Source: Rebecca billardiae RCC1528 (lineage: Eukaryota; Protista; Haptophyta). From it: 64,000 nt of DNA. Both the position numbers and the translations under genes were made by a program. Below the pieces are notes generated by a model. The model had not been told where the DNA came from, did not search any database, and saw nothing but the letters and a program-made list of their open reading frames with translations. The stretch is from contig OZ251225.1 of assembly GCA_965240325.2 (NCBI GenBank), positions 1,674,001-1,738,000 on the forward strand, written 5' to 3'. Positions 1-64,000 of the stretch are shown piece after piece (within the stretch, counting starts at the first letter, position 1; the number at the start of each line of letters is the position of its first letter).

Positions 1-706
1 GCGACTCCCGAGGCACCGCGGGCGCGGAGCTCGATTCCTTGGACAGAGCGAGGGTTGGCATCAGCGCGCGGAAGACCGTCTGCGCGTGGCCCGGCAGCAG
101 CCGCTCCAGAGCGCCGAACGCCGCCGCGCGCACCGCGGCACTCCGGCCGGTCTGCCCGCGCAGCAGCTCGCACACGCCCTCCGACACACCATGCGCCACC
201 TCGGCCGACGCCAAGTCGGACGCGTCGTGGAGGGCGAGGGTGAGGGCGTGCAGTGTGGCCTCCACGCTCGTCGTAGCGTGCTGCGCCTCGTCCTCCTCCG
301 AACCGCCGTCGCCATCGGCGAGCTGTCGCGCGGTGCGCACAAAGCCGACGAGCACGACGGGGTGAAGCTGTGCGCGCGCCGTCGCGCTGAGATGCAGCCT
401 GAACGCGGCGAGCGAGGTGGCTGGAGCGCCGTGCTGTAGGGCGAGCGTGAGTGCGAGCAGCTCACGCTCGCCCATCCCGGAGCGCGCGCTCATCTCCTGC
501 AGCGCGGGCGCGCCGCCGCACGCGCGCAGGACGTCGCCGAGCTCGCCGACCACCTCCGCTGACATCTCCGACGCGGTGGCGTAGAGCGGATCTTCGGCGC
601 TCGCGGGGGTGTCGCCGCGGTGCCACGCCTCAAATGACTCGGCTGGCACCTCGCTGAGGCCCAGAGCCCCCAGCATCTCCTCAAGCGCGTCGAAGGATGA
701 CGGCAT
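1..706 (-). CDS. 5' part of an uncharacterised alpha-helical protein running off the window edge (HEAT-like, possibly a condensin-type subunit)
   Basis: ATG at 706 opens a stop-free frame MPSSFDALEEMLGALGLSEVPAESFEAWHRGD...LERLLPGHAQTVFRALMPTLALSK to position 1. It is absent from the ORF track because it has no stop, and lies head-to-head with uL10m. Function is a guess. Confidence 0.6.
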   Translation of the reverse strand, partial: MPSSFDALEEMLGALGLSEVPAESFEAWHRGDTPASAEDPLYATASEMSAEVVGELGDVLRACGGAPALQEMSARSGMGERELLALTLALQHGAPATSLAAFRLHLSATARAQLHPVVLVGFVRTARQLADGDGGSEEDEAQHATTSVEATLHALTLALHDASDLASAEVAHGVSEGVCELLRGQTGRSAAVRAAAFGALERLLPGHAQTVFRALMPTLALSKESSSAPAVPRES

Positions 707-846
707 CGCGCGCGTCGTGCACGGCGGCCGGGCGGAGACGAGCAGGCCGAGCAAAGCGAGGCGGTTTGAAATTGGCCGGTCCGGCTCGCAGAGAACCTCC
801 GGCGGAGTCCGGGCGAGTGCTCGCGCCTCGCGCGCGACACGCGCCC

Positions 847-1446
847 ATGGCGGCTCGCAAGCAAACCCTCAGCAGGCTGCAGCGCGAACTCATTATCGAT
901 GAGGTCGTGCGACTCTTCGAGCGCTCGCAGCTGGTGCTAGTGTCTCACGTGGGCCAGGTCCCGCGGCCTGCGCTCGACAAGTTCCGCGCCGCCCTCGTCG
1001 AGAAGGGAGGGGGCGTGAAGTCGGTGAAGAGCTCGCTCGGCCGCGTGGCGGCGAGCCGCCTTGGGCTCGAGCACGTGGGCCCGCTCTTCAACGGTCCCGC
1101 CGTGCTCGTGCACTCCGGCGAGGAGAAGGGGGTCGATGTCGCCAAGGTGGCGCTCAAGTTTGCCTCCGAGCGACCCGAGGACTTCCTCATCCTCGGTGGC
1201 AAGCTCGAGGGGCAGCAGATCGCCTACTCCCACGTGCCCAAGCTGGTCACGCTCAACACGGAGCAGGTGCAGGGGGAGATGCTCGGCGCCATGCATCCCG
1301 GCGCCTACGCCGGCCAGCTGCTGTCGTTCATCGACCCGTCAACCCACTACCGCGCTCCACCCGTCTCGCAGCACCTCTTGGCCACCCTCGAGACGTGGGT
1401 CCAACAACAGCGCGACGGCGACAGCAGCGCAGGCGCGGCTGGCTGA
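847..1446 (+). CDS. MRPL10: Bacterial-type (mitochondrial) ribosomal protein uL10
   Basis: IIDEVVRLFERSQLVLV...VKSVKSSLGRVAA...LFNGPAVLV...LILGGKLEG follows the uL10 pattern; ATG at 847. Confidence 0.8.
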   Translation: MAARKQTLSRLQRELIIDEVVRLFERSQLVLVSHVGQVPRPALDKFRAALVEKGGGVKSVKSSLGRVAASRLGLEHVGPLFNGPAVLVHSGEEKGVDVAKVALKFASERPEDFLILGGKLEGQQIAYSHVPKLVTLNTEQVQGEMLGAMHPGAYAGQLLSFIDPSTHYRAPPVSQHLLATLETWVQQQRDGDSSAGAAG

Positions 1447-2198
1447 GAGCCGCCTGTGGTACGTCATATGGCTGGCGTACACAGGAGGCTCCGTCAAGCT
1501 TGAACGCCAAACTCATATATGTCAAAAAGCGTCACAAACGCGGGTCAGATTGCATCTCGCGAGCAGTCCCCGGCGTACTCCGCCGTACATCTAATTTTCA
1601 CAGTGAACTACTTAGACTGAGTCTGCCGAGGACTTCCGATGATGAGGTAGCCTGTCGGACCGGTCCGGGCTCCGGGTTGAGGTCGAGGACCGGACTCGGA
1701 GTCGGAGGAAATCGTCTGATGACTGATGAGGTCATTGAGGAGTTACCAATAAGCAAGCACGGGTCCGGCCGGCCGCCGGGACCGGTCCGCGGCACTATCC
1801 GCCGGGCACTTGCCGGGGGCGGGCGCGGCCGCATCATCATGATGATTAAATCATGTGTAGGCCCAACCGCAATGGAAAGGAGGCCCGTGAGGCGACAGGC
1901 GTGACCAGTAGCTGAGCCTGAGCGGTGTCCGACGGGTCCCACTCCCAGCCTCCCGAGAGTGGCCCGTCAGCGCCGGAGGCCGTGATGCCGGTGCGCCGCC
2001 CGTTCGAGCCGCGCACCTCATGGCGGTCTCGTCATGCAGCCGTCACACATGCGTGAAGTTGCAAATACCAGACAGCCCAGCGCAGTCATCTCCCGCCGCC
2101 CGGCCAGCCACCGGTTGTTTCATTGAAGCAACCCTTGAGTGAGCCTGCCCGCAGCCCAGCTCGGATTCGCCCACAGCCCACACGCCGAGCGCGGATGC

Positions 2199-2905
2199 CT
2201 ATTTCTTCTTGCCCTTCTTGCCGGCCTTCTGCTGTTGCTGCTGCTGCTGCGGCGGCGCGATCGCCGCCTGCACCGCTGCTGGCAAGGGTCCAGTCCACGG
2301 GATGATGCCGAGCTGGTGCTGGATGGTGATCTTCTTCTCCTTTGGCGGGTTGACGCGGTGCTCGAGCTGCGCGATGCGCCTGCCGATCTCGAACATGAGT
2401 TGCCTGCGCGTGGTGATGCCGGGGACGATGGGCTTGCCCTGGTCGTCCAGGATGTCGACGCGGACGCGTCCGAAGACGCCCCAGTCGCGGGTGTGCTGCT
2501 TCATCTGCTGAGCGAGCGCATGCGTGAGGGATTCCGCGCGACGTGCAGGGTGGCGGCGTTGAGGACTGCAGCGCGCGAGAGGGCGCGTGGGCCGAGCGCA
2601 GATGCGCAGCACACCTCCAGCTCTGCCTTGAGGTTCAGCTCCTCGCAGACCTCTTGGATTTCCTGTGCCGTAGGCTCCTCCACGGCCACTGACTGGCTGA
2701 CCTTCCGGCCCTCGTGCACAGACTTCTTCTTGTCCAGGTACAGCGGGTAGATGATCGGTCTCCGATCGCGGCCAATGCGCGGTGCGGGCACGGGGGCGAC
2801 GTCCGTGGACGATGGGTCCGGCGCAGCCGTCTCCGTCAGGGGCAGAGGTTCGTCGTCCACCATCTCGACCACAGGCTCTGCGCTGCTGCGCAGAGACGCC
2901 TCCAT
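2199..2905 (-). CDS. SRP19: Signal recognition particle 19 kDa protein, 2 exons (intron 2614..2505/2508)
   Basis: IYPLYLDKKKSVHEGRKV, PTAQEI and RDWGVFGRVRV motifs, Lys-rich tail; GT..AG intron with NAGNAG acceptor. Confidence 0.93.
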
Positions 2906-2995
2906 GATGACGGACACGCGGCTGGGCGTGTCAGCGTGTGTCCGGAAGGATGCGTGATCATCCCGGAAAATGGCGGCGTCGCTGCATCGGGAGCG

Positions 2996-4702
2996 ATGGG
3001 ACTGGGCGCGCTCCTGCTCGGCCTCGTGCCGCTAGCGCCGGGCGCGCTCGCGCCGCCGACCGACGGCTGCGGTTCCTGTCTCACAGACGCGGCTGTGTCG
3101 CGTGTGCTCTTCGACGACAGCGCGTGCGCTCCGGGCAGAGCCGCACACATTCGCGTGGTCGCGTACAGTGCGACGGGCATGCGGATTTTGGCCGGGGGCG
3201 ACCTGCTCACAGTGCAACTTTGCGAGTCGGCCGCGTGCGATCGCGGCGGTGTGTACCCGCTCGAGGCGATCGATCGCTGTGATGGCACCTACCACGCCCC
3301 GATCCCGTGCGCTGCGCTGCCGAGCGGGCAGTACCACGTACGCGTAACTCTGGACAATGCGCTGCGTCGGGACGAGCTCGAGCCAGCGCAGTGGTTCTGC
3401 GGCTCGAACGCCTCCGCCTTCCGCGGGTGGGATCGACTGACGTACAACCAGCTGCGGAAGCTGTACGCCTGCGCCGAAGGTCGGGCCGTCGGCGCTGCCT
3501 CCGGCCGCCGATTGTCAGTCTTTGCGTCGGTAGCCCGCCCTGCGGCTGCGAGCGCGCGCTGTGAGGCGAGCTTTGCGCGCGCAGCGCACCCCGCACGGAC
3601 TGATGCGCGCGAGCTGGCGCCCATCTTCGTGCCTTGCACGCCACCTCAGGCGGCGCAGAAGACGATGCTATTCGATCAGGCTGAGTTCCACCACTGCCTC
3701 GCAACAAGCGACGGCGAGTGCGTGCTCGAGCCGAGCGCGGAGCTGCCGTCGTGCCTGCAGGGCAAGCGCGTCAGCCTCGTGGGCGACAGCGTGGTCGAGG
3801 CGGCGCAGTTCGACGTCTTACACATGTGGGGCGGGCACCAGCGCAACCGATCGGGCGCGCCCATCGACAAGCTCGCAGCGGGCTACTGCAAGTGGGATGG
3901 CCCGTCGCTGAAGTGGATCGCGCGCGTGCGCAAGGCGCCGCGGCCAAAGGCGAACGTGAGCGGGCTGTGCGCGGCGCCGGACGACGGGCTGGACCCGTGT
4001 CCTCACGCGCCGACCACCCTGAGCTACCTCAACCTGCGCCAGCCCTTTCGACGGGGGATACCCATCTTCCTCAAGGCCACCAGCTGGCAGGCCATCGAGC
4101 TCGCCCTCGCCCAGCACGACGTGGTCATCCTCGAGTCGTCGCGGCACGACCTCGCGCAGGTGCTCCCCTTCAACAAGTACGTCAAGGACAAGCGCTCGGT
4201 GCTCGGCGCGTATCGGAATAACGCGCTCAGGCTCGCGCGCAGGCTGAAGCAGGCCGTCGCGAGGCTCGGCCTGCGCACCCGCGTGGTGTGGCGCACGGCA
4301 GTGCCGCCCCCGCCGCTGCACGCGTGCTCGCTCACGTCGAACAACCTGGCGATCGTACAGATTGCCAACGAGGCTGCGATCAGCGCGTTCAGAGCCGAGG
4401 GGCTCGAGGTGATGCCGCTGCACCGCTGGGTGGCGCACGGCGCGTACCACCCGCGGTGGTGGCCTCGCGCCGTCCTGGCCGACTTGACGGAGATCGAGGA
4501 CCTCAAGGATCGGAAGGGCCCCTTCGTTGTCCCGACCGACGTGCATACCCACGAGGGGTGGTGCCCGCGCGTGCGCCAGGCCAACGCAGAGCTGGGCTCG
4601 AACGCAAGTGCTGAGCAATTGGGACATCGCTACGGCTGGCTGAGCAAGACGATGACGCAGCTCACTATGCATGCACTGTGCTGGCAGCGGCGTGCACGAT
4701 AG
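2996..4702 (+). CDS. Secreted NXPE/PC-esterase (SGNH-like) protein, putative glycan O-acetyltransferase or esterase
   Basis: Signal peptide MGLGALLLGLVPLAPG; Ig-like GGDLLTVQL...DRCDGTY; GKRVSLVGDS catalytic motif; VVWRT and late PTDVH. Confidence 0.7.
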   Translation: MGLGALLLGLVPLAPGALAPPTDGCGSCLTDAAVSRVLFDDSACAPGRAAHIRVVAYSATGMRILAGGDLLTVQLCESAACDRGGVYPLEAIDRCDGTYHAPIPCAALPSGQYHVRVTLDNALRRDELEPAQWFCGSNASAFRGWDRLTYNQLRKLYACAEGRAVGAASGRRLSVFASVARPAAASARCEASFARAAHPARTDARELAPIFVPCTPPQAAQKTMLFDQAEFHHCLATSDGECVLEPSAELPSCLQGKRVSLVGDSVVEAAQFDVLHMWGGHQRNRSGAPIDKLAAGYCKWDGPSLKWIARVRKAPRPKANVSGLCAAPDDGLDPCPHAPTTLSYLNLRQPFRRGIPIFLKATSWQAIELALAQHDVVILESSRHDLAQVLPFNKYVKDKRSVLGAYRNNALRLARRLKQAVARLGLRTRVVWRTAVPPPPLHACSLTSNNLAIVQIANEAAISAFRAEGLEVMPLHRWVAHGAYHPRWWPRAVLADLTEIEDLKDRKGPFVVPTDVHTHEGWCPRVRQANAELGSNASAEQLGHRYGWLSKTMTQLTMHALCWQRRAR

Positions 4703-5052
4703 CGTCGCTGCCTCGCGGGCGCGCAAGCCCCACCTGAGTCCAGGCCGACGTACTAGTACGCGCTGTCGCTGTGTGAGTGTGTGACCCGCCGGCGACGCCA
4801 CGAGTTCGGCCGGCAGTTCGCATCCTCAATCAGGCGGACGCGGTGCCGCAGGCTGGCGGCCGCAGGCGCATTGTGATTGTGTCAGCTGACGCCGGCGGGA
4901 CTGGACAGACTCAGGGTTATCAGATACTGTGACCCCGCCGTCGGACTCGGCGCGCGGCCTGTCGTCCGCGCGCCTATGATGATAGCTATTTATTCGTCAG
5001 AGTCGCGCATGATAAGAGCGGCCGACACGCGTTCATCGGCCCATCCCCAGCG

Positions 5053-6206
5053 CTATTCACCTGCGTCCATGAGGTAGGTGAGCAGTGACGCGTGGTCGTC
5101 GCCAAACACGGTGTACGCCTGCACGACGCGAGCCTCGTCGTAGCCCATGCCGACGAGCTGCGAGACGATCGGAGGAAGCACATCGCTCGTGTACTCCCCT
5201 CGCTCGAAGGCCGACGCGGAGCCGCCGTTTGCACCGAGTGCGGACGCCTGCGCAGAGCCGAGCGGGCGCGCGCGCGCGCGGGCGCGCATGCGGTTCACGA
5301 GCGCTCTCGTGAGCAGGCTGTCCACGTGCAGCAGCGTCATCCCCTCGCCCCTCGCCGCGCGCGCCGCGCGCCGCGCGGTGCGCGGTGCGCGCGCACCGCC
5401 AGCGCCGCGCGCTCCATCTCCTCCTCGATCGCCGCGCGCTCCGACTCCGCGGCGCTGGCCGCCAGCAGCAGCTGCTCCACGTGCTCCCCCTCAGACGCGG
5501 CCTGCGCGTGCTTCAGCTCGCGCTGCCGGTCGGCGGAGGGCTGGTAGGCGGGGAGGCCGAGGCCGACGCCGACGGAGGGCGCGTCGAGGTCGATCAGCGC
5601 GTTGAAGTGGTTGCGGTTGTGGTACGACAGGCAGATCGGCGGCAGCCCCTCGCACCCCTCCGGCTGGAACGTGTTGATCGGCTCGTCAGAGTAGCAGTAC
5701 ACGTGGATCGGCCGCGCGTACATCTCGGACATGGCGTGCATCTCGACGTGGTTGCCGAAGGTCTGCGGCTGGCGCTTACGCGCGAGGTAGTGCTCGAAGT
5801 CCTCCGTCACGTACCGCGCGAAGAACTCGCGCTCCTTGGAGAGGTGGTCCACGCACAGCGCGCGCACGTGGTCATGCATCTCCTCGTCGCCGTACACGTG
5901 CTGGCTGACGGCACGGAAGAGGCAGGAGCCGTCCTGGCGGACGCGTTTGATGCTGAAACCGCGACGCTTCATGCGCTCCTCGAAAGCGCGCTCGTTCTCC
6001 TCCTGCGCACGGCGGATTCAACGCGCGCAGGACACGCGAATCTGCATGACGTGCACGCGCGAACGCGCACAGCCGCACCACCGGGCGCGCACCAGCTCGC
6101 TGAGCTCCGCCTGCGTAGGCTGGTGATGGTCGTACTCGTCAGCGCTGTTGTATTCCTCGTCGTCGCGCCACGCTCCCACCTGTGAGGGCCCTCCGAGCTC
6201 CCGCAT
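5053..6206 (-). CDS. OTU-domain deubiquitinase (OTUD5-like) with C-terminal UBA-like domain, 3 exons (introns 6092..6003, 5396..5248)
   Basis: DGSCLFRAV catalytic Cys, GNHVEM, LSYHNRNHFN catalytic His, YNSADE and GVGLGLP motifs; SQLVGMGY UBA-like motif. Confidence 0.9.
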
Positions 6207-6451
6207 CCGTGCACGCACCGGCCGCCAGCCCGCCTAAGCTCGGATAAAGTAAAAAAAACCAGCTGGAGAGGCTATTAAGAAAACCGCCTCACGTCCGGGC
6301 CGGGGCGCCGCCGCCGCCGCGCAACACTCCGGCCAATCCGGGCGATCTTTTTTCCGCGGGCCGGCGCCAAAAGTGGAGGTCGCGTGAGAATCAGCGCATC
6401 ACCACGGATTCACTCCGCGTCTCCGTCGTCGAGTCGATTACGGCCGCCAGG

Positions 6452-8106
6452 ATGCCGATCTACCTCGAGACGTGCACCGCACCTACCAACATTGCGGTGA
6501 TCAAGTACTGGGGCAAGGACGAGCCGCGTGGGCTCAACACGCCCATTAACTCGTCGGCGTCCGTGACTCTCTCGCAGGATGACCTGCGCGCGGAGACGAC
6601 GGTGGCTGCGAGTCCCGACTTTGTGAGGGACCGGCTGTGGCTGAACGGCAAGGAGGAGGACACGCAGGGCGATGGGACGCACGCGAAGCGGCTTCGCAAG
6701 TGCCTCGCCGAGATGCGCGCCCTTGCGCGCGACCGCGTCGATGAGAGCGGGAAGGTCGTCTGCAAGGCGGCCGACCTCGCGTCGTACAAGGTGCACGTTG
6801 CCAGCCGCAACACCTTCCCGACGGCGGCGGGCCTTGCGAGCTCGGCCGCCGGGTACGCGTGCCTGGTGTTCACGCTGGCGAAGCTGTACAATGTGCAGGA
6901 GAAGTACGAGGGCCAGCTCTCCACCATCGCGCGCCAGGGCTCGGGCTCGGCGTGCCGCTCCCTGTACGGCGGCTTTGTGAAGTGGGTGAAGGGCGTGAAG
7001 AAGGACGCGACCGACTCGATGGCGGTGCAGGTGGCGGACCAGGCGCACTGGCCGGAGATGCGCGCGGTGATCCTGGTGATCAACGCGGGCAAGAAGGACA
7101 CGCCCTCCACCGAGGGCATGCAGACCTCCGTCGCCACCTCGCCGCTGCTCGCCTTCCGCGCGGACAAGGTGGTGGAGGACCGGCTCAAGGCGATGGAGGT
7201 CGCGTACCGGAACAAGGACTTCGACACGTTCGGCAAGCTCTCGATGCAGGACTCGAACCAGTTCCACGCGACGTGCCTCGACACGTACCCGCCCATCTTC
7301 TACCTCAACGACGCCTCGCGGCAGGTGCGCGCCGCGCGCGCTCGCGGCCGTCGCGGCCGCGGCAAAGCGCGCGCCCGACCGGCCTGACGCCCTGGTCCTG
7401 CCGTTGTGCCCGACGCGCCGCAGGCCATCCGCCTGTGCCACGCCTTCAACGACAAGAAGGGGCGCATCGCCGCGGCGTACACCTTCGACGCCGGGCCGAA
7501 CGCCGTGATCTACTGCCTCGAGCCCGATCGCGATGAGCTCCTTGCGTACATGTGCGCGCGAGCGCGCGCTCTGGCCGCGGCCGGCGCTCCGGCCTGGCCT
7601 TGGGGATGCGCGCGTGTGCGTGCGGCGGGCCCCGACTGGGCGGGCGAAGGGCACGCGTGGAGCGCTCGCGCACGCGCACCGCGCTCACACGCCGCGCTCG
7701 TGCGCGACGCGGCCGCAGGCTCTACTTCTTCCCGGCGCCCTCCTCGGACGTGGAGGCGTACACCAACAAGCCTGAGCTGCTGCGCGCCGCGGCCAAGCTC
7801 AAGGTGGACCCGGCCATCATCGCCGCGGGCGAGGAGCTGCGCACGCCTGCAAAGGGCGACTGCAAGATGATCTACTGCACGTCGGTGGGCGACGGCCCGC
7901 GCGTGCTCCCGATCTCGGAGTCGCTCATCGACCCGGAGTCGGGCATGCCTGTGGCGAGCAAGGTGCAGAAGTGGCAGCAGACGCTCGGCGGGCAGGCGGG
8001 TGCGTCGGGCGGCTGCCCCATCCATAAGCTGCCGCTCAAGTCCCTGGGCGCAGTTGCGCTGGCCGTCGTCGGCATCGCGGCCTTGTCAGCGGGCGCAAAG
8101 CGCTGA
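6452..8106 (+). CDS. MVD: Diphosphomevalonate decarboxylase, 3 exons (introns 7325..7423, 7552..7718), with C-terminal hydrophobic extension
   Basis: [40 protein letters not shown] and YTFDAGPN signature motifs; spliced frames are consistent. Confidence 0.96.
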
Positions 8107-8703
8107 TTCCCATCGGGTCGGCGGCCTGCGGCACAGCTGAACGTGGCGCGCACGCGTGTGGACTGCTCGGTTGCGATGTGCACAAGCAGCGTCGCGGCAC
8201 CGGCGAGCTCCTGGCCTGCTGACAGCTACCAGGATTCGCGAGCTCGAACCCGCGCGCCGCTGCCCGACCGCCAAGCAGCAACGGTAGGTAGCGTGAGCCC
8301 CAGGCCTAAACTAGAATTTCCTTGCCTTGGCGCTTATTATATATTTGAAATATGCTGATGTATATCGTCGCGTATTCAGAGTGCTGAGTATCGCATCACC
8401 CAATGAGCTAGTAATAGTTATTAATTACTGCTTCGGATGCTGTGACCATGATGTAACCGTCGGCCGGCGTCGGGCGCCAGCCTGATGGCCGCGACTGCAA
8501 CTCGCCAGCGCAGCCGCAGCGGCGCAGCGCGCTGCGGCGCGGCGCTGCCGCGTCGCCGTCATGCCCGTCATGACCCGCGTGTCATCAGTGATCAGGCGAT
8601 CAGCAGTCGGGCATCATGCACAGTGATGTCAGAGTATACGGTACACGACGACGACTGTGCGACAACTTGAGCGACTGGCGGCGGCATTTCGACGACACCG
8701 CCG

Positions 8704-10164
8704 TCAGATTCCGCGTGGCCCGCGACCCCCGCGCGCTCGAGCACCAGGCTGCGCAGCTCGGCCGAGGCCCTTGCGCTTCTGTCGCGCGCTCAGCACGCCG
8801 GCGCCCTGATCGAGCGCGCGCAGCTCGGCCGGCACGCGCTGCCCAGCAGCCGTGAGGATTTGGATAAGCGCGTGCGCCGCCTTGCCATCCGTCTCGCGCG
8901 AGAAGAGCGTGACGGCAAGCCCCCCGGCACCCGCGCGGCCGGTGCGGCCGATGCGGTGCACATAGTCCTCGATGCCCTGCGCGCCGATCGCCATCGGCAC
9001 GTCGCAGTTGACGACGAGGCCGATGTCCGCCACGTCGATGCCGCGCGCGGCCACGTCCGTCGCCACGAGGAGGCGGACGTCGCCGCGCGCGAAGGCGGCG
9101 AGTGCCTCCTCGCGCTCGTGCTGCGGCCGGTCGCCGTGGAGCGCGTCAACGGCCGGCGCGCCGGGCAGTGCCGCCAGCTCGGAAGCAAGCTGCGCGCACC
9201 CGGCCTTGGTGTTCACAAACAGCAGCGCACGCGGGGGCGGGCTGGCGCCCTGCGGCGCGTACCCACGCTCGGCGAGCAGGCGGCGGAGGTGCGCGGGCTT
9301 CTCGGCCTCGGAGATGACGCGGACCTCCTGCGTGATCGTGCGCACCGCGCGAAGCACGTCGTCGTCCGTCGTCGCGCCCACCTCAGCACTGCCTTGGCCA
9401 CCGCTGCACGTGTCTCCGCGCTCGCCGTTCGCGGCCGCTGCGGGGCCGATGCGCACATGCACGGGCGCGGAGAGGAGCTCGGACGCAAGAGACCGCACGT
9501 GCGCGGGCCACGTTGCGGTGAACAGGAGCGTCTGCCGTCGCGCCGCCGCGTGGGCCAGCACGTCGCGCACCTGCTGCTCGAAGCCCATGTCGAGCATCCG
9601 ATCCGCCTCGTCCAAGATGGTGAGGCTTGCCTTGCTCAGCAGCCACGCGTGCCGGGACGCGATCAGCAGGATGCGACCGGGCGTGCCCACGAGCAGCTCG
9701 ACGCCGTCGGCGATCGTCTCGAGGTCATGCCGTACGTCGGTGCCGCCGTAGCAGCACGCGGAGCGCAGGTCAATGGGCGCGCCGTGCGCGGCGACCTGCT
9801 GGCCGATCTGCGAAGCCAGCTCGCGCGTCGGCGCGAGCACGAGCGCGCTGCACTGCTGGGTGGGCGTGCTCGCCTGACGGCGGGCGTGTCGCATGGCGGG
9901 CAGCACGTACGCGAGTGTCTTTCCTGAGCCCGTCTCCGCCACGGCGACGAGGTCGTGCCCTGCTGCCGCGATGGGCCAGCTAATCGCCTGCACGGGCGTT
10001 GGCCGTGCAAACATGCGCTCGAGGTGGTCGACAAGCCGACGGTCAAAGAGCTCACGCGCATGGACAAAGTCGGTGGCGAGAGTATCGAGCAGGTCGGTGG
10101 GGCCGCCCGCACTGCCGCCGTCGACCACGCGGATGTTGTGCTTGGCGCAGTAGGGAGTCACCAT
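8704..10164 (-). CDS. DEAD-box RNA helicase (DBP2/p68-like)
   Basis: Q motif PTPVQ, AETGSGKT, PTRELA, TPGR, DEAD, TAT, RGID and HRIGRTGR. Confidence 0.93.
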   Translation of the reverse strand: MVTPYCAKHNIRVVDGGSAGGPTDLLDTLATDFVHARELFDRRLVDHLERMFARPTPVQAISWPIAAAGHDLVAVAETGSGKTLAYVLPAMRHARRQASTPTQQCSALVLAPTRELASQIGQQVAAHGAPIDLRSACCYGGTDVRHDLETIADGVELLVGTPGRILLIASRHAWLLSKASLTILDEADRMLDMGFEQQVRDVLAHAAARRQTLLFTATWPAHVRSLASELLSAPVHVRIGPAAAANGERGDTCSGGQGSAEVGATTDDDVLRAVRTITQEVRVISEAEKPAHLRRLLAERGYAPQGASPPPRALLFVNTKAGCAQLASELAALPGAPAVDALHGDRPQHEREEALAAFARGDVRLLVATDVAARGIDVADIGLVVNCDVPMAIGAQGIEDYVHRIGRTGRAGAGGLAVTLFSRETDGKAAHALIQILTAAGQRVPAELRALDQGAGVLSARQKRKGLGRAAQPGARARGGRGPRGI

Positions 10165-10305
10165 CTTCCGGTGGCACGCGCCGTCGCCATCGTTGGAATG
10201 AGGTCAATAGCTGAGGGCACAGCAGGGCACCCGGCAGCCACCGCTCCCGCAAGCGGCTGTGCACGCAGTAGTGGCAGTGCCTTTCACGAGCGTCCAGCCG
10301 GCGGC

Positions 10306-11427
10306 ATGGAGCAAGCGCGGGTGGTCGAGCCTGACGAAGACGCTGCTGCGGTGTCGCTGCTCGTGCGGCAGATGGTGCACTATGTGAGTACGTCTGTCGC
10401 GATCGAGCGCGTCGCCGCCGACATGGCCATCCTGGAGCGGCGGCAAGCCTCGGCATGGACGTCAGAGCTTGCACACGAGCTCACGCGCCGGCAGCAGCCT
10501 GCGCAGCGCGGCGTGCCAGCCCAGCCTGGGAAAGGTGGCTCGCAAGGCGAATCGAACGGCACGCGTGGGGGACGGGCAACACGAGCGGCACCCCCGGGCG
10601 ACAAGCGACCGAGCGCATCCGCATCCAGGCGGAACAGCGTGGAGGCTGCGGCGACTTCGGCCGCAAGCTCACGTCTCAAGGGCGGAGACACGGGATCGCG
10701 CGCGCCGGTGAAACAACGCGCGGGCGCAAAGCCCGGCCGGAGCCGGGCGGGCACCGTGAGCCAAGCCGGCGGGGCGGAGGCCTCGGTGCGTCCGACCCTC
10801 TCCGACATCATCGTGCTCGGCCCCCACGGCGGCGATCCGGAAGTCACTGCCTTTACCGGCTGCGTCGGGGACGCCGTCGTGGCAGGAGAGGATCAGGCGG
10901 TGCGGGTGCTGCGCAAGCGGCTGGCACAGCTCTCGGCGGCGCGTTATGAGACCGAGCGCGAGGAGCGGCGTGAGCGGCTCGAGCGGCGGACATCTATCCG
11001 CTCGCTGGACGGCTTGGCCTCTTCGCTCGGCAACACTCCGCCCGGCGCTGGCGGTGCGCCGCAGGTGCTCTCTGGCGAGAAGATGCAGGCGCGGATGCGG
11101 GTCGAGCGCGCACGGCAGGCCCTCGCCGCGGCGGAAGTCAGTGTGGCCGACCCGCCGCAGCCGTCACCCAGCGTCTTTCTGGGGAGCTTCGGCACCAGCG
11201 CCACCAGCTCGACGCCTTCACCGGCGGCACCTCCCCTCCATCGAGTTCGCTCGCACCCGGCTGCACGCATCCCAATGCCAGTCACCAAGGTGACTCGTGC
11301 CGCCGTGAGCGACATTCGAGGGCCATCCTCCGGTGCGCTCGGCGACGCAGTCGGCGCCGGCACGGGGGGGTCCCCGCAGGTGCCCCCCAGCGTGCTACGC
11401 ACTGCACTTCACCTGCCACGGCGGTAG
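10306..11427 (+). CDS. Hypothetical low-complexity/coiled-coil protein
   Basis: Long ORF from ATG 10306, head-to-head with the helicase; no recognised domain. Confidence 0.55.
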   Translation: MEQARVVEPDEDAAAVSLLVRQMVHYVSTSVAIERVAADMAILERRQASAWTSELAHELTRRQQPAQRGVPAQPGKGGSQGESNGTRGGRATRAAPPGDKRPSASASRRNSVEAAATSAASSRLKGGDTGSRAPVKQRAGAKPGRSRAGTVSQAGGAEASVRPTLSDIIVLGPHGGDPEVTAFTGCVGDAVVAGEDQAVRVLRKRLAQLSAARYETEREERRERLERRTSIRSLDGLASSLGNTPPGAGGAPQVLSGEKMQARMRVERARQALAAAEVSVADPPQPSPSVFLGSFGTSATSSTPSPAAPPLHRVRSHPAARIPMPVTKVTRAAVSDIRGPSSGALGDAVGAGTGGSPQVPPSVLRTALHLPRR

Positions 11428-12050
11428 CCGCCAGGCAACCGACCTGCTAGTAGTACCGCGCAGTGATGAATCATGAAGTGAAACGCGCGCAGCATATGCC
11501 TGGCATCCCTGATGATGGCTGATAAACAAGCATATCAGTGATGATTCAGCGCAGACACATTCCGCGCGATTCAGATGCGCGCAGTCTCAAGTGATATGCG
11601 CTAGCAGACTGTGTACGCAGCTCAGCGCTGCGTTTTTCCACGGGCCGGTCCGCCAGACCGCGAAACAATTCACGCATTTTCAGAGCGAGTCGCGGCTCCG
11701 CCTTCCCATTGGTCGGTTGGGGGGGGATCGAAAAATGAGCGGTCGCCAAAGTGAGACATATTATCTCAATACCATCAGGCGAAAGACTGGAATCAGGAAG
11801 AAAACGAGCCAATGGTCGTCCCGGAAGGCATGATGGCTTGGCCGCAATCTCCTTAGCATCTCAGCAATCTTCGCTCCTTTTTTGTGTCCTTCTCCACCTC
11901 CACGAGGCCTGGACGAGATCGCTTGCGAGCGGAAGGGCTTCGGGTCGAGACTCGAGTAGAGCGCGTCAAAGCGAGGGGAGCCGCTGGCTCGCTGGCTCCG
12001 TGAGGTTCAAGGCAGCTAGCCGCCGACGCTGATGGCGAAGACGGCGGCTG

Positions 12051-12770
12051 GCCAAGGGCCGTAAGGGCACCCAACTCCCAGTGCGGCCAGCTCGGAGGTT
12101 GAGGTGCCTCTGTCTGTCTCGTGGCCTCGCGACTCGCGTCCGGCCGGCGTGCTTCAAACGCTGCGCGAGGGCGCGACGTCGAGCGCTCTGCCTGGATGAC
12201 TGGCGGCGATGCCGAACCCGGACGGCTCGCCGCTGAGCGGCGCGGGTCAAGGCTCTCCTGACACGCGCGTGAGTCCGCCAGGCTCGCCTCTTTCGCCTCT
12301 CGGCCCGTGCAATCGGCAGTTGCCAACGCGGCGCGCGAGCTCACTCGTGCCGTGCGCGCCAGCAGCAAACGGAGCGCTCGGGCTGCTTGCACCGGGCACG
12401 CAGGGGCAAGCGTGGGCGCCCGCCCGCACTTTGGCTTGTAGGCCCCTACGGGCAGCCTCCATGTCCGCCTGACTCACTTCCGTTCCCGGCGGTCGGCTGC
12501 TCGACTCGTCGCGCGTCCGGTGGCCTCAGCCGAGCTGCGCTCGGCTCGCCCCCACCTCCGCCTCCACCTCCGCCTCGCCATCAGCACTGTCCGCCTCGCC
12601 CGCCGCCCGCCGCCCGCCGCGCGCCGCCCGCCGCGGCGCCCCGTCATGCCCGCACCCTCGCCTCCCGCGTCTTCGGCGACGGGCCACTCACCGCGGGCAC
12701 TCACGGAGGCGAGCACAACAGAGGCGCCCCAACCTCCGCACTGGGAGTTGGGTGCCCTTACGGCCCTTGG
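12051..12770. repeat. Inverted pair of a ~55-60 bp hairpin-forming repeat (12051-12112 and 12717-12770)
   Basis: GCACTGGGAGTTGGGTGCCCTTACGGCCCTTGG occurs near 12738 and as its reverse complement at 12051. Confidence 0.85.
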
Positions 12771-14399
12771 GCTGGCGATGGTCGCAACTCAAGTGGGATT
12801 GGGGATTGGAAGATGGGCTGAAAGACCAGGCATCGTATTCAACTCCAGCCGACCAACACTGCAGCTCTGTGATGCGGGCCCGGCCACTGTACTGTACACG
12901 GCAGGCCCCGGGCTTGCGTCGCGCCGCAGGTTGGGGTCGCCGGCCTTCCTATAGGCGCTCACCACGGCTCTTGCGACGGTGACGGTGACATGGATGAAGA
13001 CGATGGCGACGCCTTTCACCACGCTGCCTCTGCGTGGCCAGACTGGCTGCGCAGTCGATCGGCCGGATGCACATCAAAAGGGTGGTGGCGGGCCGGTCCG
13101 CGGCGGGCAAGCTCATCATGTCGTTAGGGCCTGGCGTCCGCGGCATGTGCCGTTTTCACCTCCCGCAGGTCGCATTTGAGCTGATGGAGTTATGCGGCGA
13201 CGTCCTCAAGACCGGGCCAGATGATCACAGCGTGGAGTGCAACGCTTGTTTTGCCGGGCGGTGAGCCGCGCGTGTTGATTCGCCGCGAATGATCGCTCGG
13301 CGACGACGACTACCGCTCGTCGACTATACGGGATTACGGCCGCGTACGTACTGCTATAATAACGGCGGTATAACTATCGGACCGTGTAGTAGTACCGGCG
13401 GGCCGTGGCGCGCCGCCGAGTCGTGCCGATTCCAGGACGGTATTTCGCCTATTCGTTCCGACGACTCATCCGACGTCGGCGGCCCGCGCGCGCATGTTAG
13501 CCCGTTATTATTACTCGTCGTTGTTCACCTACTCCTGAACTCCTCATCCCGATCCGAGTCCGACTCAGAAGTCAGTGTCAGATCCGGGCGCTGCGCCATC
13601 AGTGCGGGCGGCGTCACCACTTCTGTCGCCGCCGGCGGAACGTCTCCGCCGCCGGTCGGACCGGCGCTAGAAGTCGTAGATGAATTGCTGGCGCTGTTGC
13701 TAGATCCGAGTATCCGTCAGACGTGATGGCACCGTGTCCCGTGATGGGACATGAGTCTGGTCCGGCGGCGGCACTCGCCAATCGCGAAAGTTCGACACGC
13801 GGTGACTGCATGCTCTGATGATGATCGTCATCTGTATATTGAGTGACTGGCGGGCAGCAGAGTGACGACGACGCCCACCGCGCTGTCGTCCGTCTAGTGC
13901 CAAGCTCCCAAGAGTCGTCGCGGGCCTTTGACGCGGGGCGCCGTGCGCACCGGCGCTGCAATAACTCGCCAACTCGGCATCGTCACGAGTCTGCACGGGC
14001 CTCGGCCGATTTGGTGAACCCAGCGGCGTGCACTGCCGCGAGCGTGCTGCCCGGGCTGACCTTGGATTCGATGCCAGAGTGATAAGACATGACAATTCCA
14101 TAGTCTGTGCTTGCCCTCCCCACTACCCGCGTACGCCGCGAGTGCCTCCGTACGAGTTCATGGCCGCGTAGAACGGCGCACCGTGCGGCGGGCGACGAGG
14201 CCGCACTCGTGAGCTGCATGCTGCATCCAGGCAACGCCTTGGACGCGTACCTGTGCTTCCTGAGAAGGCGGGCCTCACGCCTGGCTGCGCTGGTGTCGGT
14301 GGACGCCCTGAGCTTCACCGCAGCCAGCCCACCCTGGGCGTCGACAACCTTGTTTACAAACCGTGCCGTGCAGGAGCCCGCTCCCACAAGCTGCTCTCA

Positions 14400-14740
14400 C
14401 AGTGAGCCGCAGCTGGGACATCCATCTGTTCGGCCTCCTCGCTGGGGAGCGTCAGGTCGAGCGCCGGAACTTCCGACTTGCGCGAGCCCAGCAGCCGGCC
14501 GAGCGGCGCCCAGCCGCGCGCGCTCTCCCCCTCCGCGCGGCGCAGCGTGAATGAAGGCGGGCGCGCACGACGTTGATTGAGAAAGAGCTCCTCCTCCTGC
14601 ACGCGCAGGCTCCACAGCACAAGCGCGCCCGATGCGAAGAGGAAAGCATCGAAGGGTGCGGGCAGCGCGTGCTCGTCGCGCTCCCACTGAGAGCACGACG
14701 TGGGCAACGTGAACGTCACGTGCCGACGGGCGTCGGTCAG
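14400..14740 (-). pseudogene. Fragment of an RMD1/RMND1 (DUF155)-like gene
   Basis: DAFLFASGALVLWSLRVQEEELFLNQ then a GTGCGC-starting intron-like stretch, then LPSEEAEQM; no coherent start or 3' continuation. Confidence 0.5.
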
Positions 14741-16200
14741 ACGACGTGGACGGGAGGCGAGCAGCGCGGCGGAGGAGACGTGGGTGCCAGTGAGCGTGCA
14801 CGGCGCGGACGGCTCCCCGCCGCAGGGCGGCGTCGTGTGCTCGCCCGCCGGCCGCCTCTCTAGGATCCTCAGAATCCTCAGAAGTCCGCCTCGCCGGGCC
14901 GCGTTGAGAGCCCCAACTGAAAACTCCCAAGGGGGGCTTCCAGGTCTTGCATCTGAAGACCACGATCTCCGTCCGATCTTCGTTTAGTCTATTGGTGCGA
15001 CGAAGCAGGAATGTGATTTTCTTTTGTCCTCCGCGTGTCGATCTCGCCGGCTCGCAAGCCAAGCCTTTCAGAAACGCGGCGACGGCTCCGCGGGACGATC
15101 CGCGGATTCACAGACGAATCATCAGCAGTCATCAGAATGATGAATAACTGAAAATAATATTATATATTAATAATCAGATTATTAAATGAGGCCCGGCTGA
15201 TGGGGCGCACCCGCCGCAGCCTGACCGCGGACTAATTCTATGATTTAACGACACAGGCACGATGGGACGGCGTGGTCACCGACACCGTAGCTAATATTAA
15301 TTCTATCACAGTCTAAGTTCTATCTAGATATATCTCTATGCACTTGCAGCGGATCCGGGATCGATCGGTCATCGGCGGCGGATACGTACTAAGAGTAAGA
15401 GACCGTATCATAGCCAGTGACCGTCCGTACGATTCACACTCTGACCTGGCGGCTGTCAGTACCGTCACAGACTGACGGACGTCGGAGTAAGCTACTGTAA
15501 CTACTGTGAGATTCGAGTCGTATCCGCGCGCGGTATCCGCTGCCGGGAGCGCGCGCTGGCCGCCGCCCGAAGCCCGCTCGCGATAGAGTACTGTGTGTCG
15601 CGTCGGCAATAGTAATCATAATCTTATGTCACCGGGTCACTTGTCAGGTGCCGGTCGTCGCATGCACTTACTGGCGGGCCTGACGACGTCGACGACGACT
15701 TGTAGTTGGCGACAAGTCAACGTGCTCACAGTCACTCCGCTCACACCACCACTGCTGCAAGCTTCGACCAGTACCACGACAGACGAATCAGGAGAGCTGC
15801 GCCCTCGTGCCTGTGTCTTTATCAATATATATATATACTACGAATTGATCGGCGCGCGGGCTGATGTGCCTACTACTGTATGCCGTTAGTCCGAGTCCGA
15901 CGGACTCGGACCGGACTCGCGAGTCTGACCGGGAGAGTGACCGGCCACCGGGCGCGCGCTGAGACCGACGGCTTCAGTGTCTCAGACACACACGGCCTAA
16001 ATGGGCCTTGGACTTGGTTGACTGTCACAGTCCTGTCACAGTACCGGCAGTATGCTGGCTATGGTGCCACAGCCCAGAGTGATGACGCTGACCCAGTGAC
16101 GTCAGGTGAGAAACGTTCGCCTCACGTGACTACTGTAGTTACGGGAACGACGGGCACGCCGCTGATAGTAACGGGTTTGCAAGCCCAAGGCCTTGACTTT

Positions 16201-16737
16201 TCAGATGAGCCCCTTCAGCCGTGTCTCCTTGTGGATCTCGTATGCGCCGAGTGTGGCGAGGTAGTCGCCTGTCACGGGGCACTTGTATTTACCAGGCAAG
16301 CCGGTAAGGTAGCAGAACTTCCGCGGTGGCCGGGTTGATGGTTTGACAGCTGCCGTTGCGTATGTCGGTACCCAGCTTGGGTACTTGTGGTACTGCTCCT
16401 CGTCGACAACCTCGTCGAATGACTTGGTGCGCGCGGCTTCGTCGCGTGCGCTGTCACCGCCGTGCCGAGTCTTCTTCTTCTTCTGCTGCTTCGCGCCACC
16501 CTTCTTCTTCGACGGCTTGCGGTCGCCCAGGAAGAGCTCCTCGTCATCATCGTCATCGCCGGGCACGTACTCGTCATCATCCGCGTCGACGACGTCCTCT
16601 TGCCAGTTGTCGCGCTCCAGGGCGTCGAGCCTTTTCCTCTTCAGCTCCTGGCGCGTGTGGTCATCGAAGACGCGCACCTTGTCGCTCAGCTGTCGCGTAC
16701 GCGTCGAGGACCGCTTGGCTTTGTCTTCGGCCGACAT
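16201..16737 (-). CDS. ZNHIT1: SWR1 complex subunit SWC6/ZNHIT1 orthologue with degenerate HIT finger
   Basis: RVFDD...KRLDALERDN, Y.TAAV.PS.RPPRKFC and HKETR match the ZNHIT1/SWC6 layout. Confidence 0.8.
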   Translation of the reverse strand: MSAEDKAKRSSTRTRQLSDKVRVFDDHTRQELKRKRLDALERDNWQEDVVDADDDEYVPGDDDDDEELFLGDRKPSKKKGGAKQQKKKKTRHGGDSARDEAARTKSFDEVVDEEQYHKYPSWVPTYATAAVKPSTRPPRKFCYLTGLPGKYKCPVTGDYLATLGAYEIHKETRLKGLI

Positions 16738-16880
16738 CGTGTTCCGTCAGCCCGAGTGGAGAAAGCCCGCGTCGGGCGGCTGGCCATGTGTCCGCAGCCG
16801 CGCCACTGGTCAGCACCCAGCAAGGAACTGGACCGCCGCCGTCGTCGTCGCGCCAACCGCGCGCTCGCAACACTCCTCCA

Positions 16881-17372
16881 ATGCGCATCTATCGCTCGCC
16901 CTGGGTGAGAGCGGTCCGGATGGTCCTGCGCGCCAAGGTGCTGCAGCTTGGCTGCCTGGTTGGTGCCGCATCGCCCGCGGTCCTCGCCACTAAGCGCGAG
17001 CCCGTCACGTTCACGGACAAATTAATCGTGGGCACATCCTGCTGCGGTTCACTCGTCGTCGCGGCAACGTTGAATTTCTTGTCCAGGCGTTTCGTCGGCG
17101 AAATGCGTGTGCTCAGGGCTGAACAGCGCCTCGTCGTGAGCACGCTGTCTGTGTGGGGCAGCCGCATCGACAAGTCCTTTCCTCTAGCTTCTGTCGTCGC
17201 CCTGCCACTCCCCATTTTGCGGTCGCGCAAAGCGGTGCCCCTGACATTTGCAGACGATCCAGGCACGCAGCATGTCGTGCTGCTGCGCGACGATCACATC
17301 AACGACAGGCTCCTACTCGAGCAGGCCCTCTCTGGCAGTGAGATACCTGCGAAGGCTGATCTGGAGCCGTGA
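16881..17372 (+). CDS. TMEM186: TMEM186/TMEM70-family mitochondrial membrane protein
   Basis: IYRSPW..VRMVLRAKVLQ, two hydrophobic helices, LSRRFVG, STLSVWGSR. Confidence 0.7.
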   Translation: MRIYRSPWVRAVRMVLRAKVLQLGCLVGAASPAVLATKREPVTFTDKLIVGTSCCGSLVVAATLNFLSRRFVGEMRVLRAEQRLVVSTLSVWGSRIDKSFPLASVVALPLPILRSRKAVPLTFADDPGTQHVVLLRDDHINDRLLLEQALSGSEIPAKADLEP

Positions 17373-18179
17373 TCGGAGGTCATCCCACTCATCGGTCAGC
17401 CCCGGGCACAGCTTCGAGCTCGCATTGCAGCGCAGCAGCCGCTCGTGGCACGACCCAGCAATTAGCGTTGGGCTGTCTGCGTGCCCCGACCTCCACACAT
17501 GATCGGGAACATGCGATGGTCGAGCACGTCCTGCGCACGCAGTTCCACTGCGCGCCGCAGCTGTCACTGTCAGCCGTGTGCGGCGCGAGCAGCCGAGCAC
17601 GCAGCAGCTGGCTGCACGAGACTGTGCACCGCCGGCGGTTTGCTGCTGACGCGCCTGCGCAGCCTGAAAGGCCAAGTCGCTCTGAGAATGCCACCACTAG
17701 TGTGGTACTAGTTACTACTGTTAATAATATGCTATATATATATATCATATATTTAGATTCTACCGTACTCCGATTCTCATCTGAGAGTGGCGTTATCATC
17801 AGTGCCGCGCCATCAGATTCAGAGACGGACTGCCCGGAGTAGCATATACGCGGTCCGGTCAGTCTAACTAAGTCTAACACGGCATATCAGCTGACACGGT
17901 GACGTTCACGACAGGACAGGGAGTGGCAGGGGCTGGGCCTGGTGCCCTCCGCAGCCGTGGAGTGCTGACAGTGCACAAGCAGGGCTGGTGATGATGAACT
18001 GTTTACTAAGAGTATGAGACGCACACAGCTCAGGCAGGCGAGATTGACGCCGCCCGCCAACTGTCACCCGCCCATGAAGACAGTGATGAAGCCCAGCTGT
18101 TGCATGCGTGGTGACCGTGGTGACGAGATCACGTCATCACGACTCAAGAGAAGGATGAAGGCGGCAGCAACTTGGCACG

Positions 18180-19550
18180 ATGGCGGCGGCGCACGGCCGG
18201 GAGGACACACGACATGCCGCTGCGCTCGCCGGTCGCTCGCCGGTAGTGAGCTTGGTGACGCTCACGGTGGTAGCTTCGCTGTCGGGTATCGGGAACGGCT
18301 TCAACCTCACGCTCCCCGCCGCGATCGGTCCGGTGCTCGCCTCGCACTTCCGCCTGAGCCTCGCACAGGAGGGGCTGCTCGCCGCTGCAGTGTACGCAGG
18401 CGCCGTCGTTGGCTGCCTCGTCGGCGGTGGGCTCGTCGAATGGCTTGGGCGCGTACGACCGATCATCGTGGGCGAGACGCTTCTCCTCGCATCCGCGCTT
18501 GCATCGGCGCTGGCGCCGACCGCGCAGACGTTCGCTGCCGCGCGCGCGGCGGCCGGCGTCGCAGTTGGTATCTGCATCGTTGGCAAGCCCATCTACCTGT
18601 CAGAGATGGCGCCGCTTGCCGAGCGCGGGACGCTCATGAATCTGCTGCCGGTGTTCATGTCCATCGGAGCCCTGCTCACGCACGCCGCGCGAGCCTCGCT
18701 CCCGACGTGGCGACACGTCGTGGTATTGTCAGTCGTGCCCCCAGCCCTCCTTCTGGCTGTCGCGTGCCGGCTGCCGGAGGGGCCGACGCGGGTGCATGCG
18801 TTGCCGCGCTCGTCCTCACAAGGAGGCAGAGACCGCGTGCCACTCGTCGCGCACCCGGCCTCCACCCTCGACGGCCTCGTCATCATCTGGCACGACCGAC
18901 CGTCGCGCCGCGCCGCGTTCGCGTCGCTCGCGCTCCTGCTCGCACACCAGGCAAGCGGCCCGGTCGCCATACTCGCACACGCGCTCGCGCTCGCCAACAA
19001 CATTGACGCGCGCACGAGCGCATCGCCACTCATAACGCCGGCCGCGGCGACGCTCGCGCTGAGCGTGTGCCACCTCGTCACGGTGGTCCCGTCTCTCACG
19101 CTCGTCAACCGCGCGCCGCGCACGCTCCTGTTGCGCTCGGCGCTGGCGGCCATCGCGCTGCTTGAGGGCGGCCTGGCACTGCTGCTTGCGGGCGGCCGCG
19201 CGCTCAGCCCTGTGGCAGCCGTCGGCGCGCACGTCCTCGTGATGCTGAGTGTCGCCGCATACCAGCTTGGTGTGGCTGGCACGTTCTGGGTCACGACGGC
19301 TGAGATCTGGCCGGCGCGCACGCGTGCCATCGGCCTTAGCGCGTGCTACGCCCTCGTCTTCGGAGCGTGCACGCTCTCTCTGTTTGTGTGGCCTGCGCTC
19401 ACGCACGCGCTCGGCCTCGGCGGGGTGGTCGCGCTCCTCTCCGCGCTCGCAGTGCTCGCGCTTGGTGCGTGTTTCCGGCTGGTGCCAGAGACATCGGGGC
19501 TGCCTCTCGGCACAGTCTTCGCGGAGGCCGATCATCCTGGGGATGACTAG
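18180..19550 (+). CDS. MFS sugar-porter family transporter
   Basis: About 12 hydrophobic segments; EWLGR, YLSEMAP..RG, LPE, EIWP..TR and VPETSG motifs. Confidence 0.9.
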   Translation: MAAAHGREDTRHAAALAGRSPVVSLVTLTVVASLSGIGNGFNLTLPAAIGPVLASHFRLSLAQEGLLAAAVYAGAVVGCLVGGGLVEWLGRVRPIIVGETLLLASALASALAPTAQTFAAARAAAGVAVGICIVGKPIYLSEMAPLAERGTLMNLLPVFMSIGALLTHAARASLPTWRHVVVLSVVPPALLLAVACRLPEGPTRVHALPRSSSQGGRDRVPLVAHPASTLDGLVIIWHDRPSRRAAFASLALLLAHQASGPVAILAHALALANNIDARTSASPLITPAAATLALSVCHLVTVVPSLTLVNRAPRTLLLRSALAAIALLEGGLALLLAGGRALSPVAAVGAHVLVMLSVAAYQLGVAGTFWVTTAEIWPARTRAIGLSACYALVFGACTLSLFVWPALTHALGLGGVVALLSALAVLALGACFRLVPETSGLPLGTVFAEADHPGDD

Positions 19551-20170
19551 GGCGCCCGGCTAGAGCAGGCGGACAGCTCACAGCTGAGACTGTCAAATGA
19601 CGACTACTGTATGATACAGTACAGCAGACAGTAACAGTAGCTGCTCTGATCTAGATCATCCCGTCTTTCGAGTTTCGTCAGGCCGGGAGTCCCGGACATG
19701 ATAAGTTATTAAGTGACATCACTGCTGATGATAACGATCTTTAATAATTCGTGACGATCGTCTACTGTGACTGTTGACCGCCACCGGACCCGGTGACCGG
19801 AGTCAGCTGCTCACCGTAACTCTATAAGACTCTAGTACGACTCATCTGATACGTACTACTAGCCGTATTAATTGTACTACAGACGAGTCGTACTATATAT
19901 AAGTACTCCGACTGCTGACGACATCGATGTGACATTGAGATGTCAGAGATCGTTGACAGCGGTCTGCTCCGCATCACGAACCCGTATCAGAGCTCTTCCG
20001 TTGGCATCATAGACCGGCCGATGAGGCAGCATTGTGACGGCCTGGCAGCAGCATGGCGGTGTCATCAGTCCTAGTGCGCGTGTGGTGGGATTGACGCGTC
20101 GCGCGCACTCAGCATGGCACGGCTGCCTTCCATGTGGACCTATCTGACGCCCGATCACTCACGACGTCGA

Positions 20171-20736
20171 TCACCTGTGCCCTTTCTTCTCTGCAATCGC
20201 GCGCGCACGAGGGCACGCGTGTCGGCCAAACGCCCAGGCATGTGTGATGTCAGCCGCGCAGCCGTGTGGGCATGGGATCTGCCGCACGCAACGAACGGGA
20301 ACGGAACGAAGGCGCGCGGGGGGGCGCGCACGCACTTGGCTTCTCCGTGAGCTCCGCGTACTTGAGGTTGAGATCACCGCCGGTGCCCTGTACCCTGCTG
20401 GCAAACTTGGCTTCCATTAGTGTTGCCAGCTTCTTCTGCGTGACGTGGAGCTTCTCCTGGTCCCTGCGCTTCTCGATCTTCTTCGCGGGGAGGTCAAGCT
20501 CTGCGCAGTGCGCGCGATGGATACGCAGGGCGGGCGCACGACCCCCGCCATCGATCCCAGCGCCTGAGTAAACGAGGATGCCCAAGCACGCTGGGGCGTG
20601 CGCACGTCGTGCGCGCAGGCCGCAGCCACGCACTGCCGGGTTTGAGCTTCTGCTGGTCGCCGCGGACGGGCTTTTGCGGCTTCACGTGTATTCTCTTGTT
20701 CTTGTTCAGCTTCTTCAGCTTGTCCCCCTGCGCCAT
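20171..20736 (-). CDS. Small basic UPF0390/DUF2462 (C19orf53-like) protein, 3 exons (introns 20633..20501, 20335..20191)
   Basis: MAQG start, Lys-rich; splicing gives ...KLKPGKLDLPAKK...KKLATLMEAKFASR...KPKKKGHR*. Confidence 0.75.
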
Positions 20737-20899
20737 CGTTCGGTACGCCCGCCCGCGAGTAGGACCGTGGATCCAGACCGAGACAGGTGGACGTGCACAA
20801 AGCACGTGGTCCGGGCGCTCGCTGCAGACCTGGCGGTATTTGCTTTCCGGACTCGGGCGCACGCCCGGCTTCGCCGGTCGTGAGGACGTGAGGACGAGG

Positions 20900-22984
20900 A
20901 TGTGGCGGGGCGAGGTCGTCGCAGCGGAGTCGCCGCTGGCTGCCCTGGCAGATGGCTGGCGCGAGAGCGACGAGACGCTGGAGCAACTCATGCACGCCTA
21001 TGCCGTCGACTCGCGTGCAAGGACCCGCCCAGCACGGGTCGAACGGGTCGAGCAGGCTGTCGTCGGCAAGCTGGTCGCCGAATGGAGGAAGCATGCAGCG
21101 GATGGCGGTGACGATGCACTCGGCGCTCTGCGTGACCTCGGGCAGCAGCTCGGGCTGCGATTGCACGGCAACACGAAGCGCGATGGCTGGCTCGATGCTA
21201 TCGAAGCCCGATTGCACGAGCACCCGACCACCTGTGTCGAGCTGGCTGTGCTCAGGTCTCGGCTTGCGCGCGCAGAGGAGCGAGCACGCGTCGCGGAGCA
21301 GGCCTTGTCGCACAGCACGCCGACGAAGCCTTCGCGGTCGATAGAGGACGATCTCTCCGCCTCGAAGACGGGGCTTGCCCGTCCCGTGCCGGCGCCCACC
21401 GGCGCCTCCGTGGAGGGCACCGACAGTGCTCTGTGCGGCGCAGACACGTCGGGGACTGTGCTCTGCGCGGCGCAGACGGCAATCAACGTCGCGAGTTGGA
21501 ACGTGCGCAAATTCACGTACAAGGACCGCGACGAGGACGCGGTCCGCGTGGCGTTCCTCGCCGACGAGCTCACCTACGCGGGCGACCCGCCGCACCTCCT
21601 CTTCCTCCAGGAGGTCCAAGTCGGCGCGCACGGCGAGCGCGCGGTCGAGGAGCTGGTGCATGCGGTTGCCGAGCGCGCGCCCACGTGCCGCCTGCGCTTC
21701 CAGCTCTCGGCGCATGCCGGGAACAACGAGCGGTACGCGGTGGTGTGGGACGCGGGCGTGCTCGGAGACGAGCCGCCTTACCTCGAGCTCTGGTCGGACC
21801 CCCTCGGCGACGACGGCCTGCCGTTTGGCCTTGCGATCGCCGCCACCGACCGCGCCGCGCTCGAGGAGCTGTGGAGGCAGACGGCGGACAAGGCGGCCTT
21901 CGCGCGGATGCCGCTGCTCGCGCGCTTCCGGTCGCACCCGGCGGTGTTCTGCACGGTGCACCTGTCGGCGGACGAGAGCAAGGCGGTCTGGGCCGTCGCC
22001 GAGGCGCTGTCGCTCCAGGCGCTCTGCCTGGCCACGAGCGCGGGCGACACAGCCGACCCTCGTTGCAGCGAGGGCGTGCCCATGGTCCTGTGCGGCGACT
22101 TCAACGAGGACCAGTGCTCGCACGGCCAGTGGAGCGAGGATGGGCGGTGCGAGGTCGCGCGACGATTCCCGCGCCTCGCAGCTCTGCAGGACCGCTTCTT
22201 CCGCAGCTTCCACCGGTGCATCGCGCGCCGGTACGCCACCAACCTGTACCCTCTCTTCAGGGTGGGCAAGCACAATGACAACCTCTGGATCTCAGGCCGG
22301 CACTTTGATCTCGAGTCGGTGCTGCCGGTCGTGGGGCCGGCGCAGCAGCTCTACCTGTACGTGACGCGCAGGGTGACAACGCAGAGCACGCGCTTGGAGG
22401 TGAACGACGTGGCGCTGAGCGTCTTCACCGACCACCGGCTCATCCACATCATCCTCGCGCCCATCGAGGTGCGCCGCTCGGGTGCGGAGGCTGAGGCCGA
22501 GGCCGACGCCGATGGGCCGGCCGCGGCAGGCACGGGCACTGCTGAGCGATCGACGGCGCATGGGCGACGGGATGGGCCCGTGGACCAGGACGCGCCTGGC
22601 ACAATCAGACGCCCGCGCGGAAGGGCGCCGAAGGGCCAGGACTGGGACCCAGCCGAGGGCAAGTGGGTTCCCACGGCTGACGCAGCCGACGGCGCGCACG
22701 ACGCGCCCAAGCCCGGAGCAGATGTGACGGTGCCGTCCTACTTCCGGCAGCCGAGGGGCCGGCCTCCAAAGGGCAAGACGTGGGACACGGCGACGGGAGT
22801 GTGGCAGGACGTGGGCAGTGCCAGCGCGGAGGCCCCCGCGGAGGCGCGCGCGAGCAGTGGTGGCAGCAGGAGCAGCAGCAGCCAGCAGCACGCGATGCCG
22901 CCCGCCATGCGGCCCGTGCGCAGGCCGCCCGGACGGCCTCCCACGGGCAAAGTGTGGGACGGGGTGGTCGGTGAGTATGTGTAG
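20900..22984 (+). CDS. Endonuclease/exonuclease/phosphatase (EEP, DNase I-like) protein with three C-terminal AT-hook/WD..G.W repeats
   Basis: VASWNV, LFLQEV, TVHL, CGDFN, DNLW and TDH catalytic motifs are intact; three RPxGRxPxGxxWD..G repeats. Confidence 0.85.
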   Translation: MWRGEVVAAESPLAALADGWRESDETLEQLMHAYAVDSRARTRPARVERVEQAVVGKLVAEWRKHAADGGDDALGALRDLGQQLGLRLHGNTKRDGWLDAIEARLHEHPTTCVELAVLRSRLARAEERARVAEQALSHSTPTKPSRSIEDDLSASKTGLARPVPAPTGASVEGTDSALCGADTSGTVLCAAQTAINVASWNVRKFTYKDRDEDAVRVAFLADELTYAGDPPHLLFLQEVQVGAHGERAVEELVHAVAERAPTCRLRFQLSAHAGNNERYAVVWDAGVLGDEPPYLELWSDPLGDDGLPFGLAIAATDRAALEELWRQTADKAAFARMPLLARFRSHPAVFCTVHLSADESKAVWAVAEALSLQALCLATSAGDTADPRCSEGVPMVLCGDFNEDQCSHGQWSEDGRCEVARRFPRLAALQDRFFRSFHRCIARRYATNLYPLFRVGKHNDNLWISGRHFDLESVLPVVGPAQQLYLYVTRRVTTQSTRLEVNDVALSVFTDHRLIHIILAPIEVRRSGAEAEAEADADGPAAAGTGTAERSTAHGRRDGPVDQDAPGTIRRPRGRAPKGQDWDPAEGKWVPTADAADGAHDAPKPGADVTVPSYFRQPRGRPPKGKTWDTATGVWQDVGSASAEAPAEARASSGGSRSSSSQQHAMPPAMRPVRRPPGRPPTGKVWDGVVGEYV

Positions 22985-23032
22985 ATAACTATAGCGCTGC
23001 TGGCTACTTCCATTAATGAGCTGCTACTATAG

Positions 23033-23033
<1 letters not shown>

Positions 23034-23098
<65 letters not shown>
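23034..23098. repeat. (TA)n microsatellite
   Basis: About 32 TA units, seen directly. Confidence 0.98.
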
Positions 23099-23101
<3 letters not shown>

Positions 23102-24157
23102 CTCAGAAGTAGGCGGCCAGCCTGTCGCGTGTTATCGGCCGGCTACGGCACGGCTCTGAAGACTGCCGCTAATCAGTGTCGTCGCGCCCTCATTGACATC
23201 GCCTTCAGATGTAGCTAGTCGCGTCGTCGTCGATCTGAATATAAATCTGATGATATCTATAGATCGTCGCGTCGCGTGCAGACTGCATCAGCGGGCTATA
23301 GCACTGCAGCGTCGGTCGTCCCGGCCTGACTCCGCCTCGTCCGGTCCGGCCCGCTTATACGGTATACCGCTAGCTGCTAGCGCGCGGCGGCCTACAATAG
23401 CGCGCTAGCGCGCGGTGCGGCGGTGATGGCTATGCTAAGGCAAGTGAGCAGCGCCGCATAGCGGCAATAGCGCATCAGTACTAGCTAGTCGTAGTATATT
23501 AGTAGTAAGCTACCGCCTACATAGCTAGAAGTAGATAGCTACTAGAGAGAGAGAGAGAGAGAGAGAGCTGAGAGAGAACCGCGCACTTTGAATCGCGCTC
23601 TACAACCAGCCACCAGGTCTACTGCTAGCTAGCTGTCGGCGGCCAGTGTTGGAGCCATCCAGGGCGTAGGCCGGGCCGCGCCTCCGTCCGAAGCCGCGTC
23701 AGGCTGTCGACGGTGCTGTAGTTCAAGTCACTGATGTAGAGTTCGGGCTCGCGCCGTATAGGCGTAGGCTTCCGGGCGCAGCCCGTGAGTAGATATATGC
23801 AGCAGTACGTTGGCACCGTCGTAGCCTCGACAGACGACGACGGTGTGACGGTCGTGGCTGACGCGCCGTGGCCGTGGACCGTACTGGCGGCGTATATATC
23901 AGTAGTCGGTCATCATCATGCATCTGTGATAGCTGCAGTGCCCGTGACAGCCGCCGGCACGCGCTAACTGCGGAGGCCCGTACGTGGACCATGGCAGATA
24001 GACTGACGAATGAACAGACTGTGCTGCACACCTCGGCGAGGCACCGCCCCCCGCCGCGCGCGCACTCTTGTCGCTACCGCCGCCAACAGGCAACACACGG
24101 TGCGCTGCCTCGATCAGCCGTGTCCGCGACGCCAGCGAGATGATGGGACACTGACAC

Positions 24158-24286
24158 TCAGTCACCGCCATCGTTGAGGTTGAGCACGGCCATGAACGCC
24201 TCCTGCGGCACGTTCACCTTGCCGATGGTCTTCATGCGCTTCTTCCCCTTCGCCTGCTTCTGCAGCAGCTTCTTCTTCCGCGTGAT

Positions 24287-24324
<38 letters not shown>

Positions 24325-26622
24325 GGGGCGCAATCTGCGAGGAGGCGACCACCTGCGCCGCCGGACGGGTGCACACGCACGGCAGTGTGTTTGTGCGTGC
24401 GTGCGTGCGTGCGTGTGTGTGCGTGCGTGCGTGCGGGCGGGCGGGCCCGGGCCGCCGCGCAGCGAGTGCGCGCACCTTCGCGCCGATCGACGCCTGGATC
24501 GGCACCTTGAACTGCTGCCGCGGGATCAGCTCCTTGAGCGCGCGCGTGAGCTTCTTGCCGGTCGAGTGCGCCGAGTCCGCGTGCACGATCAGCGCGAGCG
24601 GCGGCGCGGGCTCATAGTTGATGAGCACGTCGAGCTTGACGAGCTTGTTCGTGCGGTACTCGATCGGCTTGTACTCGAGCGACGCGTACCCCTTCGAGCG
24701 CGACTTGAGCTCGTCGAAGAAGTCGGTGATCACCTCGGCGAGCGGCATCTCGTACTTGAGCGTGATCCGCCCCTCGGTCACAAACTGCATGTCTTTGAAC
24801 TCGCCGCGCCGCCCCTGGCACAGCTCCATCAGCGTACCCGAGTACTCGGCGGGCGCGAGCACCTCGAGCGCGACGTACGGCTCGGTGACGCGCTCGATCG
24901 TCGACGCGTCCGGCATCCGCGCCGGCGTGTCCACCGTGACCTCCTCGCCCGCGTGCGTGTACACCTTGTACACGACTGACGGCGCGGTCACGATCAGGTC
25001 GAGGTCGTACTCTCGCTCGAGCCGCTCCTGCACAATCTCCATGTGCAGGAGGCCGAGGAAGCCGCAGCGGAAGCCGAAGCCCATCGCGGAGCTCACGTCG
25101 GGCTCGAAGGTGAGCGCCGCGTCGTTCGTCTTCAGCTTCTCGATCGAGTCGCGCAGCTTGGGGTAGTCGTCCCCCACCGACGGGTAGAGTCCGCAGTAAA
25201 CCATCGGCACTGGCTCTCGGTAGCCCGGCAGCGGCGTGACCGACTGGTCTGAGGCGTACCTGCTCAGCGTGATCGTGTCGCCGACGCGCGCGTCCTGGAT
25301 CGACTTGATCGCGCCGGTGATGAAGCCTACCTCGCCCGAGCGCAGCACGTCCACCGGCCTCTGCGTCGGGGTCATCACGCCGACCTGCGCGCGCCGCCAC
25401 GGTCGGCAGCGCGCGCCGAGCGAGCGGGTGAGGGGGGGGCGCGCACGGCGGCGGCTGGTCGTCAGCCGCGGCGCGTGGCGATGGGCACGGCGGTGCGTGC
25501 GCAGCCCGCGCCCTCATGAGCTGAGCCAGCACCGCGCGCGCGCGCCCCCCGCGCTCCCCGCGCCGCGCACCTCGAGGCACTCCGCCTCGAACTTGGTCGC
25601 CATGAAGCGCAGCCTGTCTCCCTTCTTCACCTCGCCGTCCACGACGCGCACAAACACGACCACGCCGCGGTACGCGTCGTAGTAGCTGCCGGGCGTGGCG
25701 GGGGGTCCGGCGCGCGCGGGCGCGTGAGGAGTGGGCGCGCGCCGCGCGCGGGCGCCACGCCGCGCGCCGCGGCCGACGCTCGGCCGGTGCACACGCCCGC
25801 CCGACGGGCGCGCGCGCGCCGCGCGCGAGTCGCGATCGGCGCGCCGCGCGCGCACGAGTCAAACACGAGCGCGCGGAACGGCTTCTCGCGCGCCTCGGCG
25901 GGCGGGGGCACGCGCTCGACGATGGCCTCGAGGATCTCGTCGATGCCGATGCCCGCCTTGGCCGACGCCTGGATCGCGTCGGTGCAGTCCAGCCCGATGC
26001 ACGACTCCACCTCCGCCGCCGTTCGGTCCACGTCCGCGGCAGGCAGGTCAATCTTATTCATCACCGGGATCAGCTCGAGGTTCTGGTCGAGCGCGAGGTA
26101 GACGTTGGCGATGGTCTGCGCCTCGACGCCCTGCGACGCGTCGACGACCAGGAGCGCGCCCTCGCACGCCTGCAGCGAGCGCGCCACCTCGTACCCAAAG
26201 TCGACGTGGCCCGGCGTGTCGATCAGGTTGAGGATGTAGTCCTTGCCATCCGCCGCCTTGTAGTGCATGCGCGCCGCCTGCAGCTTGATGGTGATCCCGC
26301 GCTCGCGCTCGATGTCCATGTTGTCGAGGAGCTGATCCTTCATCTCGCGGTCGGTCACCGTGCCCGTGCGCTCGATCAGCCGGTCCGCCAGCGTCGACTT
26401 GCCGTGGTCAATGTGCGCGATGATGCAGAAGTTGCGGATCCGATCGGTCGGCACGCCCGTCTCCGCCCAGGACTCGGGGACGCCCGTCGGCTGGAGCGCG
26501 GTCATGCGCACCTGCCGCGCGCCACGCAGCGCGCTCGGCGGCTGGCCGACGCGCATGGCGTTCGCCAGCGCGCCGAGGCTGAGCGCCAGAACGAGGTGAT
26601 GACCGCGTCCTCTGAGCGCCAT
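24158..26622 (-). CDS. lepA: Translation factor EF4/LepA (GUF1), probably plastid-targeted, 4 exons (introns 25855..25686, 25570..25385, 24475..24353)
   Basis: [49 protein letters not shown] and [10 protein letters not shown]; N-terminal signal peptide plus transit-like peptide. Confidence 0.96.
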
Positions 26623-26794
26623 CCTGCTGCTTTCCAGCACTTTCGCGCCGGGCCGGGCCGTGCTTCCTGCGTGGTGTGCATCCGGGGCAACGTCGTCGTC
26701 TAGTACGTAGTACAGCGATTGAGATTCTCACGGGGCCGCCCATCAAACTGGTCTGATCAAGAGCAAGCGGCCGGGCGTCGTCAGGAAGCGCGCC

Positions 26795-27733
26795 ATGACA
26801 ATGGCGCGTGCTGCCCCCGTGGTGGCCCATGTGCGACGATTCGCCCGCCGCGCAGCACCCGCCACCGGCGCCGGGCGAAGGCGGCGTGGGGAGCGCGCGG
26901 ACTGCTCGGATATTGTCGAGCGCCGCGCCGCGTTCAGCGAGCAGCTCGCTGACGACAAGACGCCGTACGATCCGCACAAGCTGCAGGGCCTGCTGCGCGC
27001 CGGGTACAAGACGCGGCACAATCAAAAGGCGGCAGTGCTGCGCCGGCGCGGCGACGCGGCCGCGATCTTTCTGGGTTCGGGCCTCGACGCTGACTTCCCG
27101 CCAAACGAGCTGCCCGAGGTCGCGCTCATCGGCCAGTCCAACTGCGGCAAGTCGTCGCTACTGAACGCGTTCATCGGCTCGGTCACGGGCGAGGGCCTGG
27201 CGCCCGTGTCCCCGCGTGCCGGCTGGACGGCGCAGCTCGGCTTCTACGCGCTTGAAGCCGAGTATTACGAGGAGACCGAGCCGCGCCTCGTGCTCGTCGA
27301 CCTGCCGGGCTACGGCCCGGCCGTGGGCGACAAGGGCACGCGGCAGCGCTGGCGCCGTGCGATCAAGCAGTACCTGCGGGAGCGGCGGCAGCTGCTCTCG
27401 GTGCTGGTCCTCGTCGATTGCGAGCGCGGTCTGGAGGAGGACGACGAGCAGTTCCTCGCGGGGCTGCAACGCCGCGGCACGCCGCACGCCGTCGTGCTCA
27501 CGCGCTGCGACCTGCTACCGCCGGTGCAGCTCGCGCGCTGCCACTACCTCGTGACTCGCAGGCTCGAGGCGCTCGGCAGCCCCGCGGCCGACGACGTGCC
27601 GGCCGTGCGCGTGCTGACGGGCGTGGGCATCGAGGAGCTCTGGCTTCGGCTGCTCACGGGGGTGGTCAGCTGGGCGGAGCAGCAGCAAGAGTCGCAGCTG
27701 TCCCAGGAGACGGAGGTGTCGGGTCGTCACTGA
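26795..27733 (+). CDS. engB: EngB/YihA-family organellar ribosome-biogenesis GTPase
   Basis: LPEVALIGQSNCGKSSLLN, GWT, LVDLPGYG, LVD..RG and G4 TRCD. Confidence 0.88.
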   Translation: MTMARAAPVVAHVRRFARRAAPATGAGRRRRGERADCSDIVERRAAFSEQLADDKTPYDPHKLQGLLRAGYKTRHNQKAAVLRRRGDAAAIFLGSGLDADFPPNELPEVALIGQSNCGKSSLLNAFIGSVTGEGLAPVSPRAGWTAQLGFYALEAEYYEETEPRLVLVDLPGYGPAVGDKGTRQRWRRAIKQYLRERRQLLSVLVLVDCERGLEEDDEQFLAGLQRRGTPHAVVLTRCDLLPPVQLARCHYLVTRRLEALGSPAADDVPAVRVLTGVGIEELWLRLLTGVVSWAEQQQESQLSQETEVSGRH

Positions 27734-28046
27734 GACGATCTGACAGAGTGACACTGACAGACTCGACGGTGCACGTAGCGTCTAGCGACAAGAACGTGCG
27801 CGTTGCCAATAATGATGATGATGATGATGATGATATGCTCAGCAGCATAAGAGGCAATCGTCATCATCAGTAGTAGTAGCAGATAATTATTAATTTCTGC
27901 CACGACCTAATAAGTCATTCAGTGCCTGTCAGAGCATTGTCACTGTCATCCGTGGCGGTACGCCATGTCGATGTAGACCTGTCCAGGATGACGATGAGCT
28001 CAGACCTCAGTGATGATGACTGATGACGCGTTTCACCAATAATATA

Positions 28047-29015
28047 TCACCGCCGCCTGGCACTGGCCTGCTTCCCAGCCCCAGGCCCGGCGGAGTGCCT
28101 TGGCGGCGCCTGCGGCTGCCCTCGTTGCTTCGCCGCCTTGGCCTTCCCCGGCTTCTTCCCCGCCGCGGTCCGGAAGACTTTGCGGGCACCCTGACCTGTG
28201 CTCGTGCTGCCGAGCGAGCCGCGCTTTGCACTCAGCTTGCCGGCGTGCTTGTTGGCAGCCCTGCCGCCCGGCCTGCCCCCGGGCGCGGGGCTGTGCGGGC
28301 TGCGCGCGCGCTTGTGGGGCCGCGCCGCGTGCTGGGCGTGGTTGAAGTGCAGCCGGTCGGCGCGCGTGAGCTCGTCGTTCCCGTCCTTCTCCTCCTCCTC
28401 CTCCGGCTCCTCGTCAGTGTCGGAGCGCGGTCGCTTGCGCCCGGCCACAGGCGGTGTGAAGCCACTCCGGCTGCCGCCCCTCTGATCGACGGCGAGCGAC
28501 GCGGCGACGATGCGACGCTGCATGCCGACGTCCATGCCGGGGCGACCGCAGTCTTCCCCAAAGTGGCCGCGCTGCCCGCAGTTGTAGCAGAAGAGCCGGA
28601 GCGCCGGATCCTTGGTGTGCGTGCAGTCGAGATGGCCGCGTTCGCCACACACCATGCAGCGCACGCGCGCAAGGTCGTCTGCCGTGTACGACGGCTTCGT
28701 CATGCACGCGGCGGCGATGTGGCCGAAGCGGCGGCACTGCGAGCAGACGACCATGGTGCTGCCCTTCCCACGGCACTCCTTGCTCTGGTGCCCGGGCGTG
28801 CCGCACCGCCAGCAGCACTCCTGCGGGCAGTCGCGCGACTCGTGAGTCACGGACGCGCAGAGGTAGCACCGGCGCCTCCGGTCGCGATCACGGCGGCCGG
28901 TGCCCGGCGTAGGGAGGAAGTACCGACCGACGTGGCCGCCGCCACCCGCGGTCGCAGGCGACGTGGACGCGCGCCTGGACCGGCCGGGGTCTGGCGTTGA
29001 GGCGAGGATCACCAT
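28047..29015 (-). CDS. Five-CCHC zinc-knuckle protein (AIR1/2-ZCCHC7-like TRAMP subunit)
   Basis: GRYF followed by five CX2CX4H-type knuckles (the fourth has a shortened HX2C end); ATG at 29015. Confidence 0.8.
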   Translation of the reverse strand: MVILASTPDPGRSRRASTSPATAGGGGHVGRYFLPTPGTGRRDRDRRRRCYLCASVTHESRDCPQECCWRCGTPGHQSKECRGKGSTMVVCSQCRRFGHIAAACMTKPSYTADDLARVRCMVCGERGHLDCTHTKDPALRLFCYNCGQRGHFGEDCGRPGMDVGMQRRIVAASLAVDQRGGSRSGFTPPVAGRKRPRSDTDEEPEEEEEKDGNDELTRADRLHFNHAQHAARPHKRARSPHSPAPGGRPGGRAANKHAGKLSAKRGSLGSTSTGQGARKVFRTAAGKKPGKAKAAKQRGQPQAPPRHSAGPGAGKQASARRR

Positions 29016-29207
29016 GCTGACTTTCACCGACACGGGGCGACGACGGGGGAGGCTCGCCACTGCGGCACTGTGCAAACGCTCCTGGACCGATCCCCGGACA
29101 CCCAGGACTGACGTTTCATGCCTACCGACTGTTGCGCGCCCGGCCTGCGCTCTTTGCTGCGCTGCTGCGCTCACCCACGACCGGGGCCACCTCGGCACTG
29201 CAGCAAG

Positions 29208-32200
29208 ATGTCCTCGCGCGGCCGGCTGTCGAAAGCTGAGGGCGATCTGCTCGAGCCGAGCATCGGCGGGCCGTGGTGGAGCCCTCTGAGCGAGCATGCG
29301 GTGCTCGAGACACTCGCCGGCACCGCCGAGTTTGTGGACGATTCGTTTGCGACCGGCGAGCGCAGCGGCATGCCGTCTGAAAGTCCGCTGCCGAGCGACG
29401 CGGTCTGGCTGCGCCCGTCGAAGTGCATCGACGCGGAGGCGCAGCTCTTCAGCTCGGGTGACGCGCTCATCATCCAGCCGTACGGCGACCTCGACAACGA
29501 GGGCTTCCTCTCCGCGCTCGGCGCTGTCTCGACGCGCGCCGAGCTGATGCTTCGGCTGTTCCACTCGGTCGCCAACGCGCACCGCGGCATGTACACGCTG
29601 AACTTCTACGCGGGCGGCGCGTGGACGCCGGTGCTCGTGGATACGCTGCTCCCGTGCTCCGCCAACCGCGTGCCCGTCTTCTCCTCCTCCAACGCGCGCA
29701 CGGCGTACGCAGTGCCGCTGCTGGAGAAGGGATATGCCAAGCTGCGCGGCGGCTACTCGCGGCTCGCGCGCGACTCGATCGCCGACGCGCTGGTGGCGCT
29801 CACGGGCGGGAGCGTGCTGCGGCAGGAGCTGAGCGATGCCGAGATCGCGCAGAAGGCCGCCGACGGCGAGCTCGTCAAGGAGCTCAAGCACGCGGTGAAC
29901 GCGGGCGACGTCGTGTGCGTCCGGATGACGGACCGCCGACGCTCGGCGCTGCAGGACATGGGCCGACCGGCGTACGGCCTGCGCCGCGCGGAGTACTACG
30001 TGGTGCTCGGCTTCGCCACGGTGGGCTCGGCGTCGTTCGCGCGCGTCCACTCGCCCTGGGGCCCCGCGCCGTGGACCGGCCCGTGGGGCCCCGCGAGCAC
30101 CGAGTGGACGGCCGAGCCCGAGCGCGCGTCGCGGCTGCGCACCGAGCCGCTGCACTCGGACGCTCCCTCCGAGTTTTGGCTGCCGGCGCCGCTGCTGCAG
30201 CTCTTCGACGAGCGCGTGATCTGCCGGCTGTTCCGCGAGGTGCCGCAGCAGGCGGCCCTCGCCGATGGCTGGGACGCCGACACCGCCGGCGGCGCCCCGC
30301 GCGAGGTGCTGATCGGCGAGCAGGAGGCCATCGGCTCTGGCAAGTGGGCTACCAACCCGCAGTTTGTGGTCGCGCTCGACGACACACGCGCCGCGGCGCC
30401 CGCCGTCGAGGTGACGGTGTCGCTCGTGCGCGACATGCGCGCGGAGGTGGACGAGCTGGAGATCAAGCTCGCGCGCGCGCGCGCCGCCGCCGCCGAGGCC
30501 GCCCAGCTCGCGGAGAAGGCGGCGGAGCAGGCGGAGCTCGAGGCGGCGGGCGGCTTGCAAACGCCCGACTCGGCGGCCGCTGCGACCGCAGCGACCGCCG
30601 CCGCCGCCGCCGCCGAGGCGGCCGCCGCGGCGGCGGAGGCGCTGAGCACCGAGCCGACGAGCGTGGGCCTGCACCTCGTGCGCTCCGACGCGCGCGCCCG
30701 CGTCTGGGCCATCCAGCCCAAGGCGCTCGTCGCGAGCGCGCCCCTCTCCGGCGCGTCCGAGGTGACCCTCACCTTCACCGCATCCGCGCGCTACGTGTAC
30801 ACTCTGGTGCCCTCGACCGAACTCGCGGGAGAGGAGGCGCGCTTCCTGCTGCGCTTCTGGTGCGCGCGGGCGCTGACGGTGAGCAAGACGCGGCCGCTTG
30901 TGGTCGAGCGCGCGTACGGCATGTGGCACGGCCGCTCCGCCGGCGGGCCCGTCAGCTCGCGCACATGGAACTCAAACCCGCAGATGTGGCTCGCACTCCC
31001 TCGCCGTTCCTTCCTTCTCCTCACCCTCGAGCGACTGGACGACCACTCGGGCGCGCCGGCGACGGCGGAGGTGCACGAGCGGCCCGGGACGCCCTCGGAC
31101 GCGCGGCCGCCCTCGCTTGGGCCCGGCCAGACCGGCTCGAGCGGCGCGCTCTTCAAGACGCCGAGCAGCACCAACGCGCTCGCACCCGCCCGCCCCAGCA
31201 GCCGCGGCCAATCATTCAAGCGCCCAGGCACGAGCACGGGCGCGTCGTTTCGCGCCGACCGCGGCGGCCGGCGGGAGGCGGAGGTGATGGAGGACGTGGA
31301 CTGGGCGCTCGCGGCGAAGGACGGGGTGGGCGTCGGCGTCACGGTGCTGCGGGGCGACATCCCCGTCGAGACGCAGCGCAAGGTCCTGCGCAGGCCGACC
31401 ACGTCCACGGGCGGCGTCGGCGCTCGGTCGGGCTCGCCCTCGCGCGCCGGGCTGTCAACCGCGCCGGCCGGCTCGCGGCGCGGCGGCGGCGGCGGCGGCG
31501 GCATGGGCGGGCAGGGCACGGTGGATGAGGAGGGCGAGTACGCCGAGGGCGACTCGCCCGACACCGCGAACGAGCCCGTCCGCGCGGGCACCGCCACCAG
31601 CCTCACCTCCCGGGCCCCCTCGCCACGCACCGTCGCGCGCCGCCTCGACGATTCCTTCTTCTCGACGGCGGCGGCGCGCGACTGCTCCCGGCTGCCGCAT
31701 GAGCTCAAGCTGAAGGCGGCGCGCGCGGACCTGGTGGGGCAGGTGCGCCCCGGGCGCAGCCGGCGGTGTACGCTCATGTGCGCGCTCGCGCGCCCGCGCC
31801 ATGCTCCGGCGCGCGCGCGCGCGACCCCTTCGGCCGCGCGTTCTCGCCAAGCGCCATGACGGGCGCGCTCACGCGCCGCGGGCCGCCACCCGCCTGCCCC
31901 CTCGGCCTCCGCGCCGCCCTCTGCGCGCCCTCCTCCGCCTGTGCGCTGTGCTACGCGCGCGCAGGCTCAACCTCGACGGCGACCGGCCGTACGTGATCGT
32001 GCCGTCCCTCGGCGACGCGGGGGTCGAGGCGCGGTTCAGACTGACCATCTACTCCGCGTTCGGCGCGACGATCACGCCCATCTCGCCCGAGGAGCACCTG
32101 ATCGCGCACGGGCGGTGGACGGTGCGCGCGCGCATGCCGCCGCCGCGCGCGCCGCGCGCCGCGCCGCGTCGGCAGGCGAGCGCCGCGCACGGCGCTCAGA

Positions 32201-32740
32201 CGTGTGCCCCCGGCGCGGGCGTGCGCCCACCTGCCGCAGGAGAAGACCTCGACGGGGTGCCACCTCGACTACTGGTCCGAGCGGCTGCAGCGCTGGATGC
32301 GCAACTCGCGCTTCATGTCCAACCCGCAGTTCCAGCTCCGGATCGAGAAGGAGGCGGATGTGCGCATCCGCGTGCAGCGCTCGCGGCTCACGCGCGTCGC
32401 GGACGAGGCGGAGATCGCCGACCGCGCGCTGCTCCTGCGCTCGACGGAGCGGTACTACTCGGAGATGATCGGGCTGTACGTGTTCCGCGCGCCCAGCCTC
32501 GAGGCCGGCGAGCGGCTGCGCATGTCGCAGAAGGGCTACGTCTCGCTCAGCGTCGTGAAGGAGGTGCCGTTTGTGCCGATGGACCACGTCGAGGCGACCG
32601 TCCGGCTCAAGCCGCTCGACGGCGACAGGCCGTACGTGCTCATCCCGTGCGTCTTCGGCGCGGGGCTCGCGGGCAACTTCACGCTCGAGGTGACGAGCGA
32701 GGCGACGATGAGGCTGCACGCGGTGGACGACGCGGCGTGA
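29208..32740 (+). CDS. Calpain-like pseudoprotease with repeated domain-III (C2L) modules; introns near 31743-31964 (junction uncertain) and 32122..32239
   Basis: FVDDSF, VWLRP, VLVDTLLP, LLEKGYAKL.GGY, ALTGG and three NPQ domain-III motifs; catalytic C/H/N residues replaced. Confidence 0.85.
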
Positions 32741-33136
32741 GATCGATCGTCGCATCATCAATCAATACGACATCATCATCGTCATCGCATGTCGAGGACG
32801 GTCATCGTAATTCGTATGCGGACGAACAGCTCGAGGCAGGGCGTTACGCAATACGCCTTACAGTTTACTATGATTGAACGTGCACACTTGGTTAAGGCGT
32901 GATTAATAACGCCATTTAGGATCGCGTGATGAATTGACGCCCCGCGGCCCGCCCCGGCGGGCCCGACGTGTCGGCTGCACAGGCACGTATCATGCGCACC
33001 AGGCCAAAACTCGTCGTTATTTTAGTTAGCGTCTAGCTATGGCTCGAATTCGAGCAGCATTTCCATTCTATCTCCCCGCCTGGCCGAATAACACGACGTC
33101 GTCATAGTCGTCATAGATAGCGGGATGCATAGGCGT

Positions 33137-33222
33137 GGCGACGGCTTCATGGGCGGTGACAGTTGGCGGGCGTCAATCTCGCCTGCCTGAGCTGTGTGCG
33201 TCTCTTATTCTTATAGTAAACT
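33137..33222 (+). repeat. Dispersed ~85-bp repeat, copy 1 (copy 2 at ~60885-60968)
   Basis: GGCGACGGCTTCATGGGCGGTGACAGTTGGCGGGCGTCAATCTCGCCTGCCTGAGCTGTGTGCGTCTCTTATTCTTA is identical at both sites. Confidence 0.92.
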
Positions 33223-33549
33223 GTAGTCGCTGTCGTTACACTTACATCCGATCACAGCAATAATCACATTTCCGACGACGTCATCCTAAGGCACGGTCAC
33301 GGACATCATTCATCATTCAATCGATGCTGATAGACTACTGCTCACCATCATCGATGATCGATCTACTACTGCCTGATGATGCTTATTAGTCTGTCATGCA
33401 TAGTCTTTCAGTCTCATTATTGTCGGCGTCGCCGGTCCTCTGAGTGCCGTCCGACGACGCAATAATTTCGGTCTCATTGGCATCGGCGTCGCCGGTCCTC
33501 CCGATGACTGAGTGGTCCGACGCAATATACTAATTTCGTGATGTCAAGC

Positions 33550-33551
<2 letters not shown>

Positions 33552-33603
<52 letters not shown>
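33552..33603. repeat. (TA)n microsatellite
   Basis: Seen directly. Confidence 0.98.
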
Positions 33604-33605
<2 letters not shown>

Positions 33606-34375
33606 GATCATATCGTCGACGATATTATTGTCTGATTGATATTATTCTGTGTGCTACTGCTCGTCACGATCTCGGCTGCGTAAGTCAGACTACACTATGT
33701 AGTCAGTGACTACAGGCCGTAAGCCGTAGTCGCGTGACTGACTAGTCACTATTCACTAACTGCCGGCTCACTGAGTAACTCAAACTGTGACTGCTGTTGT
33801 CAGTGATGTCATCATTCAGATTGCAATGTCAACATCAGTTGACAATGACACTGACAGCTGAGTGAGTCAGTCGCGACAGTCGTGTGAGTACTGTCTGCTG
33901 ACGAGTGTCAATGATCGAATTCGTCCAGGCTTCAGTGTATCAGTCAGGCCGGACACTCGGACAGTCGGTCTTATATGACCCGCCGCGTACGCACATCCGC
34001 CCGGCACATCGAAGCTATCGGACGGGGCAGCGTGAAAGATCGATGGCGATCTTGATGGGAGAAACTGCAGTGCATCATGGACAGAGCTCGTCGTGCGCGC
34101 ACCCGACAGCGCGAGGTCTTGATTGAGGCTTGAATGGCCGGGGCGGTCCGCGCTGAGTCCGGGCGTCAGTCAGCGACGGCGTGAGGCCGGAGCGACAACA
34201 GCCACGGCTCGGCTTGGCCGCTGAGGCGGTGGCAATGTGGCATCGAGCGCAGAGCACGAGACGCAAGCCGAGAGCAAAGCCGGTCGCGCGCGAGGTGCCG
34301 CGCGCCCGGAGGCTTTGGCAGCTGGCGGCTCGGCGGCGCGGCAGGAGCCAGCCACGGGAGCTCGGCGCCGCGCGC

Positions 34376-36983
34376 TCAGACCATGGACTTGTTCGCCTCC
34401 TTGGCCGCCGCGCTGATGTCGCCGTCGCACGCCTTCAAAATCTTGCGCAGCTCGTCGGACGAGGCGCCGGGGCACATCAGCCGGAGCTGGTCCACCTTGT
34501 CCTCCATCGACGAGTGCTCCGCGCTCACGCCCGACGCGGACTGCACCATCTTGTCGAACTGGCCCTCCTCGAGCGAGGCCTTGAAGTCCTCGGTCGACAT
34601 GGCCGACTTGGACGGCTTGGCCGTCGCCTTGCGGAATTCCTTCTGCGAGGGCGAGTTCTTGCGGAAGTGGCGCTGGATCGTGACGGCGGCCGAGCGGCAG
34701 CCCTCGTCGTAGTCGTCCTCGAGCGAGTCGGACGAGCCCTGGTTGACCGTGAAGACGCGGCGCAGGTGCGTGTTGTGCAGGTTGCCGAGCAGAGAGCCTT
34801 CCTTGAGCGTCGCGCGCCTCTTGCCGACGCCGCGCGGCGCGTTTTTGTCCTCGAGAATGCCGGTGGCCTGCGTGGGCGCGCGCGGGGCGAGCGGCGCGGG
34901 CGCGCAGCGGCGCGGGGTGAGTCGCGCGGCGGCGAGCCGCGCCCCGGGCGCGTACGCGCGTCGTGTGTGTGTCTTCCTCATGGGCGGCGCCACCGCCGAC
35001 ACCGCGGAGGTGCACGCTTGGGCACCTTCGCGATGTCGGTGATGGTGCCGCCCATGAGGAAGATGGTAAGCGCGGCGAGGATGAGCGTGGTCTGCATGAT
35101 GGCGAGCGAGTCGTCGTTGGCGGGGAAGTCGTTGTGCTGGTAGCCCACCGCGGAGATCGCGAACGCGACGCCGCCGCGCAGCCCCGAGAACCACATCACG
35201 TGCATGTACGTGGTCGAAATGGGCGGCAGCTCCGAGTCGGGGCTGCGGCGGAAGAGCATGTTGGTGATGAAGGAGAAGAGGTAGATGTGCGTCCGGCCGA
35301 GCGCGCACGCGATGACCGAGACGCCGATCATCTTCCACGTCGTGCCGTTCCAGATCGGGAAGGCGAACGCCGCCATGCCGAGGTACACGAAGACGAACGT
35401 CTCGGCGAGCAGCGCGACGACCTTGAACTGGCGCGCGGTGAGCGTCTGCGCCTCCTTCGAGAGGTTGTCGCGCGTGTACTTGGCCATCACGATGCCGCAG
35501 AAGAGGATCGCCACGATGCCCGAGAGCTCGAACGCCTCGGCGGTGTAGTACGCGCCCCACGCGTACGTCGCGATCATCGCCGCCTCGACGAAGAGCGAGT
35601 CCTCGTGGTGCCACAGCCCCGCATGCTTGTACACATACGCAGAGAGGAAGCCAAACGCCATGCCAATCAGCAGCGAGCCGATGAAGATCTTAAGGAAGAG
35701 GCCGACCGCCGCGCCGACGGTGACCGCGCTCACTTCGACGTACTTGAAGCCCAGCAGCGTGCGCGAGAGCACGATCGCCACCGCGTCGTTCATCACCGAC
35801 TCGCCGAACACCTGCGGTGGGCGCGCGGGGCGGGCGCGGCGGCGCGGCGCGTGAGCGAGCCGTCGCTCGCGCGCGCGGTGCACCGCGGGGACGTGCCGGC
35901 GGCACGCGCGGGCGGACGCAGGGCACGGCGCCGAGCAGCGGCCGTACGCACCATCGAGAAGAGGTCGACCTTCACGCCGAGCGCCTGGAACACGGCGAGC
36001 ACCGTCACGGGGTCGGTCGCAGAGATGAGCGAGCCAAACGTAAGAGCGGCGAGGCCGCCGATCGGGTGGCTGATGCCCATCTTGCCCGCCTGCCACACGA
36101 TGCCGCCCACGACGAAGGTGGACATGAGCGTGCCGATGAAGGCGTACAGCACCGTCGGGAAGAGGTTCGCGAAGAACGCCTGCCTGTTCGTGTTGTAGCC
36201 CGCCTGTGGCGCGCACGCGCGCAGCAGGCGAAGGAGCGCGTGAGGCCGCGGGCACGAGGACAGCTCACGTGCGCGCGCGCGCGCGGCGCGTGCGGGCGAG
36301 CGCGCCCACCTCGAAGATGATGGGCGGGAGGAGCCAGATCATGAAAAACTCGAAGTCAAACTTCATGTCGCCGAGCATCATCTCGCCGTGGAGCACGTAG
36401 AAGACGGCCGATGCGAGAATGCCGAGCAGCACCGCGACGCCCGCCTCCGGCAGGTAGGGGAAGTGAATAGACTCGAGGTAGTGGCCGACGAGGTAGGTGA
36501 CGGCGAGGCACATGAGGCCAATCACGATGCCCCACTTGAGCGTCGAAACCTCCTTCTCCTCCTCCTCGAGCGCCTGCGGGCACCCGCGCCGTCAGAACGG
36601 GTGCGCGTGCGGGCGCAGAGGGCGCGCTAATGAGCTCACGCGCGCATGCTTGTACGAGCGACGCGGGCGCGTGGGGCCGCGCGGCCACGCACCTCGCGCT
36701 CGTCCTCCTCCTCCTCCTCACTCTCGCCGTGGTGGTGGTGCTCGCCGCCACCCTCAAACCCGGCGATGGGCATGCCGAGCGCGCCATCAGGGCCGTGAGC
36801 GCCAAGCACCTTTGTGCCCTCGTGGATTGCCGCGTCGACGGCAGACTCCACCTCGGGCACGGGCGTGGGCTCGGGCGTGGGCTCGGGCGTGGGCGTCGCT
36901 TTCGCCTTGCCGCGCGCCTCCGCGCCGTGCAGGCATGCGAAGACCGCGAGGGCCGCGACGAGCAGCAAGCTTGGGCGCCCCAT
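34376..36983 (-). CDS. CPA1 Na+/H+ exchanger (NHX/NHE8-like), 5 exons (introns 36692..36574, 36309..36204, 35951..35812, 35025..34868)
   Basis: FFMIWLLPPIIFEAGY, LISATDPVTVLA, VFGESVMNDA, LSGIVA and WFSGLRG motifs; signal peptide. Confidence 0.93.
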
Positions 36984-37519
36984 CTTGTGCCGCCGAAAAT
37001 GTGAGCGGTTCATTCCCCTGCTGCAGCCGGCTTCTCGGGGCCGTGCAGTCGTGCACGGCCGGCGAATCGTGGCCGGCCACTGCCACGACTCCTGGACGTG
37101 AGGTGCTGTGGAATGCGGAACAGTCGCGGCTCTGTTTTGTACTAGACGGAGTCTGTTTCGAGGCCGATGAGGCGATGACCCCGTCAGATCTGATGAGTGG
37201 GACTGCCACACATCACAGAGCCCGTTCTGACCGCCTGCTCAACTTCATCTTTCATCAGCCTCCAGCGGAAGCACCTCGGACATTCGCAGCTCCGGATGGC
37301 CTCGTGGCTTTGTCCTGCTGCCCCGAAACCGGAACACCGGACTGGCGAAGCGCAAGCGCGCCAATGGCGTTACCAGTATGGCGGCACATGCGATCACTCA
37401 CTTGCACGCAAGGGAACGGGAAGGGGGTGATGGGGGCAGGGAAGATGAGACGACTTGAGGGGGAGGAGTATGCGAGATGCGTTTTGACCGTGACCTCAGC
37501 ATTGATGTCTGATTCACAC

Positions 37520-37930
37520 CTCTGAACAAACCTGTGCGCAGTCGACATGCGGCACTGCACCCCGTGCCCCTCGCGCATAATGCGTTGCCCATCGCAACCA
37601 ATACTCAATCTGCACCAAGGCATCAGTGATGGCCATGAATTCGGCCGGACCGGGGGCCTGCTGCCTCTCGAACCTGGAGCAATGCACATGCACAGGGGCA
37701 GTGTAATTGTTGTTGCTGTAGAATGAGAAGGCACACGCTGCCTGCCGGGACTCCGCATCGAATGAGCTGCGTCCGTCGGGCCAGCATTAACATGCCAGGT
37801 CCCGGAGGTGTTAGCAGATTGCGGGGGTTGGGCGGATCACAGGTAGTACGCTTGGCAGCCGGCACGTGCCCCAGGTATCTGTAGTAGCTCTGGTCAGTCA
37901 GGACTGCCCTCAGCCGATATCCCTGACGGC
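37520..37930 (-). mobile_element. Possible decayed retroelement remnant (RNase H-like fragment and YRYLG motif)
   Basis: Minus-strand frames give YYRYLG and WPDGRSSFDAESRQAACAF...PAEFMAITDAL...VDCAQV, interrupted by stops; GC is locally lower. Confidence 0.3.
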
Positions 37931-38109
37931 CGCAGTCGCATCACCGACGCCCAGCCGAGCAGGATGGCATGTCCATGTGACAGGCAGTGAGGCCAGCTCT
38001 GCATAAAATGCAGTGGAGACCATTTGTCCCGGCGGTTGTTGCATGAGCACGCCCAGTCGCCCACTCATTTCTCGCCGGCCGAATAATGAACGTCTCTCTA
38101 GAGTCTAGG

Positions 38110-38225
38110 GCGCGGTCTCAAAAAACGAAACACTCGGTCTCCACGCCGGCCCTGAAAGTGAAAATCGGCAAAATCGCCCGTCCCTTTTTTATTCGGATCA
38201 AAGATCGTCTTTTTGACAGTGACGT
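38110..38225 (+). repeat. Dispersed repeat, inverted relative to the copy at ~48737-48848
   Basis: Shared blocks TCTCAAAAA, ACTCGGTCTCC, AAAATCG, CCCGTCCCTTTTTT and GATCAAAGATC. Confidence 0.8.
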
Positions 38226-38761
38226 GACAGTTCGTGCCCGCGCTGCGGGCTCTGACACTCACCACTCGACGCTGCGCGCCTCCGCGCGCCCTGGCACGGC
38301 GGGCGTGGCGGCGGTCCACGTACTGATTATAACTCATCATCTGATATTATATATTCTACGTTTTCTAGTGACGGTCCGCACGGTCGATCTCAGATCTGTC
38401 CCGGGACTGAGTTATTAACTACTGGCTGTCGGACCGCACTACTCTTATTATTATTAGTAGACTATGTGCACTTCAGGAATCAGACTGCGCGCAGGCGGAC
38501 AGCGCTGTCACTAGTGTCAGCGTCGGTACTCCGCGTGCCTACTAGACAATAAACTTACGTACTTCCTGAATCGGCCAGAGAGTACGTATTCGGTATCATA
38601 GTTAAGTGTATAGTCGTCCGTATTGACGTAGCGGCGCGCGCTTTTGACAGCCGAGTCCGCAAGTCCGCAACGCGCCGACCGCCGGTTGACGCTGACGAGC
38701 CACCCGTATCATGCTGCACTCAGGGCGTGGGAGTCTCTTTGTCCTGTGTCAGCTCTGGTAG

Positions 38762-40362
38762 CTAGTAGCACTGAGCAGACTCCGAAGCACTGCCGGCGAC
38801 CAACTGCAGGAGCTGCTCGAGGGGGAGCTCCTCGGTGATGAGCTGCACCAGCTCCGACTCGGCGATCCCCTCTCCCAGTTCGAGCGCCTGCGCCTCACCA
38901 CCGTCGCCAGAGGAAGCGCCAGCTACGGCGCCGTGCAGCGTCGACGTGGGTGCCGCGTCTCCGCCTCCGGGCTTCAGGAGCGCGCCCGGGCCGAGCACAC
39001 CGCACAAATTCTCGTGCGCTGTGCAGGCCACTGGGCTCGTGTCACTGCCGGTCGCAGCTCCGTCCGCGCCGCGCGGTGCGAGCACGTCGTCCACCGTGTC
39101 AGAGGCGACGATCGTTTGCGCAGAGGAAGGCGCGGGCGATGCCGTCGGCTCCACACGGGCGGGCGCTGGCTCGCAGGGTGCGCCGCCGCTCGCCCTCATC
39201 CCGAGCACGCGCGCGCCACAGATGAAGGCATCGTCCTCCAGCAGGTAGCACTCGTAGGTCTCGCCGCCCGGTCTGAAGGCGACGCGCATGCGCATGCGCA
39301 GCGAGACGCGGCTGCCGTTGACAAGCACGTTGACGTGCGCGGGCGCCGGCCCCTCGACGAAGCACATCTGCTCGGGATCGCGCGCGCGGGCGATCGTCTC
39401 CACCCACAGCCGCGCGGCACTCCGATCGACCCCGCCGTTCCACCACGCGTCGTTCCAGTACAAGTCGTCGCACGCGATGCACGCCTGCTCGAGCTCCTCG
39501 AGCGAGGCGCCGATGTGCTGCCACCAGGCGGGGAATGCGGCGTTGTAAAAGTAGCGCGCGCCGCCCGGAACCTCCACGCGCGTGATGCACGGCAGGGGCA
39601 GCCCGTGCCACTCGGCCACAAACTCGGGCAGCATCGCCTCGCTCGGCGGCGGTGCACTCGGGTCGACCGACTCGGAGCCGAGCGTCATCATGCGCATGGC
39701 GTCATCGAGCGTGACGCGTAGCTCGCTCGCCATGCGCAGCCCCTCGTTGGTGAGCTCTGGAAGTGCAGGGACCCGGCGGCGAGGAGCGGGCGGGCGGGGC
39801 GCGTGCGTGGACGGGCGGGGCGCGTGCGCGGGCGCGCGTCAGCGCGAGAGTGCGTGATCGGAGGGGCCAGGCGCCCCGCGGGCAGCGCGCACCCCAGCTC
39901 TGGTGGCGCTTCGCCGTCGAGAAAGCTGACTTCACGAACACAAGTCGCACCCTGTAGCCCTCGGGCGTGTCCAATCGGACGGAGGAGCTCGTCGCGGTAT
40001 TGCTGCCAGACCTCCTCCTCGAGCTGTCTCGCGACTGCGATCGGCCGCGCCGGAGCCTGCGCAACCAATAGTCCTCCTGGCGTCATGCTCGGTGCTTCCG
40101 ACGCGGCCCCGTTGGGGCTTGGGCGCGCCGGCTTCATGAGCGCCCGGACGGCTGGGCCGAGCCGCTTTATCGTCCCCGCAACGTTCCCGTGCCGCCCACG
40201 GCGGGATGGCTCGTTGGGGATGCAGACAAGCCCAAGGCGTTCGCAGCGGCTGCAAGTCGAGCTCTCGCACGCTTCGAGGTCGCATCGGACCTTGCTGAGC
40301 CGACATCCCTTGCACGAGCTGGCCGCATGCTTCCGCTGCGTGCTTGATGTCGTTCCCGTCAT
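38762..40362 (-). CDS. Zn(II)2Cys6 binuclear-cluster transcription factor with PAS-like middle region, 2 exons (intron 39950..39757)
   Basis: CKGCRLSKVRCD...CSRCERLGLVC; the splice restores the frame into ELTNEGLRMASEL. Confidence 0.85.
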
Positions 40363-40684
40363 CTGCTCCGCCGTCTCTCAGCTCAAGGTCGAATAAAATC
40401 TCGATCGCCTGCCCGCTCTATGTACCGAGCGAGCTGTGTGCCGTGTGCGTCTCTTTATGGCGGGCCGTTTTTAGCAGCAGAAGCATCGTCTGCGTGAGCT
40501 GCGTCAAATCGTCATTCGTCAATCACGACGCCTCATTTATCCTATAAGTCCTTGATGAGTTCATGGGTCTCGGCTCCCGCGAACCGCGAAAAAATCTCCT
40601 GCCCAGATCGACCAGTTCGACCTGCCACACCTCCGCCCGCTGTGCGCGGCTGGGGCGCTCTCGCCGTGCGCTCCGGCGGTTGTC

Positions 40685-41517
40685 GGGTCGGACTGCGGTG
40701 GCGACGCGGGGCTCGAGCAGTTGCAGAGTTGATGTGCACCCCTCTCTGTGTTGCGCGCCTTCCTCGTCCTCGCTTTCTCCGCGCCTTGAAGCAGCGCGCA
40801 CACACGCGCCGCCGCGCACGCGCGGCAGCGTAAGAAATTGCGGGCCGCGCGCGTGGCGCGCGACGGGTCCGACTCAGGGCTGGAGCCACCGCGGGGGCAC
40901 GCAGTGCCATTGCACAAGCACGCTACGCCGCATCGAGACTGTGGGCCTGAACATCAGCGCGCGGTATGCTGATGCACATTCCAAACTGTTCCGTGATCTG
41001 GTATCATCACACGTGCGGCGTGCGCGAGAAGCTTGAATAACGGCACTTGAGTGCACAGGCGCGATCGATGCGGGGGCTGTCCTGTTTGTGAGGGCTTCTC
41101 TGGTGGTGCTCATAAAGTAGTTGCTGAGCAGCGCCGTGTACGTGGCTGGCATCGTGTCTTGCCTACATAATCATCCCGACGCACGGCGGGGTCCGGTCAG
41201 GCCGCGCCTGCGGTGACAAAAAGACCCGTGAGCCCTTAGCGCATGGCGAGCAGACCGCCACGCACGCTCGAGGCGGCGTAGCGTGCATTTGCCATGGCAC
41301 TGCGTGCCCCCGCGGTGGCTCCAGCCCCGAGTCGGACCAGTCGCGCGCCGCGCGTGGCGCGCAATCTCTTGCGCTGCCGCGCGTGCTCGGCGGCACGTGT
41401 GCGCGCGCTGCTTCAAGGCGCGGAGAAGGCGAGGATGAGGAAGGCGCGCAACACAGACAGGGGTGCACAGCAACTCTGCCACGGCTGGAGCCCCGCGCCG
41501 CCACCGCAGTCCGACCC
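40685..41517. repeat. Long inverted repeat (~250-bp arms 40685-40937 and 41267-41517, ~330-bp spacer)
   Basis: The arms are reverse complements with scattered substitutions, aligned by eye. Confidence 0.92.
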
Positions 41518-42141
41518 TCGGAGGGCACGCGCCGTTGGCGGCATTGCCGCAGGCCGTGTGACCCAGCAGCGGCGCAACCTCGCAGTATGGTGCAAGCGCC
41601 TGCTGAAGTTGCTGTTTAGACCTTGCTCGGACAATCTGTTCAAGGTCGGCTTGTGTGATTATTCCAGCTTGCCCAGACGTCGAGAGTTCGAAGGGCAACA
41701 GCATGACACGACTGTCAGATCGAAAGTATATATATACATATATATATGTATATACGTCTGCGAATATTATCAATAAACTGAATAAATAACTGCTACGTGA
41801 CCCGGTGTCCGATTGATGATGATATATTTCATTTGAAAAACAGTATGCGGATACTTATTATACTCCGAGATGCGCGCAGACGAAATCATCATGAGCAGAG
41901 ATGAACCGGGCTCGCGGACGCCGCGGCGTCAGTCTGGCTCAGTCGGTGCCGCAGGTCTGCTGGCATATATATACGGTATGTATGGACCGGGCCGCATGCG
42001 GCCCGCCGCCCGGCTGGGGCTACTCGGCTAGGCTACTTGGTGCCCAAAGCAACTCGGGCACGTAGTGGCAGTCTGAAGGCACGGTCCGAGGTGGTCAGAG
42101 TGGTCAGACGTCTCTGCACCGGCTGGCAGCTGGCAGCATCG

Positions 42142-43455
42142 TCAGCCGTCCTCGAACTCGAAGCGGCGGCGCAGGGTCTCGAGAACGGCTGCGTGCCCGC
42201 GCCCAGGGGCAATATAGGCCTCGTAGGCCGCGCGGCCGGCGGCGCGCATGGCTCGCAGCCGCGCGCCGTCAGCCTCGAGGCGCTCGAGTGCAGGCAGCAG
42301 CGCGTTTGCTCCGTCAGCGCCAGCCGGGACGGTGAGCGCGCACGTGCGCCAGTCGATCACGTCCGCGTACGGCCTGTGCGCGTCGTCGAAGCCGTAGAAC
42401 ACGGGGATCGCGCCGACGGCGAGCACCTCCGCCAGCCGGTACGAGGCGGGCTGCCGCCCCTGCAGCACGAGCGCAAAGGTCGTGTCCAGCAGCTCGTCGA
42501 ACGCGTACGAGTCGTATGCGGCGCGCATGGCCCCGCAGCAGCGCGCGCGTGGCATGGGGACGGGCTTGGCGTGCACGACAGGGTGCAGCTCCGAGGTGCT
42601 GTTGTCGCAGGCGTGGCCGTCGGGGTTGGCCACGACGACGACGCGCCGCCGCTCGTCGTGCAGCAGGGAAGCGAGGGCGCGAGTGAGATGCGTCACCGTG
42701 CCCTTGAATGTGAGCAGCCACCTGCGCCGACCGCCGTCGGCGGCGGCGCGCGCGCGCGCGACGAGCGCGGGCGGGAGCCGCGCCTTGCCGTCGAGCGAGA
42801 GCGCAATGTCCAGGCCGCGCACGAAACGCTCGGCCGTCGAGTGGCCCTGCGCGATCGCCGCGCGGCCCAGGTAGCGTGCGCGCGCGCGGGCCGGGATGCC
42901 CTTGTCACCGAGTCGGCCCGACGGCTGCACAAGGTGGTTGAGGCCGTCGGGGCGCCAGCTCGGGAGGTCGGAGATGGCGCGGAGACAGCGGTCGAGGTGA
43001 GACCCGCCGATGGCGATCCAGAACACGCACGCCCGGCCCGGATCATCCGTCAGCAGCTCGCGCGCATCCGCATCCCACAGCTGCGTGTGCGGCAGCTGCA
43101 CACAGCGCGCCAGCGATGCAGGGACGGACTGCGACGAGTACGCAAAGACGCGAAAGGGCGGGCGGCAGCGCGTGCGGTTGAGGCAGGTGGCCGGCGTGCA
43201 CGCTGGCCCGCGCGGCTCGTCGGCCAACGGCTGCCGCCCCAGCTGGCGCGCATGCAGATATGCCGCCTCGTCAAAGCCGTGCAGCTCATGCAGGCAGAGC
43301 GCGTGCGCCAGGCATTCGCGGACCGGCGCGCGGTGGACGCACGCCACGTGCGCGGCGGAGAATGGGGGTGCGCTGCTACGCGGGCTCGAGCCAGCGGCCA
43401 CACCCGAGCCACGCGCGGACACCAGCAGCAGCGCCACCGCTGCCGCCGCCGCCAT
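42142..43455 (-). CDS. Exostosin-family (GT47) glycosyltransferase
   Basis: Signal anchor; TDDPGRAC, WRPDGLNH, GLDIAL, LLTFKG, TFALV..GR..ASYRLAEVL..GAIPV and PYADVIDW. Confidence 0.9.
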   Translation of the reverse strand: MAAAAAVALLLVSARGSGVAAGSSPRSSAPPFSAAHVACVHRAPVRECLAHALCLHELHGFDEAAYLHARQLGRQPLADEPRGPACTPATCLNRTRCRPPFRVFAYSSQSVPASLARCVQLPHTQLWDADARELLTDDPGRACVFWIAIGGSHLDRCLRAISDLPSWRPDGLNHLVQPSGRLGDKGIPARARARYLGRAAIAQGHSTAERFVRGLDIALSLDGKARLPPALVARARAAADGGRRRWLLTFKGTVTHLTRALASLLHDERRRVVVVANPDGHACDNSTSELHPVVHAKPVPMPRARCCGAMRAAYDSYAFDELLDTTFALVLQGRQPASYRLAEVLAVGAIPVFYGFDDAHRPYADVIDWRTCALTVPAGADGANALLPALERLEADGARLRAMRAAGRAAYEAYIAPGRGHAAVLETLRRRFEFEDG

Positions 43456-43492
43456 GCTGTTATTGACGCGATATTGAATTTATTGCTCGACG

Positions 43493-45109
43493 ATGACGGC
43501 GACGGACTCACGGACGGAGGGCTGTGAGTGCTCCACAGCTGCTCAGTGCTCGTCCGGTTCGGCGCGCACGCAGGGCGACAAGCACGTTAACCAGGCTGCG
43601 CACAATCTGGCCGGCATGGTCAGTGGGGCCTGCCGCAAGTGTGAGCACACCGGCTGCACCACGCGGCCTTTGTTCGGCATGCCGGGCGACGCGCGCGCCA
43701 GCCGGTGCGCTACGCACAAGCTGGCCGGCATGGTCGACGTGAGCAGCCGCAAGTGTGGTCACGCTAGCTGCACCAAGCAGCCTTACTTTGGCATGCCGGG
43801 CGACGCGCGCGCCAGCCGGTGCGCTACGCACAAGCTCGCCGGCATGGTCGACGTGAGGAGCCCCAAGTGTGGTCACACCGGCTGCACCACGCGGCCTAAC
43901 TTCGGCATGCCGGGCGACGCGCGCGCCAGCCGGTGCGCTACGCACAAGCTGGCCGGCATGGTCGACGTGAGCAGCCGCAAGTGTGGTCACGCCGGCTGCA
44001 CCAAGGTGCCTTCGTTCGGCATGCCGGGCGACGCGCGCGCCAGCCGGTGCGCTGCGCACAAGCTGGCCGGCATGGTCGACGTGAAGCACCCCAAGTGTGA
44101 TCACGTCGGCTGCACCAAGATGCCTCACTTCGGCATGCCGGGTGACGCGCGCGCCAGCCGGTGCGCTGCGCACAAGCTGGCCGGCATGGTCGACGTGAAG
44201 CACCCCAAGTGTGGTCATGCTGGCTGCACTACGCGGCCTTACTTCGGCATGCCGGGCGACGCTCGCGCCAGCCGGTGCGCTGCGCACAAGCTGGCCGGCA
44301 TGGTCGACGTGAAGCACCCCAAGTGTGGTCATGCTGGCTGCACTACGCGGCCTTACTTCGGCATGCCGGGCGACGCGCGCGCCAGCTGGTGCGCTGCGCA
44401 CAAGCTGGCCGGCATGGTCGACGTGAGCAGCCGCAAGTGTGGTCACGCGGGCTGCACCAAGGTGCCTTCGTTCGGCATGCCGGGCGACGCGCGCGCCAGC
44501 CGGTGCGCTGCGCACAAGCTGGCCGGCATGGTCGACGTGAAGCACCCCAAGTGTGGTCATGCTGGCTGCACTACGCGGCCTTACTTCGGCATGCCGGGCG
44601 ACGCGCGCGCCAGCCGGTGCGTTACGCACAAGCTGGCTGGCATGGTGCACAGTCGGCTCGCTGTCCCCAAGCGCAGGCTGGAGCATGGCACCGGCGACCA
44701 GGGCACGAGCGCCACAAAGCGCCGACGCAAGCACACCAGCCGCACTGCCGCGGTTTCGGACGTCGCGCCGCCGCGGTCGCCATCGCCGCCGCTAGTCGCA
44801 GTCAGCATCGTCCGCTGGCGCTTGCCAGATGGCACGATCCACTCGGTTGACGACGGGGTGGTCAATGATGGTGCCTGGGCCCCGGACGAACGCCATCAGC
44901 GTGGCAAAGCGCATGATGCAGTCCGGGCTGCCCCCGGCAGCCACGACCAGGGACTACCAGCAAGCATCAACACTACCGCTGATGCGCCAGCACACCTACG
45001 GCCGCCAACATCATCGACAGCGCCGGGAGCGCCGGGTCCAGGAGGAGCCGCACGTGCGGCTCAACTACAGCAGGTCATACCTGTGGTGATGGCCAGGAGG
45101 CGGGTCTGA
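43493..45109 (+). CDS. EsV-1-7-type cysteine-rich tandem repeat protein (9 x 38 aa) with NLS; alternative start at 43616
   Basis: 114-bp repeats from 43640 encode CxHxxCTxxPxFGMPGDARASRCxxHKLAGMVDVxxxK; KRRRK follows the array. Confidence 0.9.
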   Translation: MTATDSRTEGCECSTAAQCSSGSARTQGDKHVNQAAHNLAGMVSGACRKCEHTGCTTRPLFGMPGDARASRCATHKLAGMVDVSSRKCGHASCTKQPYFGMPGDARASRCATHKLAGMVDVRSPKCGHTGCTTRPNFGMPGDARASRCATHKLAGMVDVSSRKCGHAGCTKVPSFGMPGDARASRCAAHKLAGMVDVKHPKCDHVGCTKMPHFGMPGDARASRCAAHKLAGMVDVKHPKCGHAGCTTRPYFGMPGDARASRCAAHKLAGMVDVKHPKCGHAGCTTRPYFGMPGDARASWCAAHKLAGMVDVSSRKCGHAGCTKVPSFGMPGDARASRCAAHKLAGMVDVKHPKCGHAGCTTRPYFGMPGDARASRCVTHKLAGMVHSRLAVPKRRLEHGTGDQGTSATKRRRKHTSRTAAVSDVAPPRSPSPPLVAVSIVRWRLPDGTIHSVDDGVVNDGAWAPDERHQRGKAHDAVRAAPGSHDQGLPASINTTADAPAHLRPPTSSTAPGAPGPGGAARAAQLQQVIPVVMARRRV

Positions 45110-45873
45110 GCGTGCCGAGGCGGCCCGGGACCGCTAACACTGAACAAATAACAGTCACCGTACCCGCTGTCCGTACCCGGTCCCGATCATCCGACTCCGA
45201 GTCAGGGTCCGGCCGACGACGGACGAGTCATCGTGACGACACGCACGCGGCGGCGCGGCCGGTCCCGACTGACCGACAGAATCACAGTGATCTAAGTGCG
45301 CGCGACGCTACAATTATTACATGACTACCGCGTAGTTCCGCGGTCCTTTTCCGTAGAACGAACGTAGTTCGGGGCCCGCGGTGGCGGTGCACCCTCCGTC
45401 GCAGTCGTCTATTGACAGACCAGTTGCATGCCCGTACAACTAGACTCCAGCGGCGCGCCGCTGCGCCCCGGCGCCGGCGCCGCGGGCGCGGGCCCATCGC
45501 AGCCGCCGGCGCGGCGCCCGGATCATCGTCATCTTTTCGGACCACGGCTCGACGGTCTTCACAGCAACGCGGCCGCCCGGCCGCCGGCGGCCATCGACGA
45601 CAATGTCAACAGCTCCAACGCCAGAAGCTTGGCGAGGGGGGTGGGGACTCAACCCGACCGGCGGGACCCGTTGGCAGCGTCTCGTGGAGCCTGATGCCGC
45701 TCTTGGTCACGATCGATTGTCGGTGATGATGTATGTCCAGAGCCCTGCAGGCAGAGTTGCACCCAAGCCCGTTGTGGGCCTTGGGGATCTTTGCCTGCAG
45801 TGAAAGGACACGCACCACAATCGTCTGCCGAGGAGCATTCCCGTCGGGTCGCGTACGCACACGCCGTGCTCGC

Positions 45874-46287
45874 TCACTCAAGCGGGTTGAGAACGAGACG
45901 CACGAGCTGCCCATCGCGCTCAAGGACCTGCGTGACCATTGAGACCTGGAGAATCTCTGCGTCGCCGTCTAAGAGAGTGAGAAGCAGGAGGCCAACGTTG
46001 AGCACCACGGCTCTGCTCAGGTTCGCGACGCCGATATCGTCGATCGTGTATTCAAACTGATGTGCACCAGCTACAAGTGGAGCGCTCTCTGTGTCAGCAA
46101 TCTCGACGACATGCCGCTTGTGCGCGTGGTCTGCGACGTAGCGCAGCTGCCAGCGTGCGGACGCGAGCGCCGCATCGATCTCATACTCCATCCGCACCGT
46201 CACCGGCGCCTCGATCGGCGCGAGCTCGCTCGGTTCGAGCGCGATCGACTTGACATTCACTCTCGGCGTCGGCTGGTCCGCCGCCAT
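45874..46287 (-). CDS. Short divergent ASF1-like histone chaperone fold protein
   Basis: Pattern V..I.L.P..API..P...W.L.YV...P..AG.H.F...VGLLLLT...EILQV parallels the ASF1 core; the C-terminus is truncated. Confidence 0.65.
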   Translation of the reverse strand: MAADQPTPRVNVKSIALEPSELAPIEAPVTVRMEYEIDAALASARWQLRYVADHAHKRHVVEIADTESAPLVAGAHQFEYTIDDIGVANLSRAVVLNVGLLLLTLLDGDAEILQVSMVTQVLERDGQLVRLVLNPLE

Positions 46288-46364
46288 TGCTGCCGAACCA
46301 ATTCTATTTTATCACCTCGTGCACCGCGAGCTCGGCTTGACCGTCCACGTTGAACGTGCCGGCG

Positions 46365-48551
46365 ATGGCGCGGCCGGTGGCGACGATGGCGCTCGGGTCG
46401 CGCATGGCCCCTCGCAGGCTGACCGCGCTGCTGGCGAGGTCTCAGACGCCGCAGGGCGTGCTCGAGGCCTACGCAGGCCATGAGTCCGGCCCCGTGGACA
46501 GCATCGTGCTCTCGACAGTGTGGTCTCGACTGCGTAAGCTGATGCACAGGTGGCCGTTGCGCGAGCGACGCGCGTTCCTCGCCGAGCACGCGGACGTGGT
46601 GCAGGGCGTCGCGACGCGCACACTCGAGCGGCTGCCGCAGCTCGAGGGCCGAGCGCTGGCCAATGTGGCCCACGCTAGCTCGGGCCTCACGCCCGAGCTC
46701 GGACGGCAGATGCTGCCAGCGATCGCGCCGTTCGCCGCGGACCAGATGGTCAAGCTGACGGCGCAGGGTGTGTGCAACATGCTGTGGGCGTACGCGAGCC
46801 CGCCGCCGCAGGAAGACGTGCAGGCGCCGGGCTGGTCGCAGGCCGCGGCTCACGCCGAGCACGCCGCGCCGTCGGATGCCGCCGACGCCATGCCCGACGC
46901 CGCGCAGCAGCCGCACCCGGCGCAACAGCCCACAGCCGCGCTCTGCGGCCCGCGCGAGGTGCGGCTCGTCTTCGACGCCGCGGCCGACCTGCTCACGGCG
47001 GAGCGGCTCGCCATGTACGAGCTGCACGACATCTCGAGCGTCGCCTGGTCCTTCGCCTCCGTCGGCGTGCACGCGCCCACCCTGCTCAGCCGGCTCGCCG
47101 GCGCGGCTGATGCACAGAAGTGCGCGCGCGCGCGTCCACGCCACCTCAGCGTGCTGGCGTGGGCGCTGGCGCACACAGGGACGGCGGATGCGGCCGCGTT
47201 CGAGCGTATCGGCGGCGCGCTCGTCGGCGGCGTGGCGTCCCTCAGCGACCGCGAGCTCTCGACCGCCGCCTGGGCGTTCGCGCACGTGCACGCCTGCGCG
47301 CCGCGGCTGCTCGCCGCCATGAGCGCGGAGGTGGAGCGGCGCGCGCGCGCCCGTGTGATCGAGCCGCAGGCGGTGGCGATCACGCTGTGGGGGCTCGCGT
47401 CGTGCGGGCACACGCCGCGCCTGCCGTACGAGACGGCTGCCGCGGCGGCCGCCGCAGAGCTCCACCGCTTCGGCGACCGCGAGCTCGCCACGCTCATGTG
47501 GGCTCTGGCGCGCGCGGGGCAGGGCTGCGCGTCCAAGCTCGTGCTCGCCATGGACTCGGGGCTGTCGGCCGAGGAGCTCGGCCGGTTCTCCCCGCGCCAC
47601 CTGTGCACGCTGACGTGGGCGCTGTGCGTGCTGGGCGAGGTGGGCCGCGCGCCGGCGCTGATGGAGCGGCTCGTGCGCGCCGCGAACGCGCTGCCGCTCG
47701 CCAGCCTCTCCGAGAAGGACCGCGCCTGCCTGCACCAGGCGAGCCTCACCCTCCGGTACGAATATCCGGACATTCGGCTTCAGCTCCGGGCGGACCTGGG
47801 CGCGGGGCGCGCGATGCACGCCGAGCCGGGCGAGGGCGCGCACGCGCGCGCGCACGAGCCGCCCGAGCCGCTCCTGCCCAGCCTCTCCATGCCCGCCGCG
47901 CTCGGCGCCGTCCTGCCCACGCCGACCCAGCCACGCCGCGCCGAGACGGCGGTCAGGCCGCAGCAGCGGCGCGCGGCTCGCACGCGGCGCGCGGCCGAGC
48001 ATGTCTCCAATATGCATGCGGACGTGTCCGCGGCGCTCAGCGAGCTGGGCATCGCGCACGTGAACCGGCTGGCGCTCCCTGGGCTCGGGTACTGCATCGA
48101 CATCGCGCTCGCCGACACCAACGTGGCCGTCGAGGTCGCCGGACCCCACCACTACACGAAGACGGGCGTCGACGGCTCGCACCGCCAGCTGCTCACCGCG
48201 ACGCAGATGAAGTGCCGCCACCTGCAGGCGGCAGGCTGGCGGGTGGTGCTGCTGCCGCACTTTGAGATCGAGCAGTGCACGGCCGCGCGTGCGGGGGGGC
48301 CGCGCCACCGCGGCGCTTCGGGCAGGTCGGAGACCCTGCAGCGCTACCTGCGCGCCAAGATCGCGAGCTGCGTGCAAGGCGCGCTCGGGCCGGAAGCGAA
48401 CGAGGTGCTGCCCCGGGGCCGACAGCGCACCACTGCGGCTGTGACGCCGCCCACAGACGCGGCAGTCTCTGGCAGGGGCAGCGCGGTGGCGTCATCATCA
48501 GGCGGGCAATCTGCTGATGAGACAACTACTGCTTCCACCAAGTCGTACTAG
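46365..48551 (+). CDS. OPR/FASTK-like helical repeat protein with RAP domain (organellar RNA processing)
   Basis: About 8 repeats of the LS..AWA.A type; IDIAL...VAVEVAGPHHY...K.RHL.AAGW.V..LP RAP motif. Confidence 0.88.
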   Translation: MARPVATMALGSRMAPRRLTALLARSQTPQGVLEAYAGHESGPVDSIVLSTVWSRLRKLMHRWPLRERRAFLAEHADVVQGVATRTLERLPQLEGRALANVAHASSGLTPELGRQMLPAIAPFAADQMVKLTAQGVCNMLWAYASPPPQEDVQAPGWSQAAAHAEHAAPSDAADAMPDAAQQPHPAQQPTAALCGPREVRLVFDAAADLLTAERLAMYELHDISSVAWSFASVGVHAPTLLSRLAGAADAQKCARARPRHLSVLAWALAHTGTADAAAFERIGGALVGGVASLSDRELSTAAWAFAHVHACAPRLLAAMSAEVERRARARVIEPQAVAITLWGLASCGHTPRLPYETAAAAAAAELHRFGDRELATLMWALARAGQGCASKLVLAMDSGLSAEELGRFSPRHLCTLTWALCVLGEVGRAPALMERLVRAANALPLASLSEKDRACLHQASLTLRYEYPDIRLQLRADLGAGRAMHAEPGEGAHARAHEPPEPLLPSLSMPAALGAVLPTPTQPRRAETAVRPQQRRAARTRRAAEHVSNMHADVSAALSELGIAHVNRLALPGLGYCIDIALADTNVAVEVAGPHHYTKTGVDGSHRQLLTATQMKCRHLQAAGWRVVLLPHFEIEQCTAARAGGPRHRGASGRSETLQRYLRAKIASCVQGALGPEANEVLPRGRQRTTAAVTPPTDAAVSGRGSAVASSSGGQSADETTTASTKSY

Positions 48552-48736
48552 TCTGCGACCGGGCCGACTACGGGTCACTCAAACCGGGTAAATGACTCAA
48601 ACCGTTCAGGAATCAGGGTGAGGGACGACCGTTCACGTTGCTGTTTATTTTTTTATATATATTTGATTTTGTTATTATGGCCCGCGGTGCAGGGCGGAGC
48701 GCGCAGCGTGGAGCCCGCACCAGCGGGCCCGAACCA

Positions 48737-48848
48737 CGTTTCAAAAAGATCTTTGATCAAGAAAAAAGGGACGGGGGGCGGCGGAAAAAAGGGACGGGGG
48801 GCGATTTTTAGGGCTGGCGGAGACCGAGTTTCGAGTTTTTGAGATCGC
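48737..48848 (-). repeat. Dispersed repeat, inverted partner of 38110-38225
   Basis: See the 38110 entry; this copy has an internal duplication of AAAAAAGGGACGGGGGCG. Confidence 0.8.
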
Positions 48849-49889
48849 ATTGAGAGGTCTATCAGGCCAAAAAAAACCGCGCCCAGCTGATTCCCTTAAG
48901 TAAAGTGCGATCTGGACGTCAGCTGGACGTGACATTAGTGTAACGGTTCGTTACGAGCGAATCGTACTCGTCTTCCCGGATCGCGTGACGTCCGGACTGG
49001 GCCACATCCGGATCGTCGGAGGTGACGTGCCCCGGCACGATGGGCGATGGCGGATATGCGGGACGGCGCCTGCACGTGCCTCCGGACCCGCCTCCCGCTT
49101 GCTGCTCACGCAGTCAGCTGCGACCGTGGCGCATGATCGCAGAAGCAGTGCCGGCAGTACGGCCTGCATCAGCTAGTGCCGCGCCGTCGTGGCGCGCGCG
49201 GTACGGTTGCGCGTTTGCAGCGCTCGCCGCTCGGCGACGGCACGCGCGTGCGGCTCAGGTGTGTCAAATGCGGTCTCGTCGGCGCGCTTTCGCCTGCCAC
49301 CTCGTGCACCCGTGCCGCCAGTTTCATCGTCTTCATGAGGACTGCTGCTGCTGTCGCCATCCGCTCTCCATCACCCCGAGTCGCCGGTCGCGCGGCGCGC
49401 GCGGTAGGCACTAGGCAGGGCGTACGGTCACTCACCCGTGCAAAGGGTCAAGTGGCCAGAGTACGTCTGGTCGTTGGCTGGCACGGGCCGCAGCGCTAAA
49501 GCACCCTGCTGTCACACCCGACTCCTTCAGTACTCCGAGCTCCGCGGCACGACTCACTCGGCACGATCGCGGACGGGTCGGATCCGAGCTGATCAGCCAG
49601 AGTTGGACACAGTTTGGCAGCTACTAGTAGTAATTCCGATGCCGATGGCACGATCGCGGACGGGTCGGATCCGAGCTGATCAGCCAGTTGGACATTTGGC
49701 AGCTAGTTGTCAGACGGACGTCCGATTTGACGACCGGTGCCGGGTGCGGTCTCAGGTCCGCTGCTGTGCTGATTGTGTGAAGTGTACGAATGAGTCTCGC
49801 GGTCGCGCAGGCAGGGCGACGGTCGGACTAATATAGCTTCAGTCATCTCAGAACCGACTTCAACTGGCGAACTGCCACTACGGCGGAGA

Positions 49890-50401
49890 GCCGCGATTGC
49901 ACGGCCACCGCGGGCCCCCAACTGCGTTGATTCTATGCAGAAAAGGACCGCGGAACGCGGTCATATATATACTGTCTGCTCGCTGTTGTAACGACGACGC
50001 AATAAATGATGTCGTCGTACCATCGATCATCGATCATATATCAATTGCTGCTGATCGAACAACCGCGCGCTTGTCAAATGTGATGATGACGATGCGTCAT
50101 CATTAATATGCGCGCGCTGCCTCAGCGCGCAGCAGACTAGCAGAGGCCGCGATTGCACGGCCACCGCGGGCCCCCAACTGCGTTGATTCTATGCAGAAAA
50201 GGACCGCGGAACGCGGTCATATATATACTGTCTGCTCGCTGTTGTAACGACGACGCAATAAATGATGTCGTCGTACCATCGATCATCGATCATATATCAA
50301 TTGCTGCTGATCGAACAACCGCGCGCTTGTCAAATGTGATGATGACGATGCGTCATCATTAATATGCGCGCGCTGCCTCAGCGCGCAGCAGACTAGCAGA
50401 G
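49890..50401. repeat. Perfect tandem duplication, 2 x 256 bp
   Basis: Identical copies starting at 49890 and 50146; identical ORFs appear in the track 256 bp apart. Confidence 0.95.
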
Positions 50402-50661
50402 GCTCTCAGTCTCATGCCTGGCATCATGATCAGTCGATCCTCGTTGCTTATTGATTGGCAATTATTAGCTAGCGCGCGAGACCGAGTTTTAATTTAAATA
50501 AATTGATCCGCGCCCGCCGGTCCGCGCCGCCACATCGTCCGGTCGGATCGCGAAGATTCTTAGCAGATTCGGCGAAGATACTGACGGCGATACGACGAAG
50601 ATATCCGACAGGCGGCGGAGACCGTGGCGTCACAAAGCGCTCGATTATTCGGTAATTAGAC

Positions 50662-52388
50662 TCAGCTGACTGCATCCCAATTCGACGCCATCTGCTGCTC
50701 ACTCAAGACCGTAGACGGCTTGGGCGCCCGCGTCTGCGGCGAGGCGCGCGGTGGCATGAGCTCGGGCGTGGCCGCGACTCCCCATCCGCGCGGATGCAAC
50801 TCCATCTGTGACGCACCCTGCGAGCTCTGGCCCTGCTGCACGTGCGCGCGCACCAGGGACAGCCGGGGTAGAGGGACCGGAGGGATGCAGGGCAGGGTGA
50901 GCGCTCAGCGCGGGCGGGTGAGCGCGCGCGCTGCAGCAGAACAACAGGCGTCGCAAGAGCAGCGACCGCGCGCACCGAGGCGCGCGGAGCGCTGCTGCTG
51001 CTCGCTGAGGGCGATGGGTGCTCTGCGAGCTTGGGCTGCGCCTCCGGCTTGCCGCCATCCGCCGCAGCGAGCCCGCTGCCCTCGCTCGCGCCGCCACCGA
51101 GGAGCGTATCCGCGTCCAGACCGAGCTCCGCTGGATTGACCTCGCGGCCGCGCGCATCCATCAGAACGCCGCCAACAACGAAGTAGCCTGCGGCCTCGGC
51201 GCGCCGCGCCGCCGCCGCCGCGCCGCCGCCGCCGCCCCGTATGCTGTGCTTGCTTACGTGCCTCGCGTCCGCTGCCTCAGGCTGCGCATGCTGAGCCCTC
51301 GCGCCGCCAGCGTCGGCAGCACCCCCTCCGCTCGCAGGAGGCGGGCTGCCCTTCCCGAGGACCTGGCGATAGAAATCGAGCTCCCCCGCCTCGGTCACAG
51401 CGACTGCGGTGAGGGCGTCCGGCGGCGCGGGCGCCGAATCGGCCGCCTGTGCGCTCGCCCCACGCCCCGCGTTGGGCGCGGCCGAGGCACCGGCGCCGTC
51501 TACGGCTGGCTTCGGCTTGATGCGTTGCCTCGGCATGTCAATGATCTTGACCACGCGCTGCTGCGGCTCAGCCGCATTCGCCGGCCTGCCCGCCGTCGCC
51601 GGGCGCTCGTCAGCCACGACTTCTGTCGGCTGTGCGCCGCGCTCTGGGGGCTCGTGCGCTGCGCCGTCAGCGTCGCCATCCTCCTGAGGTGCCATGCCGC
51701 GTCCAGCCAGCACCTGGTCGATACCACGCTCCCGGATCTGACTCCCGAGCAGCTCGGCGTAGAAGCCCAGCTCGTCCGCATCCGAGACGCCCGCCACGGG
51801 CGTCAGCTCGAGCGGCCGGGCGCCATCCGAGCCACGGCCCTCGAGCAGCTGCTCAGACAGCTTGGAGCGCCGCGGCTCGGCGGGCAGCAGGGATGCCGAG
51901 TGTGCACCGCCCCAGTCAGCAAGCAGTGAGATGTCATTGTCCACGCCGCCCGTGAGCGCCTCGGGCTCCACCTCCGTGCGCGCGCGCGCGAGCACCGGGA
52001 TGCGCACGCTGTACTTGTGCAGGTGCAGGACGATCTGATCGTCGAGCGGCGCGTCCGACGAGAGCGCATCGAGGGCGGGGGCGAACGCGAGGACGAAGGT
52101 GCGCACAGCGCCGGGCTCGATCTCGTACGCATGCGAGAGCCCGCGCTCCATCTGCACCGGGCTGCCATCGGGGCTGTCCTCAAGCAGCGAGAGCTGTGCC
52201 GAAGCCGGCGCGCGCAGCCGGAACGTCTCGGCGGCGTCACTGGCGTTCTTCACGAGCAGCCGACGGGTGAGCGGCGCAGCATGTTCGTCGTCCTCCGACG
52301 AGCTCGCGTGCGCTGCGTACCGCGAGAAGCAGACGTTCGCGGGGACCGGGTACACGATGCGATCTGTGAGTTGGAGCCGGGTCGACAT
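50662..52388 (-). CDS. Protein with N-terminal ASH/PapD-like Ig domain (possibly ciliary); probable 3' intron 50975..50833/50836
   Basis: P..V.F...RRLLVKN.S....FRL...IEPG....F...F.P...D.I.L......IPV beta-sandwich pattern; phase-0 splice to a terminal exon. Confidence 0.6.
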
Positions 52389-53093
52389 CCTGCCACAACG
52401 GTCCAGTGCAGGCGGCGGCGGGTTCTGGTTAATTTAGCGAAAAAATGGAGCGGAGCTGCGGAGGCCTGCGGCGGGGAATTTGAATTATTCAATACGGTGC
52501 ATTAGCAGGCATTATCTCCGGCGACTGCAGACAGTCAGTGTAGCTACTTAGAAAATGTTCGGCAGACTAAGCTAGCCTGTGACTCCACAGTCAGTCAGTC
52601 AGCAACCTGATCTGCTGACTCAGGCAGCTCCGACTCAGACTCAGCGAAGCCTCCTGAAGAGCTATCGTCGGCGGCCTGACTGCCTGCCCTGAGCACGTGA
52701 ATCAGTAATCACGGGCTCACGGAGCGGCTTGTTCGGCACCCGTTGGCGTTGCGCGGCGCAGCGCGGGGGGCCGCGTCGACCGCTGGGTGGGGCCAACAGT
52801 GGCCCGTGGCACCGCCCGTGCCCGTGGGCGGCTGCAGGGCTGCCGGTGCCACTCTCGTGCGTCACGCGGCCAGCGGCGGGAAGCCGCGGAATGCGCGATC
52901 ACGCGATCATGTGCGAAGTTTGCCCACCGTCGCAAATCGAGGCCAGCTGCTCCCGCCCAGGATACGTCCCTGGGATCACGCCAGAGGATGAAGTGATGAA
53001 GCGATGGAGGAGAAAAACCCAGCCGCGGCCGCGGCCGAGCGCCGCGAGGGCACGGCGCGCGGTCCCGGCCGTCGGAGCCCCGGAGCCGAGCTA

Positions 53094-53807
53094 CTAGCGC
53101 TCGGGGCCGTGCCGGTCTCGCAGGACGCCCCGCGCGTACGTGACCGGCGAGAGGAACTGCTGGAACTGCGCGCCCATTGTCTGCTGCTCGCGGTGCTCCT
53201 CGTTGGCGGCTCGCAGGTCGGCGGCTGTGATGGTCAGCTCGTACAGGCTGCTGTCCGTGTCGAAGCGCCCCGTGATCATCAGCTGCGGCGGGATCTTGAA
53301 CCGCGTGTATATCCGCACAAAGTAATGGTACGTCAGGTACATCCAGCCTGCGAGCGAGAACGACATGAGCAATGCCGGCGGCCACAAGAACATGACCCAC
53401 GCGTAGAGAATGGTGGCGGCATAGAGCGCGATCAGGCCGAGCCCGAAGAAGAAGAACGTGAGCCTATACTCCTCCATCATCTCATCCACTGCCCTGTGCA
53501 TCGCGCCGTCTGGCCCGCGGAGCGCCAGGCCCGGGCCGAGCATCGAGCACAGCATCGAGTTGAGCACGGCGATGAGGTTGAGCCCCATGGCCGTCACCGT
53601 CATGCAGAGATAGGCCGTTTCGAGCGTCTGGTTCACCACGGGCAGGTCAACCATGATCAGCCCCGCGTACGCGAAGCCGGCGAGCCACGCCGCTTGCGCG
53701 CCAATCGACACGCAATTATCCGTGTAGAACATGAGCTCGCGCTCGCGGATGAGGAGCAGGTGGAGCTTGAGGTTCTGCTCCAGCGCACGCTTGTCCGCAT
53801 GCAGCAT
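53094..53807 (-). CDS. Orai/CRAC-like four-TM channel protein
   Basis: TM1 QAAWLAGFAYAGLIMV aligns with Orai TSALLSGFAMVAMVEV; four hydrophobic helices. Confidence 0.65.
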   Translation of the reverse strand: MLHADKRALEQNLKLHLLLIRERELMFYTDNCVSIGAQAAWLAGFAYAGLIMVDLPVVNQTLETAYLCMTVTAMGLNLIAVLNSMLCSMLGPGLALRGPDGAMHRAVDEMMEEYRLTFFFFGLGLIALYAATILYAWVMFLWPPALLMSFSLAGWMYLTYHYFVRIYTRFKIPPQLMITGRFDTDSSLYELTITAADLRAANEEHREQQTMGAQFQQFLSPVTYARGVLRDRHGPER

Positions 53808-54021
53808 CGCGGCGGGTCGCGCCCCTTCCCTGGACCCAGGGAAGGGCGCGTGCAGAGAGCGGCGTGTTGGGCGCCTGCAAAAAGAGAGGCGCCCTCGCCC
53901 AGGCTCAAACGAGCCCGTTCGTCATCGAGCAGGCAGAAATTGGGCCCGGAGTCCCGGACCAGCGCGAAAAGCAGTGGTCCGGCCCACGCAAGGCCTCCCG
54001 GACCCGTCATCGATCGAGACG

Positions 54022-56335
54022 ATGCGGGGCATCATCGTCACCGCCTGCGCGCTGCTCATCATCGGCGGCGCACAGGGGCGCGACGGCGGCAGTGGCAACG
54101 CGCCCGGGACGCCCACGCCGACCCAGCCCATCCTCGTCGTCGGCTCGCTCAACGCTGACGTGATCATCGAGGTTGACCGCCTGCCGCGCTCCGGCGAGAC
54201 GCTGGTCTCGCGCGATCCGAACACGGGCCGCGTCGTGCCGGGCGGCAAGGGGTGCAACCAGGCGGTGGCGGCGGCCAGGCTGGGCGCGAGCGGCGCGCGT
54301 TTTGTCTGCCAGTTCGGTGACGACGCCCACGCCGCGATGCTCGAGCGAGCGCTCATCGACGCGGGCGTGGACTTGTCTGCGTGCCAGCGGTGCGAGGGCG
54401 TGCCCTCCGGACAGGGGTACGTGCTCCTCGAGCCGGACGGCACGGTGAGCTCTGTCGTCGTGGGCGGCTCGAACGCGGCGTGGCCGCCAATGGACCCCAG
54501 CGCGTGCGCCGAGCTCGTGCGCGGCGCGTCGTGCGTCCTCCTCCAGCGCGAGGTCCCGGAGCGCGTGAACGAGGCCTTGGCGAGCGCGGCGCGGGCCGCG
54601 GGCGTGCCCGTCGTGCAGGACGTGGGCGGCGAGGATCGGCCGCTCTCGGACGCGCACCTGACGAACTGCGACGTGCTCGCGCCCAACGAGTCCGAGCTGC
54701 AGCGTCTCTCCGGCGCGCCCGCGCGCACCCGCGACGAGGTGATTGCCGCCGCGCGCGCGCTGCAGGCGCGCGGCGCGCGCTGCGTGCTCGTCACCCTGGG
54801 AGCGGCGGGCTCGCTCCTGCTCACGGCGGCGGGCGAGGTGCTCGAGCAGCCCGCCGCGCCCGTACCCGGCGGCAAGGTCGTCGACGCCACTGGCGCCGGC
54901 GACTGCTACCGCGTCGCCTTCGCCACCGCCCTCGTCGAGGGCCGGCCGTGGCGCGAGTGCATGCAGTTTGGTGCCGCGGCGGGCGCGCTCGCGGTCTCGC
55001 GCCTCGGCGCCGTGCCGTCCATCCCGGCGCGGGCGGAGGTGGACGCGCTGCGCAAGAGCGCGTTCGGTGGCGCAGGCGCGCGGGGCGGCGCGCACGCGCC
55101 CGCGGACGCGCCCGCCGCCGCGCTGCGTGGCGGCAGCAGCGGCGCGGCCGCCGACGGCCCCTCGGCTGTGCAGGCAGCGCCCATTCTGGCCGAGTGCCCT
55201 CTGGAGTTCGGCTCGAGGCTCAACTCGATGAAGGACCGGCCGGAGCTGTGGTCGGGCGAGGGCGGCGTGCTGGGCTGGGTGGCGCGGCAGGGCACGGCGC
55301 GCGGCCTGGGCCTCGTCGACTTCAACTACCCGCAGCACCTCGACGGGCTCAGCCACGAGCAGGTGCGCGACGCGCTCTCAAAGGCCGGCCTCCGCGCCGG
55401 TGCCGTCTGCCTCCGCTTCCCAAAGTCGATGCAGCTCGGGGCGTACACGCACCCGGACAAGGCCGTGCGCGACCGCGCGATCCAGCTGACCATCGAGGCG
55501 GGCGAGTGGGCGCGCGCGCTCGGCGCGAAGGAGGTCGTCGTCTGGAGGTGAGCTGGCGCGCGCACCCCTTCCGCCACACCCAGCCCGCCGCCCGCTCGCG
55601 CGCGCTGCGCTTTGGTCGGGGCTGAGCGCGCGCCGCCCCCGACCTTTCGCGCGCGCTCCCGCGCGCGCCGCGACGCACAGCGCGTACGACGGGTACGACT
55701 ACTCGCTGCAGGTGGACCACACGGTGCTCTGGGACCGCGAGATCGACGCGTACCGCCGCGTGTGCGACGCGCTGCCAGACATCAAGGTCTCGCTCGAGTA
55801 CAAGCCGACCGATGAGAACACGCGCTTCTTCGCCGTGCCGAGCACCGGCGCGGCGCTGCTGCTCGCGCTGCAGGTGCAGCGGCCGAACATGGGGCTCACG
55901 CTGGACGTGGGGCACTGCCTCGCCGCGGGCGAGAACCCCGCGCAGTCCGTCGCGCTCGTCGGCCGCGCGGGCAAGCTCTTCGGCATCCAGCTCAACGACG
56001 GGTACACGCGGCTGGGCGCCGAGGACGGGCTCATGTTCGGCTCGGTGCACCCGCTGATGGCGCTCGAGCTGGTGTACTGGCTGCAGGAGGTGGGGTTCGA
56101 CGGGCACTGCTACTTCGACACGTTCCCGCGCAACGAGGACCCGGTGCGCGAGGCCGAGTACAACGTGCGCCGGTTCAAGCAGCTCTGGGCCAAGGCGCTC
56201 GCGCTGCGCAGCGCTGGGATCGCCGAGCGCATGCGCACCCACGACGCGCTCGGCGCGCTCGAGATGCTCGAGCGCATGGACGGCTCGGAGGCGCCCTCGG
56301 ACGGCTCCACGGGCGGGAGTGGCCCTGGCCGATAG
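54022..56335 (+). CDS. Signal-peptide PfkB ribokinase fused to a xylose-isomerase-like TIM barrel, 2 exons (intron 55548..55680)
   Basis: GSLNAD, GGKGCNQA, PNESE, VTLG and DATGAGD; then DGYDY, EYKP, DVGH, LND and DTFP. The frame is continuous across the linker. Confidence 0.9.
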
Positions 56336-56666
56336 GCTGCGCATGGCTGCCACGCGCCGCTCACGGAGGCGAAGTGCTGCTGCCGATCATGGGGCCGCGA
56401 TCAGCGCTGTGGCCTGTGCGGCAGCGTCACGCACCGTGCCGCGCTGGTCACCGTTGGTGGGCAGGCCGTTCGGCGCCCCGCGCGGCGGCCCGTGAGCCTG
56501 GGTCTGGCATGCAGCCGGCAGTGATGTCACTGTCACTGACATCGGCAATACTGTAATGATCAGTACTCACTGTCTGACCTGGACGAAAGGCGCGGACGCA
56601 TTCTATGTGTCTGTTGCACTCTGAGCGGTCTGAGCCTGACGCTTGTCCGATGCTGCCACGTCGTTA

Positions 56667-56667
56667 A

Positions 56668-56711
<44 letters not shown>
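56667..56711. repeat. (TA)n microsatellite
   Basis: Seen directly; one TG interruption. Confidence 0.97.
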
Positions 56712-56715
<4 letters not shown>

Positions 56716-57505
56716 TATAATGTCAGCTGTATTGCCGTTTTGGAAAGTGTGGTCAGGTGTATAGTTAGTTCGTCATATAAAAAATCTGCTGAGCCATAGA
56801 CTGTGACTGATTCCGTAGCTAATTACTAATTGTATCATTGTACGTCCGTGCCCCGGTCACTCCGGTGCCCGCCCCGGCAGGTGGCCGGTCACCGACACCG
56901 TGCCGGCACGGAGCACGGGGTATAATGATAATGACTAGCTTCGTTCAGTCATCAGTCCGTACTGCCGGACTGACCGCCTGCCGGTGACAACCCGAGACTG
57001 CTAGCTCCGCCACTCCTGAGTCCGATATGAATTACCGAATTCATTATCACTAGCGCTAGCTGCTTTGAATTATTATCAGTGCTCATGCACTGCTGTAACT
57101 GAGTACCGTCGGTCGAGTCTTCAGGCCTTTTAGCTCAATGCTACGCGGTAGTCCGTAGTGTTGTGTCACGGGCTGGTGCATGCTGATTAATGAAGCCGAG
57201 TTTGCTACTGCGCGATTAGTTAATATTTTATTGATGAATAAGTCTGCAGTGGCAGATGTCGTCCGAAGTCCTGGCCCTGCGGGCCTGCCCCTGCCCAGGC
57301 TGTGGCGGAACGGGTCGCGGACAGCCCGCAGACGAAGCCTGATGGGCCGGTCACCCGGCCGATGCCCCACCTCGAACCGGCCCCCGCCCCGGCCCAGCAG
57401 GGGGCCAGCCATCGCTCATAATCAGCCAATGAGATTCATCATGTTCGTCGTGCAGTTCATAGGCTTCGTAAGTCGGCTGTCTGTGCTGAGGACAGCTAGA
57501 CGCAT

Positions 57506-58252
57506 TCAGTCAGACTTGATGAAGCTCTTCACCAGCTCGGGGCGCACGTGCACGCGGTAGAAGTACACGCCGGCGGCAGCAGTCATGGCTGCGGTGCAGA
57601 GCGACCATGCGAGCGCCAGCGGCCACAGCCGCGTGGTGGTGCCACCGCCGTCCGCGCTGCTGTCGAGCGACGCAAACGCACCGTGCTTCATCCAGTGCAC
57701 CGCGCCATGCAGGTTGAGGATCGAGCCCTCGCGCAGGTACTGGAACTTGTCGCGCACGGGGTAGAGCGCGGCGGCAGATACGCGCCCGGCGTCACCGTGG
57801 AAGGCGGCGTTCATTCGGTTGGACACGTGCACGTGCTCCTTGTCGAGCACGCCCCAGAGCGTGAACGGTACGGGCAGGAATGCGCTCTGGCGTCCAGACG
57901 CAGACGACATGCCGACGCGGCACATCCAATGCGCCTCGAGCGCGACGAGCCGGCGGACAATCGCGTATAGCTGCGCGTCAACGAGCAGGCTGCAGCTGAA
58001 GAAGCCGTCCACGCCGTACACGAACGACAGAGGCGCGTCGCGCTCGACGCAGATGGGCGGCGGGCCCCACTCGCCCGAGGACACATTGCGACACTCGAAG
58101 GACAACTCGTCGCCAAAGGCGTACGGCGTGACCGAAGGGGCAGCTGGACGCTCCGTCGGCGCCGCGCCGCCGCCACACAGACACGCCGTCAACAGCCCGA
58201 CCAGAGCGAGGCCCCACCTTTGATTCCCACGTCGTCTTCGCGACGCAGCCAT
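57506..58252 (-). CDS. Uncharacterised type-I membrane protein with Cys-containing lumenal domain
   Basis: Signal peptide, Y.FGD....C...P.C.E...PL...YG pattern, C-terminal TM and KSFIKSD tail. Confidence 0.75.
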   Translation of the reverse strand: MAASRRRRGNQRWGLALVGLLTACLCGGGAAPTERPAAPSVTPYAFGDELSFECRNVSSGEWGPPPICVERDAPLSFVYGVDGFFSCSLLVDAQLYAIVRRLVALEAHWMCRVGMSSASGRQSAFLPVPFTLWGVLDKEHVHVSNRMNAAFHGDAGRVSAAALYPVRDKFQYLREGSILNLHGAVHWMKHGAFASLDSSADGGGTTTRLWPLALAWSLCTAAMTAAAGVYFYRVHVRPELVKSFIKSD

Positions 58253-58281
58253 CGCTCCGCGACGCTCGCCAGGAAGTCGTG

Positions 58282-60635
58282 GGCTTCATCCGGTTGCCAC
58301 ATTAAGCCTTGACCACCTGCCACATTAAGGGCCCCGCGACCGGCTGCCACATTAAGGCGACCGGCTGCCACATTAAGGATCCGCGCCAACGCTCGCACGG
58401 CCACCGACACGCCACGCGCGGAGCGATGCGCCGATGGTCTTCGGCTCGGTCGCAAACGTCCTGAACCGCGCTGGCCTGGTCAGTCGCCCTTTGCTCGACG
58501 CAGTCGTGCACTGGCCGGCGGAGGCAGTGGCGCCGGGCGTCGGGAAGCACTTCGAGTTCCTCGGTGAGGCTGGCGAGCCCGCGCCCGACAAGAAGCAGCG
58601 TGGCGGCGCGCGCGCGCCGTGCTCGCGGTGAAGTACGTGCTGCTCGCGAAGGGAAAGCAGTTCAAGCAGGGACACCTCGAGCACTCGGTAGATGATCTCG
58701 CCGTGCTCGCCGCTGACGGCCAGCGTGCGAAGCGCGCTGCTGGCATACACGGCGTTGAGCAGGTCACCGTGCGAGAGTGCTCCGTCAGACCCGTGGCCAA
58801 GGCCCTTGTCGATCAGCTGCGCTGAAGGGCGCGCGCAAGAGTGCGTGATGGAGGTCACTTCCAGGCAGGCTCCATGTTGGCTGCAGCGCTGCGTCTGCGC
58901 AGCATGCCCCCGCACGCGCGTCTGCGGGCGCACGCCTGCGCTCATCTGCAACCTGCGCTCGAGCTCAGCCTTGAGCGCGCTCAGCGTGCCCTTCAGCAGC
59001 TCGAGCTGTTCCTCCTTGCGCCGCGCGTCCGCGTGCGCCGCGAGTAGGTGCTTGTTCAGCGGCTGCACCTGCACCGCCGCGTGCTCGACGCTTGCCTCGA
59101 CCACCTCAACACGCACGCGCTCGCCGACGCGCTCCAGGGACTGCTGCGTCAGCTCATGCGCACAGTGGAGCGCCAGAGCGACACCTCCGCGCCGTCCACA
59201 GCGCTTATCGCCGGGCTGAGCGCTATGGAGAGCTACACGTGTGCCGAGGGCTCGAGCCCGACGACGCGAACGCAGTTCACCTCGCTGTACGACGAACGCC
59301 ACCTCGAGCGCACGAGCGCATGCGTCTACAGCGGGAGCACCGACGGCCGCTCCGGCAGGCTCGCCGCCGACTTCCCCAGTAGTAACTAGCATATCAAAGC
59401 CGTCTTCGGTAGCGCGCGAGGCTGGCTACAATACGGTGATGCTACACAACATGGGTTGCGTCACGCGCAGCACCACATGAGCGGCCGGCAGCGGCGTACC
59501 ATCGGCTGAGCTGTTCCTGAGTCACTGTTCCTCTGCAGAGGAACGTGCACGCGCGCGTCGACGAGCACTTACGCGCTCCGCAGCCTTCGGCACCTTGACA
59601 TCATTGCGCGTGCGCATGACAGGCGCGGATGGTTGCGCACTTGCGTGTCCGTTAGCGGCGCGCACGATCCGCGAGCACCGTCCGCCGGGGCCTTGCCATT
59701 GTCGACCTTGGACGGCGCACGGCGCACGGCGGCGCGCTCGCAGATTCGGTCGGGTAGCCCTCGCTGGACATGTGCTGGCCTCTGTTGCTCCGCTGCTCAT
59801 CGGACCGGGTGCCAATCAGTGGCCCACAATTGACGACCCGTTCGCCTGCCCCGCATGCTCGCACACGGGATGACTCAGCCTGGAGCCACCCCGGTCGAGA
59901 TTTCGGGATGTCAAAGCAGTGGCCGAGCATGCGCTCAAGCGCTCTCGTCCGCATGGAGCGTGACCTCTACCGTTCTACCGTCTGAGCGTCTGCCGTCACA
60001 TGAGTCGGACAAGTCCCCAAAGCTGGGTGCAACCAGTCCATCGGGAGTAGCCGCCAGGCCTCCCGCCACCACCGCAGCCGCGCCGCCCAGGGTTGTGAGT
60101 CCTGGGATTACCCGGGGTGGTCAGGCTGGCGCGCACGCTCGCGGACGCTTGGAACCCGCGCTCCCGCGCTGCGTCGCGTGTCACCCCTCGATCGTCGCCC
60201 CACCGCCACCTCTTCCATCCCATCACCACCCCTTCCTCGACATCCTCGGCCTTCGCCGCAGCACCGACGCCCCCGCGCGCGGCCGCTGTGGCAGCGGGCG
60301 ATCCGCGTGCGCTGCGCCGCCGCGCCGCCGCGCCGCCCAGAGTTGTGCAGCGCGGCCTGTGAGTCCTGCGAGCTGCCCTGTGTGGTCAGGCTGGTACGCA
60401 CGCTCGCGAACGCTTCGAACACTCGCTGCATAGCGTGTCGCCCCTCGATCGCCGCCCCACCGCCGCGTTTTCCTCCACGCACGGCGGCCGTCGCCGCCGC
60501 ACGAGCGCCCCGCTCGCGGGCCGCGCGCCTTAATGTGGTGGCGGGATCCTTAAATGTGGCAGTGGTCAACCGTCTGCCACATTAAGGCTTAATGTGGTGG
60601 CGGGATTCGGCTTAATGTGGTAACCGGCTGAAGTC
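58282..60635. mobile_element. Non-autonomous Mutator-like (Pack-MULE-type) DNA transposon
   Basis: 27-bp TIRs (58282-58308 and 60609-60635, 3 mismatches), 9-bp TSD GAAGTCGTG (58273-58281, 60636-60644), subterminal CCACATTAAG arrays, no transposase. Confidence 0.9.
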
Positions 60636-60884
60636 GAAGTCGTGGCCAACCGACAGTGGATGATCGTCCGACCATTGTTGATTGTACACATACATACTAC
60701 TGCTGTACAATTGTTACACAAGCGAAGCTCGGAGTCTGTCGAGTCTTTACCCCCAGCATACGACGTTTTGTGGACGACGGTGGGGCGAGGACGACGGGCG
60801 CTGGCGCGCCGCGAGGCGGCCGCAGCCCTCATCCAGGCCTCGCAGGCGGACGGCTGAACGAATTTTTCCGGCGGCGCTACCATC

Positions 60885-60968
60885 GGCGACGGCTTCATGG
60901 GCGGTGACAGTTGGCGGGCGTCAATCTCGCCTGCCTGAGCTGTGTGCGTCTCTTATTCTTAGTAAACT
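60885..60968 (+). repeat. Dispersed ~85-bp repeat, copy 2
   Basis: Identical to 33137-33222 except for a TA indel near the 3' end. Confidence 0.92.
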
Positions 60969-61058
60969 AAAACTGTATTACATGCTGCTTGATTCAGCTG
61001 AATCATTGTTGATTTTCATCACTGGGCGGCACCTCAGAGTGCGGCGTCACAACATGGC

Positions 61059-61625
61059 TCAGAGCGCGTCAGAGTCGTCACTCCCTGCCTCGAAGAAGCT
61101 CGACAGCTTCACCGGGCCGGCAACCTTGTCCTTGTCCTTTCTCCTGCTCTTCTTGCCGCGAGCGTCGTCGTCATCGGAGCCGCTGCTGGAGCTCTCGTCA
61201 TCCTTGCGACGCTTCTTGTCCTTCCCCTTGCGGTGCTTCTTGCGCTCGTCCTTGCCCTTCTTCTTCTTGTCCTTCTCTTTGTCCTTTTTCGAGCCCTTGC
61301 CCTGCTCCCGCTCCTGCCGCTCCTTCTCGCGCGCCTCTGCGCGCTCCTGCAGCCGGCGCTCGCGCTCCTCGTCCAGCTGCTGCCGGTACTTGATCATGTC
61401 CATGCCAACGCCGTAGAACTCGGCCTCCTCCTCCTCCTTCTTCTTCTGTTGCTGCGCTTTCCACTCGTCCCACGAGAGCCTCTCCGGCTGGTTCAGCAGC
61501 ATCTCGAGCTCCCGCTGCTGGTACTCCTTCGAGTGGAACTCGCGCTTCTCCCACATCTCCTCATAGCTCTCGCCGCCGCCGCCGCCGCCAGTGTGGCGCA
61601 CGGGCTTGTTGGCGTTCTTTCCCAT
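61059..61625 (-). CDS. FAM133-like Lys/Glu-rich nuclear protein
   Basis: MGKN start, RLSWDEWK, YRQQLDEERERRL, Lys tracts and GPVKLSSFF. Confidence 0.7.
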   Translation of the reverse strand: MGKNANKPVRHTGGGGGGESYEEMWEKREFHSKEYQQRELEMLLNQPERLSWDEWKAQQQKKKEEEEAEFYGVGMDMIKYRQQLDEERERRLQERAEAREKERQEREQGKGSKKDKEKDKKKKGKDERKKHRKGKDKKRRKDDESSSSGSDDDDARGKKSRRKDKDKVAGPVKLSSFFEAGSDDSDAL

Positions 61626-61868
61626 CGCGCGAAGGCTGCGCGCGGCTGAGTGGAGCCAAACGAGCCGCTGCGCCCGGCGAGCAGATACGCTCGGCGCCCG
61701 GGTGCGCTCGCGCCCTTGAGCAGATAAGCCGAGCGCTTCGAGTCGTGGGTGGGCACACCCGGGGATGGAAGCCCTGGCTGCTGCAGACTGTGCATCCGCC
61801 GACTGTGTCCGGTGGAGTCGCTCGTCCGGGCAAGCCGGCTTGGGCACAAGCTGCCTCTGCACGTGACA

Positions 61869-62501
61869 ATGGCTGACGGTCGGACGCGTGCCCCGCGCGG
61901 GGAGCGTCGCGGCGGTGGTGGTGGGCGCGGCCGCGGCGAGACCGCCGGCCCTCCGTCAGTGAGCTCCGTCAAGAAGCAGCTGCGCAGCGTGCAGCGCATC
62001 CTCAATAAGCCCGACCTGCCGGAAGAGGCGCGCGCAAAGCAGGAGGCCGTGCTCAAGGAGCTCGAGGGCAAGCTCCGGGCGGCCAAACGGTCGCGCCTCG
62101 AGAGCCACCGCGCGACGAAGTATCACAAAGTGAAGTTCTTCGAGAGGCGAAAATGCGACCGCCGCATCCGGCGGGCCGAGAAGGAGCTGGCCGGCGCGGA
62201 GGGTAGCTCTGCGCGCGCGGCCATCGAGGCACGGCTCGAGGCGCTCCGCGCCGATCTGCAGTACATCCGATTCTACCCGCCGGAGCATAAGTACATCTCT
62301 CTCTATGCGAAGGAGAGCCAGGACTCGGAGTTCCTCGAGCGGAGGCGTCGGAAGATGCGCGCGCTCGTCGCAAAGCGCGTCGCCGACGCAGCTGCGCGAG
62401 GCGTCGAGCTCGAGTCCGGCGACGAGGAGGGCGACGAGGAGGGCGACGGCGCCGGTGGTCGTGACGATGAGCCTGAGGACGACTTCTTCGTCGCCGCATG
62501 A
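61869..62501 (+). CDS. EFG1: rRNA-processing protein EFG1
   Basis: KKQLRSVQRIL, KYHKVKFFERRK, DLQYIRFYP...KYISL and terminal DDFF. Confidence 0.9.
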   Translation: MADGRTRAPRGERRGGGGGRGRGETAGPPSVSSVKKQLRSVQRILNKPDLPEEARAKQEAVLKELEGKLRAAKRSRLESHRATKYHKVKFFERRKCDRRIRRAEKELAGAEGSSARAAIEARLEALRADLQYIRFYPPEHKYISLYAKESQDSEFLERRRRKMRALVAKRVADAAARGVELESGDEEGDEEGDGAGGRDDEPEDDFFVAA

Positions 62502-63535
62502 GCCAGCATCGACGCGACGTCGTGCTCACAATGGCGGCCGCATTGCAGACAACTCAGATTCAGGCACGCACATCACAGCTCAGGCGGCACCCTTCCGACA
62601 CGGCGAGTCTGTCCCGAGTCCAACGGGCCGCGCCGCGGGCCGCCCGGTGCCCCGGTGGCCGTGCGCCGACGGCGAGCTTGTCAAATTATTTCGGCGCCGA
62701 GTCCGACCAGCCTCACTTAAATTGCAGTACAGTAGAGTAAGCTAGCTACTGGCTGAGTCACTGCTGCTGACACTAGTGGATCATGATCATATTATGATAA
62801 TGTCAGTAGTGCCGCACTCGGACCAGGCCGCACTCGTAACTCGGGCCATTCACTCGCGAGACTCACTCACACTGAGATCTGTCATCTGCGTGCTGAATCA
62901 GCCATCAGGCTCGGTCTGGCTCCCGCCGCGCCAGTAGCCGTCGGGTCTCGTCGGGACGACGTGGCGGTGGTCGTGCGCCAGGCTTACGTGCGGTGTGTGA
63001 CTGTGCGGCGTGACTACGGTGCTGACTGTGTCTGTGAGTCCGCTGCACCGTCGGGCCCCGTGTTCCGTGTCTGACCGTGTCGTAAATTATTAGCCATCGC
63101 GTCATATTAGTTACCGAATCATTACGGGTCAGCGGGCATCAGGGCTACAGTAACTACTCAGTAGGCTGCGAGTGCGGCGCGGGGCCTGACGAGTGACGAG
63201 GCCGGCGCGTCAGTCGTGATTCGGGTCAAGCAATCATAATGCGCGGGGCGACTGAGGCTGATTCCAGTCAGAGTAGTCAGATGACTTGCATCACTTGCAG
63301 TTCCTCGGGTGAGTTCCTCGACCTCAGTACTACTACTAGTTCACCTCGGACCGATACATTAGTCCTAATTTATTATATACTGTCTTCCGCTTGAGGCTAA
63401 CTGAGTGGCAGAGTGCGCACGGAACGATGAAGTCATGAAGTGGCAGCCGGGGCCGGGCGGCAGACCCGGCGACTCACCGAGGTCCGAGCCCGGAATCGCC
63501 GGTCACGGTGCTCACGGCTCATCAGTGTATCGTCA

Positions 63536-64000
63536 TCAGCCCTCGCTCCCAGCTGTGCTCAGCATGCAGATGAGCAGACTTAAGTCCTGGAGACGCGGAA
63601 CTGCATTGAAGCCGTGCTGCCAGACGATGCGAAGATTTGGGTTCTTCATGATGGCAGCTTGAACTGCTTGTGTGTGCCGTTGGACAAAGGCTTGAAATGC
63701 TTCATCTTGATCATCGCATGTGGTCACTGCTTCAAGCGTAGGGACCACGGACTCCTCGCTCGCCCGCTTCATCGCCGGGACGCACGAGTCGAGCAGAAAA
63801 AAATCGAGCTCGGCCTGCAGCGCTTCGCGGTCGGCCCCGCTGGTTGGCCTGCGCAACGTGCCCGTGCGCAGGAAGTCGAGGATGCGCCCAAAGTGCGCGC
63901 CGGGTCGATCGATGAAGACGTGGCCATCCTCTTCCGTCGCGACCTCGATGCCCTCTCGACCGCTGAACATTGTGCCCAGCATCGAGTCGGGATATCGGCA
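63536..64000 (-). CDS. BTB/POZ (KCTD-like) protein; the 5' end lies outside the window
   Basis: YPDSMLGTMFSG...FIDRPGAHFGRILDFLRTG...ELDFF. Confidence 0.85.
   Translation of the reverse strand, partial: CRYPDSMLGTMFSGREGIEVATEEDGHVFIDRPGAHFGRILDFLRTGTLRRPTSGADREALQAELDFFLLDSCVPAMKRASEESVVPTLEAVTTCDDQDEAFQAFVQRHTQAVQAAIMKNPNLRIVWQHGFNAVPRLQDLSLLICMLSTAGSEG

Follow-up and report, generated by a model that had tools for sequence, protein, structure and literature searches.

Pack-MULEs of plants are defined as Mutator-like elements (MULEs) that have no transposase and carry fragments of host genes (PMC6446971). Those of rice, maize and Arabidopsis (Jiang et al., 2004; cited in PMC6446971 and PMC5225508) are non-autonomous, lack a transposase and are flanked by target site duplications (TSDs) of 9 bp. 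The host fragment is present in them as non-functional genomic DNA with its intron, and insertion takes place beside the 5' ends of genes (Jiang et al., 2004). Gene pick-up of this kind also occurs in an animal. Of the non-autonomous derivatives that Muta1 has in the mosquito Aedes aegypti, about 20% contain pieces of host genes, "much like" Pack-MULEs (Liu and Wessler, 2017; PMC5225508). One such piece is a 276-bp kinase fragment. The TSDs are 8–9 bp long, and some derivatives are present in several near-identical copies; the autonomous partner is known, terminal inverted repeats (TIRs) are common to both, and transposition was shown (PMC5225508). The brown alga Ectocarpus has entirely non-autonomous families that carry genes, and, like other orphan MITE-like or non-autonomous families, these contain non-transposase sequence and are presumably moved in trans (PMC12477816). 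A literature search on haptophytes, transposable elements and Mutator turned up no report of a Pack-MULE-like element in a haptophyte; the paper on Tisochrysis deals with hAT and mariner families only.

The element described here was found in the genome of the haptophyte Rebecca billardiae, in a 64-kb stretch of DNA that was analysed whole and is called the window. It resembles the plant and mosquito elements in being non-autonomous, in its 9-bp TSD and in carrying a non-functional piece of a host gene, in this case of a myosin gene with its intron, and it is inserted beside the 5' end of a putative gene. Unlike plant Pack-MULEs, it belongs to a family for which the assembly holds no autonomous MULE with related TIRs, its TIR proper extends over only 27 nt and is followed by motif arrays, it has a single identifiable gene fragment, and its host is a GC-rich alga. 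The elements of plants number in the thousands and differ in their cargo, whereas here one capture appears to have given rise to about 19 copies. Muta1 has an autonomous partner, and no such partner of this element was found in the assembly. The Ectocarpus families are giant, belong to other superfamilies and carry whole transcribed genes, in contrast to the decayed gene fragment found here (PMC12477816).

Structure of the Element and Its Insertion Site

The element has a length of 2354 bp and a G+C content of 67.5%, against 66.5% for the window (Table 1). A preliminary description of the locus, made from the letters and open reading frames (ORFs), had reported TIRs and a 9-bp TSD over the range 58273–60644; this range takes in both copies of the TSD, and the 27-nt ends are inverted with three mismatches. 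Beyond 27 nt the pairing continues less closely, the 46-nt arms being 78% complementary, and the motif arrays extend about 100 nt into each end. TIRs of MULEs typically exceed 100 bp, against the 27 nt of this element.

The 10-nt motif CCACATTAAG occurs eight times exactly in the 64-kb window, compared with 0 in 100 shuffles, and all eight occurrences lie in the two ends of the element. Four are on the plus strand at the left end, and the right end has three on the minus strand and one on the plus strand. A ninth, imperfect copy has an extra A at 60548–60562, where the other four young copies of the element have the exact motif. The earlier count of four on the left and five on the right (one imperfect) was correct. 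The arrays are presumed to be transposase-binding sites. The 130-bp duplication noticed at 60080/60330 was also recovered, as two segments about 85% alike.

A 248-codon ORF on the minus strand has its ATG 21 bp away from the insertion, which is upstream of it; this would place the element in a 5' or intergenic region, and the site looks like an intergenic region or a promoter. MULEs have a known preference for insertion at genic 5' ends. The position upstream of the ORF fits this preference; a single site proves nothing.

Table 1. Features of the element and its surroundings, in positions of the window.
Feature	Positions	Strand	Remarks
Neighbouring 248-aa ORF, signal-peptide-like start	57506–58252	-	No Pfam family; gene status judged from the ORF alone
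Left TSD copy, GAAGTCGTG, 9 bp	58273–58281		Identical 9 bases at 60636–60644
Whole non-autonomous element	58282–60635	+	19 genome copies, 91–100% identity, colinear over entire length
Left TIR, 27 nt	58282–58308	+	24/27 complementary to 60609–60635; 23-nt core confined to family copies
Left subterminal array, four CCACATTAAG (58297, 58320, 58347, 58368)	58297–58377	+	CCACATTAAG: eight in the window, none in shuffles; 116 in the genome, seven in the control
Interior without a parent in genome searches, with 65-aa ORF 58434–58631	58378–58637		Matches only family copies; no Pfam match
Captured myosin gene fragment	58638–59199	-	83% identity to contig 8, ~1224664–1225229
Myosin last-exon-like part	58638–58816	-	86% identical to parent
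Myosin intron-like part, 129 bases	58817–58945	-	82% identical; donor ATGAGC vs GTGAGC
Myosin exon-like part (portion of coiled-coil exon)	58946–59199	-	88% identical to parent
Interior without a gene parent in genome searches	59200–60072		Two ~100-bp stretches (59702–59797, 59864–59968) weakly like unrelated ORF-poor loci
Diverged internal duplication (60073–60216 and 60323–60473)	60073–60473	+	~85% alike; secondary matches in every family copy
Right subterminal array, CCACATTAAG on minus strand (60529, 60588, 60611) and plus strand (60577), extra-A copy 60548–60562	60529–60620	-	
Right TIR, 27 nt	60609–60635	-	24/27 complementary to left TIR, 3 mismatches
Right TSD copy, GAAGTCGTG, 9 bp	60636–60644		Directly outside right terminus

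Copies in the Genome and Evidence of Mobility

Searches of the 72-Mb assembly of the same genome gave 19 copies of the family, 15 near full length and four truncated. Two further remnants were found, namely a 106-bp fragment of the right end and a 44-bp fusion of left and right termini on contig 26. The latter has the appearance of a copy that lost its interior by a deletion through the TTAA-containing motif. The locus C11:2280968 was considered as a different element with the same right end and was rejected, as it is the 106-bp truncated end.

When the ends of the element were projected onto each copy, perfect 9-bp direct repeats were found directly outside the termini in nine copies, and every one has a different sequence (GAAGTCGTG, GAAGTTGAG, CTGTCTGAG, GACAGCTGC, TCCGCCCAA, CGCCGCGGC, CTTTTTTTT, GGTCCCGGA, GAGGCGATG); the remaining copies have one end truncated or rearranged. 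The pairing of TIR and TSD thus recurs at other loci, a check that the preliminary description had proposed. Since nine copies are flanked by different perfect 9-bp repeats, it is settled that the target is cut with a stagger of 9 bases when the element inserts.

Alignment and a tree of the 19 copies resolved a youngest clade of five copies, about 100% alike and including the window copy, and older clades that are 94–98% alike (2–6% different). The near identity of the five copies indicates recent movement, and the family has been mobile in several waves, at least two, the latest very recent. The interior is of one kind in all 19 copies, and cargo that differs between elements, as in the Pack-MULE populations of plants, was not seen. 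One interior common to all copies points to a single capture before the family diversified, followed by amplification.

The Captured Myosin Fragment

The minus-strand piece at 58630–59060, in which an intron-like segment with the donor ATGAGC had been noticed, was traced to an exon–intron–exon segment of a myosin gene. The parent locus on contig 8 is a 1430-codon ORF with a complete Myosin_head domain (PF00063, E 2e-173), and the match is located at its 3' end. Pairwise alignment gave a homologous stretch of about 560 bp with 83% overall identity; a second match, at 86%, is to a tandem duplicate segment 930 bp upstream in the parent locus. The translation of the parent tail is colinear with the minus-strand translation of the element, and the last-exon part of the fragment ends about 30 bases short of the myosin stop codon, most of the last exon being covered.

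The intron of the parent starts with GTGAGC and ends with CAG, a canonical GT...AG intron that joins the exons in frame, as judged from the two reading frames and the splice signals. In the element the donor is mutated to ATGAGC, and an 8-base indel in an exon breaks the frame. The plus-strand piece 59070–59310 had been taken for a separate coding-like fragment; over its first 130 bases it is the myosin exon read in antisense, and the overlap runs to 59199. The parent segment lies within a larger tandem duplication of the tail, whose 5' limit is beyond that of the homology with the element; neither the ends of the element nor its other interior flank the segment in the parent gene.

The alignment identifies the cargo as host gene DNA of myosin origin, intron included, and retention of the intron indicates that genomic DNA was taken up and not mRNA. 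The 17% divergence from the parent may reflect either an old capture or a closer parent that was not sampled.

The Rest of the Interior

For about three quarters of the interior no parent was identified by DNA and protein searches of this genome, and the proposal that the cargo pieces would have parental genes was borne out for the myosin piece on contig 8 and for none of the others. A Pfam search with seven ORF translations gave nothing at E values up to 1 except a match to SlyX (E 0.19), which was set aside as due to chance. Six-frame protein searches of the genome with the 65-aa, 92-aa (59595–59873) and 192-aa (59855–60433) ORFs returned family copies only. At the DNA level, three interior stretches of about 80–110 bases are 76–80% identical to other loci, which are ORF-poor and unrelated to one another; a fourth weak match was rejected as a gene parent because it is a GC-rich simple repeat. 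An RNA gene was also rejected, the only Rfam match being a sub-threshold chance one.

Two further pieces had been described as coding-like, and neither held up. The plus-strand piece at 58434–58620 corresponds to the 65-aa ORF, which is interrupted by TAG in older copies. The broken C2H2-like piece with the FACPAC..H motif is the end of the 92-aa ORF. Both are without a Pfam match and match only family copies. In each candidate frame, the sites at which the 19 copies differ show no preference for any of the three codon positions, with for instance 15, 20 and 23 sites in the 192-aa ORF and 51, 43 and 54 in the long minus-strand ORF. This even spread indicates that there is no coding constraint anywhere in the interior. 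The 192-aa ORF stays open in 14 copies; at 67% G+C, chance is expected to give long ORFs.

No transposase is encoded in the copies of the element, in agreement with the preliminary description, and the interior has no similarity to the two MULEs with transposases found in this genome. A decayed transposase in the interior was ruled out by the absence of Pfam matches and of tblastn and blastn similarity to these local MULEs.

Search for a Transposase and Assignment to a Superfamily

An autonomous partner, which the preliminary description expected to be found by its shared TIR, was not detected in the assembly. Searches with the left 128-bp end, the right 136-bp end and the whole element gave family copies only, and to these copies were also confined the 23-nt terminus (two mismatches allowed) and the 12-nt terminus as inverted pairs. 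CCACATTAAG occurs 116 times in the genome, against seven in the control, nearly always inside family copies; arrays of this 10-nt motif, and of its 8-nt core (74 against 0 in the control), were found in family copies only. The terminus had no match in metagenome contigs. The motif-pair pattern occurred there in at least 120 stretches, and none of the 80 that were inspected as loci was like the element.

Two MULEs were found in the assembly. One, on contig 23 (326265–330030, 3.77 kb), encodes the PF10551 MULE domain in an ORF of 966 aa (open frame 1051 aa); it has 124-bp TIRs that are 99% alike and are built of a repeated short motif, and the 9-bp TSD CCGCAGGCA. The other, on contig 10, is about 8.4 kb long and has TIRs of about 350 bp composed of CCCGGG-centred palindromes. 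MULEs with 9-bp duplications are present, young and recently active in this genome. The contig 23 MULE resembles the element in its 9-bp TSD, in ends made of a repeated short motif and in recent activity, and differs from it in having its own transposase, in ends that begin CCCCTTACG and in lacking any similarity to the family. Neither the ends nor the interiors of the two MULEs are related to those of the element family.

A TSD of 9 bp is typical of Mutator and is also reported for Merlin (8–9 bp), and that of hAT is 8 bp. hAT was excluded, since all nine intact TSDs of the family are 9 bp long. Searches of the genome for PF12762 (IS1595/Merlin-type transposase) gave no match and no candidate, and PF00872 (bacterial-type Mutator transposase) was likewise without a match. 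A 9-bp TSD with G...C ends had been read as the Mutator signature. The TSD keeps its value as an indication; the G...C ends do not, as the bona fide local MULE starts with CCCC. The length of the duplication and the presence of active MULEs favour a Mutator-type enzyme as the one that moves the family, with a likelihood of about two in three.

The element has no transposase, a TSD within the 9–11 bp used to recognise Pack-MULEs, and a host gene fragment, although one only. A Pack-MULE family is normally defined by having its TIRs in common with an autonomous MULE; such a MULE was searched for and not found in the assembly. The most fitting label is that of an orphan, non-autonomous family of Pack-MULE-like type that carries a single captured piece of a myosin gene. 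The designation as a Pack-MULE-like transposon with scrambled host fragments therefore stands for a real non-autonomous element with one such fragment, and not for several, as only the myosin piece has a parent.

Origin and Movement of the Family

The observations are combined most readily, with a probability of about 0.68, in a non-autonomous cut-and-paste transposon of about 19 copies that is moved in trans by a MULE-type enzyme, and that acquired a piece of a myosin gene before it was amplified. The transposase, supplied in trans, would bind the element at its 27-nt inverted termini and presumably also at the subterminal CCACATTAAG repeats, of which each end has four or five. Excision would be followed by reinsertion with a 9-base stagger, giving the 9-bp duplications. 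Such a stagger is a hallmark of Mutator-type (MULE) transposases. Before the family diversified, its ancestor would have acquired, as genomic DNA, a stretch of about 560 bp at the 3' end of the myosin gene, in which the intron lies between part of the coiled-coil exon and the greater part of the last exon. Template switching while an excision gap was being repaired, the mechanism proposed for Pack-MULEs, is the probable route. The composite would then have multiplied in two or more waves, and the five near-identical copies to which the window copy belongs would come from the most recent one. The cargo would be decaying neutrally, with no product encoded.

The most serious competitor leaves the element and its myosin fragment as they are and attributes the movement to another superfamily, Merlin/IS1016-like (with a TSD of 8–9 bp) or an undescribed family of transposases, which would make the element Pack-type and not a MULE. 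Its ends are common to no MULE in the assembly, its TIR proper is short and accompanied by subterminal repeats, and the length of a duplication is by itself a weak ground for assignment to a superfamily. The genome, however, yielded no IS1595/Merlin-type transposase domain, it contains young MULEs with 9-bp TSDs, and nine of nine intact TSDs are exactly 9 bp, so that another superfamily is considered unlikely. Less probable still, with only a small chance, is the preliminary description taken in full, in which pieces of several host genes, some on one strand and some on the other, make up the interior of a chimeric Pack-MULE. It would account for the ORF-like stretches on both strands, for the two stretches of about 100 bp with weak matches elsewhere (76–80%) and for the 192-aa ORF that is open in 14 copies. 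Against it stand the absence of Pfam matches and of codon-position bias, protein-level searches of the genome that returned family copies only, weakly matching loci that are ORF-poor and mutually unrelated, and a fourth match that is simple GC-rich repeat. The long ORFs are also accounted for by chance at this G+C content, and the plus-strand piece 59070–59198 by the antisense of the myosin exon.

Similarity in itself has no direction, and the myosin tail is unusual in being internally duplicated; the 3' end of the myosin gene could then have been built from a transposon fragment by exonisation, and the element would contain no host DNA. Such a reverse transfer is very improbable. In the gene, the segment runs without a break into a longer duplicated coiled-coil unit, which goes on past the common part, it has intact splice signals and an in-frame junction, and it carries none of the flanking interior or ends of the element, which argues for transfer from the gene to the element. 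The copy in the element, by contrast, has a defective donor and an interrupted frame. The capture reading is accordingly retained, and with it a wider version that is tentative and rather doubtful: the family may be moved by the transposase of an element with wholly different ends, recognition depending on the CCACATTAAG repeats and not on common TIRs, which would constitute cross-mobilisation, and Pack-MULE-type capture and amplification of host gene DNA would be operating in an algal lineage remote from that of land plants.

Significance

The family is a new example and not a new mechanism, gene pick-up being already known from plants and a mosquito; the preliminary description had regarded Pack-MULEs as known chiefly from flowering plants, and the mosquito derivatives show that they are not confined to plants (PMC5225508). 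The practical value is modest: the one fragment in the element has decayed and gives no sign of a function, and comparable elements have already been described in plants and a mosquito. It documents that host gene DNA, intron included, is picked up and copied around the genome by DNA transposons in a GC-rich, marine-type alga. For plant Pack-MULEs, such capture has been described as the route to exon shuffling and to regulation of the antisense or siRNA type. Because the family is young, with five copies about 100% alike, it could mark ongoing transposition and serve as bait for the active transposase.

Mutator-Like Elements and the Parental Myosin Gene

Two elements carrying a match to the MULE transposase domain were found elsewhere in the genome. 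The element on contig 23 is a compact Mutator-like element of 3.77 kb, which contains an ORF of 966 aa (open frame 1051 aa) with a PF10551 domain, and is flanked by the 9-bp duplication CCGCAGGCA. Its 124-bp TIRs are 99% alike and consist of short repeats of the CAGAGAACATCTCTG type. It was single-copy in a protein search, and is surrounded by a large array of diverged repeats of about 30 kb. The element on contig 10 spans ~8.4 kb; its TIRs of roughly 350 bp, 86% alike, are composed of TAAATCAGCCCGGGCTGATTTA palindromes, and its MULE-domain match is weaker (E 6e-9).

The coiled-coil tail of the parental myosin gene contains a tandem duplication of ~930 bp, and its two units are nearly identical at the protein level.

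Remnant and Rearranged Copies of the Family

A 44-bp remnant on contig 26 joins 24 bases from the left terminus of the family to 24 from the right terminus, the two stretches sharing the TTAA, with no target-site duplication visible around it; it is probably an internal-deletion derivative. One copy on contig 1 (locus L031) is preceded by an additional left-end fragment of 48 bases in tandem and has no duplication in its flanks; this copy is a rearranged or self-nested insertion.

Insertions and Extra Bases at the Motif TTAA

Three family copies contain inserts of ~1.5 kb, each located exactly at the TTAA within a CCACATTAAG motif (Table). The inserts start with GGTGGCAC, finish with GTGCCACC and are accompanied by duplication of TTAA. 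Two of the three match each other over their full length in both orientations, and are therefore foldback-like. In two nearly identical host copies, the same TTAA is occupied by different insert subfamilies. Across the genome, 37 insert ends were detected vs. 0 in the control, with ~17 insertions, ten others of which sit at ordinary AT-rich TTAA sites. The family holds roughly 0.3% of the genome TTAA sites, as estimated from base composition, and 3 of ~17 insertions within it represent a strong excess.

A different 1.5-kb insertion, with the CACTA-like termini CACTGGG...CCCAGTG, adjoins a right-end motif of another family copy (locus L023).

Several family copies have 1–4 additional bases exactly at the motif TTAA, for example TTAATTAA, TTAATTTAA, TTAAAA, TTATTAA, and TTATAA. 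These could be plain indels, but they resemble footprints left by excision of the TTAA-inserting elements.

Table. Positions of the features in genome loci (L numbers) and on contigs.
Feature	Locus	Contig	Contig position
TTAA insert, ~1.5 kb	L028 1089-2590	8	2729488-2730989
TTAA insert, ~1.5 kb	L029 1121-2639	1	143820-145338
TTAA insert, ~1.5 kb	L033 3291-4792	16	1657490-1658991
Extra bases ("imperfect" motif, one additional A)	window 60548-60562		
Extra bases		3	2280347
Extra bases		11	2538095
Extra bases		11	1893940
Extra bases		11	1891706
Extra bases		1	147574
Extra bases		8	2733225
Insertion with CACTA-like termini	L023 3271-4760	1	931970-933459
Family remnant, 44 bp	L046 1027-1070	26	539626-539669
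Left-end fragment	L031 1016-1064	1	1795816-1795863
Myosin tail duplication	L020 4400-6260	8	about 1223400-1225260
Mutator-like element	L040, L047, L050	23	326265-330030
Element with MULE-domain match	L048, L053	10	1914372-1922781
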